Shown in pieces: positions 1 through 64,000 of a DNA stretch of 64,000 nucleotides. The number at the start of each line of letters is the position of its first letter. Positions within the stretch are counted from its first letter, which is position 1. The notes below the pieces were generated by a model that did no database searches, was not told the DNA's origin, and worked only from the letters and a program-made list of their open reading frames with translations. Source of the DNA: Candidatus Caccoplasma merdipullorum. Its GTDB lineage: Bacteria > Bacteroidota > Bacteroidia > Bacteroidales > G3-4614. A program made the position numbers and the translations under genes. The stretch spans positions 13,292 to 77,291 of the forward strand of contig JADIMW010000003.1 of the NCBI GenBank assembly GCA_017694415.1, in the 5' to 3' direction.

Positions 1-759
1 GTCGGGTATCTCTTCCGTTACTTCTACTTCGTCGAACCGTATTTGCGGGTATAGCTGGTTTTTCCTGATTACGAATCCGTATTTCAGAGGGTCTTTCATA
101 ACGGCTTTCATCGCCATAAGTCGGAATATATACCGCGAAGTTTCATCATTCAGCCATAAATCGAATGCGTGTTCTTGAACTTGCTTGTCGAGTTCGGTGG
201 AGATTCTCCCCTGCCCTGCATTATACGATGCGGCGGCGGTTATCCAGCTTCCGTATCTTTTGTATGCCGACTTCAGGTATTTGCATGCGGCACGGGTTGC
301 TTTTATTATGTGATAGCGTTCATCTACATAGTCGGAGACTTCTAGACCGAGGCTTTTTCCCGTCGAGGGCATTATCTGCCACATTCCTGCGGCTTTTGCC
401 GGGGATACGGCTCTCGGGTTGAGGTAACTCTCTATTACCGCAAGATACAGGAAATCTTCGGGAACGCCCATTTCATCCAATATCGGTTTGAGTATCGGGA
501 AATACCTGTTCGCCCTTTTTATTACAAGCAGCGTGTTGGTATGGTTGAAACAGAATCCTGTCAGTTCTCTGTCGAAGCGTTCCCGAATGTCGAAACGGTC
601 GAGCACGACGGTTTCTCCCGCCCATTCGTAAGTAGCCGGTATTTCGGGGGTTGCGGAGAACGCCGAGACCATACTGCGGGTATCGTATTGCGATACGGCA
701 TTCTGCACCGATGCCGCAGCGACGAACAGTATTAAAACAATAATCTTTTTATATCGCAT
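1..759 (-). CDS. lytic transglycosylase (SLT/MltD-like catalytic domain); 3' end cut by the window edge
   Basis: Absent from the ORF track because it runs off the window. My minus-strand translation from ATG 759-757 gives MRYKKIIVLILFVAAASVQNA (signal peptide). It then gives the SLT block AVIESYLNPRAVSPAKAAGMWQIMPSTGK and AASYNAGQGR. The frame is open to position 1 (253 codons). Confidence 0.85.
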   Translation of the reverse strand, partial: MRYKKIIVLILFVAAASVQNAVSQYDTRSMVSAFSATPEIPATYEWAGETVVLDRFDIRERFDRELTGFCFNHTNTLLVIKRANRYFPILKPILDEMGVPEDFLYLAVIESYLNPRAVSPAKAAGMWQIMPSTGKSLGLEVSDYVDERYHIIKATRAACKYLKSAYKRYGSWITAAASYNAGQGRISTELDKQVQEHAFDLWLNDETSRYIFRLMAMKAVMKDPLKYGFVIRKNQLYPQIRFDEVEVTEEIPD

Positions 760-763
760 GTTT

Positions 764-2071
764 TCAGTTCCTTCCTCTTATTATATTTATATGGCCTTTC
801 AGTTTGTATTCGTTACCGTCGGAGCCTCTTGCCTGTATTACATAGAAATATACCCCGGGAGGGGCGAGTTTTCCGTGATAATATCCGTCCCAGCCCATTG
901 CCGGGTCTTCGAAACGGCATACTTCCTGCCCCCAACGGTCGAAAATAACGCATTTGAATTCTACTATCGACTTGTACGCCACCCGCCATTCGTCGTTTAC
1001 TCCGGGTGATGCGCCGGGAGAAAATGCATTGGGGGCGTCGATATACGATTCGCTTATGGTTACGGTATATGTCTCGTATTCGCTGCACGTATTGTTCTCG
1101 GAATATAACCGTACGTAAACTGTTCCGGCATCTTTAAACGTATAGCTTAATTCATCTACCGGGTAGATTGCTTCTATTACGGGGTCGGGGTCGTCCGCTC
1201 CTGCCTCGCTGTGAAAAATCTGCCATGCCACGTAATTGTCTTCGTTTACGTATGCCTTGAAATTGACGGTTACGGGGGCGGAACCTCCGAGGACACCCGA
1301 TTCGAGCGACACTTCCAACTCGTTATCGGCCCTGCGGTCGGACTGTGTTACAGTGGAATGCAGGAATATGGCTCGCGGTTCGAATTCTTCGGCGGTAGAG
1401 ATTGCGGTTTCGACACTGCCCCAACTCTCGGGTATTTTATCGACTATCGTAAAGAGTGTTTTTTGATACGGGGATGTTACTACTATCTTGTCGTCGAGTT
1501 CGGGCACAACATCTTCTTCCACAAGAACGTCGGAGAGGGCAATCTGATTTTCTTCGTCCCATTCCCACGTATAGTATCTTACCGTACGGGGTACGGCATC
1601 CATACTTCCCGTTGTCGTATAATAGGGTATTGTTATCCCCTCTCCTGTTATTCGGGCAGACATGCAGATATTGGTATAGGAATAGTCGTTCTCGATATAT
1701 GAAACGGGGATATATGTGGAGACCCAAAAGCAATACGAACTGCCGCCCTGTTCTATTACGTATCCGCAATCGCGCGCCCCTCCGGAAAGGGTTATTTTGT
1801 TGCCCGTCTGTTGCGCTCCCGATGCGGGAAGTTTTGCAGAAGTTCCGGATGAGGTAAAGGTGTACATCTGCATACTTTCGTACGAGTCGGAGGTAAAGGT
1901 TATTGTCAGGTTGTCTATCGGGGATACTACATATACTCCCATATTCAAACCCGTTGAGAGTTCGTTGGGTGAGTATTTGTACGACCTTCCTCCGTTTATT
2001 TCGAGCGATGCGGCCGTAACCGGTAAATACAACACGGACAGTATGGCTGATATGATTATCTGTTTTTTCAT
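764..2071 (-). CDS. secreted protein with T9SS type B (gliding-motility-associated) C-terminal sorting domain
   Basis: 435-aa ORF with signal peptide MKKQIIISAILSVLYLPVTAAS. The last ~90 aa (APNAFSPG..NDEW..FDRWGQEV..GWDGYYHGKLAPPGVYFYVI..KGHINIIR) fit the type B CTD pattern. The stop lies 4 nt before the SLT gene ATG. Confidence 0.8.
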   Translation of the reverse strand: MKKQIIISAILSVLYLPVTAASLEINGGRSYKYSPNELSTGLNMGVYVVSPIDNLTITFTSDSYESMQMYTFTSSGTSAKLPASGAQQTGNKITLSGGARDCGYVIEQGGSSYCFWVSTYIPVSYIENDYSYTNICMSARITGEGITIPYYTTTGSMDAVPRTVRYYTWEWDEENQIALSDVLVEEDVVPELDDKIVVTSPYQKTLFTIVDKIPESWGSVETAISTAEEFEPRAIFLHSTVTQSDRRADNELEVSLESGVLGGSAPVTVNFKAYVNEDNYVAWQIFHSEAGADDPDPVIEAIYPVDELSYTFKDAGTVYVRLYSENNTCSEYETYTVTISESYIDAPNAFSPGASPGVNDEWRVAYKSIVEFKCVIFDRWGQEVCRFEDPAMGWDGYYHGKLAPPGVYFYVIQARGSDGNEYKLKGHINIIRGRN

Positions 2072-2469
2072 GTTCCGAGAATACGATATGCCGCCATGTC
2101 AATCGGCCTGCTAAGATAATAATTGTTCGGGAAATGAGACACATGTTTCGCCCGAAACAGGTTGCGCTTTTATTTGGCTTTCCGTATATGAGAAATAACG
2201 TACATATACTCCCCGTAATTGCATCTGTTATCTTTTTTTTATAACTTCGCAGCCTGTAATACCGACAGTTAAAGTCGGCGCGACGTATTTGGCGAGGATA
2301 TTGTCAGAGCATATATATCAGTTGGTTATGCATCTGTTTTTCAGATATGCGGCCGGAATGCCTGCAATCCCGCAGAATATGTGATAGGCATTTTGCTTTG
2401 AGAACGCTGTTTGTGTCAGGGTTATACTGAAATTATAAAATAATTCGCCTCTACAATTTATATCGTCAA

Positions 2470-4344
2470 ATGAAATCTACCTTATTATCGTTAATCTCAG
2501 CCTTGATATTACTGTTTTCTTCTGCTTTTTCGGCATTGGCCGAGGAGTACCAGACGACGACAGTGAAAGGCACTGAGTGTTACATCTACTACGTGAAACA
2601 GGGAGAGGGTTTTTACAGTTTGAATAAGAAGTTTGGAGTAACGCGCGACGAAGTTGTAAAATTCAACCCTTCGGCAAAAAACGGGCTGAACAGAGGTCAG
2701 AAACTATATATACCGATACCCGAAAATGCCAAACCCGACGCTTCTGCCGCCTCTTCAACCGTACATACGGTAAAGCAGGGTGAGAGCCTTTATTCAATAT
2801 CTAAGCAGTACAATACTACCGTAAGTGATATTATGGTGCTCAACGGCATGTCGTCATCGGCTCTGAAGGCGGGCGACAAACTTAAAATTCCGCAGGCAGG
2901 GTCAAACAGTTCTGCCGCAACGGAAAAGGCCGGAAGCGATATTCTGCAGAATGCAACTGCCGCTGCTCCATCCGAACCTGTAAAACAAAAGGAGGAAAAC
3001 ATTGCCATAATTAACGGCGAGAGGTACAGAACGGAGAAATATGTGGTTCAACGCAGGGAGACTTTGTACAGCATATCGCAGAAATTCAACACGTCGATAG
3101 ATAATATTCTGGCTTGCAACCCCGGGATAAAAAGCCTGTCCAAGGGGGATATCCTGAATATCCCGATGACAAAGGAGGTTATCAAGGTCGTTGATGAATA
3201 CAGGGCGGCGAACCAACCGATAACGGTTACTCCCGACCGGAATATGGCAGATGCCGATAAAAAAGACAAGAATCATATTAAGATTGCTGTTCTGTATCCG
3301 TTCAGGCTTAACGCGCCGACTCATCAATCCAAAGCGTTCCTGTCGTGTTACAAGGGTTTGTTGCTTGCTCTCGACAGCATGAAGCATGAAGGTTTGTCGG
3401 CCGAAGTTGTTGCGTTCGATACGGAAGGCAGCATTGAAAAAATAAAACAGATTTTAGAGTCTCCGAAACTGAAAGGGAGCGATATGATATTCGGCCCGGA
3501 TGACAAAGAGGGGATAAAACTCATAGGCGAATATGCCAAATACAACCAGATACTGCTTGTAAATTCTTTTTCGATAAACGATAATGAGGTTGCCGGCAAC
3601 AGATTTATCATACAGGGACATATTCCGAGTTCCTATTTCTACTCGACGGCAAGTAAGGCGTTGGCAAAATCGGCAGCAGATAAAGAAGTGGTGTTTTTGG
3701 TAGATAATTACGAGACTAACGATAAGAAGGAGTTTATAGAGAATCTGAGAGAGGAATTTAAAGCATCGGGAAAAGAGATAACCAAATTCAATTTCAACGA
3801 CGCATCGAACTTCAACGTACTTTCAAATTCACTGGAGAAAGGCGCCGATGTGATATTTATCGCTTCTTCATCGACTCGTAACGGTGTTGCAAAGACCACT
3901 GCTCTTTTAAGCAAGATAAAAGAGGCTCGCCCCGACCTTAACATGTCGCTGTTCGGATACCCTGAATGGCTGACATATACAAAAGATTATCTCGAAATTT
4001 TCCACAATCTCAACACAACAGTATTTTCAAGATTTTACATAAATACCAACGATGCTGCTTGGAAAGAGTTCTATCGCAACTTTCTCTATTGGTACGGAAG
4101 TTCGGCGGGATATTCTTTGCCTGCTACCGATGTTTTGGGATTTGATACCGGTATTTTCCTGCTGAAAGGCTATGCAAAATTCGGGAGCGGTCTGAGTCAA
4201 AACATTTCGTCGCTTCAATCGAACAGCATTCAAACCGATTTCAGTATGACCAGAATATCCGACAACGGAGGATATATAAACAAAAACATATACTTTGTAA
4301 ATTTCTCCCCGGAATTTAAAATATCTAAAAGCAGAGTTGAATAA
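2470..4344 (+). CDS. LysM-repeat protein fused to a periplasmic-binding-protein-like domain
   Basis: 624 aa with a signal peptide. Three LysM repeats are present (YYVKQGEGFYSLNKKFGV, HTVKQGESLYSISKQYNT, YVVQRRETLYSISQKFNT). About 370 aa resembling a type-1 periplasmic binding fold follow. Confidence 0.8.
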   Translation: MKSTLLSLISALILLFSSAFSALAEEYQTTTVKGTECYIYYVKQGEGFYSLNKKFGVTRDEVVKFNPSAKNGLNRGQKLYIPIPENAKPDASAASSTVHTVKQGESLYSISKQYNTTVSDIMVLNGMSSSALKAGDKLKIPQAGSNSSAATEKAGSDILQNATAAAPSEPVKQKEENIAIINGERYRTEKYVVQRRETLYSISQKFNTSIDNILACNPGIKSLSKGDILNIPMTKEVIKVVDEYRAANQPITVTPDRNMADADKKDKNHIKIAVLYPFRLNAPTHQSKAFLSCYKGLLLALDSMKHEGLSAEVVAFDTEGSIEKIKQILESPKLKGSDMIFGPDDKEGIKLIGEYAKYNQILLVNSFSINDNEVAGNRFIIQGHIPSSYFYSTASKALAKSAADKEVVFLVDNYETNDKKEFIENLREEFKASGKEITKFNFNDASNFNVLSNSLEKGADVIFIASSSTRNGVAKTTALLSKIKEARPDLNMSLFGYPEWLTYTKDYLEIFHNLNTTVFSRFYINTNDAAWKEFYRNFLYWYGSSAGYSLPATDVLGFDTGIFLLKGYAKFGSGLSQNISSLQSNSIQTDFSMTRISDNGGYINKNIYFVNFSPEFKISKSRVE

Positions 4345-5066
4345 TGAAACGCATCCTGACTCTTTTATTATTGCTGGTAGCCGTTTCGTCGGGTGCTGAT
4401 GCGCAGAAGAAAATAAGCAAGGAGCTGTTCTTGGGCGTTAAAGGCGGAACTACATGGTCGCGGCTTTCCATAAACCCGAACATAAAACAGACTTTCGGGA
4501 TGGGGTATCTCGGGGGCGTATCGATGCGTTATGCCGAAGAAAAGTTTTTCGGGGTAATAGTAGAGTTGAATTTCGCTCAACACGGTTGGAAAGAGGATTT
4601 TTCGGATGAAACGGCAAGTTATGATTATCGCCGTACGCTGAACTATATCGAACTTCCGTTTCTTGCCCATATTTATTTCGGGAACAAGGCTTTCCGTTTC
4701 TTTATAAACTTAGGGCCGCAAATAGGACTGTGCATCGGTGAAAATACCGTTTCGAATTTCAACTATGCCGAACCTCCTGCTTTTGATATAACAAGAGAGA
4801 CCCAACATTATACGAAAGGCGTTGAGCACCCGTTCGATTACGGATTGACCGGAGGCGGCGGGTTTGAAATAAGGATAAAGGAGAAACACGCCATACTTGT
4901 AGAAGCGAGATATTATTTCGGCTTGGGAGACATCTTCAACAACCGCAGTGCGGACTACTTTTCGGTATCGTCGAACCAAAGTATCCTGCTGTCGCTGTCG
5001 TACATGATAAATATTAAAAAGCACAAGCCTAAACCTGTACCGGTAAGAACGGATTTGATATATTGA
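4344..5066 (+). CDS. outer-membrane beta-barrel protein (PorT/OMP_b-brl-like)
   Basis: 240 aa. The signal peptide ends in SSGADAQ and the sequence shows an alternating beta-strand pattern. The ATG shares one base with the upstream stop (TAATG). Confidence 0.7.
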   Translation: MKRILTLLLLLVAVSSGADAQKKISKELFLGVKGGTTWSRLSINPNIKQTFGMGYLGGVSMRYAEEKFFGVIVELNFAQHGWKEDFSDETASYDYRRTLNYIELPFLAHIYFGNKAFRFFINLGPQIGLCIGENTVSNFNYAEPPAFDITRETQHYTKGVEHPFDYGLTGGGGFEIRIKEKHAILVEARYYFGLGDIFNNRSADYFSVSSNQSILLSLSYMINIKKHKPKPVPVRTDLIY

Positions 5067-5133
5067 ATATCAGTCCCGTCTCGGATGATGAACCTGTAAA
5101 ATTCCGGGCTTAACCCCGGACTTAATCATAAAG

Positions 5134-5172
5134 AAGGCAACGCCTCTCAAAATTCTGGTGTTGCCTTTTTTC
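5134..5172 (+). terminator. intrinsic terminator after the OMP gene
   Basis: Stem aaggcaac (5134-5141) pairs with gttgcctt (5160-5167). The loop is 18 nt and a T-run follows. Confidence 0.5.
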
Positions 5173-5249
5173 GCGTCCGTACAGAACGGTTGTCGAACTG
5201 TCGCAAAAGTTATTTTTCCGTCTGCCGTTTACTGCCGCAAGAATCCGGA

Positions 5250-6620
5250 TTACTTCTTTTTCATATTTGGCTGTTCCAATCCGTATCCTTTCTTTTTATT
5301 AACATATCGCAGTATGAAGGCAAACGACAATGCCACCATACCGATAGCGGCAAAGACTTGCATAGGCAGTGTATAATCGTATGCAACTGTATCGCCGACG
5401 ATTCCTGTTACGCAATATTTGTTCAGCAACCACCCGATTAGCACAGGACCACCCATCAATCCCCAGTTCTGTATCCAGAAGGTAATTGCATATGCTGTTC
5501 CGAGGTCTTTTTCTGCTACAATCTTCGGTATGGACGGCCACATGGCAGAAGGCAACAGCGAAACCGCAACTCCGAGCAGTATCATCAGCAGCATGGCAAA
5601 CCACCAGTAATTTAGTACAGGCAGTGCGAAAAAGATATGTACTGTCATCAATATAAATGCTCCTATAACCATAATCTCGGCTCCGTACCCGCGACGGTCA
5701 TATATTGAGCCGAACAACGGCGTCATTATCAGTGTTCCTATCGGCAACAATGCGGGAATAAATCCTGCCAGCGATTCTTTTACGCCGTATTTGTTTATCA
5801 TCAAATCGGGGGCGTATTTCAAAAACGGGAAAACCGCAGTATAGAAGAATACGCATAGTATCGTTATTATCCAGAATCCGGGATTCTTCAATACGTGCAA
5901 TATGTCGGAATACTTGAAAACGTCGGCTTTTGTTTCATTACTGCTGCCGTTCTCCTTATCCAGCATCCTGTCGTAAAAGGTATATAGGAAAAATCCCATC
6001 GTCCCTATACAGAGGATAAAGAGCGACAGAAGCAGGGGGAAGGATTCGGCTGTATCGCCGGGTATGCCGAAATATTCCGCAACGGGTAACGAAAATGCCA
6101 TTGCCAGCATGGTACCCAAACGGGCTGCCGCGACTTGTAACCCGAGCGCCAAAGCGAGTTCTTTTCCTTTAAACCATTTAACGGCTATCTTCGTGGCGGT
6201 TATATTTACCGTTTCACACCCCACCCCGAATATTGCAAAACCGAGCGATGCCAGCAGTACTTGCTTGTTTATTCCGAACAAATCGCCCTCTGCCGGAATG
6301 ATTCCCTTTATTGCGGCATATTTTATCGCCCCACCTATTAGCATTACAAGACAGGAAGCCATGCCTGTAAAACGGATTCCGGCTTTGTCGAGGAGTATCC
6401 CGCCGAATATTATCATCAGGAAAAAGACGTTGAACCAACTGAATGCGCCGGAAAAAAGTCCATATTCTGTACTTGTCCAGCTGAGTTCTCTTTCGAGTAC
6501 GGGTTTCAGCGGAGCCATTACATCGGTTATTATATATCCGCCGAGCATTGTAAAGGAGACGATGGCCAGTACGCTCCACCGAACGGCCGGTATCTCGTTG
6601 AGTTTTTTTTGTTGTACCAT
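5250..6620 (-). CDS. MFS transporter
   Basis: 456 aa with about 12 hydrophobic segments. An MFS loop motif LLDKAGIRF is present. The start is ATG. Confidence 0.85.
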   Translation of the reverse strand: MVQQKKLNEIPAVRWSVLAIVSFTMLGGYIITDVMAPLKPVLERELSWTSTEYGLFSGAFSWFNVFFLMIIFGGILLDKAGIRFTGMASCLVMLIGGAIKYAAIKGIIPAEGDLFGINKQVLLASLGFAIFGVGCETVNITATKIAVKWFKGKELALALGLQVAAARLGTMLAMAFSLPVAEYFGIPGDTAESFPLLLSLFILCIGTMGFFLYTFYDRMLDKENGSSNETKADVFKYSDILHVLKNPGFWIITILCVFFYTAVFPFLKYAPDLMINKYGVKESLAGFIPALLPIGTLIMTPLFGSIYDRRGYGAEIMVIGAFILMTVHIFFALPVLNYWWFAMLLMILLGVAVSLLPSAMWPSIPKIVAEKDLGTAYAITFWIQNWGLMGGPVLIGWLLNKYCVTGIVGDTVAYDYTLPMQVFAAIGMVALSFAFILRYVNKKKGYGLEQPNMKKK

Positions 6621-6635
6621 ATTGTTTCGGGGGGG

Positions 6636-8045
6636 TTACTTTCTTACGAAACGCAATACGTTTTCGACATGCTGTGTATGCGGGAACATGTCCACCGGCT
6701 GCACGCGGTCTATCGCATAACTGCAATTCAGCATGGCTGCATCGCGTGCCTGCGTGGCCGGATTGCAACTTACATATACAATCTTTTCGGGTGCTGCCGC
6801 AAGTATGGCCATTACTACATCTTCGTGCATTCCGGCACGAGGAGGGTCGGTTACTATTACGTCGGGACGTCCGTGCCGCTCTATAAAATCGAGCGTAAGG
6901 ATGTCTTTCATGTCGCCTGCATAAAAAAGAGTGTTGTCTATGCCGTTTATGGATGAGTTCTCTTTTGCATCTTCTATCGCCTCGGGCACATATTCTATCC
7001 CTATTACCTTACGGGCTTCGGAAGCGAGGAAATTGGCTATCGTGCCTGTCCCGGTGTAGAGGTCGTAAACGAGTTCGTTGCCTTTCAAATCGGCAAACTC
7101 CTTTACAGTGTTATAGAGCGTACAGGCTTGTTCGGAATTGGTTTGGTAAAAGGATTTCGGACCTATCTTGTAACGCAGGTTCTCCATCTTTTCGAATATG
7201 TGGTCGCAACCACTCCAGACCTTTATGTCCAAATCGGTTATCGTGTCGTTGCATTTTTCGTTTACGACATACATGAGGGAGGTTATTTGCGGAAAAGTAT
7301 CGGCAATATGCTCCATCATGGCCTTTATCTTGTCTATGTCGGAGGTGGAGAATATGACTATAAGCATTATCTCGCCTGTTGTCGCAGTACGTATTATTAT
7401 TCCACGCATGTCGCCGGTCTGCTGGCGCAGGTCGTAAAAGGCATATCCGTTGTCGATTGCGAATTTTTTTATATCGAGGCGAATGGCATCGGATACCGGA
7501 TCTTGAAGGTAACATTGACGTATGTCGAGAATCTTGTCGAACATACCCGGGATATGAAATCCGAGCGCATCGCGCGAGGTTATGATCTCGCCGCTCTCCA
7601 ATTCGGCACGTGTGAGCCATGACCTGTTTGAGAATGAAAATTCCAGCTTGTTACGGTAATAGTATTGTTTTGCCGACCCTTTTATGGGGGAGACTTGCGG
7701 AAGCTCTACCTTTCCTATGCGCTGCAGATTGTCTATTACCTGCTGTTGTTTGCATACAAGTTGCTCGTCGTACGACAGATGTTGCCAACGGCATCCGCCG
7801 CATACGCCGAAATGTCCGCATACGGGCTCTACTCTGTACGGCGATTTTTCTTTAAGGGCAACTATTTCCCCTTCGGCGTAATTGTGTTTTTTGCGTACTA
7901 TTTTTATATCGGCAACATCGCCCGGAGCGGCATACGGAACGAAAAGAACCATGTCGTCTATACGCGCCAAAGCCTTTCCTTCTGCCGCCACACCTGTTAT
8001 TTTAACGTTTTCCAATACCGGAAACTCTCTCTTTCTTCTTCCCAA
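6636..8045 (-). CDS. rlmD: 23S rRNA (uracil-C5)-methyltransferase RlmD/RumA family
   Basis: 469 aa with a TRAM-like N-terminus. The Fe-S cysteine cluster is CGHFGVCGGCRWQH. SAM methyltransferase motifs LYTGTGTIA, VTDPPRAG and VSCNPAT are present. The ORF-track start is TTG (caa at 8043-8045) with an in-frame TAA just upstream. Confidence 0.9.
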   Translation of the reverse strand: MGRRKREFPVLENVKITGVAAEGKALARIDDMVLFVPYAAPGDVADIKIVRKKHNYAEGEIVALKEKSPYRVEPVCGHFGVCGGCRWQHLSYDEQLVCKQQQVIDNLQRIGKVELPQVSPIKGSAKQYYYRNKLEFSFSNRSWLTRAELESGEIITSRDALGFHIPGMFDKILDIRQCYLQDPVSDAIRLDIKKFAIDNGYAFYDLRQQTGDMRGIIIRTATTGEIMLIVIFSTSDIDKIKAMMEHIADTFPQITSLMYVVNEKCNDTITDLDIKVWSGCDHIFEKMENLRYKIGPKSFYQTNSEQACTLYNTVKEFADLKGNELVYDLYTGTGTIANFLASEARKVIGIEYVPEAIEDAKENSSINGIDNTLFYAGDMKDILTLDFIERHGRPDVIVTDPPRAGMHEDVVMAILAAAPEKIVYVSCNPATQARDAAMLNCSYAIDRVQPVDMFPHTQHVENVLRFVRK

Positions 8046-8149
8046 TTTATCGCTGTTTTAGTTAAAAATCGACCAAAGGTACACATATTCGGCGAAATTC
8101 GTGTCATCTGTATATTTTTAACACCAATTTAAAAAATATTAGGTATGGC

Positions 8150-8181
8150 GTTGCAAAATAGATAATAAAAGATTACTTTTG
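8150..8181 (+). promoter_or_regulatory. Bacteroidetes-type promoter for ppdK
   Basis: The -7 box TACTTTTG (8174-8181) matches TAnnTTTG. A -33-like gTTG sits at 8150-8153 with a 20-nt spacer. The box lies 57 nt upstream of the ATG. Confidence 0.5.
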
Positions 8182-8237
8182 TAAAATATCGAAACATAAA
8201 TTACTCGTTTAATTTAACAACTATATTTCTAAACAAA

Positions 8238-10949
8238 ATGAAGAGAGTTTATACGTTCGGCAACGGCCAGGCAGAAGGGCGCGCCGACATGAAAAATTTA
8301 CTCGGAGGAAAAGGTGCGAACCTTGCGGAAATGAACCTTATCGGTGTACCCGTTCCTCCCGGTTTTACCATCACTACCGAAGTTTGTACCGCTTACAACA
8401 AGGACGGACGTGATGCCGTTGTAGCAATGATTAAGGAGGATGTTGAAAAATCGATTGCCTATATAGAGAATATAATGGGCACAAAATTCGGTGATGCAAA
8501 AAATCCTCTGCTTGTTTCGGTACGTTCGGGTGCCCGTGTATCCATGCCCGGTATGATGGACACCGTCCTCAACCTCGGTATCACGGAGAAAGTTGCTGAA
8601 GGTATAGCTGTAAAAACAGGAAATCCCCGCTTTGCATGGGACTCTTACAGACGTTTCGTGCAGATGTACGGCGATGTGGTGCTGGGAATGAAACCCAAAA
8701 GCAAAACCGACATCGACCCGTTCGAAGAGGTAATGGATAAGGTTAAGGAAAAGAAAGGTGTAAAACTCGATACCGAACTCGACGTAAACGACCTGAAGGA
8801 ACTTGTAAAGCTCTTCAAGGTTGCTGTTAAGGAGAGAACGGGCAAAGAATTCCCCGATGACCCGTGGGAACAGTTGTGGGGTGCAATATGCGCCGTATTC
8901 GACAGCTGGATGAACGAACGCGCAATATATTACAGACGAATGAACCAGATACCCGAAGAATGGGGTACTGCCGTAAACGTTCAGGCAATGGTATTCGGCA
9001 ATATGGGTAATACTTCGGCAACCGGAGTTGCATTTACCCGCGACGCTGCTACCGGTGAAGACATATTCAACGGCGAATACCTTATCAATGCACAGGGCGA
9101 AGACGTTGTTGCCGGTATCAGAACTCCCCAGCAGATAACGATAGAGGGTTCGCGCCGTTGGGCTGCCCTCCAAGGTATCAGCGAAGAGGTTCGCGCATCG
9201 AAATATCCGTCGCTCGAAGAATCGATGCCCGAATGTGCAAAAGACCTTATCGAGACCCAGCAGAAACTGGAAGATTACTTCAAGGATATGCAGGACCTCG
9301 AATTTACCATACAGGACGGTAAGCTCTGGCTCCTCCAGACCCGTAACGGAAAACGTACAGGTGCAGCCATGGTTAAGATAGCTATGGACATGTATCGTGC
9401 AGGCCAGATTGACGACAAGACAGTTTTGAAACGCATGGAGCCGCAGAAACTGGACGAGCTCCTGCACCCTGTATTCGACAAAGTAGCTTTGAAGTCGGCC
9501 AAAGTAGTGGCAAAAGGTCTCCCCGCTTCTCCGGGTGCCGCCACCGGACAAATTGTATTCTTCGCCGATGATGCTGAAGCTTGGGCTGAAAAACGCAAGA
9601 AAGTAATCCTTATAAGAATCGAGACTTCTCCCGAAGACCTCCGCGGTATGAATGTCGCTCAAGGTATCCTTACGGCTCGCGGCGGTATGACATCGCACGC
9701 TGCCGTTGTTGCCCGCGGTATGGGTAAATGCTGCGTATCGGGTGCAGGTGAAATAAATATCGATTACAAAGCACGTACCATAGAAATGGGCGGCAAAGTT
9801 TACAAAGAGGGCGACTGGATTTCTCTCAACGGTTCTACCGGTGAAGTTTACGACGGACAGGTAAGCACCGTAGAGGCTGACCTCAGCGGAGACTTCGGCG
9901 CAATAATGGATATTGCCGAGAAATATACGCAGATGGATGTTCGTACCAATGCCGACACTCCGCGCGATGCCAAGACAGCGCGCCGTTTCGGAGCGAAAGG
10001 TATCGGTCTCTGCCGTACAGAACACATGTTCTTTGAGGGAGAACGTATCAAGGCCATGCGCGAAATGATTCTCGCAGGGAGCGAAGAGGGTCGCCGCGAA
10101 GCTCTCAAGAAACTCCTCCCGATACAGAGACAGGACTTCTTCGGTATATTTATGGCAATGGACGGATATGGCGTAACGATACGTCTTCTCGACCCGCCTC
10201 TGCACGAATTCGTTCCTCATCAGCTGGCTACTCAGAAAGAGCTCGCTGCCGAAATGGGTCTTACTCTCGAAGAGGTTAAGATTGCATGCGACTCTCTCGC
10301 CGAGTTCAACCCGATGCTCGGGCACAGGGGTTGCCGTCTGGGATGTACATATCCCGAAATTACCGAAATGCAGGCTCGTGCTATAATCGAGGCAGCTCTC
10401 GATGCAAAACTGCAGGGTGCAAAAGTTACTCCGGAGATTATGGTTCCGCTGGTTGGCATGATAACCGAGCTCAAGATGCAGGCTGAGGTTATTACCAACA
10501 CTGCAGAAAAAGTATTTGCAGAACGCGGCGAACGTATAGAGTACAAAATCGGTACGATGATTGAAGTTCCGCGTGCAGCTCTGACAGCCGATAAGATTGC
10601 TGAGGTTGCCGACTTCTTCTCGTTCGGTACAAACGACCTTACCCAGATGACTTTCGGATTCTCGCGCGACGACGCAGGTAAATTCCTCAAGATATATCAG
10701 GAAAAAGGTATCCTCAAAAACGATCCGTTTGCAATACTCGACCAGGAAGGTGTTGGACAACTCGTTCGCATGGGTACTGAAAAAGGCCGCTCGACGAAAG
10801 CACACCTCAAAGTGGGTATCTGCGGCGAGCATGGTGGCGAACCGTCATCGGTTAAGTTCTGCGCATCGCTCGGCATGAACTATGTAAGCTGCAGCCCGTT
10901 CCGCGTGCCTATCGCAAGGGTTGCCGCGGCTCAGGCTGCCATCGAATAA
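8238..10949 (+). CDS. ppdK: pyruvate, phosphate dikinase
   Basis: 903 aa. The phosphohistidine motif GGMTSHAAVVARGMGK is present. The C-terminal PEP-utilising block is GTNDLTQMTFGFSRDD ... GICGEHGG. Confidence 0.97.
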   Translation: MKRVYTFGNGQAEGRADMKNLLGGKGANLAEMNLIGVPVPPGFTITTEVCTAYNKDGRDAVVAMIKEDVEKSIAYIENIMGTKFGDAKNPLLVSVRSGARVSMPGMMDTVLNLGITEKVAEGIAVKTGNPRFAWDSYRRFVQMYGDVVLGMKPKSKTDIDPFEEVMDKVKEKKGVKLDTELDVNDLKELVKLFKVAVKERTGKEFPDDPWEQLWGAICAVFDSWMNERAIYYRRMNQIPEEWGTAVNVQAMVFGNMGNTSATGVAFTRDAATGEDIFNGEYLINAQGEDVVAGIRTPQQITIEGSRRWAALQGISEEVRASKYPSLEESMPECAKDLIETQQKLEDYFKDMQDLEFTIQDGKLWLLQTRNGKRTGAAMVKIAMDMYRAGQIDDKTVLKRMEPQKLDELLHPVFDKVALKSAKVVAKGLPASPGAATGQIVFFADDAEAWAEKRKKVILIRIETSPEDLRGMNVAQGILTARGGMTSHAAVVARGMGKCCVSGAGEINIDYKARTIEMGGKVYKEGDWISLNGSTGEVYDGQVSTVEADLSGDFGAIMDIAEKYTQMDVRTNADTPRDAKTARRFGAKGIGLCRTEHMFFEGERIKAMREMILAGSEEGRREALKKLLPIQRQDFFGIFMAMDGYGVTIRLLDPPLHEFVPHQLATQKELAAEMGLTLEEVKIACDSLAEFNPMLGHRGCRLGCTYPEITEMQARAIIEAALDAKLQGAKVTPEIMVPLVGMITELKMQAEVITNTAEKVFAERGERIEYKIGTMIEVPRAALTADKIAEVADFFSFGTNDLTQMTFGFSRDDAGKFLKIYQEKGILKNDPFAILDQEGVGQLVRMGTEKGRSTKAHLKVGICGEHGGEPSSVKFCASLGMNYVSCSPFRVPIARVAAAQAAIE

Positions 10950-10976
10950 CAGGAAATATCTATTCGATATATACGG

Positions 10977-11019
10977 AAAGAGTTTCGGGGATTATCTCTG
11001 AAACTCTTTTATTTTTTTA
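10977..11019 (+). terminator. intrinsic terminator after ppdK
   Basis: A 10-bp stem pairs aaagagtttc (10977-10986) with gaaactcttt (11000-11009). The tail tattttttt follows. Confidence 0.75.
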
Positions 11020-11110
11020 AGCAATCATAAATCGACTGATTGTCAGACAGATATAAATGTCGGGGTTTTATGCCAAATAGCCCGCCGCTCTTTCTTGCTA
11101 AAAAATAATG

Positions 11111-11141
11111 TTTGTATATGCTCTTGTTTGGTGTATCTTTG
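11111..11141 (+). promoter_or_regulatory. Bacteroidetes-type promoter for the queD/queE-like pair
   Basis: The -33 TTTG is at 11111-11114. A 19-nt spacer separates it from the -7 box TATCTTTG at 11134-11141. Confidence 0.55.
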
Positions 11142-11209
11142 CCGTAAGCTGCAAAGGTGCAGCGGGAAAATAGATGCCTTAATTCGCGGCAGGAATCTTT
11201 TTAACGGAT

Positions 11210-11806
11210 ATGATAGTACGGAAAATTTTTTCAGTCGAAACAGGCCATATCGTAAGGAACTGTTCGAGCGACAGATGCAAATATACTCATCACGGACACA
11301 GCGCAAAGATTGAACTCTTCTTCGAATCGGAATATCTTGACAATGCCGGAATGGTTATGGACTTCGGTCTGATGAAGAACGACATAAAGGCTTTTATCGA
11401 CATGATGGACCACTGCTATCTGTTCTGTTCGGCAGAGGACGAAGAGTTCAAGAATTTTCACAGGCTGTATAACAACCGCTGGATTGAACTACCGTTCATC
11501 CCGTCTGCCGAAATGTTGAGCATTTTCATTTTCCGTTTTGTTGAACAGATAATCCGATTCACAATTTTTACAAACGGGGAACGCGGCGTAAGGCTGAAAA
11601 GCGTAAGGTACCACGAAACCGACACGTGTTATGCCGAATGTGATAAGGCGGACGCCATGAGATATACGCCGGAGAGGTTTGCCGAATTGCTCGACGGCAT
11701 TACTTTCTCGGACGAGTTGTCGGCAGGCATGCCCGAAAATCTTGTAAAAAAGCTTGGGGGCACAGCCGTTCCGAATCCGGAGACCGAACAGCAGATTAGA
11801 CCATGA
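11210..11806 (+). CDS. queD: 6-carboxytetrahydropterin synthase (QueD / PTPS family), long form
   Basis: 198 aa. The PTPS-family Cys/His block is ETGHIVRNCSSDRCKYTHHGHS. It is followed by AGMVMDFGLMK. The protein has a C-terminal extension relative to typical QueD. Confidence 0.75.
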   Translation: MIVRKIFSVETGHIVRNCSSDRCKYTHHGHSAKIELFFESEYLDNAGMVMDFGLMKNDIKAFIDMMDHCYLFCSAEDEEFKNFHRLYNNRWIELPFIPSAEMLSIFIFRFVEQIIRFTIFTNGERGVRLKSVRYHETDTCYAECDKADAMRYTPERFAELLDGITFSDELSAGMPENLVKKLGGTAVPNPETEQQIRP

Positions 11807-12606
11807 TTTTTCCTGTAATAGAACTTTTCAAATCGATTCAGGGAGAAGGTCGCTATACCGGATACCCATCCATATTTATCCGTGTAACGGGGTGTAACCT
11901 GAGGTGCGTGTTTAACGGGGAGGAATGCGATACTCCATATACTTCGCATCGCCCGGAGGCTGCACGCTACGGGTTCGAAGAATGTATTACGTTCATAAAG
12001 GAGAACTGCCATATAAGGCATATTGTAATAACCGGAGGCGAACCTCTGTTGTATATGTCCGGCATAAACTCTCTTATTGAAGAGGCGGTAAAGATATATG
12101 CCGAAAACGAAAAGGAGGCACCTGTTATCACCGTCGAAACCAACGGTACTCTCCCGCTTGATTTGGTGCGGTACGAACATCTCCGTTCGGTGTCGCTGTG
12201 GAGCATCTCCCCTAAATTGTCGTCATCGGAACCGAAAGAATCGGACGGTGTTCCTGCCGAATGGGTAAAGAGGCACAGGGAAAACCGCTACGACAGAAAG
12301 ATTTTCACGGACAACATAGGCAAAATTTTGTCAAGCGGGGAAGCCCGCATCCAACTGAAGTTCGTATATACCGACAGCGGTTGCATAAACGAAATAAAAG
12401 AGAATTACATTTGCCCTGTAACCGCAATATGCGGGAACAGGAAACCCGACCCGGAACGTATTGCCGTAATGATAATGCCCGAAGGGGTCTCGCCCGAAAA
12501 AATAAATGCGAAAAGGGACGAAATGATTGCTTGTTGCATCAGAGAAGGGTGGATATATTGCACGAGGCTGCATATTACTCTCTTCGGTAATGAACGTGGT
12601 AAATAA
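11803..12606 (+). CDS. queE: 7-carboxy-7-deazaguanine synthase-like radical SAM protein (QueE family)
   Basis: 267 aa. The N-terminus is IELFKSIQGEGRYTGYPSIFIRVTGCNLRCVFNGEECDTPY, and ITGGEPLL is also present. It overlaps queD by 4 nt (ATGA). Confidence 0.8.
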   Translation: MIFPVIELFKSIQGEGRYTGYPSIFIRVTGCNLRCVFNGEECDTPYTSHRPEAARYGFEECITFIKENCHIRHIVITGGEPLLYMSGINSLIEEAVKIYAENEKEAPVITVETNGTLPLDLVRYEHLRSVSLWSISPKLSSSEPKESDGVPAEWVKRHRENRYDRKIFTDNIGKILSSGEARIQLKFVYTDSGCINEIKENYICPVTAICGNRKPDPERIAVMIMPEGVSPEKINAKRDEMIACCIREGWIYCTRLHITLFGNERGK

Positions 12607-12636
12607 TTTGCACCGTCCGACAAACAGTAAAAACAA

Positions 12637-12670
12637 GCGGCGCGGAATCTATTGTTGGATTCCGCGCCGC
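12637..12670. terminator. bidirectional hairpin between the convergent queE-like and ettA genes
   Basis: A perfect 13-bp stem pairs gcggcgcggaatc (12637-12649) with gattccgcgccgc (12658-12670). The loop is 8 nt. An A-rich stretch lies 5' and a T-run lies 3'. Confidence 0.8.
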
Positions 12671-12692
12671 TGCTGCTTTTTATAAATGTTCT

Positions 12693-14381
<1,689 letters not shown>

Positions 14382-14534
14382 ATTATCGCGTTTTTTATTG
14401 AAAATGCGAAGATAATAAAATTCTGTTATTATCGCCATATGGCTGCAGGCTAATATTGAATGGCGCTTCCTGCGAATTTGCACATGTCGGATTATATCAT
14501 TACCTTTACGGTTTAACTTCCATTAACTCGCATT

Positions 14535-15005
14535 ATGCCAAAATTCTTAATCGCAGCTCTGCTTTTTTTTGCAGGAACTTTATGTATGGCAGAGGAGACA
14601 TATTATTGTCTGATTACGGACAAAGACGTGAAAATAGCCATTGCCGACATCGATTTTTTGATTGCATCCGATTCGGAACCTGTTTTCAACGCAGTACTTA
14701 AAAACGGGGAGGTCTGCGAAAACATAAGAAAGGCTTCTTTCGGGAAAGAGTCGTATCAGGGAAGCGGCATTACGGAATCTCGTTCTGCAAATGTTTCGAT
14801 ATTCCCGAACCCGGTAAAACAGACTTTGCATATTACTTGCACCGAAAGCAAAAAACGCAGCTTTGAGATTTACTCCACTAACGGTTCTCTTTTGAGAAAA
14901 GCTGAATCGGACGGTAATACAACGACTCTGTACGTGGGGGATTTGCCGGAAGGGAAATATCTGCTGCGCACGGAAAGTACTTCATTGATGTTCATAAAGA
15001 ATTAA
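14535..15005 (+). CDS. small secreted protein with T9SS type A C-terminal sorting domain
   Basis: 156 aa with signal peptide MPKFLIAALLFFAGTLCMA. The C-terminus SIFPNPVKQTLHITC..FEIYSTNGSLL..LYVGDLPEGKYLLRTES..FIKN fits the Por-secretion CTD pattern. Confidence 0.7.
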   Translation: MPKFLIAALLFFAGTLCMAEETYYCLITDKDVKIAIADIDFLIASDSEPVFNAVLKNGEVCENIRKASFGKESYQGSGITESRSANVSIFPNPVKQTLHITCTESKKRSFEIYSTNGSLLRKAESDGNTTTLYVGDLPEGKYLLRTESTSLMFIKN

Positions 15006-15025
15006 AATAACCAGACGTAAACCGC

Positions 15026-16144
15026 ATGAAATCTTTTGCATTAACGACAGCCATATTATTATTATTTTTGGGTACAGCCGAAGCAAAAGCACAGTTCGTT
15101 GTGAAGAAAGCCGACGGTTCTATTGTTTCGATAGAGGGTAGCGAAATATCTTTTGCTCCCGATGCCGACGGCGTAAAATGGAGCATCGGCGATGAATACG
15201 TCGAAGACAATGATTTAGACAATATTCTTTTTATAAGGCCGATATTGCCTAAACGTCCTTTCGACAGTTCGCTTTATTACGGCAGGTCGCTGCTTGACGA
15301 GAATGAGCAGAAAGCATACGACTTCATGCTTGCCGCATTTCTCGGTTTTGCGCCCGACCCTGATAATCCAAATGCGAAAAGGATTGCCGTAAATTTCACT
15401 GAGGCGGGCATAGATATTACATACGAACAGCTTCTTACAATAGGGAAATACATGCAATACGACGAACCCCGGCTGTTGATGCTGCAGTCGATTGTTCCGA
15501 AAGGCGATGCTACTCAAATGGTCTCCCCGCCAAAGACAGGTCCTGTCGGCACGGTATATTACGACGCCCGTTTCTTCAATGTAAACACGGCATACACAAT
15601 CCAGACTCTTAACTCTGCAAAAATAGAAGTCGCGGCATCTGAAATTCTCGATAAAATAGAGCCGGACATGAATGAGGCTCAAAAATTCAGATTGATTCAT
15701 GACGAATTCATAAAGCTTGTAAGTTACGGCGGAATGTCAACAGGGAATTCGGGGACTATCGAGGGGGCTTTTATTCCCAATTCATTGGGGGTTTATGCAA
15801 TAGTTTGCCAAGGGTACGCCAAAGGGCTGCAATATTTGTGCCTGCGTGCAGGTATTCCGGCAATATACGTTACCGGAACGGCCAATTACAATCCTCCACC
15901 GGTCGATCATGCTTGGAACATGGTGAAAATAGACGGGGAATGGTATAATGTGGATGCAACAAACGACGATCCTCCTACAGGCGCTACAGTTCAGGTAAGG
16001 TATGAGGATTTTCTGCAATGCAACGACGATTTCCTGCATGACCACACTCCGGGTGTTACAACTGCAGGTACTGCCGATTCATTTCCGGCATTTCCCGAAA
16101 CGGCTTCTCAAAGCTATCCGCTGGAAGAGACTGAATACCCGTAA
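15026..16144 (+). CDS. transglutaminase-like cysteine peptidase superfamily protein (secreted)
   Basis: 372 aa with a signal peptide ending in AEAKAQ. The Cys-His-Asp triad context is CQGYAKGLQYLC ... HAWNMVKIDGEWYNVDATND. Confidence 0.8.
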   Translation: MKSFALTTAILLLFLGTAEAKAQFVVKKADGSIVSIEGSEISFAPDADGVKWSIGDEYVEDNDLDNILFIRPILPKRPFDSSLYYGRSLLDENEQKAYDFMLAAFLGFAPDPDNPNAKRIAVNFTEAGIDITYEQLLTIGKYMQYDEPRLLMLQSIVPKGDATQMVSPPKTGPVGTVYYDARFFNVNTAYTIQTLNSAKIEVAASEILDKIEPDMNEAQKFRLIHDEFIKLVSYGGMSTGNSGTIEGAFIPNSLGVYAIVCQGYAKGLQYLCLRAGIPAIYVTGTANYNPPPVDHAWNMVKIDGEWYNVDATNDDPPTGATVQVRYEDFLQCNDDFLHDHTPGVTTAGTADSFPAFPETASQSYPLEETEYP

Positions 16145-16244
16145 CGGACAGACGGCGCATGTCCGGGAAACGGGACAAGAAACATAGATATTACGAAATA
16201 TTTGGACTGGATTTTATATCTGTAACTTCAAAACACGCAGTGTT

Positions 16245-17900
16245 ATGAATATAAACAAGCCGTTGTTGTATTCTTTTGTATTGGGCAGTTCGATTGTATC
16301 GGCAACTGATTTGCATGCCGAAACAGACAAGCCCAACATAATATTTTTTCTTGTGGACGATATGGGATGGCAGGATACATCTCTCCCGTTCTGGACTGAA
16401 AAGACCCCCTACAACATGATATATGAAACTCCGAACATGGAGCGTCTTGCCGAAAGGGGGATGATGTTTACTCAGGCATACGCCAACAGCATAAGTTCGC
16501 CGAGCCGTTGCAGCCTGCTTACCGGATGCAATTCGGCACGCCACTGCGTAACCAACTGGACACTGCACAAGGACCAATCAACGGACGGGAACAACGAAAA
16601 GATTATTCCGCCGGAATGGAACGTAAACGGTATATGCCAGACTTCGGGTATCCCGCGCACGTTTCGGGCAACTTCTTTCGTACAGATACTGAAGGATAAC
16701 GGCTACCACACCATACACTGCGGTAAGGCTCACTTCGGAGCGATTGACACTCCGGGGGAAAACCCGCATCATTTCGGTTTCGAGGTGAACATAGCCGGTC
16801 ATGCGGCCGGTGGTCTGGCGAGTTATCTGGGAGAGCAAAACTTCGGCAACAAAACCGACGGGACGGAGAGTTCGCCTTTTGCCGTACCTGGTCTTGAAGA
16901 GTATTGGGGCAAGGATATTTTTGTTACGGAAGCTCTTACTGTCGAGGCCAAAAAAGCTCTCGACAAAGCTAAGAAGTTAGGACAGCCGTTCTTTTTGTAT
17001 ATGTCGCATTATGCCGTTCATGTACCATACGACAAGGATATGAGATATTACGGCAAATATCGTAACGAAAAGGGGCTGACGGAAAACGAGGCTGCATACG
17101 CGTCTCTGATTGAGGGTATGGACAAAAGCCTCGGCGATATTATGGATTGGCTTGAAGAAAACGACATGGCGGATAACACAATCGTAATATTCATGTCCGA
17201 CAACGGTGGGCTTGCTGCCGAATCGTGGAGCCGCGACGGCGAACTGCATACGCAGAATGCACCTCTCAGCAGCGGTAAAGGCTCGGCAAGAGAAGGCGGG
17301 ATACGTGAACCAATGATTGTAGCATGGCCGGGCATGGTCGAAGCAGGGAGCAAATGCGACAGTTACGTAATAATAGAGGATTTCTTCCCAACTATTCTGG
17401 AAATGGCGGGGATTACCGATTACGAGACCGTACAGGCCATTGACGGTATCAGCATGGTGCCGTTGCTGAACGGAAGCGGGGATACCTCGAAGGGACGGGC
17501 GTTATTCTGGAACTGTCCCAACATGTGGGGGAATACCGGACCCGGCATCGGTCCTACGTGTACTGTACGTGAGGGGGACTGGAAGCTGATATATTATTAC
17601 GATACCGGCAAAAAGGAGCTGTTCAACATAACCGAGGATATAGGCGAAAAGAACAATCTTGCGGAGACTTGTCCGGAAAAGACAAAAAAATTATCGAAGA
17701 AACTTGGAAGGTACTTGCGCAATATAGGAGCTCAACGCCCTACGGTGAAAGAAACGGGCAAGCCTGCTCCGTGGCCTGACCAGATACGACAATATCAATT
17801 ATACTTTTTACAGAATCTGCATAATGGGGAAATGTTATTTTTTTATGGCCGGAGGGGCGTTGTCTGTTTTGGCATTGAATTCCTGCACGGACACGAGTGA
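16245..17900 (+). CDS. S1-family sulfatase (Ser-type formylglycine motif)
   Basis: 551 aa with a signal peptide. The metal-site block NIIFFLVDDMGWQD is present. The signature S-S-P-S-R-C-S-L-L-T-G has Ser where Cys-type enzymes have Cys. The last ~35 codons run into the next gene. Confidence 0.9.
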   Translation: MNINKPLLYSFVLGSSIVSATDLHAETDKPNIIFFLVDDMGWQDTSLPFWTEKTPYNMIYETPNMERLAERGMMFTQAYANSISSPSRCSLLTGCNSARHCVTNWTLHKDQSTDGNNEKIIPPEWNVNGICQTSGIPRTFRATSFVQILKDNGYHTIHCGKAHFGAIDTPGENPHHFGFEVNIAGHAAGGLASYLGEQNFGNKTDGTESSPFAVPGLEEYWGKDIFVTEALTVEAKKALDKAKKLGQPFFLYMSHYAVHVPYDKDMRYYGKYRNEKGLTENEAAYASLIEGMDKSLGDIMDWLEENDMADNTIVIFMSDNGGLAAESWSRDGELHTQNAPLSSGKGSAREGGIREPMIVAWPGMVEAGSKCDSYVIIEDFFPTILEMAGITDYETVQAIDGISMVPLLNGSGDTSKGRALFWNCPNMWGNTGPGIGPTCTVREGDWKLIYYYDTGKKELFNITEDIGEKNNLAETCPEKTKKLSKKLGRYLRNIGAQRPTVKETGKPAPWPDQIRQYQLYFLQNLHNGEMLFFYGRRGVVCFGIEFLHGHE

Positions 17901-19398
17901 GACTAAACAGCTTAACATAGTATATATAATGACCGACGACCATACGCGCCAGGTAATGGGGTGTTATGGCAGCGACTATGCCGATACGCCCAACCTCGAC
18001 AAGATTGCAGAGGAAGGGGTTATATTTACAAATGCGTATGTAGCCAATTCGATAAGCGGGCCGAGCCGTGCCTGCATATTGACGGGCAAGCACAGCCACA
18101 TAAACGGATTTACCGACAATACAAGAACATTTGATGGAGAGCAGCAGACTTTTCCCAAATTGTTGCGGAAAGCCGGCTACCAGACTGCTGTTATAGGCAA
18201 GTGGCATCTCCACTCTTTACCGACCGGATTCGACTATTGGGATATTCTTATAGGTCAGGGCGACTATTACAACTCGCCGTTTATAACAATGGGTGATACG
18301 CTTAAGACCGAAGGATACGTTACCAATACCATAACGGACAAGAGCATCGACTGGCTTGAGAACAGGCGCGACAAAAGCAAACCTTTTATGCTGATGGTGC
18401 ACCACAAGGCCATACACCGCAACTGGATGGCCGACACTTGCCACTTGAAAGATTACGAAGAGAAGGTTTTCCCGATACCCGACAACTTTTATGACGATTA
18501 TGACGGTCGTAAGGCAGCGTCGTTGCAGGAGATGGATATTAGAGAAGGGGACATGGATTTGCTGTACGACTTGAAAATGTATAGGCCGGGAGATGAAAGC
18601 CGTCTCCGCAGGAATTACATATCGGACGACAAACGCCACGGCACATACGGGAACATGAACGATGCGCAACGTCAGGCGTGGGATGCACACTATAATCCTA
18701 TAATAAAGGAATTTTTCTCGTCCAACCTGAAAGGGAAGGAACTGATGGAATGGAAATACCAGCGATATATGCGGGATTATATGAAGACGGTGAAGTCGCT
18801 GGATGAAAATGTGGGACGCCTTATGGCTTATCTCGAAGAATCGGGTCTTTTAGAGAATACGCTGGTAATATACACCTCCGACCAAGGGTTTTACATGGGG
18901 GAACACGGATGGTTCGATAAACGCTTCATGTATGACGAATCGTTCAGTACTCCGCTGATAATGAGACTTCCTAAGGGATATGACAGGAGAGGGGAAATTA
19001 CGGAACTCGTCCAGAACATAGACTATGCACCTACTTTCCTTGAGATAGCCGGAGCCGAGATTCCCGACGATATTCAAGGCGTATCGCTTCTGCCTCTGCT
19101 GAAAGGCGAGAAACCGGAGAATTGGCGTAACGCGCTTTATTATCACTTTTACGAATATCCCGGCGAACATGCCGTAAGGAAACACTACGGCATATACGAC
19201 GGCCGATATAAGTTGATACATTTCTATGGCGACGATATTGATGAATGGGAACTGTTCGACAGGAATACCGACCCTTCGGAAATGCACAATATCTATTCGC
19301 TTCCTGAAAATGCAGGAACAGTGAAACAGATGAAGTCGAGATTGAAAGAGTTGCAGGTTATGTATAAGGACCCTATACTTGAAAAGTATCCGCTTTAA
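17824..19398 (+). CDS. S1-family sulfatase (Ser-type), lipoprotein
   Basis: 524 aa with a lipoprotein signal ALNSC. The block NIVYIMTDDH is present and the signature is S-G-P-S-R-A-C-I-L-T-G. It overlaps the upstream sulfatase by 77 nt. Confidence 0.9.
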   Translation: MGKCYFFMAGGALSVLALNSCTDTSETKQLNIVYIMTDDHTRQVMGCYGSDYADTPNLDKIAEEGVIFTNAYVANSISGPSRACILTGKHSHINGFTDNTRTFDGEQQTFPKLLRKAGYQTAVIGKWHLHSLPTGFDYWDILIGQGDYYNSPFITMGDTLKTEGYVTNTITDKSIDWLENRRDKSKPFMLMVHHKAIHRNWMADTCHLKDYEEKVFPIPDNFYDDYDGRKAASLQEMDIREGDMDLLYDLKMYRPGDESRLRRNYISDDKRHGTYGNMNDAQRQAWDAHYNPIIKEFFSSNLKGKELMEWKYQRYMRDYMKTVKSLDENVGRLMAYLEESGLLENTLVIYTSDQGFYMGEHGWFDKRFMYDESFSTPLIMRLPKGYDRRGEITELVQNIDYAPTFLEIAGAEIPDDIQGVSLLPLLKGEKPENWRNALYYHFYEYPGEHAVRKHYGIYDGRYKLIHFYGDDIDEWELFDRNTDPSEMHNIYSLPENAGTVKQMKSRLKELQVMYKDPILEKYPL

Positions 19399-19417
19399 TA
19401 TCGTTTTTTTCTCTACA

Positions 19418-19461
19418 AAAACGACAGGGAGGCTGTTTTTATAAAACCTCCCTGTCGTTTT
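19418..19461. terminator. bidirectional hairpin between the convergent sulfatase and M23 peptidase genes
   Basis: A 15-bp stem pairs aaaacgacagggagg (19418-19432) with cctccctgtcgtttt (19447-19461). The loop is 14 nt. Confidence 0.8.
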
Positions 19462-19482
19462 ATCCGGTTTACAGCGTTTTTT

Positions 19483-20796
19483 TTATTGTGTTATTATTGT
19501 CTGCGGAACAACGTCTGCCTCTTTGGTTTGAACTGTATCCATTTGCGAAAGCAACCCTGCCAGAGAATCGCGGACGGCTGTAAACCTCGGCATGTTTTCC
19601 TTGCTGACAGACTTTTTCGGCTGCGACTTGATCAGCAACGGATTTATGGGTTTCCCGTTTTCATATACTCTGAAGTCGAGATGAGGTCCCGTGGAGAGTC
19701 CAGTCGAGCCGACATACCCTATCACTTCTTTTTGCTTGACCTGACTTCCGACTTTTAATCCTTTTGCAAAGCGCGAAAGGTGCATGTATGTCGATTGGTA
19801 AACGCTGTTGTGGCGTATCTTGACATAATTGCCTCCTCCTTTTGCCTGATACCCTTTGGCTATTACTTTTCCGTCGGCTATCGCATATACCGGCGTTCCT
19901 GTAGGAGCGGCATAATCTACGCCGTGGTGTGCACGGTAGCGACGCAGCACGGGGTGGAAACGACTGTTGGTAAAGCGTGATGTTATTCGGTAGAAATCGA
20001 GCGGGGCTTTCAGGAATACTCCTTCCAGACTCTCTCCCGTCGCTCCGTAATAGAGCTTCTCCCCGTTCTGCTCAAACGGTATGGCATAGTAAAGGCTGTC
20101 GGAATACTTGAATGATGCCGCAAGTATATTGAAACTGTCCAACTCTTTTCCATCGACATATTCCTGTTCGTATATTACGCGAAATTCATCGTCTTTATTC
20201 AAACTGAAGAAATCGATGGACCATCCGTATATGTTAGACAGGACTACGGCCAACATGGGCGACGTTTCCTGTTTTTGCATAGCCAGCCATAACGATGATT
20301 CGACCTTCCCTTTTACCTGCTTCTGCCTCCACTCTACCGGGTTTTCTCCCCGATATACGCCTTTGTCGCCAAGCAAATCGAAAACGACATATGTTCTGGG
20401 ATTCTCTTCATATACGAAATATCGTACGGCATGTGTAGAATCTGGCTTGGAGAAAACGGCGTAAGCCTGTCCGCTTCGTATTTTACGGACATCGAAAACA
20501 TCTTTTGCCTTTTCGCTGATTTCATGAACACTCCTCAAAGAGACTCCATGACTGCTCAATATATAGGACAAGTTACGGTTAGGTTGTACTATTCCGTACA
20601 TTACGTCATATTCATCGACGGGGATACCGTACTTAAATACTATCTCCTCTACTCCTGCGGAATCTGCAACAGCCACCTCATCCAGCGAACCGCTTATTCT
20701 GAACTTCGGGTATAATGTAAAGAACAGAGCTGCTACTACTATTATCAACGCTATAAGTATGCGAACCTTCTTGTTTTTTATCAGAATATTTTTCAT
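19483..20796 (-). CDS. M23 family peptidoglycan metalloendopeptidase, membrane-anchored
   Basis: The ORF-track start at 20823 is TTG. I use ATG at 20796 (MKNILIKNKKVRILIALIIVVAALFF). The M23 motifs are HHGVDYAAPTGTPVYAIADGKV and GPHLDFRV. Confidence 0.88.
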   Translation of the reverse strand: MKNILIKNKKVRILIALIIVVAALFFTLYPKFRISGSLDEVAVADSAGVEEIVFKYGIPVDEYDVMYGIVQPNRNLSYILSSHGVSLRSVHEISEKAKDVFDVRKIRSGQAYAVFSKPDSTHAVRYFVYEENPRTYVVFDLLGDKGVYRGENPVEWRQKQVKGKVESSLWLAMQKQETSPMLAVVLSNIYGWSIDFFSLNKDDEFRVIYEQEYVDGKELDSFNILAASFKYSDSLYYAIPFEQNGEKLYYGATGESLEGVFLKAPLDFYRITSRFTNSRFHPVLRRYRAHHGVDYAAPTGTPVYAIADGKVIAKGYQAKGGGNYVKIRHNSVYQSTYMHLSRFAKGLKVGSQVKQKEVIGYVGSTGLSTGPHLDFRVYENGKPINPLLIKSQPKKSVSKENMPRFTAVRDSLAGLLSQMDTVQTKEADVVPQTIITQ

Positions 20797-20926
20797 ACCA
20801 TAAAAGTATGATTTTCTCTGCAATTTCTAAAGGGGATTAATGATTTATATCGTTTTTTTACGGTACTTCCGGTTTTCTTTACAACTTGAGGGTATTCCCC
20901 GGCCGCCATGCGGCATGTATGATAGT

Positions 20927-21826
20927 TTACGGCTGCGGCGGCGTTTGCGCTTCTTTGCTTATGTGATACAGTTGTGTAGCGCAGGCGGCAAATGCGACAG
21001 CACTGGCGGCGGCCATCCAAAGTGTTCCGTCCTGCGATGTTCCTATGGTATCGATTTTATCGGAGCAATATCCGTTGGCAACTATATATGATGAGATTAC
21101 CGCAAGCGAATTGTTTACGAAATGGGCAAATACGGGAAGCCATATACTGCGCGACCATACAAGAAGGTATCCGAGAAATGCTCCTATTGCGAGACGCGGG
21201 ATGAATCCGTAAAATTGCAGGTGTACCGCACTGAAAATTATTGCCGTTATCCATACTGCGGCATGCGCATTGCGTCGTTTTCCGGCAATAAGGTTCTGGA
21301 TTATCCCCCTGAATGTAAACTCCTCTCCTACTCCGGTGAGGAAACCGACGATGAATATCAACAGCAACAATGCTCCGATAGATTTTGCATCGAGCAGGAT
21401 ACGGGTTGTCTCTTCTGCCATATCTTCCTGTTGCCTCATCCACTCTTCCAAACCTGAAAGGGCTTCGGGCAGATGCATCGACTGATTCCACATTACAAGC
21501 AGATTCATTGCCGGTGTCATTACAATCATTGTCAAAAGGCACAACAGAAACTCCGACAGCGACGGGAATCGCCTTGTCTTAAGCATGTCTTCACCGGGAG
21601 CAGATATGAAAAAGACACATATCAGCGGAGAGAGTATAAACAGTAACAAGTTTTGCAATACGACGCCTGTAAGCATTATGGTTCTGTCTTCTTGTCCGCT
21701 GCCTGTAAGAATAGTAATTACGGTTAAGGCCATTACCGTAACCAAAAACATTATTGCAAATACCAACAGTACTATAAGCAGTTTCTTACCGGTAGATGCA
21801 TCGGCATATATTCCTCGCAGTTTCAT
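20927..21826 (-). CDS. CPBP (CAAX/Abi) family intramembrane metalloprotease
   Basis: 299 aa and polytopic. The family motifs are EEFTFRG, FSAVH and HFVNN. Confidence 0.85.
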   Translation of the reverse strand: MKLRGIYADASTGKKLLIVLLVFAIMFLVTVMALTVITILTGSGQEDRTIMLTGVVLQNLLLFILSPLICVFFISAPGEDMLKTRRFPSLSEFLLCLLTMIVMTPAMNLLVMWNQSMHLPEALSGLEEWMRQQEDMAEETTRILLDAKSIGALLLLIFIVGFLTGVGEEFTFRGIIQNLIAGKRRNAHAAVWITAIIFSAVHLQFYGFIPRLAIGAFLGYLLVWSRSIWLPVFAHFVNNSLAVISSYIVANGYCSDKIDTIGTSQDGTLWMAAASAVAFAACATQLYHISKEAQTPPQP

Positions 21827-21899
21827 TCGATGTTTTATTGATCCGTTTGTTTTTATTTAAAATATAATGCTTGTATTGCCATGCTGAACGATATTAATG

Positions 21900-22772
21900 C
21901 TATATTTTGTCGTTCAGATAGATTACAAGAAGGAGCAACAGGGTAAAAAGCACCTGATTCATGGCTGTCCTCCCGATATAGGCATTCAGTTCTGTTCCTT
22001 CTTTACGGCGTATGCCTCGCCATGCCATGATGTGAAATGTAAGGAATATCATGGCTGCAACTATTGCAGGGAAGAACGAATAGTAAAAAAAGAATACCGA
22101 TGCTATAATGCCGTTGAGCAGGTATGCCGCCAAAGCTGCTTTTCGCCCGAATATCACGACGGATGTCATCTTTCCGTCATTTTTATCGGTCTCCACATCG
22201 CGATAATTGTTTACCAGCAGTATATCGACGGAGAGCAACCCCATGGCTGCCCCGGCAGCGAGAATTTCGCCGTTGCACCATTCTCCGCCTTGAAGCCAAT
22301 AGACTGCCGTTACGGGAACAAGTCCGAAAAATATGAATACGGTTATTTCGCCGAGTCCGTGATATGACAGCGGATACGGGCCTGCTGAATACCACACGGA
22401 AAATATTACTATCATGCACCCTGTTACGAATAGCGGCCAACCGCCTGTCGGGAGGAGCAGGCACCCCAACAGCGCGGCAATACTTAACGCCACGACTGTT
22501 GCAATCAACATTGCCTTGGGCGTTATGTCGCCCGAGGCTACCGCCCTGCGCGGTCCTACTCGGTCGGCGCGGTCGCTTCCGTTTTTATAATCGAAATAGT
22601 CGTTGCCGAAATTGGAGGCTATCTGCGCCACTACTGCAAACAGTGCGCAGATTACGGTAACTGCCGCGTCGAACGTTCCGTCGCTCCATGCATAGGCCGA
22701 GGCAAGTATTACCGGGGCAAGCGATGTGGGGAGCGTTCGCGGACGGGCAGCGGAAATCCACTTGGAAAGCAT
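21900..22772 (-). CDS. menA: 1,4-dihydroxy-2-naphthoate polyprenyltransferase
   Basis: 290 aa. It carries the UbiA-family motif NFGNDYFDYKNGSD. The N-terminus MLSKWISAARPRTLP is typical of MenA. Confidence 0.9.
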   Translation of the reverse strand: MLSKWISAARPRTLPTSLAPVILASAYAWSDGTFDAAVTVICALFAVVAQIASNFGNDYFDYKNGSDRADRVGPRRAVASGDITPKAMLIATVVALSIAALLGCLLLPTGGWPLFVTGCMIVIFSVWYSAGPYPLSYHGLGEITVFIFFGLVPVTAVYWLQGGEWCNGEILAAGAAMGLLSVDILLVNNYRDVETDKNDGKMTSVVIFGRKAALAAYLLNGIIASVFFFYYSFFPAIVAAMIFLTFHIMAWRGIRRKEGTELNAYIGRTAMNQVLFTLLLLLVIYLNDKI

Positions 22773-22777
22773 ATCTT

Positions 22778-24370
22778 TTATTTTTTATCTGCATTTTTTT
22801 GCGGCTCGGTACTCTCCATCTGGAAACACTCTTTTACCGCTTTTCGGATTATCTCCGAGTCGTCGCTGTTTTCTCTTAACAGCGATATTACATAGTTTAT
22901 GTATTTGTCGGTAGTGGCGAATCCGCACAACTGGGTTACGCGGCTCTGGTTTATCATCGATTTCTGGTTGAAGAAACGCAGCACCGCCCGATAATTTCCT
23001 TCATTGACATACCGTTTGAATTTGCTTAGCAGTTTGTTGTACGTGTTGTACGGGTCTATCTCTTCGGTAAGGTGTTCGACGTGTTTTGCAAATTCTTCTA
23101 TCGTCGAGACGCGGGTGTCTATCCTGAATACTATCCCGTTTCTTATCCTGTGGCGCGTATGCAGCAGAGCCTGTCCCTTAATATCGGCTTTGAAGAACTT
23201 TATTATGCACCGTTTTACGGTATTGAATACTTCGTCTTCGTCGTTGCCGGTGCGCCGCGCCACTGTACGGACTATCGGTTCGAGCATGAGGATATTTTCG
23301 ACTTCCGCTACATCGGGGACGTATATGTTCTTGCTGCGCAGATATTCTATTTCATGCGATGTGCGGCGGTCGCGATCGACAATGCCTCTCGATTCGAGGA
23401 GGTGGAAACTCTTCATCTCGGAGAATGCCTTGGTTACTTCTATTACCTTATTGCACCCGCCCAACGGTTTGATAGTCCAGTCGGTAAAGACAAGCGGATA
23501 CAGGCGGCTGTCGATACTCGATACTGAATCGCCCTCGATAAACAGCACGGGTTTACGGCCGCCGAGCAATTCGAGATATATCTCTTCTGGAAGTTTATCG
23601 GGATTTTCTATAAATTCGTAATCGAACGAACCGGTTTCGGCATCGTAACTCTTTACCCATATTCTTTTGCTGTTTCGGGATACGGCAAAATTCAAATCGT
23701 GCGTCAGGTATATGAATGTGCAATCGGGACGGAGGGCTTCTATATCGTCCCATAATGCACTTGTCATGGAAGGGTGAAGATGCATTTCGGGCTCATCCAC
23801 GACTATTATAGATTCGGGACGGGCAATAAACGACGAGGCAATCAGGTAGAATACTACTTTTTCGCCGTGGCTCATCTCCATTGCATTGTACGGGTTTCCG
23901 CTCTTGCCCGAGACTATTTCAATCGTATCGCAACGGCGCACGAGTTTGCTTTGCGGAAAGATGCGTTCCCATATAAGTTGTGTCTTGTCGAGCTTTGATT
24001 TCGGGAGTTTGGCTGTCGTCCTGCCTCGCGACAAGTCTTCCTTGTATTTTATCAGGTCTTCGAGTTCTTCTCTTTGCAGTATTGCAAAAAGTTGCTCGAA
24101 CTCGGTTTTGACTCTTATATGCGATTTTTCGTTGAACAGCCTTGCGTATTCAGCCCCTACGGAGTCGGGACGTATCGGTTTGTCGTAGTCTATCGGACAG
24201 ATTGTATTTAATGCCGAGATTTTAAATGTACGGTCGTAATAGCGTTTTTCTATTTCACTGCCGAAAAGACTTTTACCCGAACCGTTGGCTCCGACTATTA
24301 CAAGTTTATCTGCGTTTTTCAGGACTACCTCATTGTCGTCCCCTGCTTTCCTTGGCAATACTATATCCAT
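22778..24370 (-). CDS. ABC-type ATPase fused to a DUF4435/Toprim-like domain (OLD-family / merged-PARIS-like architecture)
   Basis: 530 aa. The ATPase motifs are Walker A GANGSGKS (aa 27-34), signature-like MSHGEK (166-171), Walker B IIVVDEPEMHLH (188-199) and YLTHD (221-225). The Toprim-like residues are a Glu in LFIEGDS (E279) and a DxD in GIVDRDRR (D332/D334). Confidence 0.75.
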   Translation of the reverse strand: MDIVLPRKAGDDNEVVLKNADKLVIVGANGSGKSLFGSEIEKRYYDRTFKISALNTICPIDYDKPIRPDSVGAEYARLFNEKSHIRVKTEFEQLFAILQREELEDLIKYKEDLSRGRTTAKLPKSKLDKTQLIWERIFPQSKLVRRCDTIEIVSGKSGNPYNAMEMSHGEKVVFYLIASSFIARPESIIVVDEPEMHLHPSMTSALWDDIEALRPDCTFIYLTHDLNFAVSRNSKRIWVKSYDAETGSFDYEFIENPDKLPEEIYLELLGGRKPVLFIEGDSVSSIDSRLYPLVFTDWTIKPLGGCNKVIEVTKAFSEMKSFHLLESRGIVDRDRRTSHEIEYLRSKNIYVPDVAEVENILMLEPIVRTVARRTGNDEDEVFNTVKRCIIKFFKADIKGQALLHTRHRIRNGIVFRIDTRVSTIEEFAKHVEHLTEEIDPYNTYNKLLSKFKRYVNEGNYRAVLRFFNQKSMINQSRVTQLCGFATTDKYINYVISLLRENSDDSEIIRKAVKECFQMESTEPQKNADKK

Positions 24371-24400
24371 CGCATATCCGTTTTGGGGTGATGATTATGG

Positions 24401-24431
24401 CAAATTTAATTAAAGTCCTCGATATACGAAA
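24401..24431 (-). promoter_or_regulatory. promoter for the ATPase-DUF4435 gene
   Basis: On the minus strand the -7 box is TAAATTTG (plus caaattta, 24401-24408). It lies 30 nt upstream of the ATG. A partial -33 TTTc sits at 24428-24431 with a 19-nt spacer. Confidence 0.5.
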
Positions 24432-24510
24432 CTGAAACGGCCGAGACTTTTGTTGTTGGAAAAATACCGGGGTCTTTCGACCGACTGCCTTTGCGTATAT
24501 TTTTAATCTG

Positions 24511-26331
24511 CTACATTACGGCATCGTACAGTTTTTGCAACAATGCTTTTCCGCGCAACAGACACGAATCGGGGGTTGCTCCCTGCATCAGCACGGGGCG
24601 GCCGGAATCGCAGTCGAATATTACGTTGTTGTCCGAATCAATCCACCCGAATCCGTTGGGATAGGTGTAGTATCCGAATTTGCAGAGTGTCGGGTCGGCG
24701 ATATTCCTGCTGAAAGGGAATTCGCCGTAATCGATACCTAATTGGGCAAGCAGAGTGGCGGGGATGTCCGACTGTGAAAGGTACTCTTCTATTACTGCGG
24801 GGGCTTTTACTGCTCCGCCGCTCCATATCATCGGTATTCGCTGACGTGCTTCGCCCTGTTCGTTATACCCCAACAGATACCCTACTCCATGGTCGGCGAC
24901 CAATATTACGAGGGTATTTTCCCACAGGGGCATTTTTTTAAATTCATCGATAAACGCCCCGATGCAACTGTCGGTATATGCTATGGAATTAATATACGGG
25001 TCGGGGAATTTATTATACGGGACTTCAAACGGTTCATGGCTGCTTAGTGTGAGATATATGTCGAAGAAGGGTTCTTTCTGTTCTCTTTTTTTCATCTCTT
25101 CAGCGAGGAACGAGAGTGTCGTCCCGTCGTTCGCCCCCCATTTCGACGCCAACCGACTTACGTCGAAATCCTTATCGGAGATTATCTTTTCCACGCCGCC
25201 GAGCCGGAAGAATGTGCTCATATTGGTAAAGTCGGCATCGCCACCGTATATGAAACGGCTTGTATATCCGTGCTTGCCGAGTTCCTTCATGAGGTTGGGC
25301 ATGTTTTGCATCTTGGCGGGGTATTTCATTACGGACATGGTTGGCAATGCCGGGAATCCGCCGAGGATGGAATATATGCCCCTGTCGGTTCGGAAACTGT
25401 TGGCTATCGTATTTGTGAAAAGAATCCCTTCGCCGGATATTTTATTCAGTTCCGCCATAACCTCTTTGCCGTCTTTTGTTACCGCAGCCCCGGAGGAAAA
25501 ACTCTCCATTATTATCATCAGTATATTCGGACGGGTGTTTTTTATCCAGCGTGCGGTATCGGAGGGGAGATAGGTTTCGCCTCTTAGTCCGGCAACTATC
25601 TTCGCGGCTTCTTCGTCAGCCATATAACGGGCATACTGCGAAAAATCGTTCTCGTGCATTACGGAATAGAGGAGACTGAACACGGGGTTTATGGCCGCAT
25701 TGTTGTACTGTGCGTTGGTACTGAAATATGCCCGCCCGGGGCTCATGGTAGAGGTTCCTATTCCTCCGCGTATCGAAACGAATGTTATTCCTGCAAGTAT
25801 CAGGAAGATGAACGATGATATGATTTTTTTGCGCGGCGCTCTCCAGTCGTCGCATTGCGCGGCAAGTTTATAAGGATAGTATGCAACGGCGGTTGCCAAT
25901 ACCGCGAATATTGCGAGAATCAGCGCAACCTGCCATGTCGGGACAGAGGCTACGGCATCGGCGGGGTTGGTAATATAAAAAAGCGGCGTGGCATCTATTC
26001 GGAATCCCCAATATGAATACAACTCCATATCGGCAACTATTATGAATGTCGCAAATATGCTTATCAGTACTGTATATGTGCGCGAAACATATTTAATCCA
26101 TTTTCCGCGCAGCCATACCGAAACGAGTACTACCAGAAGCAATGGGGCGATTATGTACGATGCGACCGAAACATCCATCTCGAATCCGTGGCGGATAACA
26201 TTGATGTAATCGATGAATCTTGCATCGGCGTACAAGTTATGGTGATACAGCATGAATACCGGTTTTACCAGTATGAACAGGGCTAAGAACCAAATATAAA
26301 CTTTTATTAAAAACAAAAATCTGCGTTTCAC
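24511..26331 (-). CDS. LTA synthase / phosphoglycerol-transferase family protein (membrane sulfatase-like)
   Basis: 606 aa. The N-terminal ~5 TM segments are followed by an alkaline-phosphatase/sulfatase-like domain (NILMIIMESFS ... ADHG). The ORF-track start is GTG (cac at 26329-26331). Confidence 0.85.
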   Translation of the reverse strand: MKRRFLFLIKVYIWFLALFILVKPVFMLYHHNLYADARFIDYINVIRHGFEMDVSVASYIIAPLLLVVLVSVWLRGKWIKYVSRTYTVLISIFATFIIVADMELYSYWGFRIDATPLFYITNPADAVASVPTWQVALILAIFAVLATAVAYYPYKLAAQCDDWRAPRKKIISSFIFLILAGITFVSIRGGIGTSTMSPGRAYFSTNAQYNNAAINPVFSLLYSVMHENDFSQYARYMADEEAAKIVAGLRGETYLPSDTARWIKNTRPNILMIIMESFSSGAAVTKDGKEVMAELNKISGEGILFTNTIANSFRTDRGIYSILGGFPALPTMSVMKYPAKMQNMPNLMKELGKHGYTSRFIYGGDADFTNMSTFFRLGGVEKIISDKDFDVSRLASKWGANDGTTLSFLAEEMKKREQKEPFFDIYLTLSSHEPFEVPYNKFPDPYINSIAYTDSCIGAFIDEFKKMPLWENTLVILVADHGVGYLLGYNEQGEARQRIPMIWSGGAVKAPAVIEEYLSQSDIPATLLAQLGIDYGEFPFSRNIADPTLCKFGYYTYPNGFGWIDSDNNVIFDCDSGRPVLMQGATPDSCLLRGKALLQKLYDAVM

Positions 26332-26524
26332 ACTATTCCTTTTTTCGTATTTTTGCCATTCCTATTTGTATCCGCCGCTTTTTACGGCAGGCATAACCGG
26401 GGATTTCAATCACTCGCGAAGATTGTAAAAACGGAAGCCGCCGACAAACGGTTTTATATCTGTTGTAATCATCGGCGGGTTACTCATTGTCTTCGACGAA
26501 GTCAAAGATACAAAATTAATATAA

Positions 26525-28624
26525 ATGAAACGGATAATATTTTTATTGGCATTATTACTACTATCATCAACTCCTTACACCATGTTGCACGCTGAAAACC
26601 CGCTTACCGAGAAGTTCGAAACTCCGTACGGAACTCCTCCTTTCGACAAAATAAAGATTGAAGATTTCAAACCTGCGATAACAGAAGCGATAAAGATTCA
26701 TCAAGAGGAAATAAACGCTATTACTTCGCAACAGGAGAAACCCGATTTTTCAAATACGATAGAGGCTCTCGACCGTTCGGGACGCCTGCTGGATAATGTT
26801 ACAAGCATCTTTTTCAATTTGCTCAATGCCGAAAGCAATGACGAACTGATGGAATTATCGCACGAGATAATGCCTGTCCTTTCGGAACACTACAACAACA
26901 TATCGCTCGACGAGAAGTTGTTCGAGCGCATAAAACAGGTTTATGAAATGCGTGATTCGCTCAACCTGACGCAGGAACAGAAGATGTTGCTCAAGAACAG
27001 TTACCGTTCCATGGTGAGAAGCGGAGCTTCGCTCAAAGGTGCGGACAGGGACAAATATCGCGAACTGTCGATGGAGCTGAGCAAGCTCTCTCTTACGTAC
27101 GGACAGAATCTGCTAAAAGCCACAAATGCGTTCGAAATGGTTCTTACGGAAGAAGATGAACTTGCGGGACTCCCCGAAAGTGTACGTGAAAGCGCTAAAG
27201 CGCGTGCCGAAAGCAAAGGGAAAGAGGGGTATCTGTTCAACCTCTCCTATCCGAGTTATGCACCGTTTCTGAAATATTCGTCGCGTCGCGACCTGCGTGA
27301 AAAGATGTACAGGGCTTATAACTCCCGCAGCCTCGGAGGGGACTTCGACAACAGGGAGATTGTTCTCGCCACCGTGGAGAAACGTAAGGAACTTGCCAAT
27401 CTGTTAGGTTTCGAGAATTGGGCGGCATATGTTCTGGACAACCGCATGGCTCACGACAGCAAAGGGGTATATGGTCTTCTCGACAAATTGCTGGAGGCGT
27501 ACAAACCTGTTGCCGACAGAGAGGTGGCAGAGATAAAAGCCTTTGCAAAGGAGATTGAGGGGAAAGAGATTGAACTGATGCCGTGGGACTGGAGCTATTA
27601 TTCGGAAAAACTTAAGGACAGGAAATACGACCTGAATGATGAAATGCTCAAACCGTATTTCGAAATAGAGAAGGTAAAGAAAGGGGTATTTGGTCTGGCG
27701 GAACGCCTTTACGGCCTTAAATTCGTAAAGAACGACAGTATCCCGGTTTATCACGAGGATGTTGAAGCGTTCAAAGTACTGGATGAGAACGGAAATTATG
27801 TAGGCATATTGTTTACCGACTATTACCCGCGCGACGGGAAACAGGGCGGCGCATGGATGACGACGTTCAAAGGACAGTGGCGCGAACCCGACGGAACGGA
27901 CAGCCGTCCGCACGTGTCGCTTGTAATGAACTTTTCGAGACCTGCCGCCGATAAACCGGCATTGCTGACATACGACGAGGTTAATACTTTCCTGCATGAG
28001 TTCGGACACTCGCTTCATTCGCTTTTAAGCAAATGTACGTATTCGTCGCTATCCGGCACATCGGTATATCGCGATTTTGTGGAACTTCCTTCGCAGATAA
28101 TGGAGAACTGGCTGGACGAGAAAGAATTTCTCGATACTTTCGCCGCTCATTATCAAACCGGGGAGAAGATGCCCGAGGAACTGGTGGACAAGATTGTGGC
28201 TTCTGCCCGATACCATGCGGGGTATTCGTGTGTAAGACAGTTGTCTTTCGGATACCTCGACATGGCATGGCACACTATAACCGATACTGTTCCGAACGAG
28301 GTTCTTCCGTTCGAACGTAACGCGATGCGCCCTACCGACCTGTTCCCCGAAGTAGAGAATACCGGCATGAGCTGCCAGTTCAGCCATATATTCGACGGCG
28401 GGTATGCTGCCGGGTATTATGGATATAAATGGGCGGAAGTCCTCGATGCGGATGCTTTCTCGGTATTCAAGAAAAACGGCATATTCGACAGGAAAAGCGC
28501 AGATTCTTTCAGGACGAACATATTGGAACGCGGCGGAAGCGACGACCCGATGACGCTGTATATAAACTTCAGGGGTGAAGCTCCGTCGATAGATGCCATA
28601 ATGGAACGCGACGGTATAAAATAG
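26525..28624 (+). CDS. dcp: M3 family peptidyl-dipeptidase (Dcp-like)
   Basis: 699 aa with a signal peptide. The zinc motif is HEFGHSLH. The overall M3 length and C-terminal blocks are consistent. Confidence 0.9.
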   Translation: MKRIIFLLALLLLSSTPYTMLHAENPLTEKFETPYGTPPFDKIKIEDFKPAITEAIKIHQEEINAITSQQEKPDFSNTIEALDRSGRLLDNVTSIFFNLLNAESNDELMELSHEIMPVLSEHYNNISLDEKLFERIKQVYEMRDSLNLTQEQKMLLKNSYRSMVRSGASLKGADRDKYRELSMELSKLSLTYGQNLLKATNAFEMVLTEEDELAGLPESVRESAKARAESKGKEGYLFNLSYPSYAPFLKYSSRRDLREKMYRAYNSRSLGGDFDNREIVLATVEKRKELANLLGFENWAAYVLDNRMAHDSKGVYGLLDKLLEAYKPVADREVAEIKAFAKEIEGKEIELMPWDWSYYSEKLKDRKYDLNDEMLKPYFEIEKVKKGVFGLAERLYGLKFVKNDSIPVYHEDVEAFKVLDENGNYVGILFTDYYPRDGKQGGAWMTTFKGQWREPDGTDSRPHVSLVMNFSRPAADKPALLTYDEVNTFLHEFGHSLHSLLSKCTYSSLSGTSVYRDFVELPSQIMENWLDEKEFLDTFAAHYQTGEKMPEELVDKIVASARYHAGYSCVRQLSFGYLDMAWHTITDTVPNEVLPFERNAMRPTDLFPEVENTGMSCQFSHIFDGGYAAGYYGYKWAEVLDADAFSVFKKNGIFDRKSADSFRTNILERGGSDDPMTLYINFRGEAPSIDAIMERDGIK

Positions 28625-28678
28625 TTCGATGCTCCGCAACGGCTATATACGTATTCGTTACAATATCGAAATGTCTTT

Positions 28679-29173
28679 ATGAGAAAAGTCTTCGACATAC
28701 GGTGGAGCAATTATGTAAAGAGCGTAACATCGACAGTTTCTGCTGTTTTGCTCGTTGCTGTCGCCGTATTGTTGAAACTCTCGTTAGGTTATACACCCGG
28801 AGCCTCGACGGGTCTTGTGTTTGTATTGTTCGTAATGGCTGTTTTCGCATCGAACGCTCCTCTTAAAATCGTACTGCAAAACAATATCCTTTCAATAAAA
28901 AGGGTCTGTTTTACCAAAAACATCCCTTATAACGAAATTGAATATATCGCCCGCTATAACCCGCAGGCGGATATGCGGCTTTGTGCAAGCGGGGGATTTT
29001 TCGGCTATATCGGGATTTTTTGCAACAGGCAAACGGGGTATTACTTTGCTTTTATGGGGGATATAAGCGAAGCGGTATTTATTGAAACGACAAACGGGAA
29101 AAGGTTTGTCGTAAGTTGCGAGGAGCCCGACTTGCTTGTATCGGAAATAAGAAACCGTCCTGTTCAAGAATAA
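28679..29173 (+). CDS. hypothetical membrane protein (two TM segments plus a possible bacterial PH-like C-terminal domain)
   Basis: 164 aa with two hydrophobic segments (SAVLLVAVAVLLKL and LVFVLFVMAVFA). No catalytic motif was recognised. Confidence 0.5.
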   Translation: MRKVFDIRWSNYVKSVTSTVSAVLLVAVAVLLKLSLGYTPGASTGLVFVLFVMAVFASNAPLKIVLQNNILSIKRVCFTKNIPYNEIEYIARYNPQADMRLCASGGFFGYIGIFCNRQTGYYFAFMGDISEAVFIETTNGKRFVVSCEEPDLLVSEIRNRPVQE

Positions 29174-29190
29174 GCCTTGCAGGACGGTTT
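29152..29190. terminator. bidirectional hairpin between convergent small membrane-protein genes
   Basis: An 11-bp stem pairs aaaccgtcctg (29152-29162, inside the last codons of the plus-strand CDS) with caggacggttt (29180-29190). T-runs follow. Confidence 0.65.
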
Positions 29191-29228
29191 TATCGTTTTT
29201 CGCTGTTGCGGTAATGTGTCTTGGTGCA

Positions 29229-29657
29229 TTACAGCTCTTCAAGCGTTTTGGGTGATATGGGCGGTAAGGAATCGGAAGCAGGGGCCTCGCTCTCCACCAT
29301 AATTATCTTATCTACTATGTATCGGGTATATCCTCTCCACGGTAAGACGCCGAAATACTCCTTGTAGTGCAGTTCTACGTTTTCTCCGCCAAGCAACATG
29401 AGTTGTTCGGCCAAAGTCTTGTCTTCTACGGAAAAGTCGAATTCGTAGGATTGTATGCTTCCCGTATTTGTTCCTGAACGCAACCCCGACTGTATCAGTT
29501 TTCCTTCGTATGTTTTAAACACCACACCCTTACGTACTACATAATTGAGCGTGCCGGCCTTTACGCCTTCGCCGAAAACGAAATAGAACTTGAAATAACA
29601 AAACAGGCCGAGCCCTATTACCAAAACGGCTAACGATGTAATAATTACTTTCTTCAT
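29229..29657 (-). CDS. hypothetical membrane-anchored protein
   Basis: The ORF-track start at 29675 is TTG. I use ATG at 29657 (MKKVIITSLAVLVIGLGLFCYF), which gives 142 aa. No family was recognised. Confidence 0.5.
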   Translation of the reverse strand: MKKVIITSLAVLVIGLGLFCYFKFYFVFGEGVKAGTLNYVVRKGVVFKTYEGKLIQSGLRSGTNTGSIQSYEFDFSVEDKTLAEQLMLLGGENVELHYKEYFGVLPWRGYTRYIVDKIIMVESEAPASDSLPPISPKTLEEL

Positions 29658-29718
29658 ATAAAAATCTCCTGTCAATTTTTAAGTGTTGTTTTTTGCCTGT
29701 ATCTTTCTTGTTTGTTTT

Positions 29719-31095
29719 TCATGCCTGCAAAGCCACTGTCTGCCGGTGTTTTTCCTTATAGCGTGTTACTGCATATATGACTAATACCAGCAACGTGGTT
29801 ATTGTCTCTCCGACCGGAACGGAGAGCCATATTCCGGGAACGCCGAAAAATACGGGTACTGTAAGGAATGCTCCGATTATAAAAACGAACCCGCGCATTA
29901 TCGTAACGAACATAGCGCTCTTTACCCGTTCGACACTCTGGAAGTATCCTATCGATATTATGTTTATTGCAAACGGTATCATCCCCGCTGCAAACAGCGG
30001 CAATCCGGAGACTGAAATATTATATGCGGCATCGTCGGAATTTATAAACAGCGATGTTATGGGCGCACTGAGTACGGAGGTGGCGACAAAAAACAGCACG
30101 CCGCAGATTACCGCGGTTTTCAATGCTATCTTGAATGCAGAGTGTACTCTCGGAAAGTACGAGACTCCGTAATTGTAACTTATTATCGGTTGTGCCGACT
30201 GCGCAATTGAACTGTACAGCATAAATATTATCGGGAAGAAATAACATGCTATGCTGAATGCGGCTACACCGGGTTCGCCTGTATATGACATGAAGACATA
30301 ATTTCCGCACAACATCATGGCCGCTATGGTTATTTCGCACAAAAACGAGGAAAACCCTATCTTGCATACCTGCACGGTATTGCGTACCGTGCTGCTTAAC
30401 GACTTGCGGGTTATCTTCAACGGGACGAAATGTATCTGGTTGGATGTCTTGCTCAAATAGCGGAGCATTATTGCAACGCCTACCACCGAACCGAGGCTTG
30501 TTGCTATCGCCGCTCCGAAAATACCCCAGCGGAATATGAATATAAAGAGATAATCGAATATTATATTTAATACTGTGGCTATTACGTTTGCCGTCATTGC
30601 ATAACGGGGAGAGGCATCGAGACGTATGAAAAACTGAGTGCTGCAAAGCAGCGCGTTTATCGTCATAAAGGGGACGAAGCCCCAGATATAATCTTTTGCC
30701 GGAGCATAAAGCCGCGGGGAACATCCGAGCAGCATCAGCACTTTATCGACATACACGAGTATCAATACCGTACATATCAGCAGGAATACGGAAGAGACGG
30801 CTATTGCCTGCGTCATGTTTTTTCGGGCGGTTTCTTGTTTGCCGCGCGCCATGTTTACCGAAACCGTTACGGCTCCGCCCATCCCGAACATCAACCCGAT
30901 ACTTGTGGCAAAGAGCCATACGGGCGCGACAATATTTACCGCGGCCAATGCATCGCTGCCTACTCCTCGGCCGACAAATATGCCGTCGATGATTATGAAA
31001 AGCGCGGTAAACACCATGCTTGCCACTGTGGGATACAGCATCTTCCGAAACAATATCTTTATATCGGTGGTACCAAAATCAATATCGTCTTTCAT
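29719..31095 (-). CDS. MATE family efflux transporter
   Basis: The ORF-track start at 31104 is TTG. An ATG lies at 31095 (MKDDIDFGTTDIKILFRKMLYPTV). The protein has about 12 TM segments. The N-terminal block is MATE-like (IIDGIFVGRGVGSDALAAVNI). Confidence 0.88.
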   Translation of the reverse strand: MKDDIDFGTTDIKILFRKMLYPTVASMVFTALFIIIDGIFVGRGVGSDALAAVNIVAPVWLFATSIGLMFGMGGAVTVSVNMARGKQETARKNMTQAIAVSSVFLLICTVLILVYVDKVLMLLGCSPRLYAPAKDYIWGFVPFMTINALLCSTQFFIRLDASPRYAMTANVIATVLNIIFDYLFIFIFRWGIFGAAIATSLGSVVGVAIMLRYLSKTSNQIHFVPLKITRKSLSSTVRNTVQVCKIGFSSFLCEITIAAMMLCGNYVFMSYTGEPGVAAFSIACYFFPIIFMLYSSIAQSAQPIISYNYGVSYFPRVHSAFKIALKTAVICGVLFFVATSVLSAPITSLFINSDDAAYNISVSGLPLFAAGMIPFAINIISIGYFQSVERVKSAMFVTIMRGFVFIIGAFLTVPVFFGVPGIWLSVPVGETITTLLVLVIYAVTRYKEKHRQTVALQA

Positions 31096-31176
31096 GTTGT
31101 TCAAGTACCTTTCTCGTCGTATGATTTTGAATAATCTGATTCGTGCTGCAAACGGGTCGCCGCAAACGGCAATCTT

Positions 31177-31494
31177 CTATTTCCCGTCTTTTGCCGATGT
31201 TTTTTTTCGCGCCGGATTTTCGGGGAACCACCCTTTCTGCACTCGCTTTTCTTGTTCGAATATCTCTTTTATAGACCAAAAGGAGGAGAATGAAAATACG
31301 CCTATTATGGCGGAGAGCGTTATGCTTTCTACCATAAGGGAGAATATGATTCCTGCTATTCCCAACAGCAGGAATATCCACCAGCATCGTGTCCCCCAAT
31401 AGTATTCGGCCTTTATTACTACGGGGTGGAACAATCCTATTATCAGGAATGTGGATATGCCTATAAGAAGGCCGTCGATGTTTATACCATCCAT
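31177..31494 (-). CDS. small membrane protein (DUF4491-like)
   Basis: 105 aa with three hydrophobic segments. The family assignment is from memory of Bacteroidetes DUF4491 proteins and is not verified. Confidence 0.6.
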   Translation of the reverse strand: MDGINIDGLLIGISTFLIIGLFHPVVIKAEYYWGTRCWWIFLLLGIAGIIFSLMVESITLSAIIGVFSFSSFWSIKEIFEQEKRVQKGWFPENPARKKTSAKDGK

Positions 31495-31509
31495 AACGGT
31501 TTCATTTTT

Positions 31510-32289
31510 TTATAGATTATAGAACAGATACGGTCTTTTGGGTGCGGAATAGAGTTTTGCGAACTTGCGTCCTGCAATGCGGTAGAGCAGGCCTCCGAAA
31601 TGGCGGGCTTGCCGGGGGCATACATGTATGCAGCGCGCACATGATATGCATAAGCCGGAATCGCATGTCTTTATTTTTGCCTTGTCTATTGCTCCAACGG
31701 GACACATGTCGGCACATACTCCGCAACCGTTGCACTTCCTTCCGGCTTTCGGACTCAACGGTGTTTTTTTGGGTTCGCGATATGGCCGGTTGCCTTTTAT
31801 GGACGGGGATTGACCCTTTTTCACTGCGGGATTTTTTATCATTTCGGAACTTTTACGCCCCAACTCCGATGCCTCTTTTATATCGGAAGCGTCGGGACGC
31901 CCTGCTCCGACTGCGGGGAATATGGAATGGCATGCTATGAATGCGCCTCCGGATATGACATTGAAACCGCCTGCTGTTACCAAATCGCACAATTCTACCA
32001 GTGCATCGTCGAACTCTCTGTTTCCATATACCGTAACGATTATTGCCGGTGTATTGTTTCCTTTGAAATGTACCAGCCTTCCTGCTGCTACGGCCGGGAC
32101 TCTGCCGGCATATACGGGAACGCCGAATATGACGAGGTCATTTTCCCCGAACTCGGTTTCGGGGATGTCGGTACGGGATGTTATGTCTATTATTGCAGGC
32201 TTTTCGGCAGAGCTTATGCCGTTAGAGACGGCTTCGACTATCTTTTGCGTCGTACCTGTGGCACTGAAATAGATAAGGCTGACAGACAT
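31510..32289 (-). CDS. flavodoxin-like domain fused to a 2x[4Fe-4S] ferredoxin domain
   Basis: 259 aa. The N-terminus LIYFSATGTTQKI is flavodoxin-like. Two ferredoxin motifs are present (CNGCGVCADMCP and CISCARCIHVCP). Confidence 0.8.
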   Translation of the reverse strand: MSVSLIYFSATGTTQKIVEAVSNGISSAEKPAIIDITSRTDIPETEFGENDLVIFGVPVYAGRVPAVAAGRLVHFKGNNTPAIIVTVYGNREFDDALVELCDLVTAGGFNVISGGAFIACHSIFPAVGAGRPDASDIKEASELGRKSSEMIKNPAVKKGQSPSIKGNRPYREPKKTPLSPKAGRKCNGCGVCADMCPVGAIDKAKIKTCDSGLCISCARCIHVCPRQARHFGGLLYRIAGRKFAKLYSAPKRPYLFYNL

Positions 32290-32315
32290 TTGTATCGGTT
32301 TTTATTGTACTGGGA

Positions 32316-32323
32316 CAAAGGTA
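32316..32323 (-). promoter_or_regulatory. -7 promoter box for the flavodoxin/ferredoxin gene
   Basis: On the minus strand the box is TACCTTTG (plus caaaggta). It lies 26 nt upstream of the ATG at 32289. Confidence 0.45.
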
Positions 32324-32509
32324 GTGATAATTTTACTGGCTCTTGTATTGACGGCTTATATAAATAATCATAAACGGAACTTATTTGCTAAACAATAATA
32401 TTGACTTTTCCGTTTATATGCTAAAATGGCGCAAATGATGTTTCTTCTCCGGTATATACCTTTTGTCGGGGTGTAATTCTGCTATTTCCCGAAATGGGGT
32501 GTAAATGTT

Positions 32510-32566
32510 CGGGCGGGCTTACCCTTTAAGCGGAGCTCCGCTTTTTTTAAAAGGCGCGCCCGCCCG
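32510..32566. other. nested GC-rich palindromic structure with an inner hairpin plus T7 run
   Basis: The outer 9-bp stem pairs cgggcgggc (32510-32518) with gcccgcccg (32558-32566). The inner palindrome is aagcggagctccgctt (32528-32543). Seven T residues span 32542-32548, two of them inside the palindrome. Confidence 0.4.
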
Positions 32567-32620
32567 CAACATACTACAGGACGTCAAACATGTCTGCACC
32601 CATGTTCTCCGAGCGGTTTT

Positions 32621-34621
32621 CTATTTTCGGGAAATGGTGTATTTTATTCCTCCCGAAATCCATGCTCCGGGCATTTTAAGCCCGCCGTAACAGTAATAGA
32701 GGGTATTTGTTACATTCTCGGCATCGACGTATAGCATTACGTCTTTTCTGCTCCACGACAGACGCAGGTCGAGCAGTGCATACAGGTCGTATTCCTTAAC
32801 TGTTTTGTCTGCTGCCGCATAGTTGCCGTTTCTTTTGTTTATGGATGCTGTCGCCGATATCGTAAAGCCGCCGCCGGGCGCAACCGTCAAGCGTGCCACG
32901 CCTTTATGTTTCAAATAATCGAGTGCATATTTCGAGATATATCCGTTGTCGCCCTTGTCGGTATATATGTATGAATATGACAATGTGGCTTCGCGCAATA
33001 CTCCTTGCTCGGAAGTATATCCTGCCGACGTTTCTACTCCCGCCGTATTGAGAGATGTTATCTGCATCGACTGCCAGTCGGCATCGACGGATGTTTTTAT
33101 CCAGTCTATTATGTTGCGCCCTTGCCGATAGTATGGCGATACGGATATGTTGAACCCTTTCTGCCCGTACGATATGGACAAACGGTATGTCATTGCGTCT
33201 TCGGGCTTTAAATCGGGATTGCCGATATATCCTTTGGCGGTATAATACAGGTCGGTGAACGTGGGAAGGCGGTTGCTCCGGTTGAACGAGGCTGTTAATG
33301 CAAGACCGTCCAAAGGCCGGTATCCCAGTTCTGCTCCGCATATTGCATCGGTTCCGTACGGAGACAGCGAGATTCCCGCGGAGGCTCCGACCTTGAATTT
33401 TTGAATTGTCTTTGAATGCCGCAACCATATATCGCCGATATTGCGCGCCGTTCCTCTGGTATAATCTATTCCGGGATTGCCGCACTTTCCGCGATGTGGT
33501 TCGGCGAGTGGTTCGCCCAGTACTGTAGAGTATATGTGGTTGTAGTAGTAGTTCCCTCCCAACGTGGTTTTGCCGGCTATGGAGAGATACGACAGCCACA
33601 TCTCGGCCGTAATGTTATCGGTGTTGTGATAGTTGTACGGGACTGCCGTCGGGTTGTTCCGCACCAGTTCGAATCGGTCGTAATTTTTACGATAGGCTGC
33701 CGAAATGCTTATCGAAAGGTTTTTGTATATCTCGGCACACCACCTTAATGACGATATTATCGTCGAGGTATGTTCGTACTGGTCGGGGTACGACAGGGAA
33801 TAGAAACTGTTTGCCCCGAACGAACGGTTCTGGTAACCCAACTGCATGTCGAGGACTCCGCCTTTTCGCGAATGGTATGTTCCGCGAATGAATCCGTTGT
33901 AGTTTATGAAATCGGTATTTTCGGCATAACCGTCCGACTTGCGGACTGATGTGGCTCCGAAAAGCGAAAAGCCTCCTTTTTTTATCGCACCCGACAGGTT
34001 CGCATACATGTATCCGTATGCTCCGGCTTCGAGTCGGGCACTGAGATACTCGGGTTCGGCCGGTGTGGTAACGATATTTACGGCTCCCGCGTATGCTCCT
34101 GTTGCGGTAATTCCTTCCATAAGGGATATGGACGATACGGCGTCGATGTCAATAGGAAGGGAATGGGTCTGGTGCCCTGTACGGGCATCAGTAAAGTTTA
34201 TACCGTTGAGCATAATCATCGTCTGGTCGAATGATGCTCCTCTAATCTGAATGTCTGCCTGCACCCCTTTGCCTCCTCGCTGACGGATGTCTATCGACGG
34301 CGAAACGGAGAGTGCAGCCTCTATCGTCTGTAGGGGAGACGATGTTTCGCTCGTACGTTCGAACAGGGTAACGGGGGTGAGAATTGAAGGGACGGGGGCT
34401 ATTGCATCTCCCACTATGTCCACCTCGTCCATCTCCACAATGTCGTCGATGGCGACTGAGGCTTCCTGCCCTTTAATCTCGGTTGCAGGCAAGACGATGC
34501 ACATGGTTACGGAGAGTACGCACACTTTCACTTCTCTTCCGAGAGAGGCGAACGGCGCATAGCTTGCCCGCGACCAATGACTGAAGGCAAATTGCTCTGC
34601 CTTGCGGATTTTTTTTGTCAT
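32621..34621 (-). CDS. TonB-dependent receptor (small, BtuB/CirA-sized)
   Basis: 666 aa with a plug region followed by barrel strands. The conserved TBDR block is NRLPTFTDLYY. Confidence 0.88.
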   Translation of the reverse strand: MTKKIRKAEQFAFSHWSRASYAPFASLGREVKVCVLSVTMCIVLPATEIKGQEASVAIDDIVEMDEVDIVGDAIAPVPSILTPVTLFERTSETSSPLQTIEAALSVSPSIDIRQRGGKGVQADIQIRGASFDQTMIMLNGINFTDARTGHQTHSLPIDIDAVSSISLMEGITATGAYAGAVNIVTTPAEPEYLSARLEAGAYGYMYANLSGAIKKGGFSLFGATSVRKSDGYAENTDFINYNGFIRGTYHSRKGGVLDMQLGYQNRSFGANSFYSLSYPDQYEHTSTIISSLRWCAEIYKNLSISISAAYRKNYDRFELVRNNPTAVPYNYHNTDNITAEMWLSYLSIAGKTTLGGNYYYNHIYSTVLGEPLAEPHRGKCGNPGIDYTRGTARNIGDIWLRHSKTIQKFKVGASAGISLSPYGTDAICGAELGYRPLDGLALTASFNRSNRLPTFTDLYYTAKGYIGNPDLKPEDAMTYRLSISYGQKGFNISVSPYYRQGRNIIDWIKTSVDADWQSMQITSLNTAGVETSAGYTSEQGVLREATLSYSYIYTDKGDNGYISKYALDYLKHKGVARLTVAPGGGFTISATASINKRNGNYAAADKTVKEYDLYALLDLRLSWSRKDVMLYVDAENVTNTLYYCYGGLKMPGAWISGGIKYTISRK

Positions 34622-34657
34622 CTTCTTGTCTTTTTTTGATTAATAATTAAGTTAATT

Positions 34658-34685
34658 CTGTTTTGCAAAACAGCGGACAAAATTA
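34658..34685 (-). promoter_or_regulatory. -7 box plus a perfect 16-bp dyad in the TonB-dependent receptor leader
   Basis: On the minus strand the -7 box is TAATTTTG (plus caaaatta, 34678-34685). It is followed immediately by the palindrome ctgttttgcaaaacag (34658-34673), which covers the predicted TSS. Confidence 0.4.
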
Positions 34686-34810
34686 ATAAAGATGACAAAA
34701 CTGTAAAATATCAGCCGCAGCTCCGCCGGGCATAATATTGTTAATCTGCACGGGGACAATGGGATATAAGTCTATTTTGAGATTTGTTTTTTGTTATGTA
34801 GCAGTATTTT

Positions 34811-35707
34811 TTACCTGCCTGCCCTGTATTCTTTTGGCGTAATGCCTGCTATTTTCTTGAACAGACGGCTGAAATGCTGAGGATAACGGAATCCGAGTTC
34901 GTATGCTATTTCACTTATTGTCTTTTCTGTGTCATAGATTTTTTCTTTGGCCATATCCATCAGTTTGTCTTGTATATGTTCCGATGCGCTTTTTCCTGTC
35001 TCCTTTTTTATTAAATCGCCGAAATAGTTTGGCGACAGATTTAGTTTGGCGGCACAATATTTTACTGTCGGCAATCCTTCGGGGTGCTGTTTTCCGGATG
35101 TGAAATAGTCGTTCAGCACTTCTTCGAAACGAGCCAATATGCCGCGATTGGCTTCTCTGCGGGTTGTGAACTGTCTGTCGTAAAACCTAAGGCAATAGTT
35201 GAGGAAGAGCTCGATGTTTGAAACTATCAACCGCTTGCTGTGGCTGTCTGTTTCGTATTTTAATTCTGCCGCGATATTTTGCATGCAATTCAATACTGTA
35301 CTCCGTTCTTGTTCGGTGAGATGCAGTGCTTCGTTGGACTGATATGAAAAGAACGTGTAACGGTTTATGGTTCTCCCGAGGGGTGTGCCTCTGAGTATGT
35401 CGGGATGAAACATCAAAGCATATCCTTGGGGTTTGAATTTTTCGCCGTTATCTTCTATTCCTGATATTTGCCCGGGCGCTATGAAAACGAGTGTCCCTTC
35501 CTGATAATCGTAATAGTTGCACCCGTATCGGAGATTGCCGCATTTTATTTCTTTTAAAAATATACAGTAAAATCCGAAAGCATGAAGTCCGTGCCTTGTT
35601 TCGGGGGATTTTGACAAATCTATTACTGCTACAAAGGGATGTTGTGTTTTTTGTCCCAGATATTCGGTATAACTTGTTACGGTATCGAATCGTAATATAT
35701 TGCCCAT
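34811..35707 (-). CDS. AraC family transcriptional regulator
   Basis: 298 aa with a cupin-like N-terminal half. The C-terminal HTH is ISEIAYELGFRYPQHFSRLFKKIAGITPKEYR. Confidence 0.9.
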   Translation of the reverse strand: MGNILRFDTVTSYTEYLGQKTQHPFVAVIDLSKSPETRHGLHAFGFYCIFLKEIKCGNLRYGCNYYDYQEGTLVFIAPGQISGIEDNGEKFKPQGYALMFHPDILRGTPLGRTINRYTFFSYQSNEALHLTEQERSTVLNCMQNIAAELKYETDSHSKRLIVSNIELFLNYCLRFYDRQFTTRREANRGILARFEEVLNDYFTSGKQHPEGLPTVKYCAAKLNLSPNYFGDLIKKETGKSASEHIQDKLMDMAKEKIYDTEKTISEIAYELGFRYPQHFSRLFKKIAGITPKEYRAGR

Positions 35708-35733
35708 ATCTTTTTCGGATTATTGTCTATTTA

Positions 35734-35741
35734 CAAAGTTA
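35734..35741 (-). promoter_or_regulatory. -7 promoter box for the AraC regulator gene
   Basis: On the minus strand the box is TAACTTTG (plus caaagtta). It lies 26 nt upstream of the ATG at 35707. Confidence 0.4.
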
Positions 35742-35921
35742 ATGCTTTAGCTTTTTCTCATATCGGGCATATGTAAATGTGGTATAATATTCAGTAATCG
35801 GATTAATTATTCTTGTCTTGGCATAAGGGTTTGCCTCGGATGTAAAAAACACTCCGGGTTTTAACGACACGGGAGCGGTCGATATGCGATGTTTCTCCTG
35901 TATGCTTCGGGACGGGGAATC

Positions 35922-36758
35922 TTATTTTTTTGTCAGGACGAGCAAATCCTGAAAGTCCAACGGCTCGCGGCCTTTCGACCACCCTCCTCTCGACTTTAGG
36001 ATGACTTGCATTCCGCTTTGCCGTATCATGTCGTAAAGATAGTTTTCGTCGTATGCCACGTTTGCCTCTTTTACGTTTGCCGACATAAGATAATAACCGT
36101 TATATGCATGGTTGAACTCGAATGTTGTCTGCTTGTCGTTCATTGCCTTCCGGACTTCTTCATCTATAATGAAAAATGTGGCCATGCACCTACCTCCGTC
36201 TTTCAGAACCTGAGAAATCTGCTCTAAATAATGCTGCACGTCCTCCGGCATCATGTGGGTAAATACCGACGTTAGGACAACGCTGTCGAAACTGTTGCGG
36301 GGATACGGAAACTGAAAACTTTTTGCTTCGTTTTCGGTACTGAGATTGTATAAATCGTTTTTTAAATCTACATATCTGAAATGGAAATTGGGGTATTCGG
36401 GGGTAATATTCCTGTTACACCACCTTATTCCCATTTTTACTATGTCGAACCCTTCATAAAGGCCTTCGGCCGAAAGGTATCTTGTAAGGGGGATTGCCAA
36501 ACGTCCTATTCCGCACCCTACGTCCAATATCTTTCCGTCGGGTTTCAATCCGGTATGTTCTACTACAAGATTTTTCAATCTTTCGCCTTGTTGCCTGAAA
36601 TCGCCCGAACCGATAAATATCATGCCTCTGGGGGGTATCTTGTCGTCCTGACGCTTGAACAGTTTCATATATGCGTCATACGGGAAATAGTATATCCGCC
36701 TTGCCACGAATCTCAATTTTGGGGTCAATGCGAAATATATTGTTCTGACGATATTCAT
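35922..36758 (-). CDS. class I SAM-dependent methyltransferase
   Basis: 278 aa. Motif I is ILDVGCGIGRL. A downstream acidic loop and the block VVLTSVFTHM are present. Confidence 0.8.
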   Translation of the reverse strand: MNIVRTIYFALTPKLRFVARRIYYFPYDAYMKLFKRQDDKIPPRGMIFIGSGDFRQQGERLKNLVVEHTGLKPDGKILDVGCGIGRLAIPLTRYLSAEGLYEGFDIVKMGIRWCNRNITPEYPNFHFRYVDLKNDLYNLSTENEAKSFQFPYPRNSFDSVVLTSVFTHMMPEDVQHYLEQISQVLKDGGRCMATFFIIDEEVRKAMNDKQTTFEFNHAYNGYYLMSANVKEANVAYDENYLYDMIRQSGMQVILKSRGGWSKGREPLDFQDLLVLTKK

Positions 36759-36872
36759 AATGTGATGTTTTTACCGCAAACTTGTTTTTTCTGATTATTG
36801 TCCTTCCGGAAGAGCTGGATAGATGAAATCTTTATCGATGGTTCGTGTTGCTTATCGGATACAGCCCGGGTT

Positions 36873-37691
36873 CTACATCAAATCCAAATCTTTGGCTTTG
36901 CCTTTGTATTGGGGCTTTCGCTTCTCGATAAACGCACTTATTCCTTCGTTATAATCGCTGCTGCGATATACTCTTTCGCGCCATGCGTTTATGCGTTCGA
37001 AATCTTCGGCCGAGATACTCGATGCGGCTTTGCTCAATACTCTGAACTGCCGTTTCATTGCACTGACCGAGACTATGGAGTTGCGACGCATGGGGGCAAG
37101 TATTTTCTCTTCCAGCAACGCTGGCAACTCTTCGGCCGGGGCTATATGGTTGAGCAACCCAACGTTAAGGGCATCGGCCGCCTTTATGGCATTGGCGGTA
37201 AAGAACATTTCGCGCGCCTTGTTTATTCCGAGTTGGTTGATGAAGTGCATCAGCCCCGACGAATTGTAGGGGATTCCTATTTTTGCAGGGGTTATGGCAA
37301 ATGTCGAGGTATCGACGGCCACTATCATATCGCACGAGAGACACAGGTCGCATGCCCCGCCCCACACGCTTCCTTCGACGTATGCGACTACGGGAATGGG
37401 TATGTCTTGTATAAGGCGCAACAAACGTTCGAGGTGTACGTCGTACCCGAGAGGGTCGTCGCCGTCGAGGGGCAGTTCGCGAATATCGTGCCCGGCGCTC
37501 CACACGCCGCTTTTACTGCATTTTGCCTTGATTATTATACATACGTTTTCTTCTTCGTAGGCTTTTTTTATTGCCTCCGTCATGGTTGTACAGAGGGCAT
37601 GCCCCAAACAGTTGAGGTGTTCGGGGTTTGCCATCTCTATAAAACAGATTCTGTCATCTGTCGTAACGTTTATAATATCTGTCGTCTGCAC
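36873..37691 (-). CDS. scpB: methylmalonyl-CoA decarboxylase-like enoyl-CoA hydratase/isomerase family protein
   Basis: 272 aa, colinear with E. coli YgfG/ScpB as I recall it. The shared blocks are VWSAGHDIRELP, VEGSVWGGA and ISAFIEKRKPQYKG. The start is GTG (cac at 37689-37691), in the same frame as manA and 4 codons after its TAA. Confidence 0.8.
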   Translation of the reverse strand: MQTTDIINVTTDDRICFIEMANPEHLNCLGHALCTTMTEAIKKAYEEENVCIIIKAKCSKSGVWSAGHDIRELPLDGDDPLGYDVHLERLLRLIQDIPIPVVAYVEGSVWGGACDLCLSCDMIVAVDTSTFAITPAKIGIPYNSSGLMHFINQLGINKAREMFFTANAIKAADALNVGLLNHIAPAEELPALLEEKILAPMRRNSIVSVSAMKRQFRVLSKAASSISAEDFERINAWRERVYRSSDYNEGISAFIEKRKPQYKGKAKDLDLM

Positions 37692-37703
37692 TTCAATTTT
37701 TCT

Positions 37704-38672
37704 TTATCGGGGTATATAGCACTCGAGAAGTTTTGCCTTGCCGGTTATGGTTACTTTTTCGGTGGATGCGGGAACGAGTATCGTCTCGCCTTGTTTTATA
37801 GGGGTTACTCCGCCTTCGGAATCGGTTACCGTGGCTTCGCCGCCCATGCAGATATAGATTACGAATGAATCGCGTTTTGCTATCTCGCATTCCACGCTGC
37901 TTGTTACGTCGAGCAGATTGGTTACGAAATATTGGCATTCGGCAAGTTTTACTTCTTTGTCGGATGCGGGGGTATAGGTTGTCAGCAAATCGTCGTAGAG
38001 TTTGTAGTCGATTGCGTCTTTTGCCAACTCGGTATGGAGCTCGCGGGTATTGCCGTTTTTGTCTTTGCGGTTGTAGTCGTATATGCGGTATGTGATGTTG
38101 GAGCTCTGCTGTATTTCGGCTATGAAGATTCCTTTTCCTATTGCATGGATTCGGCCTGCGGGAAGGAAAAATACGTCGCCGCTTTTTACTTTATGGAAAC
38201 TCAATACGTCGGTTATGGTGTTGTTTTCTACGCGCTTTACATATTCGTCGGGGGTTATCTGCTGCGAGAACCCGGAATACAAACCGGCTCCTTCGCTTGC
38301 CGATATTACATACCACATTTCGGTTTTTCCGAGCGAATTGTGGCGTACGGCTGCCAGTTCGTCATCGGGGTGTACCTGTATCGAGAGGTTGTCGCGTGCG
38401 TCTATGAACTTTATCAGCAGCGGAAATGTCTCGCCGTACTTTTCGGATACGTGTTTTCCCATAAGTGCTGCTCCTTCTTTTTGCATTACTTCGGTAAGGG
38501 TTTTTCCTTTGTATTCTCCGTCGGCCACTACCGAGACGTTTCCTTCTACCTGCGATATTTCCCAGCTTTCTCCTATCCCGTCCAATTCGGGGGTTATACC
38601 TTTGAACTTGCAAATCTGATCCCCGCCCCAGATTATGGTCTTGAGGATGTTTTCAAACTTTAGTGGTTTCAT
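37704..38672 (-). CDS. manA: class I mannose-6-phosphate isomerase
   Basis: The ORF track shows 460 aa, but the first 138 aa overlap the upstream gene and are Arg-rich junk. The true ATG is at 38672 (MKPLKFENILKTIIWGGD). The zinc motif is LSIQVHPDD and a cupin block (AGRIHAIGKG) is present. Confidence 0.88.
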   Translation of the reverse strand: MKPLKFENILKTIIWGGDQICKFKGITPELDGIGESWEISQVEGNVSVVADGEYKGKTLTEVMQKEGAALMGKHVSEKYGETFPLLIKFIDARDNLSIQVHPDDELAAVRHNSLGKTEMWYVISASEGAGLYSGFSQQITPDEYVKRVENNTITDVLSFHKVKSGDVFFLPAGRIHAIGKGIFIAEIQQSSNITYRIYDYNRKDKNGNTRELHTELAKDAIDYKLYDDLLTTYTPASDKEVKLAECQYFVTNLLDVTSSVECEIAKRDSFVIYICMGGEATVTDSEGGVTPIKQGETILVPASTEKVTITGKAKLLECYIPR

Positions 38673-38674
38673 AG

Positions 38675-40330
38675 TCAATTTATTATTAATGAGAAATGTT
38701 CTACTTTGTTTTTGTACGTTATTTTCATTGCATATACTCCGCGACGGGGCGGCTTTATGGCGGCCTCGTCGCAGAAACCGCTGTATATGGGTGTTCCGTT
38801 GGTATCGGTTATTTCTACCCTGCGGCAAATATCTCCGTTGTCGGCAGGAAGGGTAATGCGCTCGCCTTCCTTGAAATAGATTGCGCCTTTTTGCTGCCGG
38901 ACGGCTTCGGTTTCGCGATAATATGCATCGGTTGCGGTAACTGCATAATACGGGTATATGTCGCTTGTCGCAAATGTGGTATCGTTGAGTTCCGTCTCGA
39001 TGATATTCTCTGCCTTGCGGGTATCTACCGGATAGGTTTCGGATGCGTAAAGCGTATAATATTTGGCGCCTTTTACGGCTGACCACGTTATTGTCCGCTC
39101 AACCGCTCCAGTTGTTACCTGTAATCGGGAAGGAGCTTCCAATTTTTCACCGGGTGCGTTTTTAATCGGCGGGAAGGGTGCGGGGTGCGGATTGAATGCA
39201 GGAGCGAGCATTACCCCCAACCCTTTTACGTTTGACGAGAGTTGCGCCATACGGTAATATACTTCGCCTGCCGCACCGAATTCCCGGCCTATGTTTATCT
39301 GCCGTGCAAAGTCGTCGATACTCCAATTTCCGCCGTCGGGTGCGAGGCGGTATGCTCCGAGTCCTGTTACTACGGGATAGCCGCTGCTGTTTTTTATCCA
39401 GTCTTTCAGGAACGGATAGAACGACGCATCGGAATAGTACAGCATCGGGGCGATGAAGTCCATTTTCCCAGCTTTAAGCCATGCCGCGGCGTCTTGATAT
39501 GCCGCTTCTATTCCGCTCCAGCCGTATGATGAATAGTCGGGCAGATTGTCGCGCTTGCCGAGTACCGCACTGCTTACCGTTATAGTGGAATCGCAGGCTT
39601 TTACGCTGTCGTATATTTTTCCGACTATTGTATTTATGTTGTTTATACGCCATTGCGAGAGAGTCATCCCGGACGGGGCATAACGGGTATACTCTTTTTT
39701 GTCGGGAAAGTCGGCGGCACGGTCGGGATAACGGATATAGTCGAGGTGGATTCCGTCTATATCGTACCGTTCGGCTATTTCCGTTGTTATCGCGGCAAGA
39801 TAATCGCCTGTTGCGGGGACTCCGGGATTGAGATACCACTCTCCCTTGTATTTGGTACATATTTCGGGTCGCCGGGACGGCAACGAGTTTTTGCCGCGTT
39901 TTTTTATCGCATCCTCTTTCCCTATGTTCATGCAGACTACCCATGCATGGCACTGCAATCCGCGTTTATGGCACTCTTCTACGGCAAATGCCAACGGGTC
40001 GTATAACGGCTTGCGGCCGTATGTACCGGTCATTATGCTGCTGTACTGCTCGTAATCGGAGGTGTATAGTACGTCGCTTCTTACCCGTGCCTGAAAGAAA
40101 ACGGTATTGAGGTTCATGTCGCGCGCCAAATCGAGCAACCGGCACAGTTCGTCTTTTTGCCTTTGTGTCTGTTCGGGCGTTACCGCAGTACGGGACGGCC
40201 AGTCCAATCCGTAATTGGTTGTAAGCCATACTCCGCGTATGGCAGTCTTGGAATCGCGGGGTTCTGCTTTAATCTTGATACTGCATGAAAGCAGTAGTAT
40301 CGCCATTATTATATACCCCGTTTTCTTCAT
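38675..40330 (-). CDS. glycosyl-hydrolase-like 10 (GHL10/DUF187) family lipoprotein with C-terminal beta-sandwich domains
   Basis: 551 aa with a lipoprotein signal LLLSCS. The N-terminal block IRGVWLTTNYGLDWPS and the block IDGIHLDYIRYP are typical of GHL10. The stop lies 2 nt before the manA ATG. Confidence 0.8.
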   Translation of the reverse strand: MKKTGYIIMAILLLSCSIKIKAEPRDSKTAIRGVWLTTNYGLDWPSRTAVTPEQTQRQKDELCRLLDLARDMNLNTVFFQARVRSDVLYTSDYEQYSSIMTGTYGRKPLYDPLAFAVEECHKRGLQCHAWVVCMNIGKEDAIKKRGKNSLPSRRPEICTKYKGEWYLNPGVPATGDYLAAITTEIAERYDIDGIHLDYIRYPDRAADFPDKKEYTRYAPSGMTLSQWRINNINTIVGKIYDSVKACDSTITVSSAVLGKRDNLPDYSSYGWSGIEAAYQDAAAWLKAGKMDFIAPMLYYSDASFYPFLKDWIKNSSGYPVVTGLGAYRLAPDGGNWSIDDFARQINIGREFGAAGEVYYRMAQLSSNVKGLGVMLAPAFNPHPAPFPPIKNAPGEKLEAPSRLQVTTGAVERTITWSAVKGAKYYTLYASETYPVDTRKAENIIETELNDTTFATSDIYPYYAVTATDAYYRETEAVRQQKGAIYFKEGERITLPADNGDICRRVEITDTNGTPIYSGFCDEAAIKPPRRGVYAMKITYKNKVEHFSLIIN

Positions 40331-40387
40331 CTGTTATTTTTGTTTGCGAAGTTAACTATTTTTGCCGTTTCGGGCAATCTTTATACC

Positions 40388-40418
40388 TTTGACGGGTGTT
40401 AAAAAGGGGATATTTTTG
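40388..40418 (+). promoter_or_regulatory. Bacteroidetes-type promoter for the TRIC-channel / topB genes
   Basis: The -33 TTTG is at 40388-40391. A 19-nt spacer separates it from the -7 box TATTTTTG at 40411-40418. Confidence 0.55.
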
Positions 40419-40463
40419 CCTTCCGATTCGTTGTTTCTTATTTTAGGGGTGTAGTCGTTGTTT

Positions 40464-41117
40464 ATGAATGACAATTCGTTTCTTTTTATAATAGAACTGA
40501 TTGGTACTTTTGCTTTTGCCGTAAGCGGTATTCGTGTGGCTGCGAACAAAAGGGTGGACCTTTTCGGCGCGTATGTCGTGGGTCTTGTAACGGCTATCGG
40601 CGGCGGGACAATGCGCGACTTGATGCTGGATGTTACTCCGTTTTGGATGCTGACGCCTGTTTATCTTGTTATTACCGGTATTTCGCTTGTACTTGTTATT
40701 GTCATGGGGAAGCACCTGTCGCGACTGGAGGGCACGTTCTTTATATTCGACACCATAGGACTGGCGTTTTTCGTGGTCGTGGGTATGCAGAAGTCGCTGG
40801 CCGAGGATTATCCTTTTTGGGTGGCTATCATAATGGGAACTTTTACCGGTGCTTTCGGCGGCATATTGAGGGATATTCTGGTCAATGACCTGCCGCTGAT
40901 TTTCAGAAAGGACATTTATGCTTCGGCTTGTATAATAGGCGGATTGATTTACTGGGGTCTTGATGCTGCAAGTTTCAACGATATTGTCTGTCAGTCGGCT
41001 ACCGCGGCAGGGGTCATATTGACACGGGTTGCAGCCGTCCGATTCCACTGGTCGCTGCCGACACTGAAAGGGGATACCGGTAATGTGGGCAACGACAATT
41101 GTAAACAACCGGACTGA
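40464..41117 (+). CDS. trimeric intracellular cation channel family protein (UPF0126/YadS)
   Basis: The ORF-track start at 40458 is TTG. An ATG lies at 40464 (MNDNSFLFIIELIGTFAFAVSG). The duplicated motif GGGTMRD / FGGILRD is present. Confidence 0.85.
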   Translation: MNDNSFLFIIELIGTFAFAVSGIRVAANKRVDLFGAYVVGLVTAIGGGTMRDLMLDVTPFWMLTPVYLVITGISLVLVIVMGKHLSRLEGTFFIFDTIGLAFFVVVGMQKSLAEDYPFWVAIIMGTFTGAFGGILRDILVNDLPLIFRKDIYASACIIGGLIYWGLDAASFNDIVCQSATAAGVILTRVAAVRFHWSLPTLKGDTGNVGNDNCKQPD

Positions 41118-41153
41118 CCTCGTTTTGCGTATTGAATTTTATTTACTGTTTAT

Positions 41154-43226
41154 ATGATTGTCTGTATTGCGGAGAAACCGAGCGTTGCCAAAGAGATTGC
41201 TTCTGTTATAGGAGCTTCGAAAAAATGCGACGGGTATTACGAGGGCAACGGCTACAGGGTTACTTGGACTTTCGGTCATCTCTGCACGCTTAAGGAACCT
41301 CATGAATATACGGGAAGCTGGAAAAGCTGGCAACTCTCTTCTCTTCCGATGATTCCTCCCAAGTTCGGGATTAAATTGATTGATGATAAAGGGATTGAGA
41401 AACAATTCGGTATTATAACGAATCTGTTTTCTTCGGCCGAATATATAGTAAACTGCGGCGATGCCGGGCAAGAGGGGGAATTGATTCAGCGTTGGGTTAT
41501 GCAGAAGGCGGGGTGCAAATGCCCTGTAAAGAGGTTATGGATTTCGTCCTTGACGGAAGAGGCCATACGCGAAGGATTCGCTCACCTGAAGGATGAATCG
41601 GAATTCGACAAGTTGTACGAGGCAGGGGTTTCACGTGCCATAGGGGACTGGCTTCTGGGTATAAACGCAACCCGTCTTTATACGGTAAAATACGGGCAGC
41701 AAAAACAGGTGCTTTCGATAGGGCGTGTACAAACCCCCACCCTCGCCCTGATTGTAAAGAGACAGGCGGAAATAGAGGGATTTGTTCCGAAACCTTACTG
41801 GGAACTTAAAACGGTTTACAGGGAGACTTCTTTTACTGCCGCTTCGGGACGTTTTGATTCGGCCGAAGAGGGGAACAAGGCATTGGAACTGATTACGGGA
41901 TTCCCGTTTACGATTACCGACGTATCGAAGAAACAGGGGAAGGAGGCTCCTCCGCGATTGTTCGACCTGACATCGTTACAGGTTGAGTGCAATAAAAAGT
42001 TGTCGCTCTCGGCCGACGAGACTCTTAAAGCCATACAGTCGCTGTATGAAAAGAAATATACGACTTATCCGAGAGTGGATACGACATATTTGAGCGATGA
42101 TATTTACGACAAGATTCCGGGTATAATTTCACGTCTTGCCGAGACATCGGAATATAAATCCGTTACGCTGCCTCTTACCGGTAAGAAGTTGCCGAAGTCG
42201 AAAAAGGTGTTCGATAATTCGAAGGTTACCGACCACCATGCGATAATCCCGACGAATGTTATTGCGCGTAATCTGTCGGAGGTTGAGAAACGGGTATATG
42301 ACATGGTTGTACGCCGTTTCGTCGCGGCGTTTTACCCCGACTGCAAGTTTGCGGTAACATCGGTAAACGGCGTCGCTAACGGAATAAAGTTCAAAGCTTC
42401 GGGAAAAGAGATTATCGAAGCGGGGTGGCGTGCTGTTTTCGACAAGTTGAAGTATGGAGACGATGACAAAGATAAGGGAGAGGATGAGAACGCTACTCTG
42501 CCGTCGTTTGTTAAAGGGGAAAGCGGCGAACATGCACCATTGTTGAGCGAGAAAATGACGCAACCGCCGAAGTATTACACCGAGGCTACTCTGCTGCGTG
42601 CTATGGAAACGGCCGGGAAACTTGTGGAGGATGAGACTCTGCGCGAGGCTCTTAAGGAGAACGGCATTGGGCGTCCTTCTACCCGCGCCGCAATAATCGA
42701 GACATTGTACAAAAGGAACTATATCCGCAAAGAGAGGAAAAACCTTATTGCCACGGCAACGGGTAAGGAACTTATCGCCACTATAAAGGATGAACTGCTG
42801 AAATCGGCGGAACTTACCGGAATATGGGAAAACAAGCTGCGCAAGATTGAAAGCGATGAATATTCGGGAAAGCGTTTTATCGAAGAGCTGAAAGAGATGG
42901 TGAACGTAATTGTGGCGAACGTAAAGAGTGAACGGGGGGCGAAGATAAGCATCGAGAGTGTTCCTGCGGATAAGTCCAAGCCTAATAAGAAAGGGGTGAA
43001 AAAAGAGCCTGTAAAATCGACGGAGACAAAGGGTGTCGCGGATACTGCCCCGATATGTCCCGTATGCAAGAAGGGCAAAATAATAAAGGGGAAGAAGGCT
43101 TACGGATGTTCGCGTTGGGACAAAGGGTGTCGGTTTGTCATCCCGTTCGAGGTTTGTCCTCCTGATGCTTCGGCGGAGATGCTGAAAAACGCCATTGTCG
43201 GGATAGCGGCCAAAAGCAACGTTTAA
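41154..43226 (+). CDS. topB: DNA topoisomerase III (type IA)
   Basis: 690 aa. The Toprim start is MIVCIAEKPSVAKEIA, and the type IA core blocks follow. The C-terminal zinc ribbon is CPVCKKGKIIKGKKAYGCSRWDKGC. Confidence 0.93.
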   Translation: MIVCIAEKPSVAKEIASVIGASKKCDGYYEGNGYRVTWTFGHLCTLKEPHEYTGSWKSWQLSSLPMIPPKFGIKLIDDKGIEKQFGIITNLFSSAEYIVNCGDAGQEGELIQRWVMQKAGCKCPVKRLWISSLTEEAIREGFAHLKDESEFDKLYEAGVSRAIGDWLLGINATRLYTVKYGQQKQVLSIGRVQTPTLALIVKRQAEIEGFVPKPYWELKTVYRETSFTAASGRFDSAEEGNKALELITGFPFTITDVSKKQGKEAPPRLFDLTSLQVECNKKLSLSADETLKAIQSLYEKKYTTYPRVDTTYLSDDIYDKIPGIISRLAETSEYKSVTLPLTGKKLPKSKKVFDNSKVTDHHAIIPTNVIARNLSEVEKRVYDMVVRRFVAAFYPDCKFAVTSVNGVANGIKFKASGKEIIEAGWRAVFDKLKYGDDDKDKGEDENATLPSFVKGESGEHAPLLSEKMTQPPKYYTEATLLRAMETAGKLVEDETLREALKENGIGRPSTRAAIIETLYKRNYIRKERKNLIATATGKELIATIKDELLKSAELTGIWENKLRKIESDEYSGKRFIEELKEMVNVIVANVKSERGAKISIESVPADKSKPNKKGVKKEPVKSTETKGVADTAPICPVCKKGKIIKGKKAYGCSRWDKGCRFVIPFEVCPPDASAEMLKNAIVGIAAKSNV

Positions 43227-43263
43227 ATCGGGTTTGTAACAGTTCTGTAAATGTTTTGTAATT

Positions 43264-43788
43264 ATGACGGACGGTAAGGAAATGTTTCCTCTGGTAAATG
43301 AGGAGGGGGTTGTTGTCGGATGTGCCACTCGTGCATATTGCCACAGCGGGGCGAAGCCTCTGCATCCTGTGGTGCATCTGCATATTTTCAATAGCAACGG
43401 GGAACTCTATTTGCAAAAACGGGCGATGCACAAGGATATTCAACCCGGGAAATGGGATACAGCCGTTGGCGGGCATGTCGATTACGGCGAGGATGTGGTT
43501 TCGGCTCTCTTCAGGGAGGCGCGTGAGGAATTGGGTGTTGTGGATTTTAAACCCAGCCTTTGTTTCAGATATGTATTCGAGTCGGCGATAGAGAAGGAAC
43601 TTGTAAACAGTTTCATGACATGTTATGACGGCTCTCCGACTCCTGATCTGGATGAGGTTACGGAGGGTCGCTTCTGGGGTATCGACGATATTAGGGGGAA
43701 TATCGGCAAAGGGGTCTTTACGCCAAATTTCGAGGCTGAGTTTGAACGTCTGCAACCGTTTATAAACGACCTGCCGAAAATGAAATAA
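43264..43788 (+). CDS. NUDIX hydrolase
   Basis: 174 aa. The Nudix box is GGHVDYGEDVVSALFREAREELGV. Confidence 0.88.
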   Translation: MTDGKEMFPLVNEEGVVVGCATRAYCHSGAKPLHPVVHLHIFNSNGELYLQKRAMHKDIQPGKWDTAVGGHVDYGEDVVSALFREAREELGVVDFKPSLCFRYVFESAIEKELVNSFMTCYDGSPTPDLDEVTEGRFWGIDDIRGNIGKGVFTPNFEAEFERLQPFINDLPKMK

Positions 43789-43930
43789 CGGCATACCGAG
43801 GGATGTTTTCATCCGGCATGCCGTCTGTTTGCGTCTATCTTTGGTTTCTTCTTCGGAGGGAAGAGTGTTAATATATCTGCCGTTTCCGACAGTGTCTCTC
43901 CCCCTCTTTCGCCATGCTTTCGTGTAATTG

Positions 43931-44206
43931 TCAAAATTCGAATTTCTCGATTTTCATCGAGGCGTGCATCTCCATTTTGGCTACGAGTTCGATAAAGTGC
44001 TTGGTTTTGGTATGGGCATCCAATGCTTCTTCATCGCTCCATGTTTCGCATATCATAAGTACGTCTTTACGGGTTGCGCTGGCGAATATGTCGTATGCTA
44101 TGCACCCTGCTTCCTTTAGCGATTTTGCCGTCAATTCTTTTGCTGCCTCGAGTACCGACGGATAATTGCGTTCTTCTACTTTAATAAATACGTTTACTCT
44201 TATCAT
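43931..44206 (-). CDS. antibiotic-biosynthesis-monooxygenase (ABM) family protein
   Basis: 91 aa. The ferredoxin-like ABM pattern is MIRVNVFIKV ... CIAYDIF ... ICETWSDEEALDAHTKTKHF. Confidence 0.75.
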   Translation of the reverse strand: MIRVNVFIKVEERNYPSVLEAAKELTAKSLKEAGCIAYDIFASATRKDVLMICETWSDEEALDAHTKTKHFIELVAKMEMHASMKIEKFEF

Positions 44207-44326
44207 GGTTGTTGGCTTTTAACGTTTACGGCGAAGATAGGGATTTTTTTTTGATGTTGTGCTTTCGGACGGAAGTTTTGTTTTTTTATGCCATATAGTA
44301 GAATGATTGTGCCTCCGCCCGATTGT

Positions 44327-45235
44327 TTACGTGTTATGTTTTTTGTATTTCTGCAATGCTGCCGACAAATGTTTTTCAATCTTGCTCCGCAGGGATTGGG
44401 GGGATATGACTTCAACGTCTGCTCCGTACGACAGAATCTCTTTTATCAAGTCGTTGGTTATTTTCATCTCGTATTTGAAGACGGTATGTGTTTCCGTGTC
44501 GGATACTGTTTTTTGTGTTTCGTGAAGCGGCAGGGTCTTGAAGTATCCGGCTTGTACGGAACTGACTTTAAGGACTACCGACTCGCACGGGAGATTGCTG
44601 TACATGATGCCGAAACATCCGTCGAAATATTCTTCGGGTATAAAATCGCTCGGATATTCGAAACTCTCTTTTGTTACTTCTATGTTTTCGAAGCGGTCGA
44701 TTGAATAGGTGCGTATTCCGTTGTACGCCGAGGTGTATCCTATGACATACCAGCGTTGCCGAAAGACTTTTACGAAGTATGGCTGGAGATATACGTCGTG
44801 CGGCGCGGCATCGGTAAAACTCTTGTACGTGAATTTTATTATTCGGCTGTCGCGCATTGCCTCGATTACGGAAGTCAGATAGATTTCGCCGGAGGGGATT
44901 TTTTCGAGCAGTATCCTGTCGTGCAAATGCTGCTGCTCGGCCGCGAGGTTGTTTACCGAGAATGTCTCCAACAGCCACGAACGGATTTTGTCGTTTGCCA
45001 GTGTCTGGCAGTCTTCTATATAGTATTCGGATGTGCGACGGTCGCATTCTATGTTTATGTCGAAAAGCTCTTGTATCTTTTCTCTATGGCAATGGAACGT
45101 GCGGCGCGGTATCGGTACTCCTCCTGAATAATCGGTGTGCAGCCACCTCTCGTTTATTTCGCGGAGCGTCATGCGCTTGTATCTGTACAGCAGGCTTACC
45201 AACCATACATATCTCAAAAACAGATTTTGAGCCAT
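44327..45235 (-). CDS. WYL domain-containing transcriptional regulator
   Basis: The ORF track gives 329 aa and overlaps the upstream gene. I use ATG at 45235 (MAQNLFLRYVWLVSLL), which gives 302 aa. An N-terminal wHTH-like region is present. The WYL core is FRQRWYVIGY. Confidence 0.8.
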   Translation of the reverse strand: MAQNLFLRYVWLVSLLYRYKRMTLREINERWLHTDYSGGVPIPRRTFHCHREKIQELFDINIECDRRTSEYYIEDCQTLANDKIRSWLLETFSVNNLAAEQQHLHDRILLEKIPSGEIYLTSVIEAMRDSRIIKFTYKSFTDAAPHDVYLQPYFVKVFRQRWYVIGYTSAYNGIRTYSIDRFENIEVTKESFEYPSDFIPEEYFDGCFGIMYSNLPCESVVLKVSSVQAGYFKTLPLHETQKTVSDTETHTVFKYEMKITNDLIKEILSYGADVEVISPQSLRSKIEKHLSAALQKYKKHNT

Positions 45236-45246
45236 ATCTTTTTTGT

Positions 45247-45966
45247 TTATTGCTTTTTTTCTGCGGGGTCTTCGGTATTGCCGCCGTCGGTTGCGGCAGA
45301 GGTCATGGCCTGCCACAGCTTGTCGTTTTCGGGAACGGGGGCGGTTACGGATATTTCCTTTTTCGATACGGGGTGGATGAATGTTACGTTACGGGCGTGC
45401 AACGAGATTCCGCCATCGGGATTGGAACGTTCTGCGCCGTATTTGAGGTCGCCTTTTATCGGTGAGCCGATTTTTGCAAGCTGACACCGGATTTGATGAT
45501 GCCGGCCTGTTTTAAGTATTATTTCGAGCAGGTAGTATCTGTCGCTTTTGGCTATGACTTTATAAAAGAGTTCGGCCTCTTTTGCTCCTTTCCGCGGTGT
45601 GTCGTGTGCTGTGCTTTTGTTGCTTTTTTCATCGCGCGTCAGATAATGGTGCAACCGTCCGCTTTCGGCCGGCGGCATGTTTTTTACTATCGCCCAGTAG
45701 GTTTTGTGTACGTCGCCGTTGCGGAACATGTCGTTGAGTCGCGAGAGGGCTTTGCTGGTTTTTGCAAAGACTACGGCTCCGCTTACCGGACGGTCGAGAC
45801 GGTGCGTTACTCCGAGGAAAACATTTCCGGGCTTGTCGTATTTTTTTTTCAACCATTCTTTTATGGTTTCGCTTAACGGGGTATCGCCGGTTTTGTCGCC
45901 TTGTACTATCTCCGAGGTATTCTTGTTTACTATTATTATGTGATTGTCTTCGTATAGAACCGTCAT
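45247..45966 (-). CDS. RluA family pseudouridine synthase
   Basis: 239 aa. The catalytic motif is GVTHRLDRPVSG, and the block GRHHQIR is present. Confidence 0.9.
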   Translation of the reverse strand: MTVLYEDNHIIIVNKNTSEIVQGDKTGDTPLSETIKEWLKKKYDKPGNVFLGVTHRLDRPVSGAVVFAKTSKALSRLNDMFRNGDVHKTYWAIVKNMPPAESGRLHHYLTRDEKSNKSTAHDTPRKGAKEAELFYKVIAKSDRYYLLEIILKTGRHHQIRCQLAKIGSPIKGDLKYGAERSNPDGGISLHARNVTFIHPVSKKEISVTAPVPENDKLWQAMTSAATDGGNTEDPAEKKQ

Positions 45967-45986
45967 GCTGTTCGATAATATAAGGC

Positions 45987-46019
45987 GCCACCCCTTTCGG
46001 CTGTCGGAATAGGGGTGGC
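45987..46019 (-). terminator. hairpin downstream of fabG
   Basis: A 9-bp GC-rich stem pairs gccacccct (45987-45995) with aggggtggc (46011-46019). Confidence 0.5.
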
Positions 46020-46084
46020 TGCCTTGCTGTTTTTATTTTGCGGCGTTTTGTTGTACCGCCTTTTGTCTTGTTGTTTTTCCGTTA

Positions 46085-46831
46085 TTACATGTTCATTCCT
46101 CCGCAGCAGTGTATTACCTGTCCTGATACGTATGAGGAGAGGTCGGATGCGAGGAATGTACATACGTTTGCGACATCTTCGGGCGTCCCGCCGCGACGGA
46201 GGGGTATCTGTTTTGCCCATGCTTCCTTAACTTCGTCGGAGAGGACTGCCGTCATGTCGGTTATTATAAAACCGGGGGCTACGCAGTTTGCGCGTACTCC
46301 GCGCGGGCCGAGTTCTTTTGCTATGGATTTTGCAAGTCCTATCATTCCGGCTTTCGATGCTGAATAGTTGCACTGTCCTGCATTTCCCGACACGCCTACT
46401 ACGGACGACATGTTTATTATGCTGCCGCCGCGCTGTTTCATCATTATCGGCGATACTGCATGTACGAAATTGAATGCCGATTTGAGATTTACGTTGAGTA
46501 CCATGTCCCACTGCTGCTCGGTCATGCGGAGCATGAGGGTATCGCGGGTTATCCCGGCATTGTTTACCAGTATGTCGATGCGGCCGAAGTCGGCTACTAT
46601 CGTGTTTACGACGTCGTGAGTATCGGCAAAATCGGCGGCATTGGAAGCGTATCCTTTGGCTTTTACTCCGTATGCTGCAATCTCTGCTTCGGTTGCTTTC
46701 ATGTTGTCGTCGCATTTCAAGTCGGTAAATGCGATGTTGGCTCCTTCGCTCGCAAATTTCAATGCTACGGCTTTACCTATTCCGCGCGATGCGCCGGTTA
46801 TGACGGCGACTTTTCCTTCTAACAGTTTCAT
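46085..46831 (-). CDS. fabG: 3-oxoacyl-[acyl-carrier-protein] reductase
   Basis: 248 aa. The SDR motifs are TGASRGIG, NNAG and YSASKAG. Confidence 0.92.
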   Translation of the reverse strand: MKLLEGKVAVITGASRGIGKAVALKFASEGANIAFTDLKCDDNMKATEAEIAAYGVKAKGYASNAADFADTHDVVNTIVADFGRIDILVNNAGITRDTLMLRMTEQQWDMVLNVNLKSAFNFVHAVSPIMMKQRGGSIINMSSVVGVSGNAGQCNYSASKAGMIGLAKSIAKELGPRGVRANCVAPGFIITDMTAVLSDEVKEAWAKQIPLRRGGTPEDVANVCTFLASDLSSYVSGQVIHCCGGMNM

Positions 46832-46857
46832 TTTTACTAAATTTATTAACTTCGTTA

Positions 46858-47493
46858 CTATATTTTAGCCTCTTCGTTGTTTTGTCCCGCTTCGCTTTCG
46901 TCCGGCTTCCCGCTCAGGACTCCTTTTAGTATAAGGTCGGCGGCATATACTCTTACTTGTTCCTTGTCCACGCATATACGTTGAAAGTGATTCCGGATGT
47001 ACGGTGCATCAAACCCGCGTATTGCGTAATGAATCAGGGCTGCCGTTATCCGGACGTTGCGGACATCGAATACTCCTTTATCTACGCCTTCCTGCAATAT
47101 CGTCCTCAACAGCGATATTTCCTGCTGGTCGATATTTTTCCATGCGTGTTCCACTTTCCACATGTCTCTGAAAAACTCCGTCCGCAGCGAACCGTTCCGT
47201 ACGACTATCTCCTTTATCAGTTCGAGCCGCCGAAATATGTAGTTCGTCAGTTTTTCAGCAGGCGGAAGGTCTTCGTTTACTATCGTCCCCAACTTCTCCA
47301 TTACGTGGTTGGTCTCCGACTCGACTACGGCCCAATATATATCTTCCTTACTCTTAAAGTAGGTATATATCGTCCTTCTGACTTTCCCCGCGGCTTCGGC
47401 AATATCGTTCATCGTCGTATTTTCGACGCCGCGTTTCACGAACAGCTGCCGCGCTACTTCAAGCAGATTTTCTTTTGTTACGTCTCTGCTCAT
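46858..47493 (-). CDS. TetR/AcrR family transcriptional regulator
   Basis: The ORF track shows 343 aa. The real start is ATG at 47493 (MSRDVTKENLLEVARQLFVKRGVENTTMNDIAEAAGKVRRTIYTYF, the TetR HTH). It lies 26 nt upstream of fabG. Confidence 0.88.
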   Translation of the reverse strand: MSRDVTKENLLEVARQLFVKRGVENTTMNDIAEAAGKVRRTIYTYFKSKEDIYWAVVESETNHVMEKLGTIVNEDLPPAEKLTNYIFRRLELIKEIVVRNGSLRTEFFRDMWKVEHAWKNIDQQEISLLRTILQEGVDKGVFDVRNVRITAALIHYAIRGFDAPYIRNHFQRICVDKEQVRVYAADLILKGVLSGKPDESEAGQNNEEAKI

Positions 47494-47603
47494 ATCCGTT
47501 ATACGTGCAAAGTTAATGCGAAGATACATCAATCCGTTCAGAATGCAAAATTTATATATCAACATTATATGTGTTATTTTAAGGGATACGGGCAAAAGGT
47601 GTT

Positions 47604-47634
47604 TTTGTCCTGCCGACTTTATTTTGTATTTTTG
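47604..47634 (+). promoter_or_regulatory. Bacteroidetes-type promoter for the GT2 gene
   Basis: The -33 TTTG is at 47604-47607. A 19-nt spacer separates it from the -7 box TATTTTTG at 47627-47634. Confidence 0.55.
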
Positions 47635-47679
47635 TATTTGTAACAGTCCAGAAAGGCTGCCGCTTTCAGACTTGCCGTT

Positions 47680-48516
47680 ATGCAAATTAAAACCGCCGCA
47701 TCCATAGTAACTTACAAAACCGACAGGGAAGAGCTTCTTTGTTGTGTTAATTCGTTGCTGCGGGATGATGTGGATATAATATATGTCTGCGATAACTCGC
47801 CGGATGATTCGCTTAAATACTTGTGCGGCATATCGGACAGGATACAGTATTTGCACAACTCCGGGAACATTGGTTACGGATGTGCGCACAATGTTGCCAT
47901 AAGGCTGTCGTTACGTAACGGGGTTCGGTATCATCTGGTGATAAACCCGGACGTATATTTCGAACGGGGAACAATAAGGGAAATTGTCGGATTTATGGAG
48001 CGGGATGTGAGCGTGGTGCAACTTACGCCCAATGTCGTTTATCCCGACGGGAGGGTACAGTTCGCCTGCCGCATGCTGCCGACACCGGCGGATTTGATTT
48101 TACGCAGGTTCGTACCCCGGTTTCTATATCGAAAGCGTGAACGGCGTTACTTGCTTGAATTTTTCGACCGCAAGCGGAGTGCCGATGTTCCTTATCACAT
48201 GGGGTGTTTTATGTTTTTCCGTTGTTCGGCTTTTGAACGGGCGGGGTTGTTCGATGAACGTTTTTTCATGTACCCTGAGGATATTGATATTACGAGACGG
48301 ATGCACCGTATAGGGAAAACGCTTTTTTGGCCGGGTGCGACTGTTGTTCATGCTCACAGGGCTGCTTCTTATAAAAGTGCGAGGATGCTGTGGGTTCATA
48401 TCGTAAACATGATAAGGTATTTCAACAAGTGGGGATGGTTCTGCGACAGTGAACGTAAGGTTTTTAACAACAGGCTGCTTTCAGAATTGGGATACGACGA
48501 CGAGACAAAAGGGTAA
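47680..48516 (+). CDS. family 2 glycosyltransferase
   Basis: 278 aa. It shows the GT-A fold pattern AASIVTYKT ... VCDNSPDD ... YPEDIDI. Confidence 0.85.
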   Translation: MQIKTAASIVTYKTDREELLCCVNSLLRDDVDIIYVCDNSPDDSLKYLCGISDRIQYLHNSGNIGYGCAHNVAIRLSLRNGVRYHLVINPDVYFERGTIREIVGFMERDVSVVQLTPNVVYPDGRVQFACRMLPTPADLILRRFVPRFLYRKRERRYLLEFFDRKRSADVPYHMGCFMFFRCSAFERAGLFDERFFMYPEDIDITRRMHRIGKTLFWPGATVVHAHRAASYKSARMLWVHIVNMIRYFNKWGWFCDSERKVFNNRLLSELGYDDETKG

Positions 48517-48533
48517 ATGAACGAAAAACGGCG

Positions 48534-48555
48534 GAAAAAACCGCTCGGTTTTTTC
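48534..48555 (+). terminator. hairpin after the GT2 gene
   Basis: Stem gaaaaaacc (48534-48542) pairs with ggttttttc (48547-48555). The loop is gctc. Confidence 0.5.
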
Positions 48556-48842
48556 CATCGCGTTTTTTCGCCGAATGCTACATGCATGGCTACCATTTAT
48601 TCATGCCCCCTACCCTCACGGAATTTTCTTTTTATTGTACGGGATACTCTGTTGCTGTGGCATTTGTCATGTCATGCCGCTATTCCGGAATATCGGAATG
48701 GCTTTGTGCAGGAGATATATGGACGATTCTGCCCGCGCCTGTCGGAATCTTGGAATAATTCTCGTTCTTAAGTCTGTTTTTCGGGGCTTCTCCGTTTTTT
48801 GTATTTGGTGGAAAACGAGAGAGAAAAAGGTGGAAAATAAAG

Positions 48843-48869
48843 AGCCGCGTCGGTATATTCGGCGCGGCT
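48843..48869 (-). terminator. hairpin downstream of lemA
   Basis: The arm agccgcgtcgg (48843-48853) pairs with tcggcgcggct (48859-48869) using two G-U pairs. On the minus strand the tail is ctttatttt. Confidence 0.55.
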
Positions 48870-48958
48870 ACTCGTCTTGTATCCCCGATTCGGGAATAGG
48901 GTTTGTTTTGTTATAATTGCCGCATCGGAATTGTTGGACACGGGGTATCCGCCTTTTG

Positions 48959-49540
48959 TCAGAACTCCACTTGCGGCGCCTGTTCTGCTCCTTCGGCGGC
49001 CTCGAAATATGTGCATTTGTCGAACCCGCATATTCCTGCAAGTATATTGTTTGGGAAGCGTCTTATGGTCGTATTGAAATCTTTTGCCGCATTGTTGTAG
49101 TTGATTCGCGCTACGCTTATGCGGTTATCGCTTCCTTCTAATTGTGCCTGCAATTCCAGAAAGTTCTGGTTTGCCTTCAGGTCGGGATAGTTTTCGGCTA
49201 TGGCAAGCAGCTTGCCGAGTGCCGAACTTACGGCTCCCTGTGCTTTTTGATATTCTGCCATTTTTTCGGGTGTGAGGTCGCTTCCGCTTACTGTTATCTG
49301 CGTTGCTTTGCTGCGGGCTTCCACTACTCCTTGAAGTGTTTCGCTTTCGTGCGAGGCGTATCCTTTTACGGTGCTTACGAGATTGGGTATTAAGTCGGCT
49401 CTTCTCTGGTACTGTGTTTCGACATTGGACCACTGTTGATTGACATTTTCTTCTTTCGACACCAGATTGTTGTATGCCGTTACTCCCCATAACAGGATTA
49501 CTGCGAGGATTACTAAAATGATGATGGTTGATTTTTTCAT
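48959..49540 (-). CDS. LemA family protein
   Basis: 193 aa with an N-terminal TM segment. The typical LemA blocks are YNNLVSKEENVNQQWSNVETQYQRRADLIPNLV and ENYPDLKANQNFLELQ. Confidence 0.9.
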   Translation of the reverse strand: MKKSTIIILVILAVILLWGVTAYNNLVSKEENVNQQWSNVETQYQRRADLIPNLVSTVKGYASHESETLQGVVEARSKATQITVSGSDLTPEKMAEYQKAQGAVSSALGKLLAIAENYPDLKANQNFLELQAQLEGSDNRISVARINYNNAAKDFNTTIRRFPNNILAGICGFDKCTYFEAAEGAEQAPQVEF

Positions 49541-49596
49541 ACTTGTTGTTCTATTCTTGTGTGTTCTTTATTGTTTTTATCCTTTGTGCTGTTTTT

Positions 49597-50553
49597 TCAG
49601 AATCGTGATCCTGCGCCTCCTCCGCCGCCTGCTCCTCCTCCAAAACTGCCTCCGCCGAAGCCTCCTCCGCCGAAGCCTCCTCCTCGGCCATGACCCATAC
49701 CGCCTAACAGTGTACCGAGGAGTATTGCATCCAACAGAGAGCCTGAACGGCGACGCCCGCCTCCCTGCGGTGTGTTGTCGTCGTTTTCGTTATCTTCGTC
49801 TCTTGCTACCGTATATCCGCAATTGCTGCACTTATATACAGTACGGATTATGTCTTTACCGTTTTCTTGTACATGCATTCGGCTCTGCGTGGGCTGCAGC
49901 TTGTGTTTTCCACACTTCGGACAGGTTCGCGAGGCTCTTGTTATCTGCCGCGCTTTTGTGGCTGCTATCGATATTATTATTATAAACAACAGCAACAGAA
50001 GCCATAAACTGGCGGTAGCTTCGGGTGCGGTGTCCGTATTTGCCGGCTCGCCATTAAGCCGCTGATATACGGCTGCTACGCCTTTTACCATTGCTTCGTC
50101 CCACTCTCCTGCTTTCAGGTAGGGTACCATCTGCTGCATCTGGATTCGCTTGCATATTGCATCGGGGAGGTCGCCTTCGAGCCCGTATCCTGTATAGAAT
50201 TGTATGCATCGCTGGTCGGTTACCAACAGTATTACCAGTCCGTTGTCTTTTCCTTTTTTCCCTACGCCCCAACTGTTCAACAGGGTATGGCAAAAATCGA
50301 AACATTCTTGTTCGCCTATGCTCTCTACTGCTGCTACAACGGTTTCTATTCCGGTTTTATTTTCGAGGGCATACAGCATGGAATCGATTCTGACTTCGGC
50401 TTGTTGCGACAGGATTCCGTCGGGATTTACTACGTACCGGGTCTTATCGTACAGATGTACTTTGGGCAGCGTCTCGGGAGTATATACCCCGGCTATTGCA
50501 TTGGTACATATTATCAAAAAAAGGGTTGCGATTATTATTGCGCAGCGCTTCAT
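49597..50553 (-). CDS. TPM-domain (YgcG-like) membrane protein with a 4-Cys zinc ribbon and a Gly-rich tail
   Basis: 318 aa with a signal peptide. The TPM domain is aa ~25-165. A TM segment LWLLLLLFIIIISIAA follows. The zinc ribbon is CPKC...CSNC (aa 211-245) and the tail is GGGFGGGGFGGGSFGGGAGGGGGAG. Confidence 0.85.
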   Translation of the reverse strand: MKRCAIIIATLFLIICTNAIAGVYTPETLPKVHLYDKTRYVVNPDGILSQQAEVRIDSMLYALENKTGIETVVAAVESIGEQECFDFCHTLLNSWGVGKKGKDNGLVILLVTDQRCIQFYTGYGLEGDLPDAICKRIQMQQMVPYLKAGEWDEAMVKGVAAVYQRLNGEPANTDTAPEATASLWLLLLLFIIIISIAATKARQITRASRTCPKCGKHKLQPTQSRMHVQENGKDIIRTVYKCSNCGYTVARDEDNENDDNTPQGGGRRRSGSLLDAILLGTLLGGMGHGRGGGFGGGGFGGGSFGGGAGGGGGAGSRF

Positions 50554-50599
50554 ATTCTGTTTTTTTATCTTTCTTTGCGTGTGTTTTTCCTGTTTTTCT

Positions 50600-52810
50600 T
50601 TATTGTCCCATGTATTCCAACTGGTCCAACATTATTGCTATCTCTTCGTCTTCTACTCCTCTTTTTTGCAATATCTCCTTGTCTTGTGCAAAGGATTTGT
50701 AAAATTTGCCGGTATCGTCCTTAAGGGCATCCTTGCTTTTTTTATAGAGTTCTACGGCTTTCCGAAACTGCTTTGTTACTAACGCTACATGTCCGGCATT
50801 GAGATAGTCTTCGGATGTGGGCGTCGCCGAGAGTATTCTTTCGTAGTAGCTTTCGGCCGCCGGTATTTTTCCCACCAGAAATGAGCACCATGCTATCGGC
50901 CGCCACACTTTTATGTTTTCTCCCGACAGGTATGCTACTTTGTAATAGTGCTTCAGGGCTTCTTCGTATTGGCCTAACGCCAACAGACAATGCCCGCACT
51001 GCATCTCGACGGTCAGATTGTCGGGTTTTATGGATAATGCTTCGCGGCAGTATTCGAGGGCTTCTTTTATTCGGCCGGCCGAACGACATGATGAGACAAG
51101 ATGCCGCAGTGTCCAGAAATCGGATGATATTATGTCGGCTTTCTGATACTCCGATATTGCTCCTTCGTAGTCTTTCTGCATCTGTTTGCAGTATCCTGCT
51201 TTTTGATGCAGTACGGCATCCTCGGGATGTTTTTGCAGAAGTTTCATGAAATAATTCTCGGCATAGCCGTAATACTCTTTTTTAAAATAGTATTCGCCTA
51301 TTATGCGCAGGGTTTCTTCATCTTCGAATATCGGACGGAGCAGTGCCGACTCGGGCAGATTTAAATGTTCTGCAAATATGTCTTTGTTTTTGAAACCGGC
51401 GGGTGCAAGTTTGAAGAAACGGTATAAATCCTGAATATACTGGTTGGATATGTTTTTTGATACCGCTGCTTCTCCGTCCGAGTCGCTTTTCATAATCTCT
51501 TCGGCTTCTTCTCTTCCTCCGGGCAAACGGTTTATCATCATGTCGCGTTGCTGCGGCGGTAGGTGGGTTATGGCCAATGCAAATGAATATTTGTCGGAAT
51601 TGCACATGAATCGCGATGCTTCTATTACGCCGGTCAGGTTTCCCAAACCGCTGAACGCTCCGGATATTTCACTGTTGTTTTTGTTATAGGGGCGCAGCCA
51701 GTTGGCTATTTTCGAGAAAAACGGAAAACTTTTGAGCGACGAGAATGTAGTCAGTAGAACATCTGCTCCTTCTATCTGCAGGTCGTTCAATTCTTTTAAC
51801 CGCTTGGAGATTCCACTGGAAGCGAGCAGGTCTTCCCAATCGGGATTTTTGTCCGCCATGTTGAGAATGTCGCTTCCCTTGTCCCAGTTTGTTATCTTGT
51901 CTTGTAACCCGGGTGCTATTTTCAGCATCTCGGGCAATATCTCTTTTGTAAATATGTCCGATATGCGTTCGGTCTCCATTGTTCGGATGAACTGGATAAA
52001 CTGGTTGCGAACGTTCCTGCGAAACCGCCTGTCGCCACTCATTATTTCCATTCTGACGGTCAGCGCCTCGGAGAGTGCGACTCTGTTCCTGTATATGTAC
52101 AACAATATTATCAGCCCGCACAAGGCTCTTTGCCGTACTTCTTCGTCGATGTTCCTTTCGTATGCATCGGCCAGCAAATGAATCTTGCGCTCGTCATAGT
52201 TGCTGAGCGTTCCCAATGTTATTGCGGAGACTGCCAAACAGACTGTGTCGCGGTCGGTAAATGCCGTATCTATGAGTTGTTTTGCGACTTCGTATGTCTC
52301 GGATGAGACCGGATATTCGACAAGCAACTGTGTAAAGAGTTCGTCTTGACACGCTTCTACCTTGCGCCGCAACGATGTTATCGTGGATGCGGGGATATTT
52401 GCATCTTCGACGTCCAATACTGCCGTGAGTTGGTCTTGTGCTTCGCGCAGGTTTTTTAATGCTGTCGGTAATGACAGCGTCTTGCTTAGTGCGTAGTAGC
52501 GTCTTTTGTCGTAATAAAACGACGATGCTGTCTTGGCGAGATGTTTATCGACTGCGATATCGGATATTTCGTACAGGTCGGACAAAAGCGTTTTGTACAG
52601 TTTTTCGCGTTGCGGGTCGGTTACCCCGTCGAGCATATACTTTATCATATACTTGTATGTTGTCTCGAGGGATTCCAACTTGTCATTCAACGCCCCGTCG
52701 TTTATGGGGCTTATCAGTTCGCGCAACGCATCGAAAACGACTTTCAGCCGCCGCTTTTCCAAATTGGATATTATGCCGTTGTAGGTGGATATTATTGTCT
52801 TATCATCCAT
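50600..52810 (-). CDS. cytoplasmic tetratricopeptide-repeat protein
   Basis: 736 aa with no signal peptide. The C-terminal ~230 aa have clear TPR-like repeats (e.g. YGYAENYFMKLLQKHPED, YEGAISEYQKADIIS, IKEALEYCREALSIKPDN, YEEALKHYYKVAYL). Confidence 0.8.
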   Translation of the reverse strand: MDDKTIISTYNGIISNLEKRRLKVVFDALRELISPINDGALNDKLESLETTYKYMIKYMLDGVTDPQREKLYKTLLSDLYEISDIAVDKHLAKTASSFYYDKRRYYALSKTLSLPTALKNLREAQDQLTAVLDVEDANIPASTITSLRRKVEACQDELFTQLLVEYPVSSETYEVAKQLIDTAFTDRDTVCLAVSAITLGTLSNYDERKIHLLADAYERNIDEEVRQRALCGLIILLYIYRNRVALSEALTVRMEIMSGDRRFRRNVRNQFIQFIRTMETERISDIFTKEILPEMLKIAPGLQDKITNWDKGSDILNMADKNPDWEDLLASSGISKRLKELNDLQIEGADVLLTTFSSLKSFPFFSKIANWLRPYNKNNSEISGAFSGLGNLTGVIEASRFMCNSDKYSFALAITHLPPQQRDMMINRLPGGREEAEEIMKSDSDGEAAVSKNISNQYIQDLYRFFKLAPAGFKNKDIFAEHLNLPESALLRPIFEDEETLRIIGEYYFKKEYYGYAENYFMKLLQKHPEDAVLHQKAGYCKQMQKDYEGAISEYQKADIISSDFWTLRHLVSSCRSAGRIKEALEYCREALSIKPDNLTVEMQCGHCLLALGQYEEALKHYYKVAYLSGENIKVWRPIAWCSFLVGKIPAAESYYERILSATPTSEDYLNAGHVALVTKQFRKAVELYKKSKDALKDDTGKFYKSFAQDKEILQKRGVEDEEIAIMLDQLEYMGQ

Positions 52811-52945
52811 AATTATCGGTTTACAGTTATCAACATCAAATATTATGCCAAACTCGATACCGATATTTTGTCTATAGCTTATACTGATTCTTATCTCTAT
52901 TTTACCTGTTTATCTTGCGGTTGCGACTTTATGTGGCTGCGAAAC

Positions 52946-53509
52946 TTATTCTATAATTTCCGCATCTTCTATATTGGAATCGTTGCCTGTTTTATTTCGG
53001 AATATTATCAGATTGAATATTTCGGAGATTCCGTATATCAGCATTATTATTCCCACAATAATCCACAGCGTGGAGGCCACGCTTTTAAATTTCACTATGG
53101 TAAGTATGCCTACTATTACCAGTAACGTAGGTGTTATGTAATAGATATAGTTAGAGCCTGAACGGACAAACGGATATACTGCGACTATCTGTCTTATTCC
53201 GGCCGTTACCATAATTATTCCTATGAAAAGTGCAAGAAAGGTCGTAAAGACTTCGGGCATTACAACCATTACCGTTCCCAGAACGGCAGAACCGATTCCG
53301 CCTATTACGGGGAAAAGCGATATGTCTTTGCCTTTTGAGCGTTGGAATGCTAACGACACTAATGCTGCCAGCAACGGAACTATCAACATTATCCCCAATA
53401 TTACGACTAATGTGTCGGTTACTTTATCGGCCCATTTTATAAGCATTGCTCCTACGGCTATGGATATTACGCTTCTCACAAGTGTCCCGGTCGGTTTGTA
53501 CATTATCAT
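52946..53509 (-). CDS. DUF308/HdeD-like membrane protein
   Basis: 187 aa with six hydrophobic segments. The repeated pattern GIIMLIYGISEI is typical of HdeD-like proteins. Confidence 0.7.
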   Translation of the reverse strand: MIMYKPTGTLVRSVISIAVGAMLIKWADKVTDTLVVILGIMLIVPLLAALVSLAFQRSKGKDISLFPVIGGIGSAVLGTVMVVMPEVFTTFLALFIGIIMVTAGIRQIVAVYPFVRSGSNYIYYITPTLLVIVGILTIVKFKSVASTLWIIVGIIMLIYGISEIFNLIIFRNKTGNDSNIEDAEIIE

Positions 53510-53782
53510 ATTCCGCTAATTTTATTTCTTTTTCGACATAGTGATACAAATGTATTAAATTTTCTGCAGCCGCCATTTACAGTGGACTAAATTATTTATA
53601 AATTTGCGATTAATCCGAGATTGGATTTTTGCTTTAATACGGGGATTTGTTGTTGCCCGTCATGCGACAATAAATTGCAATATCGGCTTTTATTCTGTTT
53701 TTGCGGCTATTCGTAAAGGCTGCACGGTAATTGTAGAGCATTGTTTTTTACGCTTTTATTGTAACCCTAAACGGTAACTCTA

Positions 53783-54742
53783 ATGAAACGCTTGTTGGCT
53801 ATTGTAAATCCGAAATCCGGCACATCGAAGAAGAACGATATTCCGGAAAAGATTGAGAGGAAAATAGCGCCTCTCGACATGAGTCTCGACGTGGCTTTTA
53901 CCGAGTATGCCGGACATGCTACTGAACTGGCTAAAAAGGCGGCCGACGACAAGTATGACATTGTTTTGTCGGTGGGCGGGGACGGTACATGTAACGAAAT
54001 AGCAAAAGCCCTGATTCATACCGATACGGCATTGGGTATTATCCCTACCGGTTCGGGTAACGGATTGGCCAGACATCTTGGTATTCCGATTGGCGTTAAT
54101 GCTGCCATAAAATCGTTGTTCGACGCCTACCATATTGTCGCGGTAGATTATTGCGAGGCTAACGGAACTCCGTTTTTCTGTACTTGCGGTGTCGGGTTCG
54201 ATGCCCAGATAAGCGAGAAATTCGCCGCATCGAAAACGAGGGGTGGATTGACATATGTGATTAGGTCGGCAGAGGAATACTTTAAATATAAGAACGAACA
54301 GTACATAATTGAAACCGCCGACAGGGAGATTAAGGAGAAGGCCTTTATTATTGCTTGCGGAAATGCATCGCAATACGGCAACAATGCTTATATTGCTCCG
54401 TATGCTTCGATGTGCGACGGACTGATAGATATTACGATTGTTCGCCCTTTCAGTTTTATAGAGGTGCTGCCTATGACGGTTCAACTATTTACCAAAACGC
54501 TGAACCTGAACCCGAATGTCAAGAGTTTCACTTCTTCGGGATTTAAAATTATTCGCGAAAATGCCGGAGTAATGCATATCGACGGAGAACCTGTCAATAT
54601 GCCGGCCGAGATAAATATAAAATGTATTCACAACGGGTTAAGGGTTATGCTCCCGGACATACAGGCTGCAAATGAATTCGAAGCTACTTTGCTTGGGCTG
54701 TTGTCCAACGTTTTCGGCATAAAGATTCAGAAGAACATATAG
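53783..54742 (+). CDS. diacylglycerol-kinase-family lipid kinase (YegS/BmrU-like)
   Basis: 319 aa. The conserved blocks are LAIVNPKSG ... VGGDGTCNE ... GIIPTGSGNGLAR. Confidence 0.88.
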   Translation: MKRLLAIVNPKSGTSKKNDIPEKIERKIAPLDMSLDVAFTEYAGHATELAKKAADDKYDIVLSVGGDGTCNEIAKALIHTDTALGIIPTGSGNGLARHLGIPIGVNAAIKSLFDAYHIVAVDYCEANGTPFFCTCGVGFDAQISEKFAASKTRGGLTYVIRSAEEYFKYKNEQYIIETADREIKEKAFIIACGNASQYGNNAYIAPYASMCDGLIDITIVRPFSFIEVLPMTVQLFTKTLNLNPNVKSFTSSGFKIIRENAGVMHIDGEPVNMPAEINIKCIHNGLRVMLPDIQAANEFEATLLGLLSNVFGIKIQKNI

Positions 54743-54880
54743 TTTAATATTGCGCCGTCATTCTGCTTTAGTTTTTACAGGAGGGCTCATTTCCGTACTG
54801 CAAAGATTATATTCATAGAGATTTTTATTCTCCGGTATTTTTCTTTGACGTGCCTTGGGGCTATTGTATTTTGCATCTTT

Positions 54881-54902
54881 ACGGCATGATGCCGTTTTTT
54901 TG
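54881..54902 (+). terminator. intrinsic terminator after the lipid kinase gene
   Basis: The hairpin is acggca-tga-tgccgt (54881-54895). Seven T residues follow. Confidence 0.6.
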
Positions 54903-54908
54903 TTTTGG

Positions 54909-54951
54909 ACAAAAAAATGAGGAGGATAAAATTGCTTTTATCTTCCTCATT
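54909..54951 (-). terminator. intrinsic terminator after tRNA-Thr
   Basis: A 16-bp stem with one G-U pair joins 54916-54931 and 54936-54951. The loop is ttgc on the plus strand. On the minus strand a T7 run follows. Confidence 0.8.
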
Positions 54952-54955
54952 TGCG

Positions 54956-55028
54956 AGCCGCAAGCCGGATTCGAACCGGCGACCTTTTCATTACGAGTGA
55001 AACGCTCTACCGGCTGAGCTATTGCGGC
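54956..55028 (-). tRNA. tRNA-Thr (anticodon CGU)
   Basis: Manual cloverleaf of the minus strand: GCCGCAA TA GCTC AGCCGGTA GAGC G TTTCA CTCGTAA TGAAA AGGTC GCCGG TTCGAAT CCGGC TTGCGGC T. The length is 73 nt and CCA is not encoded. Confidence 0.9.
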
Positions 55029-55057
55029 GGTTTCGCATCGTATTGCCTTTCGGCGTG

Positions 55058-55088
55058 CAAAGATACTTCTTTTTTTTTAATAACGAAA
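55058..55088 (-). promoter_or_regulatory. promoter for tRNA-Thr
   Basis: On the minus strand the -7 box is TATCTTTG (plus caaagata, 55058-55065). It lies 29 nt upstream of the tRNA 5' end. A partial -33 TTTc sits at 55085-55088 with a 19-nt spacer. Confidence 0.5.
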
Positions 55089-55118
55089 CTTTCCCTGTTT
55101 TTTTTGTCTTCTGATACC

Positions 55119-56597
55119 CTACTTGTATTTTACGCTGTATATCATCGTAACGTTGATGTTTTTGGTGTCTATCTGCGCAAAACGCGGTGATTCGAGATAG
55201 GGATATATGGAGACTACGGAACTGCTGGAACTGTCGTACGACAACCCTACCGGAACCAGTATTACATGGGAATCGCCTTTATACTTGTCGGCGGTTCCGT
55301 TGTTCGGGTCGTTCTTCAATATGTTCGATATGAATGCCTGTATGTTGCCGAAATCGTACGTTTTGGTGGATGAATTATACGATGCGTAATACGTGTTGGT
55401 GTTGTCGGGCAACATCCTGTTGAAGAAGAATATGTTCGGCGTCGTATGTTCTATGAGGTTGTCCGTTCCTGTGGCATTTGCATCGGCTCTTATCATCATA
55501 AGGTATGGGGGCGGGGTTATGTCGTATTCGTTATCGGGATACTTGACTACCGGTACCGACAGGGTTACGGAGTTTATTATGCCTACTACTCCGCTGCCTT
55601 CTATCGACTTGTTGTATGTATCTATTATATCGTTTACAGGCAGGATTATGTGTGCATTATATCCCAACGGGGTAGTCATTACGGGTTTGCCCTGCTCTGC
55701 CATATCGGTGATTTTGGTCTTCCACTGTGTCTCCATACAGTTTACGGACGAAACTTCTTCGCTGGATACCAATATGGGGGTTACTTGATTTACTTCTTTT
55801 TTTACGCCTTCTACTTCTGCCACCTCGCCATATACATTGTAAACATAGCTTTTGTGATAGAGGTTTATTATTGTCGAATCTATTCGTGAAATAAATCCGT
55901 CGCCGTATGTGTGGGTTATATACAGACCGGGCAGGTATTCCTGCATGTCTTCGTTTGTAAGGTAGCCTTTGTTGTCTCTGTAATAGTTATAAAAATCTTT
56001 TGCCCAACCTTGTGTTGTCATTCCGTTTCTGGAGAGGGGGATTCGTACGGTTACCGTATCGGAGGTTTGGTTGGATGAGCCTAACGGGGACGAGGAGAAT
56101 ATTTTTTCTCCCAGCTTTTTCGACAAATCGCAATATTTTTCGGGATTGACATCGGTAAATATGGTATCGGTAGAGTTTTTGGGCAGTAACGTATTGTTCT
56201 GGTATGCCGTTACTCTCATCGGCATAAGGTCATCGCCGATTGTCTGATTGACAAAGCATTTCAAAATTAACACCAGCGAATCGACCATGTCTTCTTCTAC
56301 CAAAACGGTATCTATCTTGCCTATGTACCTGAGATTGGTCAGATAGGAAGAGTTTACGGATGCAAAGTCTTTTATATCTATCTTGCCGAGCATGTGATAG
56401 ATTGCCCGGTTTACAGCTACATCATTCAATTTGGAATATACCGAATCGGAGTTCTCGGAGTATCGGAATGTTTTGGTCGATATTTGTATGTCGGAATAGT
56501 CTATCGACGAACCTATGAGATTGTTGTTATCGCTGCACGACACGGCCAGAATACCTATTATCGTGTAAAAGGCTATTCTCTTAATCGTATTTTTCAT
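55119..56597 (-). CDS. DUF4270-like lipoprotein
   Basis: 492 aa with a lipoprotein signal ILAVSCS. The family assignment rests on the conserved Bacteroidetes synteny with the glycogen-synthase-like gene and panC. It is recalled, not searched. Confidence 0.65.
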   Translation of the reverse strand: MKNTIKRIAFYTIIGILAVSCSDNNNLIGSSIDYSDIQISTKTFRYSENSDSVYSKLNDVAVNRAIYHMLGKIDIKDFASVNSSYLTNLRYIGKIDTVLVEEDMVDSLVLILKCFVNQTIGDDLMPMRVTAYQNNTLLPKNSTDTIFTDVNPEKYCDLSKKLGEKIFSSSPLGSSNQTSDTVTVRIPLSRNGMTTQGWAKDFYNYYRDNKGYLTNEDMQEYLPGLYITHTYGDGFISRIDSTIINLYHKSYVYNVYGEVAEVEGVKKEVNQVTPILVSSEEVSSVNCMETQWKTKITDMAEQGKPVMTTPLGYNAHIILPVNDIIDTYNKSIEGSGVVGIINSVTLSVPVVKYPDNEYDITPPPYLMMIRADANATGTDNLIEHTTPNIFFFNRMLPDNTNTYYASYNSSTKTYDFGNIQAFISNILKNDPNNGTADKYKGDSHVILVPVGLSYDSSSSSVVSIYPYLESPRFAQIDTKNINVTMIYSVKYK

Positions 56598-56617
56598 AAA
56601 TTTCTGGATAATGTACG

Positions 56618-57433
56618 TTATCCGCAGATATCATCGTAAAAATTATTATACTCTTCCATCCGGTTAGTATCGTCGTCGTTCAACTGCATATACTTTTTCC
56701 CGTTCTTTTTCGAGTATTCGGCGAGCAGTGTGGCTTGCGATTCGGATGCCGCAATTACTCCGTCGGAATATTTTACGGCCAACTTAACCATATCTTCGCA
56801 TGTCAGAGGGGTTCCGGCAGGGAATCCTGTCTCTTCGGGGGAGATGCCGTCCATCGACAGCTTCTCCATGAACCGGATATCCAGCGGCGAACTGAAACAG
56901 CTGTCGTATGCCGAATATACTATTTTGGAGTCTCTGAACGACGGGTCGTCGCTATAACACTTCTTTATGTACAACGGTATCAGAGAGGTTATCCACCCGT
57001 GGCAATGAACAACGTCGGGAGTCCACCTCAGTTTTTTAACTGTTTCTATTACTCCGCGAGCGAAAAATATCGCTCTTTCGTCGTTGTCGGGATACTCTTT
57101 CCCCGTCTGGTCCGACAATACGTCGCGATGCTGGAAATAATCTTCGTTATCGATAAAATATACCTGTATGCGGGTGGACGGTATCGACGCCACTTTTATT
57201 ATCAGCGGATGGTCGGTATCGTCTATTATCAAGTTCATGCCCGAAAGCCGTATAACTTCGTGCAACTGGTTGCGACGTTCGTTCACAACGCCGTACCGGG
57301 GCATAAATGTGCGTATTTCTCTCCCTTTTTCCTGTAAGCCCAATAATAACCCCCTGCACTTATCTGCTATTTCAGAACTCGGCAAGTATGGATAAATCTC
57401 TTGGGCTACGACAAGCACTCTGGTCACTTTCAT
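56618..57433 (-). CDS. glycogen/starch-synthase-like protein, N-terminal (GT5) half only
   Basis: The ORF track gives 319 aa from a TTG. I start at ATG 57433 (MKVTRVLVVAQEIYPYLP), which gives 271 aa. It resembles the GlgA N-terminal domain (HCHGWITSLIPLY). PSSEI replaces KTGGL and the C-terminal Rossmann half is absent. Confidence 0.75.
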   Translation of the reverse strand: MKVTRVLVVAQEIYPYLPSSEIADKCRGLLLGLQEKGREIRTFMPRYGVVNERRNQLHEVIRLSGMNLIIDDTDHPLIIKVASIPSTRIQVYFIDNEDYFQHRDVLSDQTGKEYPDNDERAIFFARGVIETVKKLRWTPDVVHCHGWITSLIPLYIKKCYSDDPSFRDSKIVYSAYDSCFSSPLDIRFMEKLSMDGISPEETGFPAGTPLTCEDMVKLAVKYSDGVIAASESQATLLAEYSKKNGKKYMQLNDDDTNRMEEYNNFYDDICG

Positions 57434-57455
57434 ACGGGTATTAGATTTTATTCTG

Positions 57456-57463
57456 CAAAGATT
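57456..57463 (-). promoter_or_regulatory. near-consensus -7 box proximal to the glycogen-synthase-like gene
   Basis: On the minus strand the box is AATCTTTG (plus caaagatt). It lies 22 nt upstream of ATG 57433 and has A where the consensus has T at position 1. Confidence 0.3.
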
Positions 57464-57605
57464 GTCTGGATATACCGTAACGTAATAGCGCACACGGAAT
57501 CGATTGGCAGCAGAACGTTCTGTATAACCTCCTCGAAACATATCCTCATGACTCAAGGATTTGTATCTGTCGGACAAGCTATAACAGCAGAAAAATTCGA
57601 CACTG

Positions 57606-57613
57606 CAAAGATA
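57606..57613 (-). promoter_or_regulatory. distal consensus -7 box upstream of the glycogen-synthase-like gene
   Basis: On the minus strand the box is TATCTTTG (plus caaagata). It lies 172 nt upstream of ATG 57433. Confidence 0.35.
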
Positions 57614-57827
57614 ATAATTTTTTTTTGTGGATTAACCAAACGTTTTGTCATTTTTTGTTATATATATCTACAACTCCTATAAATAATTATAAAACAAAAC
57701 TTTATATGGACGAATACTGTTACGGCCTTATTATTTTGCTGCGGCGGAGAGATTTTTTTCAAGCATAACAGACCTTATATATGAGTATAAATTACTTACT
57801 TTGCAGCGTTTTTTGTAAATTTATAAA

Positions 57828-58679
57828 ATGGAAATCGTCTCGACTGTCGCCTCGCTGAAAGAGGCAATAAAAAAATTCAGAGATAACGGGGATTCGGTTG
57901 GATTGGTCCCCACAATGGGAGCTTTGCATAACGGTCATATTTCACTCGTAAAAAAATGTATTGCCGAAAACGGTTGCTGCGTGGTTTCGATTTTTGTAAA
58001 CCCCACCCAGTTCAACGACAAAAAAGACCTACAACTTTATCCGCGGACTCCGCAGGAAGATTGCAAACTGCTCGAAGAGGCTGGTTGCAACATTGTTTTT
58101 GCCCCCGAGGTTGAAGAGATGTATCCTGTAGAGGATACCAGAATTTTCAATCTGGGCCCAGTGGCTGAAGTTATGGAAGGAAAGTTCCGCCCGGGTCATT
58201 TTAACGGCGTGGCACAGATTGTCAGCAAGCTCTTTTATGCCGCCGAACCGGACAACGCTTATTTCGGCGAAAAGGATTTTCAACAGATTGCCGTCATTAG
58301 GAGCATGGCCAAAGAACTTGGCTTGGACAAAATAAATATCGTGGCTGTACCGATAGTCAGGGAGGAGGACGGATTGGCTCTCAGCAGCAGGAACAGACGC
58401 CTGTCGCCCGAGCAGAGAAAAAATGCGCCTCAAATATGGGAAACTCTGTGCAAAAGTTGTAAATTTGCAGAATCTCATACGGTTGCAGAAACGATTAAAT
58501 TCGTTATTGACACGCTCAACGGCATCGACCAGATGCGTGTGGAATATTACGAAATTGTAAACGGCAAGACTCTGATGCCGGTGCAAGACTGGAACGAGGC
58601 CGATTACATAGTGGGATGCATTACCGTTTTCTGTGGCGAGGTCAGACTTATTGACAACATTACATATAAACGGAACTGA
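57828..58679 (+). CDS. panC: pantoate--beta-alanine ligase
   Basis: 283 aa. The conserved blocks are [18 protein letters not shown] and GEKDFQQ. Confidence 0.95.
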
Positions 58680-58701
58680 TATTGATTAAAACATACCGGA
58701 T

Positions 58702-59058
58702 ATGTTTATAGAGGTACTGAAATCGAAAATACACCGTGCCACGGTAACCGAAGCAAATCTGAATTACATAGGTAGCATCACTATTGATGAAGACCTTATG
58801 GATGCTGCAGGTATAATCGCCAATGAAAAGGTACATGTAGTCAATAACAATAACGGGGCCAGATTCACGACTTACGTGATAAAGGGTGAAAGAGGCTCCG
58901 GCGTTATCTGCCTGAACGGTGCGGCTGCCCGTCTTGTTCAGCCCGGCGACATAGTTATTATCATGGCGTATGCCATGATGGATATGGACGAGGCCAAATC
59001 GTTTAATCCTAAAGTTATTTTTCCTCAGGGAAAGAGCAATAAATTGATAACTGAATAA
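58702..59058 (+). CDS. panD: aspartate 1-decarboxylase
   Basis: 118 aa. The sequence [29 protein letters not shown] contains the Gly-Ser self-cleavage site. Confidence 0.95.
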
Positions 59059-59257
59059 CATAAACCAGTACGGAGGGGTATCAAGCCTCAAACGATTACG
59101 CATCTTACGGATGCGCAATGCTAATTAAAGGAATAAGCGATTGCTGTACGACAGGATGACATCGGCGGATGTAAAGCCTGCTTACCGTAATAGGCGATTT
59201 TGCTTTTTATACCGATACGCCGCCGGCTTGTTATAACACCAAAAATCGATATACAAT

Positions 59258-60580
59258 ATGTTTGAAAACTTAAGCGAACGCTTAGAACGCTCATTTAAGA
59301 TATTAAAGGGTGAAGGTAAAATTACCGAAATAAACGTAGCGGAGACTCTTAAAGATGTTCGTAAGGCTCTTTTGGATGCCGACGTAAACTACAAGGTGGC
59401 CAAACAGTTTACCGATACGGTAAAGGAAAAAGCTCTCGGCATGAACGTCCTTACGGCTGTAAAGCCGGGACAACTGATGGTTAAGCTCGTTCATGACGAG
59501 CTTGCCCTGCTTATGGGAGGGAAAGCCGCCGATTTCAATATATCGGGTAACCCCACCGTAATACTTATGTCGGGCTTGCAAGGTTCGGGTAAAACCACGT
59601 TCTCCGGAAAACTTGCCTTGATGCTGAAAGGGAAAAAGGGTAAACGCCCTCTATTGACGGCCTGCGACGTTTACCGCCCTGCCGCCATAGAACAGTTGAA
59701 AGTTATAGGTGAACAAATTGGCGTGTCGGTTTATTGCGACGAAGCGAGCAAAGACCCTGTGGCTATAGCTAAGGATGCCATAAAACATGCGCGTAACGCA
59801 GGTTATGACACCGTAATAATAGACACCGCCGGCCGTCTTGCCGTGGATGAGGAGATGATGCGCGAGATTAAGGCAATAAAGGATGCGGTGAATCCTAACG
59901 AAATTCTCTTCGTCGTCGATTCCATGACTGGTCAGGATGCTGTAAACACGGCAAAAGCATTTAACGACAGATTGGATTTTTCGGGCGTTGTCCTGACAAA
60001 ACTCGACGGTGATACACGCGGCGGTGCGGCTCTTTCCATACGTACCGTGGTTGATAAACCGATAAAGTTTATCGGTATCGGAGAAAAGATGGAGGCTCTC
60101 GACGTGTTCCACCCGGAACGTATGGCCGACCGGATTCTGGGAATGGGCGACATTGTATCGTTTGTCGAGAGGGCTCAAGAGCAATACAACGAGGAAGAAG
60201 CTCGCAGACTGCAAAAGAAGATTGCAAAAAACCAGTTCGACTTCAACGATTTTCTGGGTCAGATTCAACAGATAAAGAAGATGGGAAATCTTAAGGACTT
60301 GGCTGCGATGATTCCCGGAATTGGAAAAGCCGTAAAGGATATAGACATAAAAGACGATGCGTTTAAAAGCATAGAAGCCATGATAGGCTCAATGACTCCT
60401 GCCGAGAGGAGAAACCCGGATTTGATAAACAGCAGCCGCAGGCAACGAATAGCCAAAGGCAGCGGTGTTCCCATACAGGAAGTGAACCGCGTAATAAAAC
60501 AGTTCGAAACAACTCGCAAAATGATGCACAAGATAAGCAAGAATCCGATGCAGACAATGCGGAACTTAAAAAGAAGATAA
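59258..60580 (+). CDS. ffh: signal recognition particle protein Ffh
   Basis: 440 aa. The GTPase motifs are [14 protein letters not shown] and TKLDGD. A Met-rich M domain is present. Confidence 0.97.
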
Positions 60581-60584
60581 TATC

Positions 60585-61466
60585 ATGCAACTGATTGACG
60601 GAAAGGCTGTAGCAGCCGAAATAAAACGCGAAATAGCCAAAGAGGTTGAAGAAATTGTAAGCGGAGGGGGTAAAAGGCCGCATCTTGCCGCAATACTCGT
60701 AGGTCATGACGGCGGAAGCGAAACTTACGTGGCTCACAAAGTGAAAGCATGTGAGGAATGTGGTTTTAAATCGACTCTGATTCGCTTTGAGGATTACGTA
60801 ACTGAAGAGAGACTGTTGCAAGAGGTAAAACGTCTTAATGAAGATTCGGACATAGACGGCTTTATCGTTCAACTGCCGCTTCCGCGACACATATCGGAAC
60901 AACGCGTAATTGAGGCCATAGATTACCGCAAGGATGTGGACGGATTCCACCCTATCAACGTAGGGAGGATGTCGATAGGCTTGCCCTGCTTCGTTTCGGC
61001 AACTCCGGCCGGAATAATGGAACTGCTTAAACGCTACAATATTAAAACGGAAGGGAAGAGATGTGTTGTTCTCGGCCGCAGCAATATTGTAGGAAAACCT
61101 GTCGCTACCCTCATGATGCAGAAAAGCTATCCCGGAAACGCAACTGTTACCGTATGCCACAGCCGTTCGGAGGGATTAAAGGAGATATGTCGCGAGGCCG
61201 ACATAATTATCGCCGCACTCGGCTCTCCCGAGTTTGTAACGGCAGATATGGTTAAGGAGGGTGCTGTTATAATAGATGTAGGTACTACCCGCGTTCCTTC
61301 GGACAAAACCAAATCGGGATTCAAACTCACGGGTGATGTCAAGTTTGACGAAGTCGCCCCGCTCTGTTCGTATATAACACCGGTGCCCGGAGGCGTTGGA
61401 CCAATGACAATCGTATCGCTGATGCGGAATACTCTGCTGGCAGGTAAAAAAGTGATTTACGGATAA
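60585..61466 (+). CDS. folD: bifunctional methylenetetrahydrofolate dehydrogenase/cyclohydrolase
   Basis: 293 aa. The conserved blocks are [29 protein letters not shown] and [10 protein letters not shown]. Confidence 0.96.
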
Positions 61467-61528
61467 TATCTATATGGATTAAGCTATTTCGCCCCAAAAA
61501 GCGACTGTTTGATATAATACGTATTAAC

Positions 61529-61571
61529 AAAGGTATGCCGGCTTGCTAAAAACGCCCGCATACCTTTTTTA
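61529..61571 (+). terminator. intrinsic terminator after folD
   Basis: A 10-bp stem pairs aaaggtatgc (61529-61538) with gcataccttt (61558-61567). The loop is 19 nt and a T-run follows. Confidence 0.6.
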
Positions 61572-61582
61572 TCAGTTATCGG

Positions 61583-62680
61583 ATGAAAAAAAGACTCTCT
61601 TTTATTATTGCTTTCGCTATCGCTACAATTTCGGGGAATGTAACATCGCAAAAACTCTCTCTGCTGTTTGCCGGCGATGCCATGCAGCATAAGGCTCAAA
61701 TAGAGAATGCCCGCAAAAGCGACGGAGGCTTCTTTTATGACGACAATTTTTCCGATATAAAAGACGAGGTTTCTTCGGCCGATATTGCAATTGTAAATCT
61801 GGAAGCTCCGTTGGGCGGAAATCCATACACGGGGTATCCTACCTTCAGCGCTCCCGATGAATTTGCTGGAGCATTGAAGCGGTGCGGATTTGATATATTC
61901 CTGACAGCAAACAACCATATCTTGGACAAGGGGGCAAAGGGGACTGTAAGGACGATCGCCGCTCTCGACTCGATAGGTGTCAGACATGCCGGCAGCTACA
62001 AGAACTCGGTAACCAGAAGGATTAATACTCCCCTTATGATTACCGGCAAAGGGATACGTATTGCGTTGCTTAATTACACGTACGGAACAAACGGAATAAC
62101 TGTAAAAGCCGGATGTATAATAAACTATATTGATACGGCACTGATTAAACGCGATATAAATGCGGCAAAGGATTTGGATGCCGACATAATTATCGCGGCT
62201 TTGCACTGGGGGGACGAGTACCAGACTCTCCCTAACAAAAAACAAAAGGCTCTTGCCGAATGGCTGCACAAATCGGGTGTAAGAATAATAATAGGTTCGC
62301 ATCCGCACGTTATTCAGCCGATAGTAACCGAAACTGACAAAAACGGTAATATCGACAATATCACGCTTTATTCTCTCGGCAACTTCATATCGAACATGCA
62401 GACAAAAATGACTATGGGCAGTATTATTTTTCGATTTGAATTAGAAAAGAAAAACGATTCTGTAATTATAACATCTCCGAGATATGCCAAAATATTCACT
62501 CAACGCCCTGCGCAATACCCGGGAATGCCATATAAGGTTATTGCGGCCGACAGCAGCAATATCAGCAATGTGAATTTGCCCAAAAGGCTGAGGTCGGATA
62601 TTGAGAACTATGCTACTGAAGCGGATAAGATATTCCGGCAGAATAACAGTCCGGATGTAAAAGAATATTTTTACGATTAA
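61583..62680 (+). CDS. CapA family (metallophosphatase-like) protein
   Basis: 365 aa with a signal peptide. The conserved blocks are LLFAGDAM, NLEAP, ANNHILD and HWGDEY. Confidence 0.85.
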   Translation: MKKRLSFIIAFAIATISGNVTSQKLSLLFAGDAMQHKAQIENARKSDGGFFYDDNFSDIKDEVSSADIAIVNLEAPLGGNPYTGYPTFSAPDEFAGALKRCGFDIFLTANNHILDKGAKGTVRTIAALDSIGVRHAGSYKNSVTRRINTPLMITGKGIRIALLNYTYGTNGITVKAGCIINYIDTALIKRDINAAKDLDADIIIAALHWGDEYQTLPNKKQKALAEWLHKSGVRIIIGSHPHVIQPIVTETDKNGNIDNITLYSLGNFISNMQTKMTMGSIIFRFELEKKNDSVIITSPRYAKIFTQRPAQYPGMPYKVIAADSSNISNVNLPKRLRSDIENYATEADKIFRQNNSPDVKEYFYD

Positions 62681-62693
62681 AAACGCACCTGCT

Positions 62694-62725
62694 CTTGCAA
62701 GGAATAAAAAAATACTATACCTTTG
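62694..62725 (+). promoter_or_regulatory. promoter for tRNA-His
   Basis: The -33-like cTTG is at 62694-62697. A 20-nt spacer separates it from the -7 box TACCTTTG at 62718-62725. The box lies 55 nt upstream of the tRNA. Confidence 0.5.
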
Positions 62726-62780
62726 CACCCGTTAAGACGGACAGACTCTTTTTGATTAGACCGTCCCTGACAATATAAAT

Positions 62781-62855
62781 GGTGAACGTAGCTCAGTTGG
62801 TTAGAGCGTCGGATTGTGGATCCGAAGGTCGTGGGTTCAAGCCCCATCTTTCACC
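62781..62855 (+). tRNA. tRNA-His (anticodon GUG) with encoded G-1
   Basis: Manual cloverleaf: G GTGAACG TA GCTC AGTTGGTTA GAGC G TCGGA TTGTGGA TCCGA AGGTC GTGGG TTCAAGC CCCAT CTTTCAC C. G-1 pairs with C73. There is one C-U mismatch in the acceptor stem. CCA is not encoded. Confidence 0.88.
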
Positions 62856-62859
62856 CGAA

Positions 62860-62905
62860 GAAACAGAGTGATTCAGAAAATATTGAATCGCTCTGTTTCC
62901 ATTTT
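62860..62905 (+). terminator. intrinsic terminator after tRNA-His
   Basis: A 16-bp stem with one G-U pair joins gaaacagagtgattca (62860-62875) and tgaatcgctctgtttc (62884-62899). The tail is cattttac. Confidence 0.7.
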
Positions 62906-63469
62906 ACACACATGACAATAATTTCTGGCGAATTTCAGATATTGCGGTATTGCACATAGATTTTTTATTATTCTGCTTCATGCTAAATACGGCAAGCAAA
63001 GGTGTATCATCACACAGAGCCATGAGGTAAGAGACTAATTGCCTATATTGCCGCCGCAGGTATGATAACAAGTTTTCTCAAACCCACATATACTAATTAA
63101 ACAGATAACGTATCTTGCTCTTGTTATCTTACAATACCGCACGGCTGCATATTGAAGCCTATCGTTAGGTTTGATATATGTTACTCCATACAGCTGCTTC
63201 CCCATTTTTATAGGCACCAAAACAAGCGGACACTATTTATTGAGCGTTGGAATCGACAAACAACTATTATACTGTTTGTTGATACAGTTACAGCTCTGCT
63301 CCTCTGCACAGTTATATTATGACAAATAGCGGATGTAAAAAAACCGACTTAAATCAAACCGGCTGTTTTCTTTTCAAACAGACTATCTCTCGGATTTTTA
63401 TGTCCTGCTTTTTTATCTGCACACCAAACGAGATGACAGATGAATTGCTTCGTGTATAACAGGCCTGAT

Positions 63470-64000
63470 TTACCTCACTGGCATTTCAGGCATTGCGCCT
63501 TGTTGCGTGCACACGTATGCGGAAGTCTCTACGGCTACGGTATGTGCGGTTTCAGCATCTGCTCCGTTCAACAATGATGCAACGAATGCTGCCGTAAAAG
63601 AATCGCCGGCTCCTACTGTATCTACAACATTTACCTTAGGGGTATCGCGGAAAATAATCTTGTCGTCTGCATATACAAAACTGTTTTCAGCTCCACGCGT
63701 TAGAATTAGGTATTTCAACGAAAAATCCTGCTTTAATTTATTGCAGACTTCATAGTCAGGCATTGATTTGTCGTAAAACAAATCTCTTAATTTCAGTAGT
63801 TCTTCTTCATTTATCTTTAATATGTTACAACGCTTAATGGAATATTCCAATATCTCTTTGTCGTAAAAGTTCTGACGCAGATTTATATCGAATATTTTAT
63901 ACGAAGCAGGAGTATCTGGTACGGCATCGACAAATTTCATGATTGTCTTTCGCGATACCGGGTTTCGCTGTGCCAACGAACCGAAACATACGGCTACGGT
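63470..64000 (-). CDS. PfkB family carbohydrate kinase (fructokinase-like); 5' end beyond the window
   Basis: The frame is open to position 64000, and the ORF-track M at 63976 is a TTG inside the gene. The C-terminal motif is DTVGAGDSFTAAFVASLL. Confidence 0.85.
   Translation of the reverse strand, partial: TVAVCFGSLAQRNPVSRKTIMKFVDAVPDTPASYKIFDINLRQNFYDKEILEYSIKRCNILKINEEELLKLRDLFYDKSMPDYEVCNKLKQDFSLKYLILTRGAENSFVYADDKIIFRDTPKVNVVDTVGAGDSFTAAFVASLLNGADAETAHTVAVETSAYVCTQQGAMPEMPVR

What the first reader, a model, noticed from the sequence alone, without database searches (positions are those of the whole stretch)
22778..24431. Single-polypeptide ABC-ATPase + DUF4435/Toprim gene (OLD-family / merged-PARIS-like) embedded next to menA instead of in a defence island
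Seen in sequence: the 530-aa ORF carries these motifs.
- Walker A GANGSGKS (aa 27-34), ABC-signature-like MSHGEK (166-171), Walker B IIVVDEPEMHLH (188-199) and YLTHD (221-225).
- A Toprim-like module with an invariant Glu in PVLFIEGDS (E279) and a DxD in GIVDRDRR (D332/D334).
- A helical tail of about 190 aa after the Toprim-like module.
Established knowledge: ATPase + Toprim is the OLD-nuclease architecture (P2 Old, Gabija GajA). ATPase + DUF4435 is the AriA/AriB PARIS anti-phage system, for which fused single-gene forms are recognised.
Unusual here: there is no integrase, RM system or other defence neighbour. The gene has its own TAAATTTG -7 box (24401-24408). Its stop codon lies 5 nt before the menA ATG, which suggests co-transcription with menaquinone biosynthesis. 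The protein is also shorter than AriA and AriB combined.
Inference: this is either a compact one-gene nuclease-based conflict system parked in a core operon, or a housekeeping nucleic-acid-processing ATPase of unknown role.
Basis: partly seen in the sequence, partly recalled or inferred. Interest (0 to 1): 0.6.

Follow-up and report, generated by a model that had tools for sequence, protein, structure and literature searches.

The report
PARIS-like ATPase–nuclease gene fixed beside menA
The gene is a single-protein version of the PARIS anti-phage system (an ATPase fused to a Toprim nuclease). Unlike ordinary defence genes, it has been inherited vertically, under strong purifying selection, as the first gene of a conserved operon with the menaquinone gene menA across several families of gut Bacteroidales.

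Summary
A 530-aa ORF (22778-24370, minus strand) carries every motif at the stated residues.

It is a fused ABC-ATPase + DUF4435/Toprim protein. It matches the PADLOC 'AriAB' (merged PARIS) model at E=8e-115 over nearly its full length. The best solved-structure match for its C-terminal half is AriB. Standard defence finders would call it PARIS, so the kind is known.

What is unusual is how it behaves in genomes:
- At least 573 species genomes encode relatives, and the 80 best loci (nearly all titled Bacteroidales) all hold an uninterrupted full-length match.
- In Barnesiellaceae-like and Muribaculaceae genomes menA follows it directly. The gap is -8 to +19 nt in 20 of 23 loci.
- Pairwise divergence of the two genes is correlated at r=0.96.
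- Against the nearest relative it has the lowest dN of eight neighbouring genes (0.048; dN/dS about 0.03).
- Parabacteroides keeps it at a different fixed housekeeping site, next to a GT39/PMT_2 glycosyltransferase and often downstream of proS.
- More distant fused relatives (28-41% identity) sit on plasmids, a phage and an integrase-bearing element.

No fused PARIS form was tested in the papers I read. It is most likely an ATP-gated Toprim RNase that became chromosomally fixed. Whether it still serves immunity or now has a housekeeping role is unresolved.

The parts
22778..24370 (-). 530-aa ORF (stop codon included): fused ABC-ATPase + DUF4435/Toprim protein, merged-PARIS (AriAB) family
23576..24370 (-). 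N-terminal ABC/SMC-type ATPase domain, about aa 1-265. Compact, with a helical hairpin insert at aa 89-136 in the AF2 model.
   Evidence: Pfam AAA_21/AAA_15/SMC_N. AF2 model pLDDT 85.9. Fold hits to retron PtuA, OLD and GajA.
24269..24292 (-). Walker A GANGSGKS (aa 27-34)
24107..24205 (-). Most variable patch of the protein (aa 56-88; mean pairwise identity 0.22 among 79 orthologues, with indels). Possible ligand- or trigger-facing surface (inference).
23774..23809 (-). Walker B / D-loop IIVVDEPEMHLH (aa 188-199). The signature MSHGEK at aa 166-171 and the H-loop YLTHD at aa 221-225 flank it.
23255..23575 (-). Toprim core of DUF4435 (aa 266-372), the most conserved segment (mean pairwise identity 0.73). 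Holds E279 (23534-23536), D332/D334 (23369-23377) and VAEVEN at aa 354-359.
22826..23254 (-). Helical subdomain of DUF4435 (aa 373-515). Part of the AriB-like fold, not an extra tail.
   Evidence: The Pfam DUF4435 model reaches aa 501. AriB chains align over the whole C-terminal half. AF2 pLDDT 88.9.
24401..24408 (-). Bacteroidetes-type -7 box candidate TAAATTTG, starting 38 nt upstream of the ATG (its last base 30 nt before it)
   Evidence: Only TAnnTTTG on this strand in 21800-24520. The equivalent motif lies at -38 to -54 in 14 of 23 related loci.
22773..22777 (-). 5-nt spacer between the stop codon and the menA ATG
   Evidence: The gap is -8 to +19 nt in 20 of 23 related loci.
21900..22772 (-). 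menA (1,4-dihydroxy-2-naphthoate polyprenyltransferase), conserved downstream partner in the operon
20927..21826 (-). Rce1-like CAAX protease gene, third gene on the same strand. Conserved after menA in 11 loci.

Best explanation
The gene encodes a fused ABC-ATPase/DUF4435-Toprim nuclease of the merged-PARIS (AriAB) family.

In this lineage it is not a mobile defence cassette. It is an anciently fixed, single chromosomal gene, inherited vertically through several Bacteroidales families. It is transcribed from its own promoter as the first gene of an operon with menA.

Proposed mechanism, by analogy with two-gene PARIS:
- The ATPase head dimerises around ATP and holds the covalently attached Toprim domain inactive.
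- Binding of a trigger to the variable surface of the ATPase, most likely a phage protein, together with the ATP cycle, lets two Toprim/helical domains pair.
- The paired domains form a two-metal ribonuclease that cuts tRNA anticodon loops and arrests translation.

Shown here: the architecture, intact and invariant catalytic motifs, an AriB-like fold, vertical inheritance, operon linkage and strong purifying selection. Inferred: the oligomeric state, the RNA substrate, the trigger and the anti-phage role.
For: Family and fold:
- PADLOC AriAB at E=8e-115, nearly full length, plus AriB and AriA models.
- Pfam DUF4435 and AAA_21.
- The only meaningful PDB fold matches of the C-terminal half are AriB chains: 8ux9_A (probability 0.99) and 8v46_D (0.95).
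- The whole model matches PtuA, OLD and GajA ATPases.
- All ATPase and Toprim catalytic residues are invariant.

PARIS mechanism and the existence of merged clades: PMC11464382, PMC12409363, PMC9122126.

The wider fused family is mobile:
- 67 plasmid records, of which 25 are conjugative and 24 mobilizable.
- One Oenococcus phage.
- One viral contig with a tyrosine integrase 2.8 kb downstream.

Fixation and vertical descent:
- At least 573 species genomes encode relatives.
- 80 of 80 loci give an uninterrupted full-length match.
- Clades in the tree match the context types.
- AriAB and menA distances correlate at r=0.96; 0 of 2000 Mantel permutations reach this.
- dN is 0.048, the lowest of eight neighbouring genes.

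A hypervariable patch at aa 56-88 in the ATPase insert fits a sensing surface.
Against: - No fused PARIS was tested experimentally in the papers I read.
- Sequence similarity to the characterised E. coli system is marginal. The profile against AriA gives E=0.037 over the Walker B region only. AriB is not found by sequence. The TM-score to AriB is only about 0.36.
- The ATPase part is about 265 aa against 464 for AriA. It therefore lacks most of the insertions that build the AriA hexamer, and a covalent fusion cannot release its effector.
- Order-level vertical inheritance, a conserved operon with a respiratory-quinone gene, no defence neighbours and dN/dS of about 0.03 are all atypical for immune genes. 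They fit a housekeeping role at least as well.
Confidence: 0.5

Rival explanations
1. Domesticated housekeeping enzyme. The Bacteroidales clade has lost the immune role. It acts as an ATP-regulated Toprim RNase (or nuclease) in routine RNA processing or in stress-induced control of translation, and is expressed constitutively with menA.
For: - Vertical co-divergence with menA (r=0.96).
- Overlapping or tightly spaced stop and start codons across families.
- Lowest dN of eight neighbouring genes and dN/dS of about 0.03.
- 80 of 80 loci give an uninterrupted full-length match.
- A second fixed housekeeping site in Parabacteroides, next to GT39 and often proS.
- One exact P. merdae protein sequence seen on at least 1000 contigs.
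- No defence neighbours.
- The closest catalytic-site homologue of AriB is the housekeeping rRNA-maturation RNase M5 (PMC12409363).
Against: - No phenotype or substrate is known.
- Relatives at about 40% identity are on plasmids and integrative elements.
- A hypervariable surface patch persists.
- No constant functional partner exists across families: menA in some, GT39 or others elsewhere.
- I did not establish whether the gene is universal in Bacteroidales. No Bacteroides or Prevotella names appeared among the hits I could name.
Confidence: 0.3
2. OLD-like DNA nuclease. The protein acts on DNA, as P2 Old or Gabija GajA do, for example in DNA-end processing or restriction of foreign DNA, rather than on tRNA.
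For: The whole-model fold search returns Thermus OLD 6p74 (E=1.3e-6) and GajA 8u7i/8x5i. The ATPase+Toprim single-polypeptide architecture equals class-1 OLD.
Against: - The C-terminal half alone matches AriB (probability 0.99) but OLD only at E=1.4.
- Pfam reports DUF4435, not the Toprim_Old family, at E<=0.01.
- The PADLOC GajA hit is 29.6 bits, limited to the Walker B region, against 382.6 bits for AriAB.
- No GajB-like helicase is adjacent.
Confidence: 0.12
3. Inert passenger. The ORF is retained only because it carries the promoter and translational coupling that menA needs.
For: The only -7-box-like motif of the operon lies upstream of this ORF. The stop and start codons overlap in many relatives.
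Against: - Protein-level constraint is strong. dN is the lowest in the neighbourhood, all catalytic residues are invariant and the Toprim core averages 0.73 identity.
- The gene is equally conserved in Parabacteroides, where it is not linked to menA.
Confidence: 0.03

Closest known systems
Merged PARIS (single-gene AriAB; the AAA_21+DUF4435 fusion model of Rousset et al. 2022, carried in PADLOC as AriAB PDLC02982)
   Same: Same domain order and length class. The match to the model is nearly full-length at 382.6 bits. About 984 clusters at 50% identity of mostly 500-600 aa fused proteins form one family with it.
   Different: The merged models were defined from Pfam domain architecture alone (PMC9122126). 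I found no experimental test of a fused form. This clade is chromosomally fixed, syntenic and operon-linked to menA, whereas other members sit on plasmids, a phage or integrative elements.
Two-gene PARIS of E. coli B185 (AriA 464 aa + AriB about 306 aa; PDB 8UX9, 8V45-49)
   Same: An ABC ATPase plus a DUF4435 Toprim nuclease. AriB is the best solved fold match for the C-terminal half. The Toprim acidic residues are conserved.
   Different: - It is a fusion, so the effector cannot be released.
- The ATPase is about 200 aa shorter.
- The profile match to AriA is only E=0.037, and TM to AriB is about 0.36.
- B185 PARIS is carried by a P4 satellite and is triggered by Ocr (PMC11464382). No trigger is known here.
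OLD-family nucleases (P2 Old, Thermus scotoductus OLD 6P74) and Gabija GajA
   Same: A single polypeptide with an N-terminal ABC ATPase and a C-terminal Toprim domain. Fold hits for the whole model at E about 1e-6.
   Different: The Toprim half belongs to DUF4435, not Toprim_Old. OLD matches the C-terminal half only at E=1.4. There is no GajB partner.
Septu/retron PtuA ATPases
   Same: Best sequence and fold matches for the ATPase half: Retron Ec83 ATPase at E=2e-7, with 9n69 and 8eea among the top fold hits.
   Different: PtuA works with a separate HNH nuclease PtuB. No HNH gene or retron reverse transcriptase is present here.

Membership tests
PARIS, merged AriAB form | ABC-type ATPase of the AAA_15/AAA_21 kind with Walker A, signature, Walker B and H-loop | tested here: met
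   Pfam AAA_21 at E=1.1e-13 and AAA_15 at E=2.8e-5. The motifs are at the stated residues and invariant in homologues.
PARIS, merged AriAB form | DUF4435 domain containing a Toprim core with the catalytic Glu and DxD | tested here: met
   Pfam DUF4435 at E=1.8e-26, 93.8 bits against a cut-off of 27. PADLOC AriB at E=3.9e-22. E279, D332 and D334 are invariant.
PARIS, merged AriAB form | Both domains in one polypeptide, scoring above the fusion-model threshold (20 bits for AAA_21+DUF4435 in Rousset et al.) | tested here: met
   PADLOC AriAB PDLC02982 at 382.6 bits, E=8.1e-115, residues 5-513 against model positions 31-562 of 570. The threshold is quoted from PMC9122126. The PADLOC model is assumed, not shown, to derive from the same profile.
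PARIS, merged AriAB form | C-terminal half has the AriB fold | tested here: met
   The top two PDB Foldseek hits are AriB chains: 8ux9_A (E=5.8e-3, probability 0.99) and 8v46_D (probability 0.95). The next hit drops to probability 0.51 (PorX, E=0.16). TM is only 0.31-0.36 with 12-14% identity, so the relationship is distant.
PARIS (as characterised in E. coli B185) | AriA-type ATPase with the IS1/IS2 coiled-coil insertions that build the hexameric propeller sequestering AriB | tested here: not met
   The ATPase part is about 265 aa against 464 for AriA. The profile matches AriA only over residues 162-222 at E=0.037. The AF2 model shows just one helical hairpin, aa 89-136. The oligomeric state itself cannot be tested here.
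PARIS (as characterised in E. coli B185) | Anti-phage abortive infection triggered by an anti-restriction protein such as Ocr | not testable with these tools
   Needs phage or trigger assays. No test of a fused form was found in the papers I read.
PARIS (as characterised in E. coli B185) | Effector cleaves specific tRNAs (Lys, Thr, Asn) | not testable with these tools
   Biochemistry is required. Only conservation of the two-metal Toprim residues is shown.
Defence systems in general (typical, not defining) | Patchy distribution, location in defence islands or mobile elements, rapid turnover | tested here: not met
   Syntenic in the 80 loci examined (nearly all titled Bacteroidales), with context types matching the clades of the tree. 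Co-divergence with menA at r=0.96. dN/dS of about 0.03. No PADLOC hits among 10 neighbours.
OLD-family nuclease (class 1) | Toprim domain of the OLD type (Pfam Toprim_Old) following the ATPase | tested here: not met
   No Toprim_Old hit among Pfam matches at E<=0.01. The C-terminal half against OLD 6p74 gives E=1.4. The whole-protein hit to 6p74 (E=1.3e-6) aligns the full length only poorly (TM 0.28, rmsd 14 A).
Gabija | GajA-type ATPase-Toprim protein with an adjacent GajB UvrD-like helicase | tested here: not met
   The PADLOC GajA hit is 29.6 bits over residues 153-205 only. The neighbours are menA and an LtaS-like sulfatase-family protein.

The most novel reading that the evidence does not exclude
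The Bacteroidales 'merged PARIS' clade is not an immune system. It is a domesticated, essential-like ATP-gated Toprim ribonuclease with a housekeeping or stress role in RNA metabolism, co-expressed with menaquinone synthesis. If so, a substantial share of automatic 'PARIS' calls in gut Bacteroidales would be misassigned, and the clade would be a documented case of a defence module turned core gene.
Probability: 0.3. Interest if true: 0.7.

Novelty: new member of a known kind. Interest (0 to 1): 0.42.

Why it matters
Fused PARIS genes are counted as anti-phage systems purely from their domain architecture. Here a whole clade of them behaves like a core gene: fixed locus, operon with menA, co-divergence with its neighbour and very low dN/dS.

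This matters in two ways. Either defence-system censuses of gut Bacteroidales are inflated by a housekeeping enzyme, or an abortive-infection nuclease can be kept for very long periods as a constitutive, chromosomally fixed guard.

Both readings can be tested in culturable Parabacteroides and Barnesiella. Either result would also give the first functional data on any single-chain PARIS.

Tried and rejected
- **Sequence search of the PDB.** A single-sequence search found only generic ABC ATPases. The profile search found AriA only marginally and AriB not at all. Homology to characterised PARIS therefore rests on the Pfam and PADLOC profiles and on fold.
- **Whole-protein Foldseek.** It was dominated by the ATPase half. 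I re-predicted the C-terminal half alone to test the AriB fold.
- **Sigma-70 promoter and terminator scan.** It gave fewer sites than shuffled sequence and none in the upstream spacer. The scan does not cover Bacteroidetes promoters. The GGTC-GAAA-GACC hairpin followed by a T-run that I saw after the LtaS-like gene was not called as a terminator, so I make no claim for it.
- **Broad NJ tree of 157 fused proteins.** The syntenic Bacteroidales loci fall in one clade of 48 leaves, but the stem is short (0.06) and 13 unnamed representatives fall inside it. I do not claim demonstrated monophyly or a single fixation event.
- **Literature searches.** Searches for merged PARIS, AriAB, or DUF4435 together with Bacteroides or Parabacteroides returned nothing on this clade.
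- **dS.** Against L001 it is near saturation (pS 0.65) and against L002 it is saturated. The dN/dS value is approximate, and the ranking by dN is the firmer result.
Full report
**1.

The minus-strand ORF 22778-24370 encodes 530 aa.
- Walker A GANGSGKS, 27-34
- signature-like MSHGEK, 166-171
- Walker B IIVVDEPEMHLH, 188-199
- H-loop YLTHD, 221-225
- PVLFIEGDS, with E279
- GIVDRDRR, with D332 and D334

The stop codon is followed by 5 nt and then the ATG of a gene that NCBIfam identifies as menA. TAAATTTG lies at 24408-24401. It is the only TAnnTTTG on that strand between 21800 and 24520.

**2. What the protein is**

Profile searches:
- Pfam gives DUF4435 (E=1.8e-26, residues 272-501) and AAA_21 (E=1.1e-13).
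- PADLOC's AriAB model PDLC02982 matches at E=8.1e-115 over residues 5-513. Separate AriB and AriA models match at 4e-22 and 2e-14. GajA, PtuA and other ATPase models match only around the Walker B region.
- NCBIfam has no specific model. Public records name the orthologues 'DUF4435 domain-containing protein'.

Structure:
- An AlphaFold model built on 24 homologues is confident (pLDDT 85.9).
- As a whole it resembles retron/Septu PtuA, Thermus OLD and GajA.
- The C-terminal half, modelled alone (pLDDT 88.9), has AriB chains of the solved PARIS complex as its best PDB matches: 8ux9_A (probability 0.99) and 8v46_D (0.95). Nothing else is significant, and OLD scores E=1.4.
- The relationship is distant. 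TM is about 0.36 and identity 14%. By sequence, the profile finds AriA only at E=0.037 and does not find AriB.
- The 'helical tail' is part of DUF4435/AriB, not an addition.
- The ATPase part is about 200 aa shorter than AriA. A short two-gene AriA model (PDLC04164, 253 positions) also matches it.

**3. Conservation**

In 24 homologues at 44-75% identity, the Walker A residues, E279, D332, D334 and a further acidic VAEVEN motif are invariant.

Among 79 orthologues, mean pairwise identity by segment is:
- Toprim core: 0.73, the most conserved
- ATPase motif block: 0.64
- Patch at aa 56-88 in the ATPase insert: 0.22, the least conserved, with indels

**4. Genomic behaviour: the unusual part**

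Distribution:
- The best 80 loci were returned, nearly all from records titled Bacteroidales: Caccoplasma-like, Coprobacter, Barnesiella, Muribaculaceae, Parabacteroides/Tannerellaceae, and some MAGs labelled Bacteroidaceae. A few MAG titles name other taxa.
- All 80 give an uninterrupted full-length match.

Linkage to menA:
- In 23 loci menA follows directly on the same strand, down to 43-45% identity.
- The gap between the stop codon and the menA ATG is -8 to +19 nt in 20 of those 23.
- A TAnnTTTG lies 38-54 nt upstream of the first gene's start in 14 of them.
- Upstream neighbours change between lineages. The LtaS-like gene appears only in the two closest relatives, an OmpA-family gene in Caccoplasma-like genomes, and ribE plus a nitroreductase in Coprobacter and Barnesiella. 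The pair therefore travels as a unit.

Other fixed sites:
- In Parabacteroides the gene sits at a different but equally fixed housekeeping site. A GT39/PMT_2 glycosyltransferase lies downstream in 35 loci, and proS lies upstream in 14.
- A third clade has a DUF4270 gene on the upstream side and a HydF gene downstream on the opposite strand.

Evidence for vertical descent:
- Clades of the protein tree coincide with these context types.
- Pairwise distances of the protein and of the adjacent menA correlate at r=0.96, and 0 of 2000 Mantel permutations reach this value.

Evidence for purifying selection:
- Against the nearest relative (L001, 91.5% identity) its dN of 0.048 is the lowest of eight neighbouring genes. 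For comparison, menA is 0.165, LtaS-like 0.129 and the M3 peptidase 0.069. dN/dS is about 0.03, with dS near saturation.
- One exact P. merdae protein sequence occurs on at least 1000 contigs.

Setting:
- The window itself is ordinary core chromosome. It carries PPDK, Ffh, a topoisomerase, tRNA methyltransferases and sulfatases, and none of 10 neighbours hits PADLOC.
- The 97%-identity cluster includes a protein named from Candidatus Caccoplasma merdipullorum.

**5. The wider family is mobile**

- About 984 clusters at 50% identity match at E<1e-30. Nearly all are fused proteins of 500-600 aa.
- Relatives at 28-41% identity occur on 67 plasmid records (Campylobacter, Escherichia, Synechocystis, Burkholderia and others). 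Of these, 25 are conjugative and 24 mobilizable.
- One relative is in Oenococcus phage phi9805.
- Another is on a viral contig with a tyrosine integrase 2.8 kb downstream.

The Bacteroidales clade thus looks like a fixed branch of a family that is otherwise mobile. A broad NJ tree is compatible with this but does not prove a single fixation event.

**6. Literature**

- PARIS is an AriA (ABC ATPase) and AriB (DUF4435 Toprim) system. AriA hexamers sequester AriB. The phage protein Ocr triggers release, and AriB dimers then cleave tRNA (PMC11464382, PMC12409363).
- Single-gene fusions were detected with HMMs built from ten AAA_21+DUF4435 and ten AAA_15+DUF4435 proteins chosen by Pfam architecture (PMC9122126).
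- These fusions form two 'merged' clades, said to derive once from clade 9 (PMC11464382).
- In the papers I read, no fused form was tested. Nothing addresses the Bacteroidales clade or its linkage to menA.

**7. Interpretation**

Membership in the merged-PARIS sequence family is well supported. Membership in PARIS as a mechanistic class (hexameric sensor, released effector, Ocr trigger, tRNA target) is untested, and on the AriA-architecture point it is not met.

My best reading (0.5) is an ATP-gated Toprim ribonuclease that became chromosomally fixed and is still used as a constitutive guard. The main rival (0.3) is that the clade was domesticated for a housekeeping or stress role in RNA metabolism. 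The vertical inheritance, operon embedding and purifying selection fit that rival at least as well. An OLD-like DNA nuclease (0.12) and an inert passenger retained for menA expression (0.03) are less likely.

**8. Verdict**

The object is a new member of a known kind that standard tools would label PARIS. Its evolutionary behaviour is atypical enough to justify a modest interest score and a simple set of experiments.

Noticed in passing
clusters of P0012 and P0028: Two 90%-identity protein clusters of the AriAB-like protein (Coprobacter fastidiosus, Barnesiella viscericola) also list 294-295 aa menA proteins as members. This is probably a clustering artefact from read-through or fused gene calls where the two genes overlap by 4-8 nt.
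   Followed up: no
window 22826-23254 (aa 373-515 of the ORF): Invariant H403, H406, H429 and C481, plus an NQK motif at 467-469, in the helical subdomain across 24 homologues. This could be a metal site or an interface.
   Followed up: no
L081 = NZ_OY725834.1 (P. distasonis 'plasmid 89', 218.8 kb): The record is labelled a plasmid but carries uvrA, transporters and the usual chromosomal GT39 context of the gene, and it is typed non-mobilizable. It is probably a chromosomal fragment, so it is not evidence of mobility.
   Followed up: partly
L014, L086, L081 and 32 other Parabacteroides-type loci: Where menA is not the downstream gene, the downstream gene is a GT39/PMT_2 glycosyltransferase. 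In the window, an LtaS-like enzyme lies upstream and a CAAX protease follows menA. All are polytopic envelope or polyprenyl-related enzymes. Whether this is coincidence or a functional theme was not tested.
   Followed up: no
L083 4998-6611 and 9388-10782: An IMG/VR contig (41.9 kb) carries a fused relative at about 41% identity. A tyrosine integrase (Arm-DNA-bind_5 + Phage_integrase) lies 2.8 kb downstream, with several ORFs without Pfam matches between and around them. This looks like a mobile copy of the family.
   Followed up: partly
window 8298-10832 (-) vs 8238-10949 (+): An 844-aa ORF runs antisense to the 903-aa pyruvate phosphate dikinase gene. It has no Pfam match and is most likely a shadow ORF.
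   Followed up: partly
window 24409-24510: The spacer after the LtaS-like gene contains GGTC-GAAA-GACC followed by a T-run. It looks like a weak terminator, but the scan did not call it.
   Followed up: partly
window 12693-14483 (-): A 596-aa ABC-F type ATPase (two ABC_tran domains plus ABC_tran_Xtn) lies 8 kb away. It also gives an AAA_21 Pfam hit, which is a reminder that AAA_21 alone is not diagnostic of defence ATPases.
   Followed up: no
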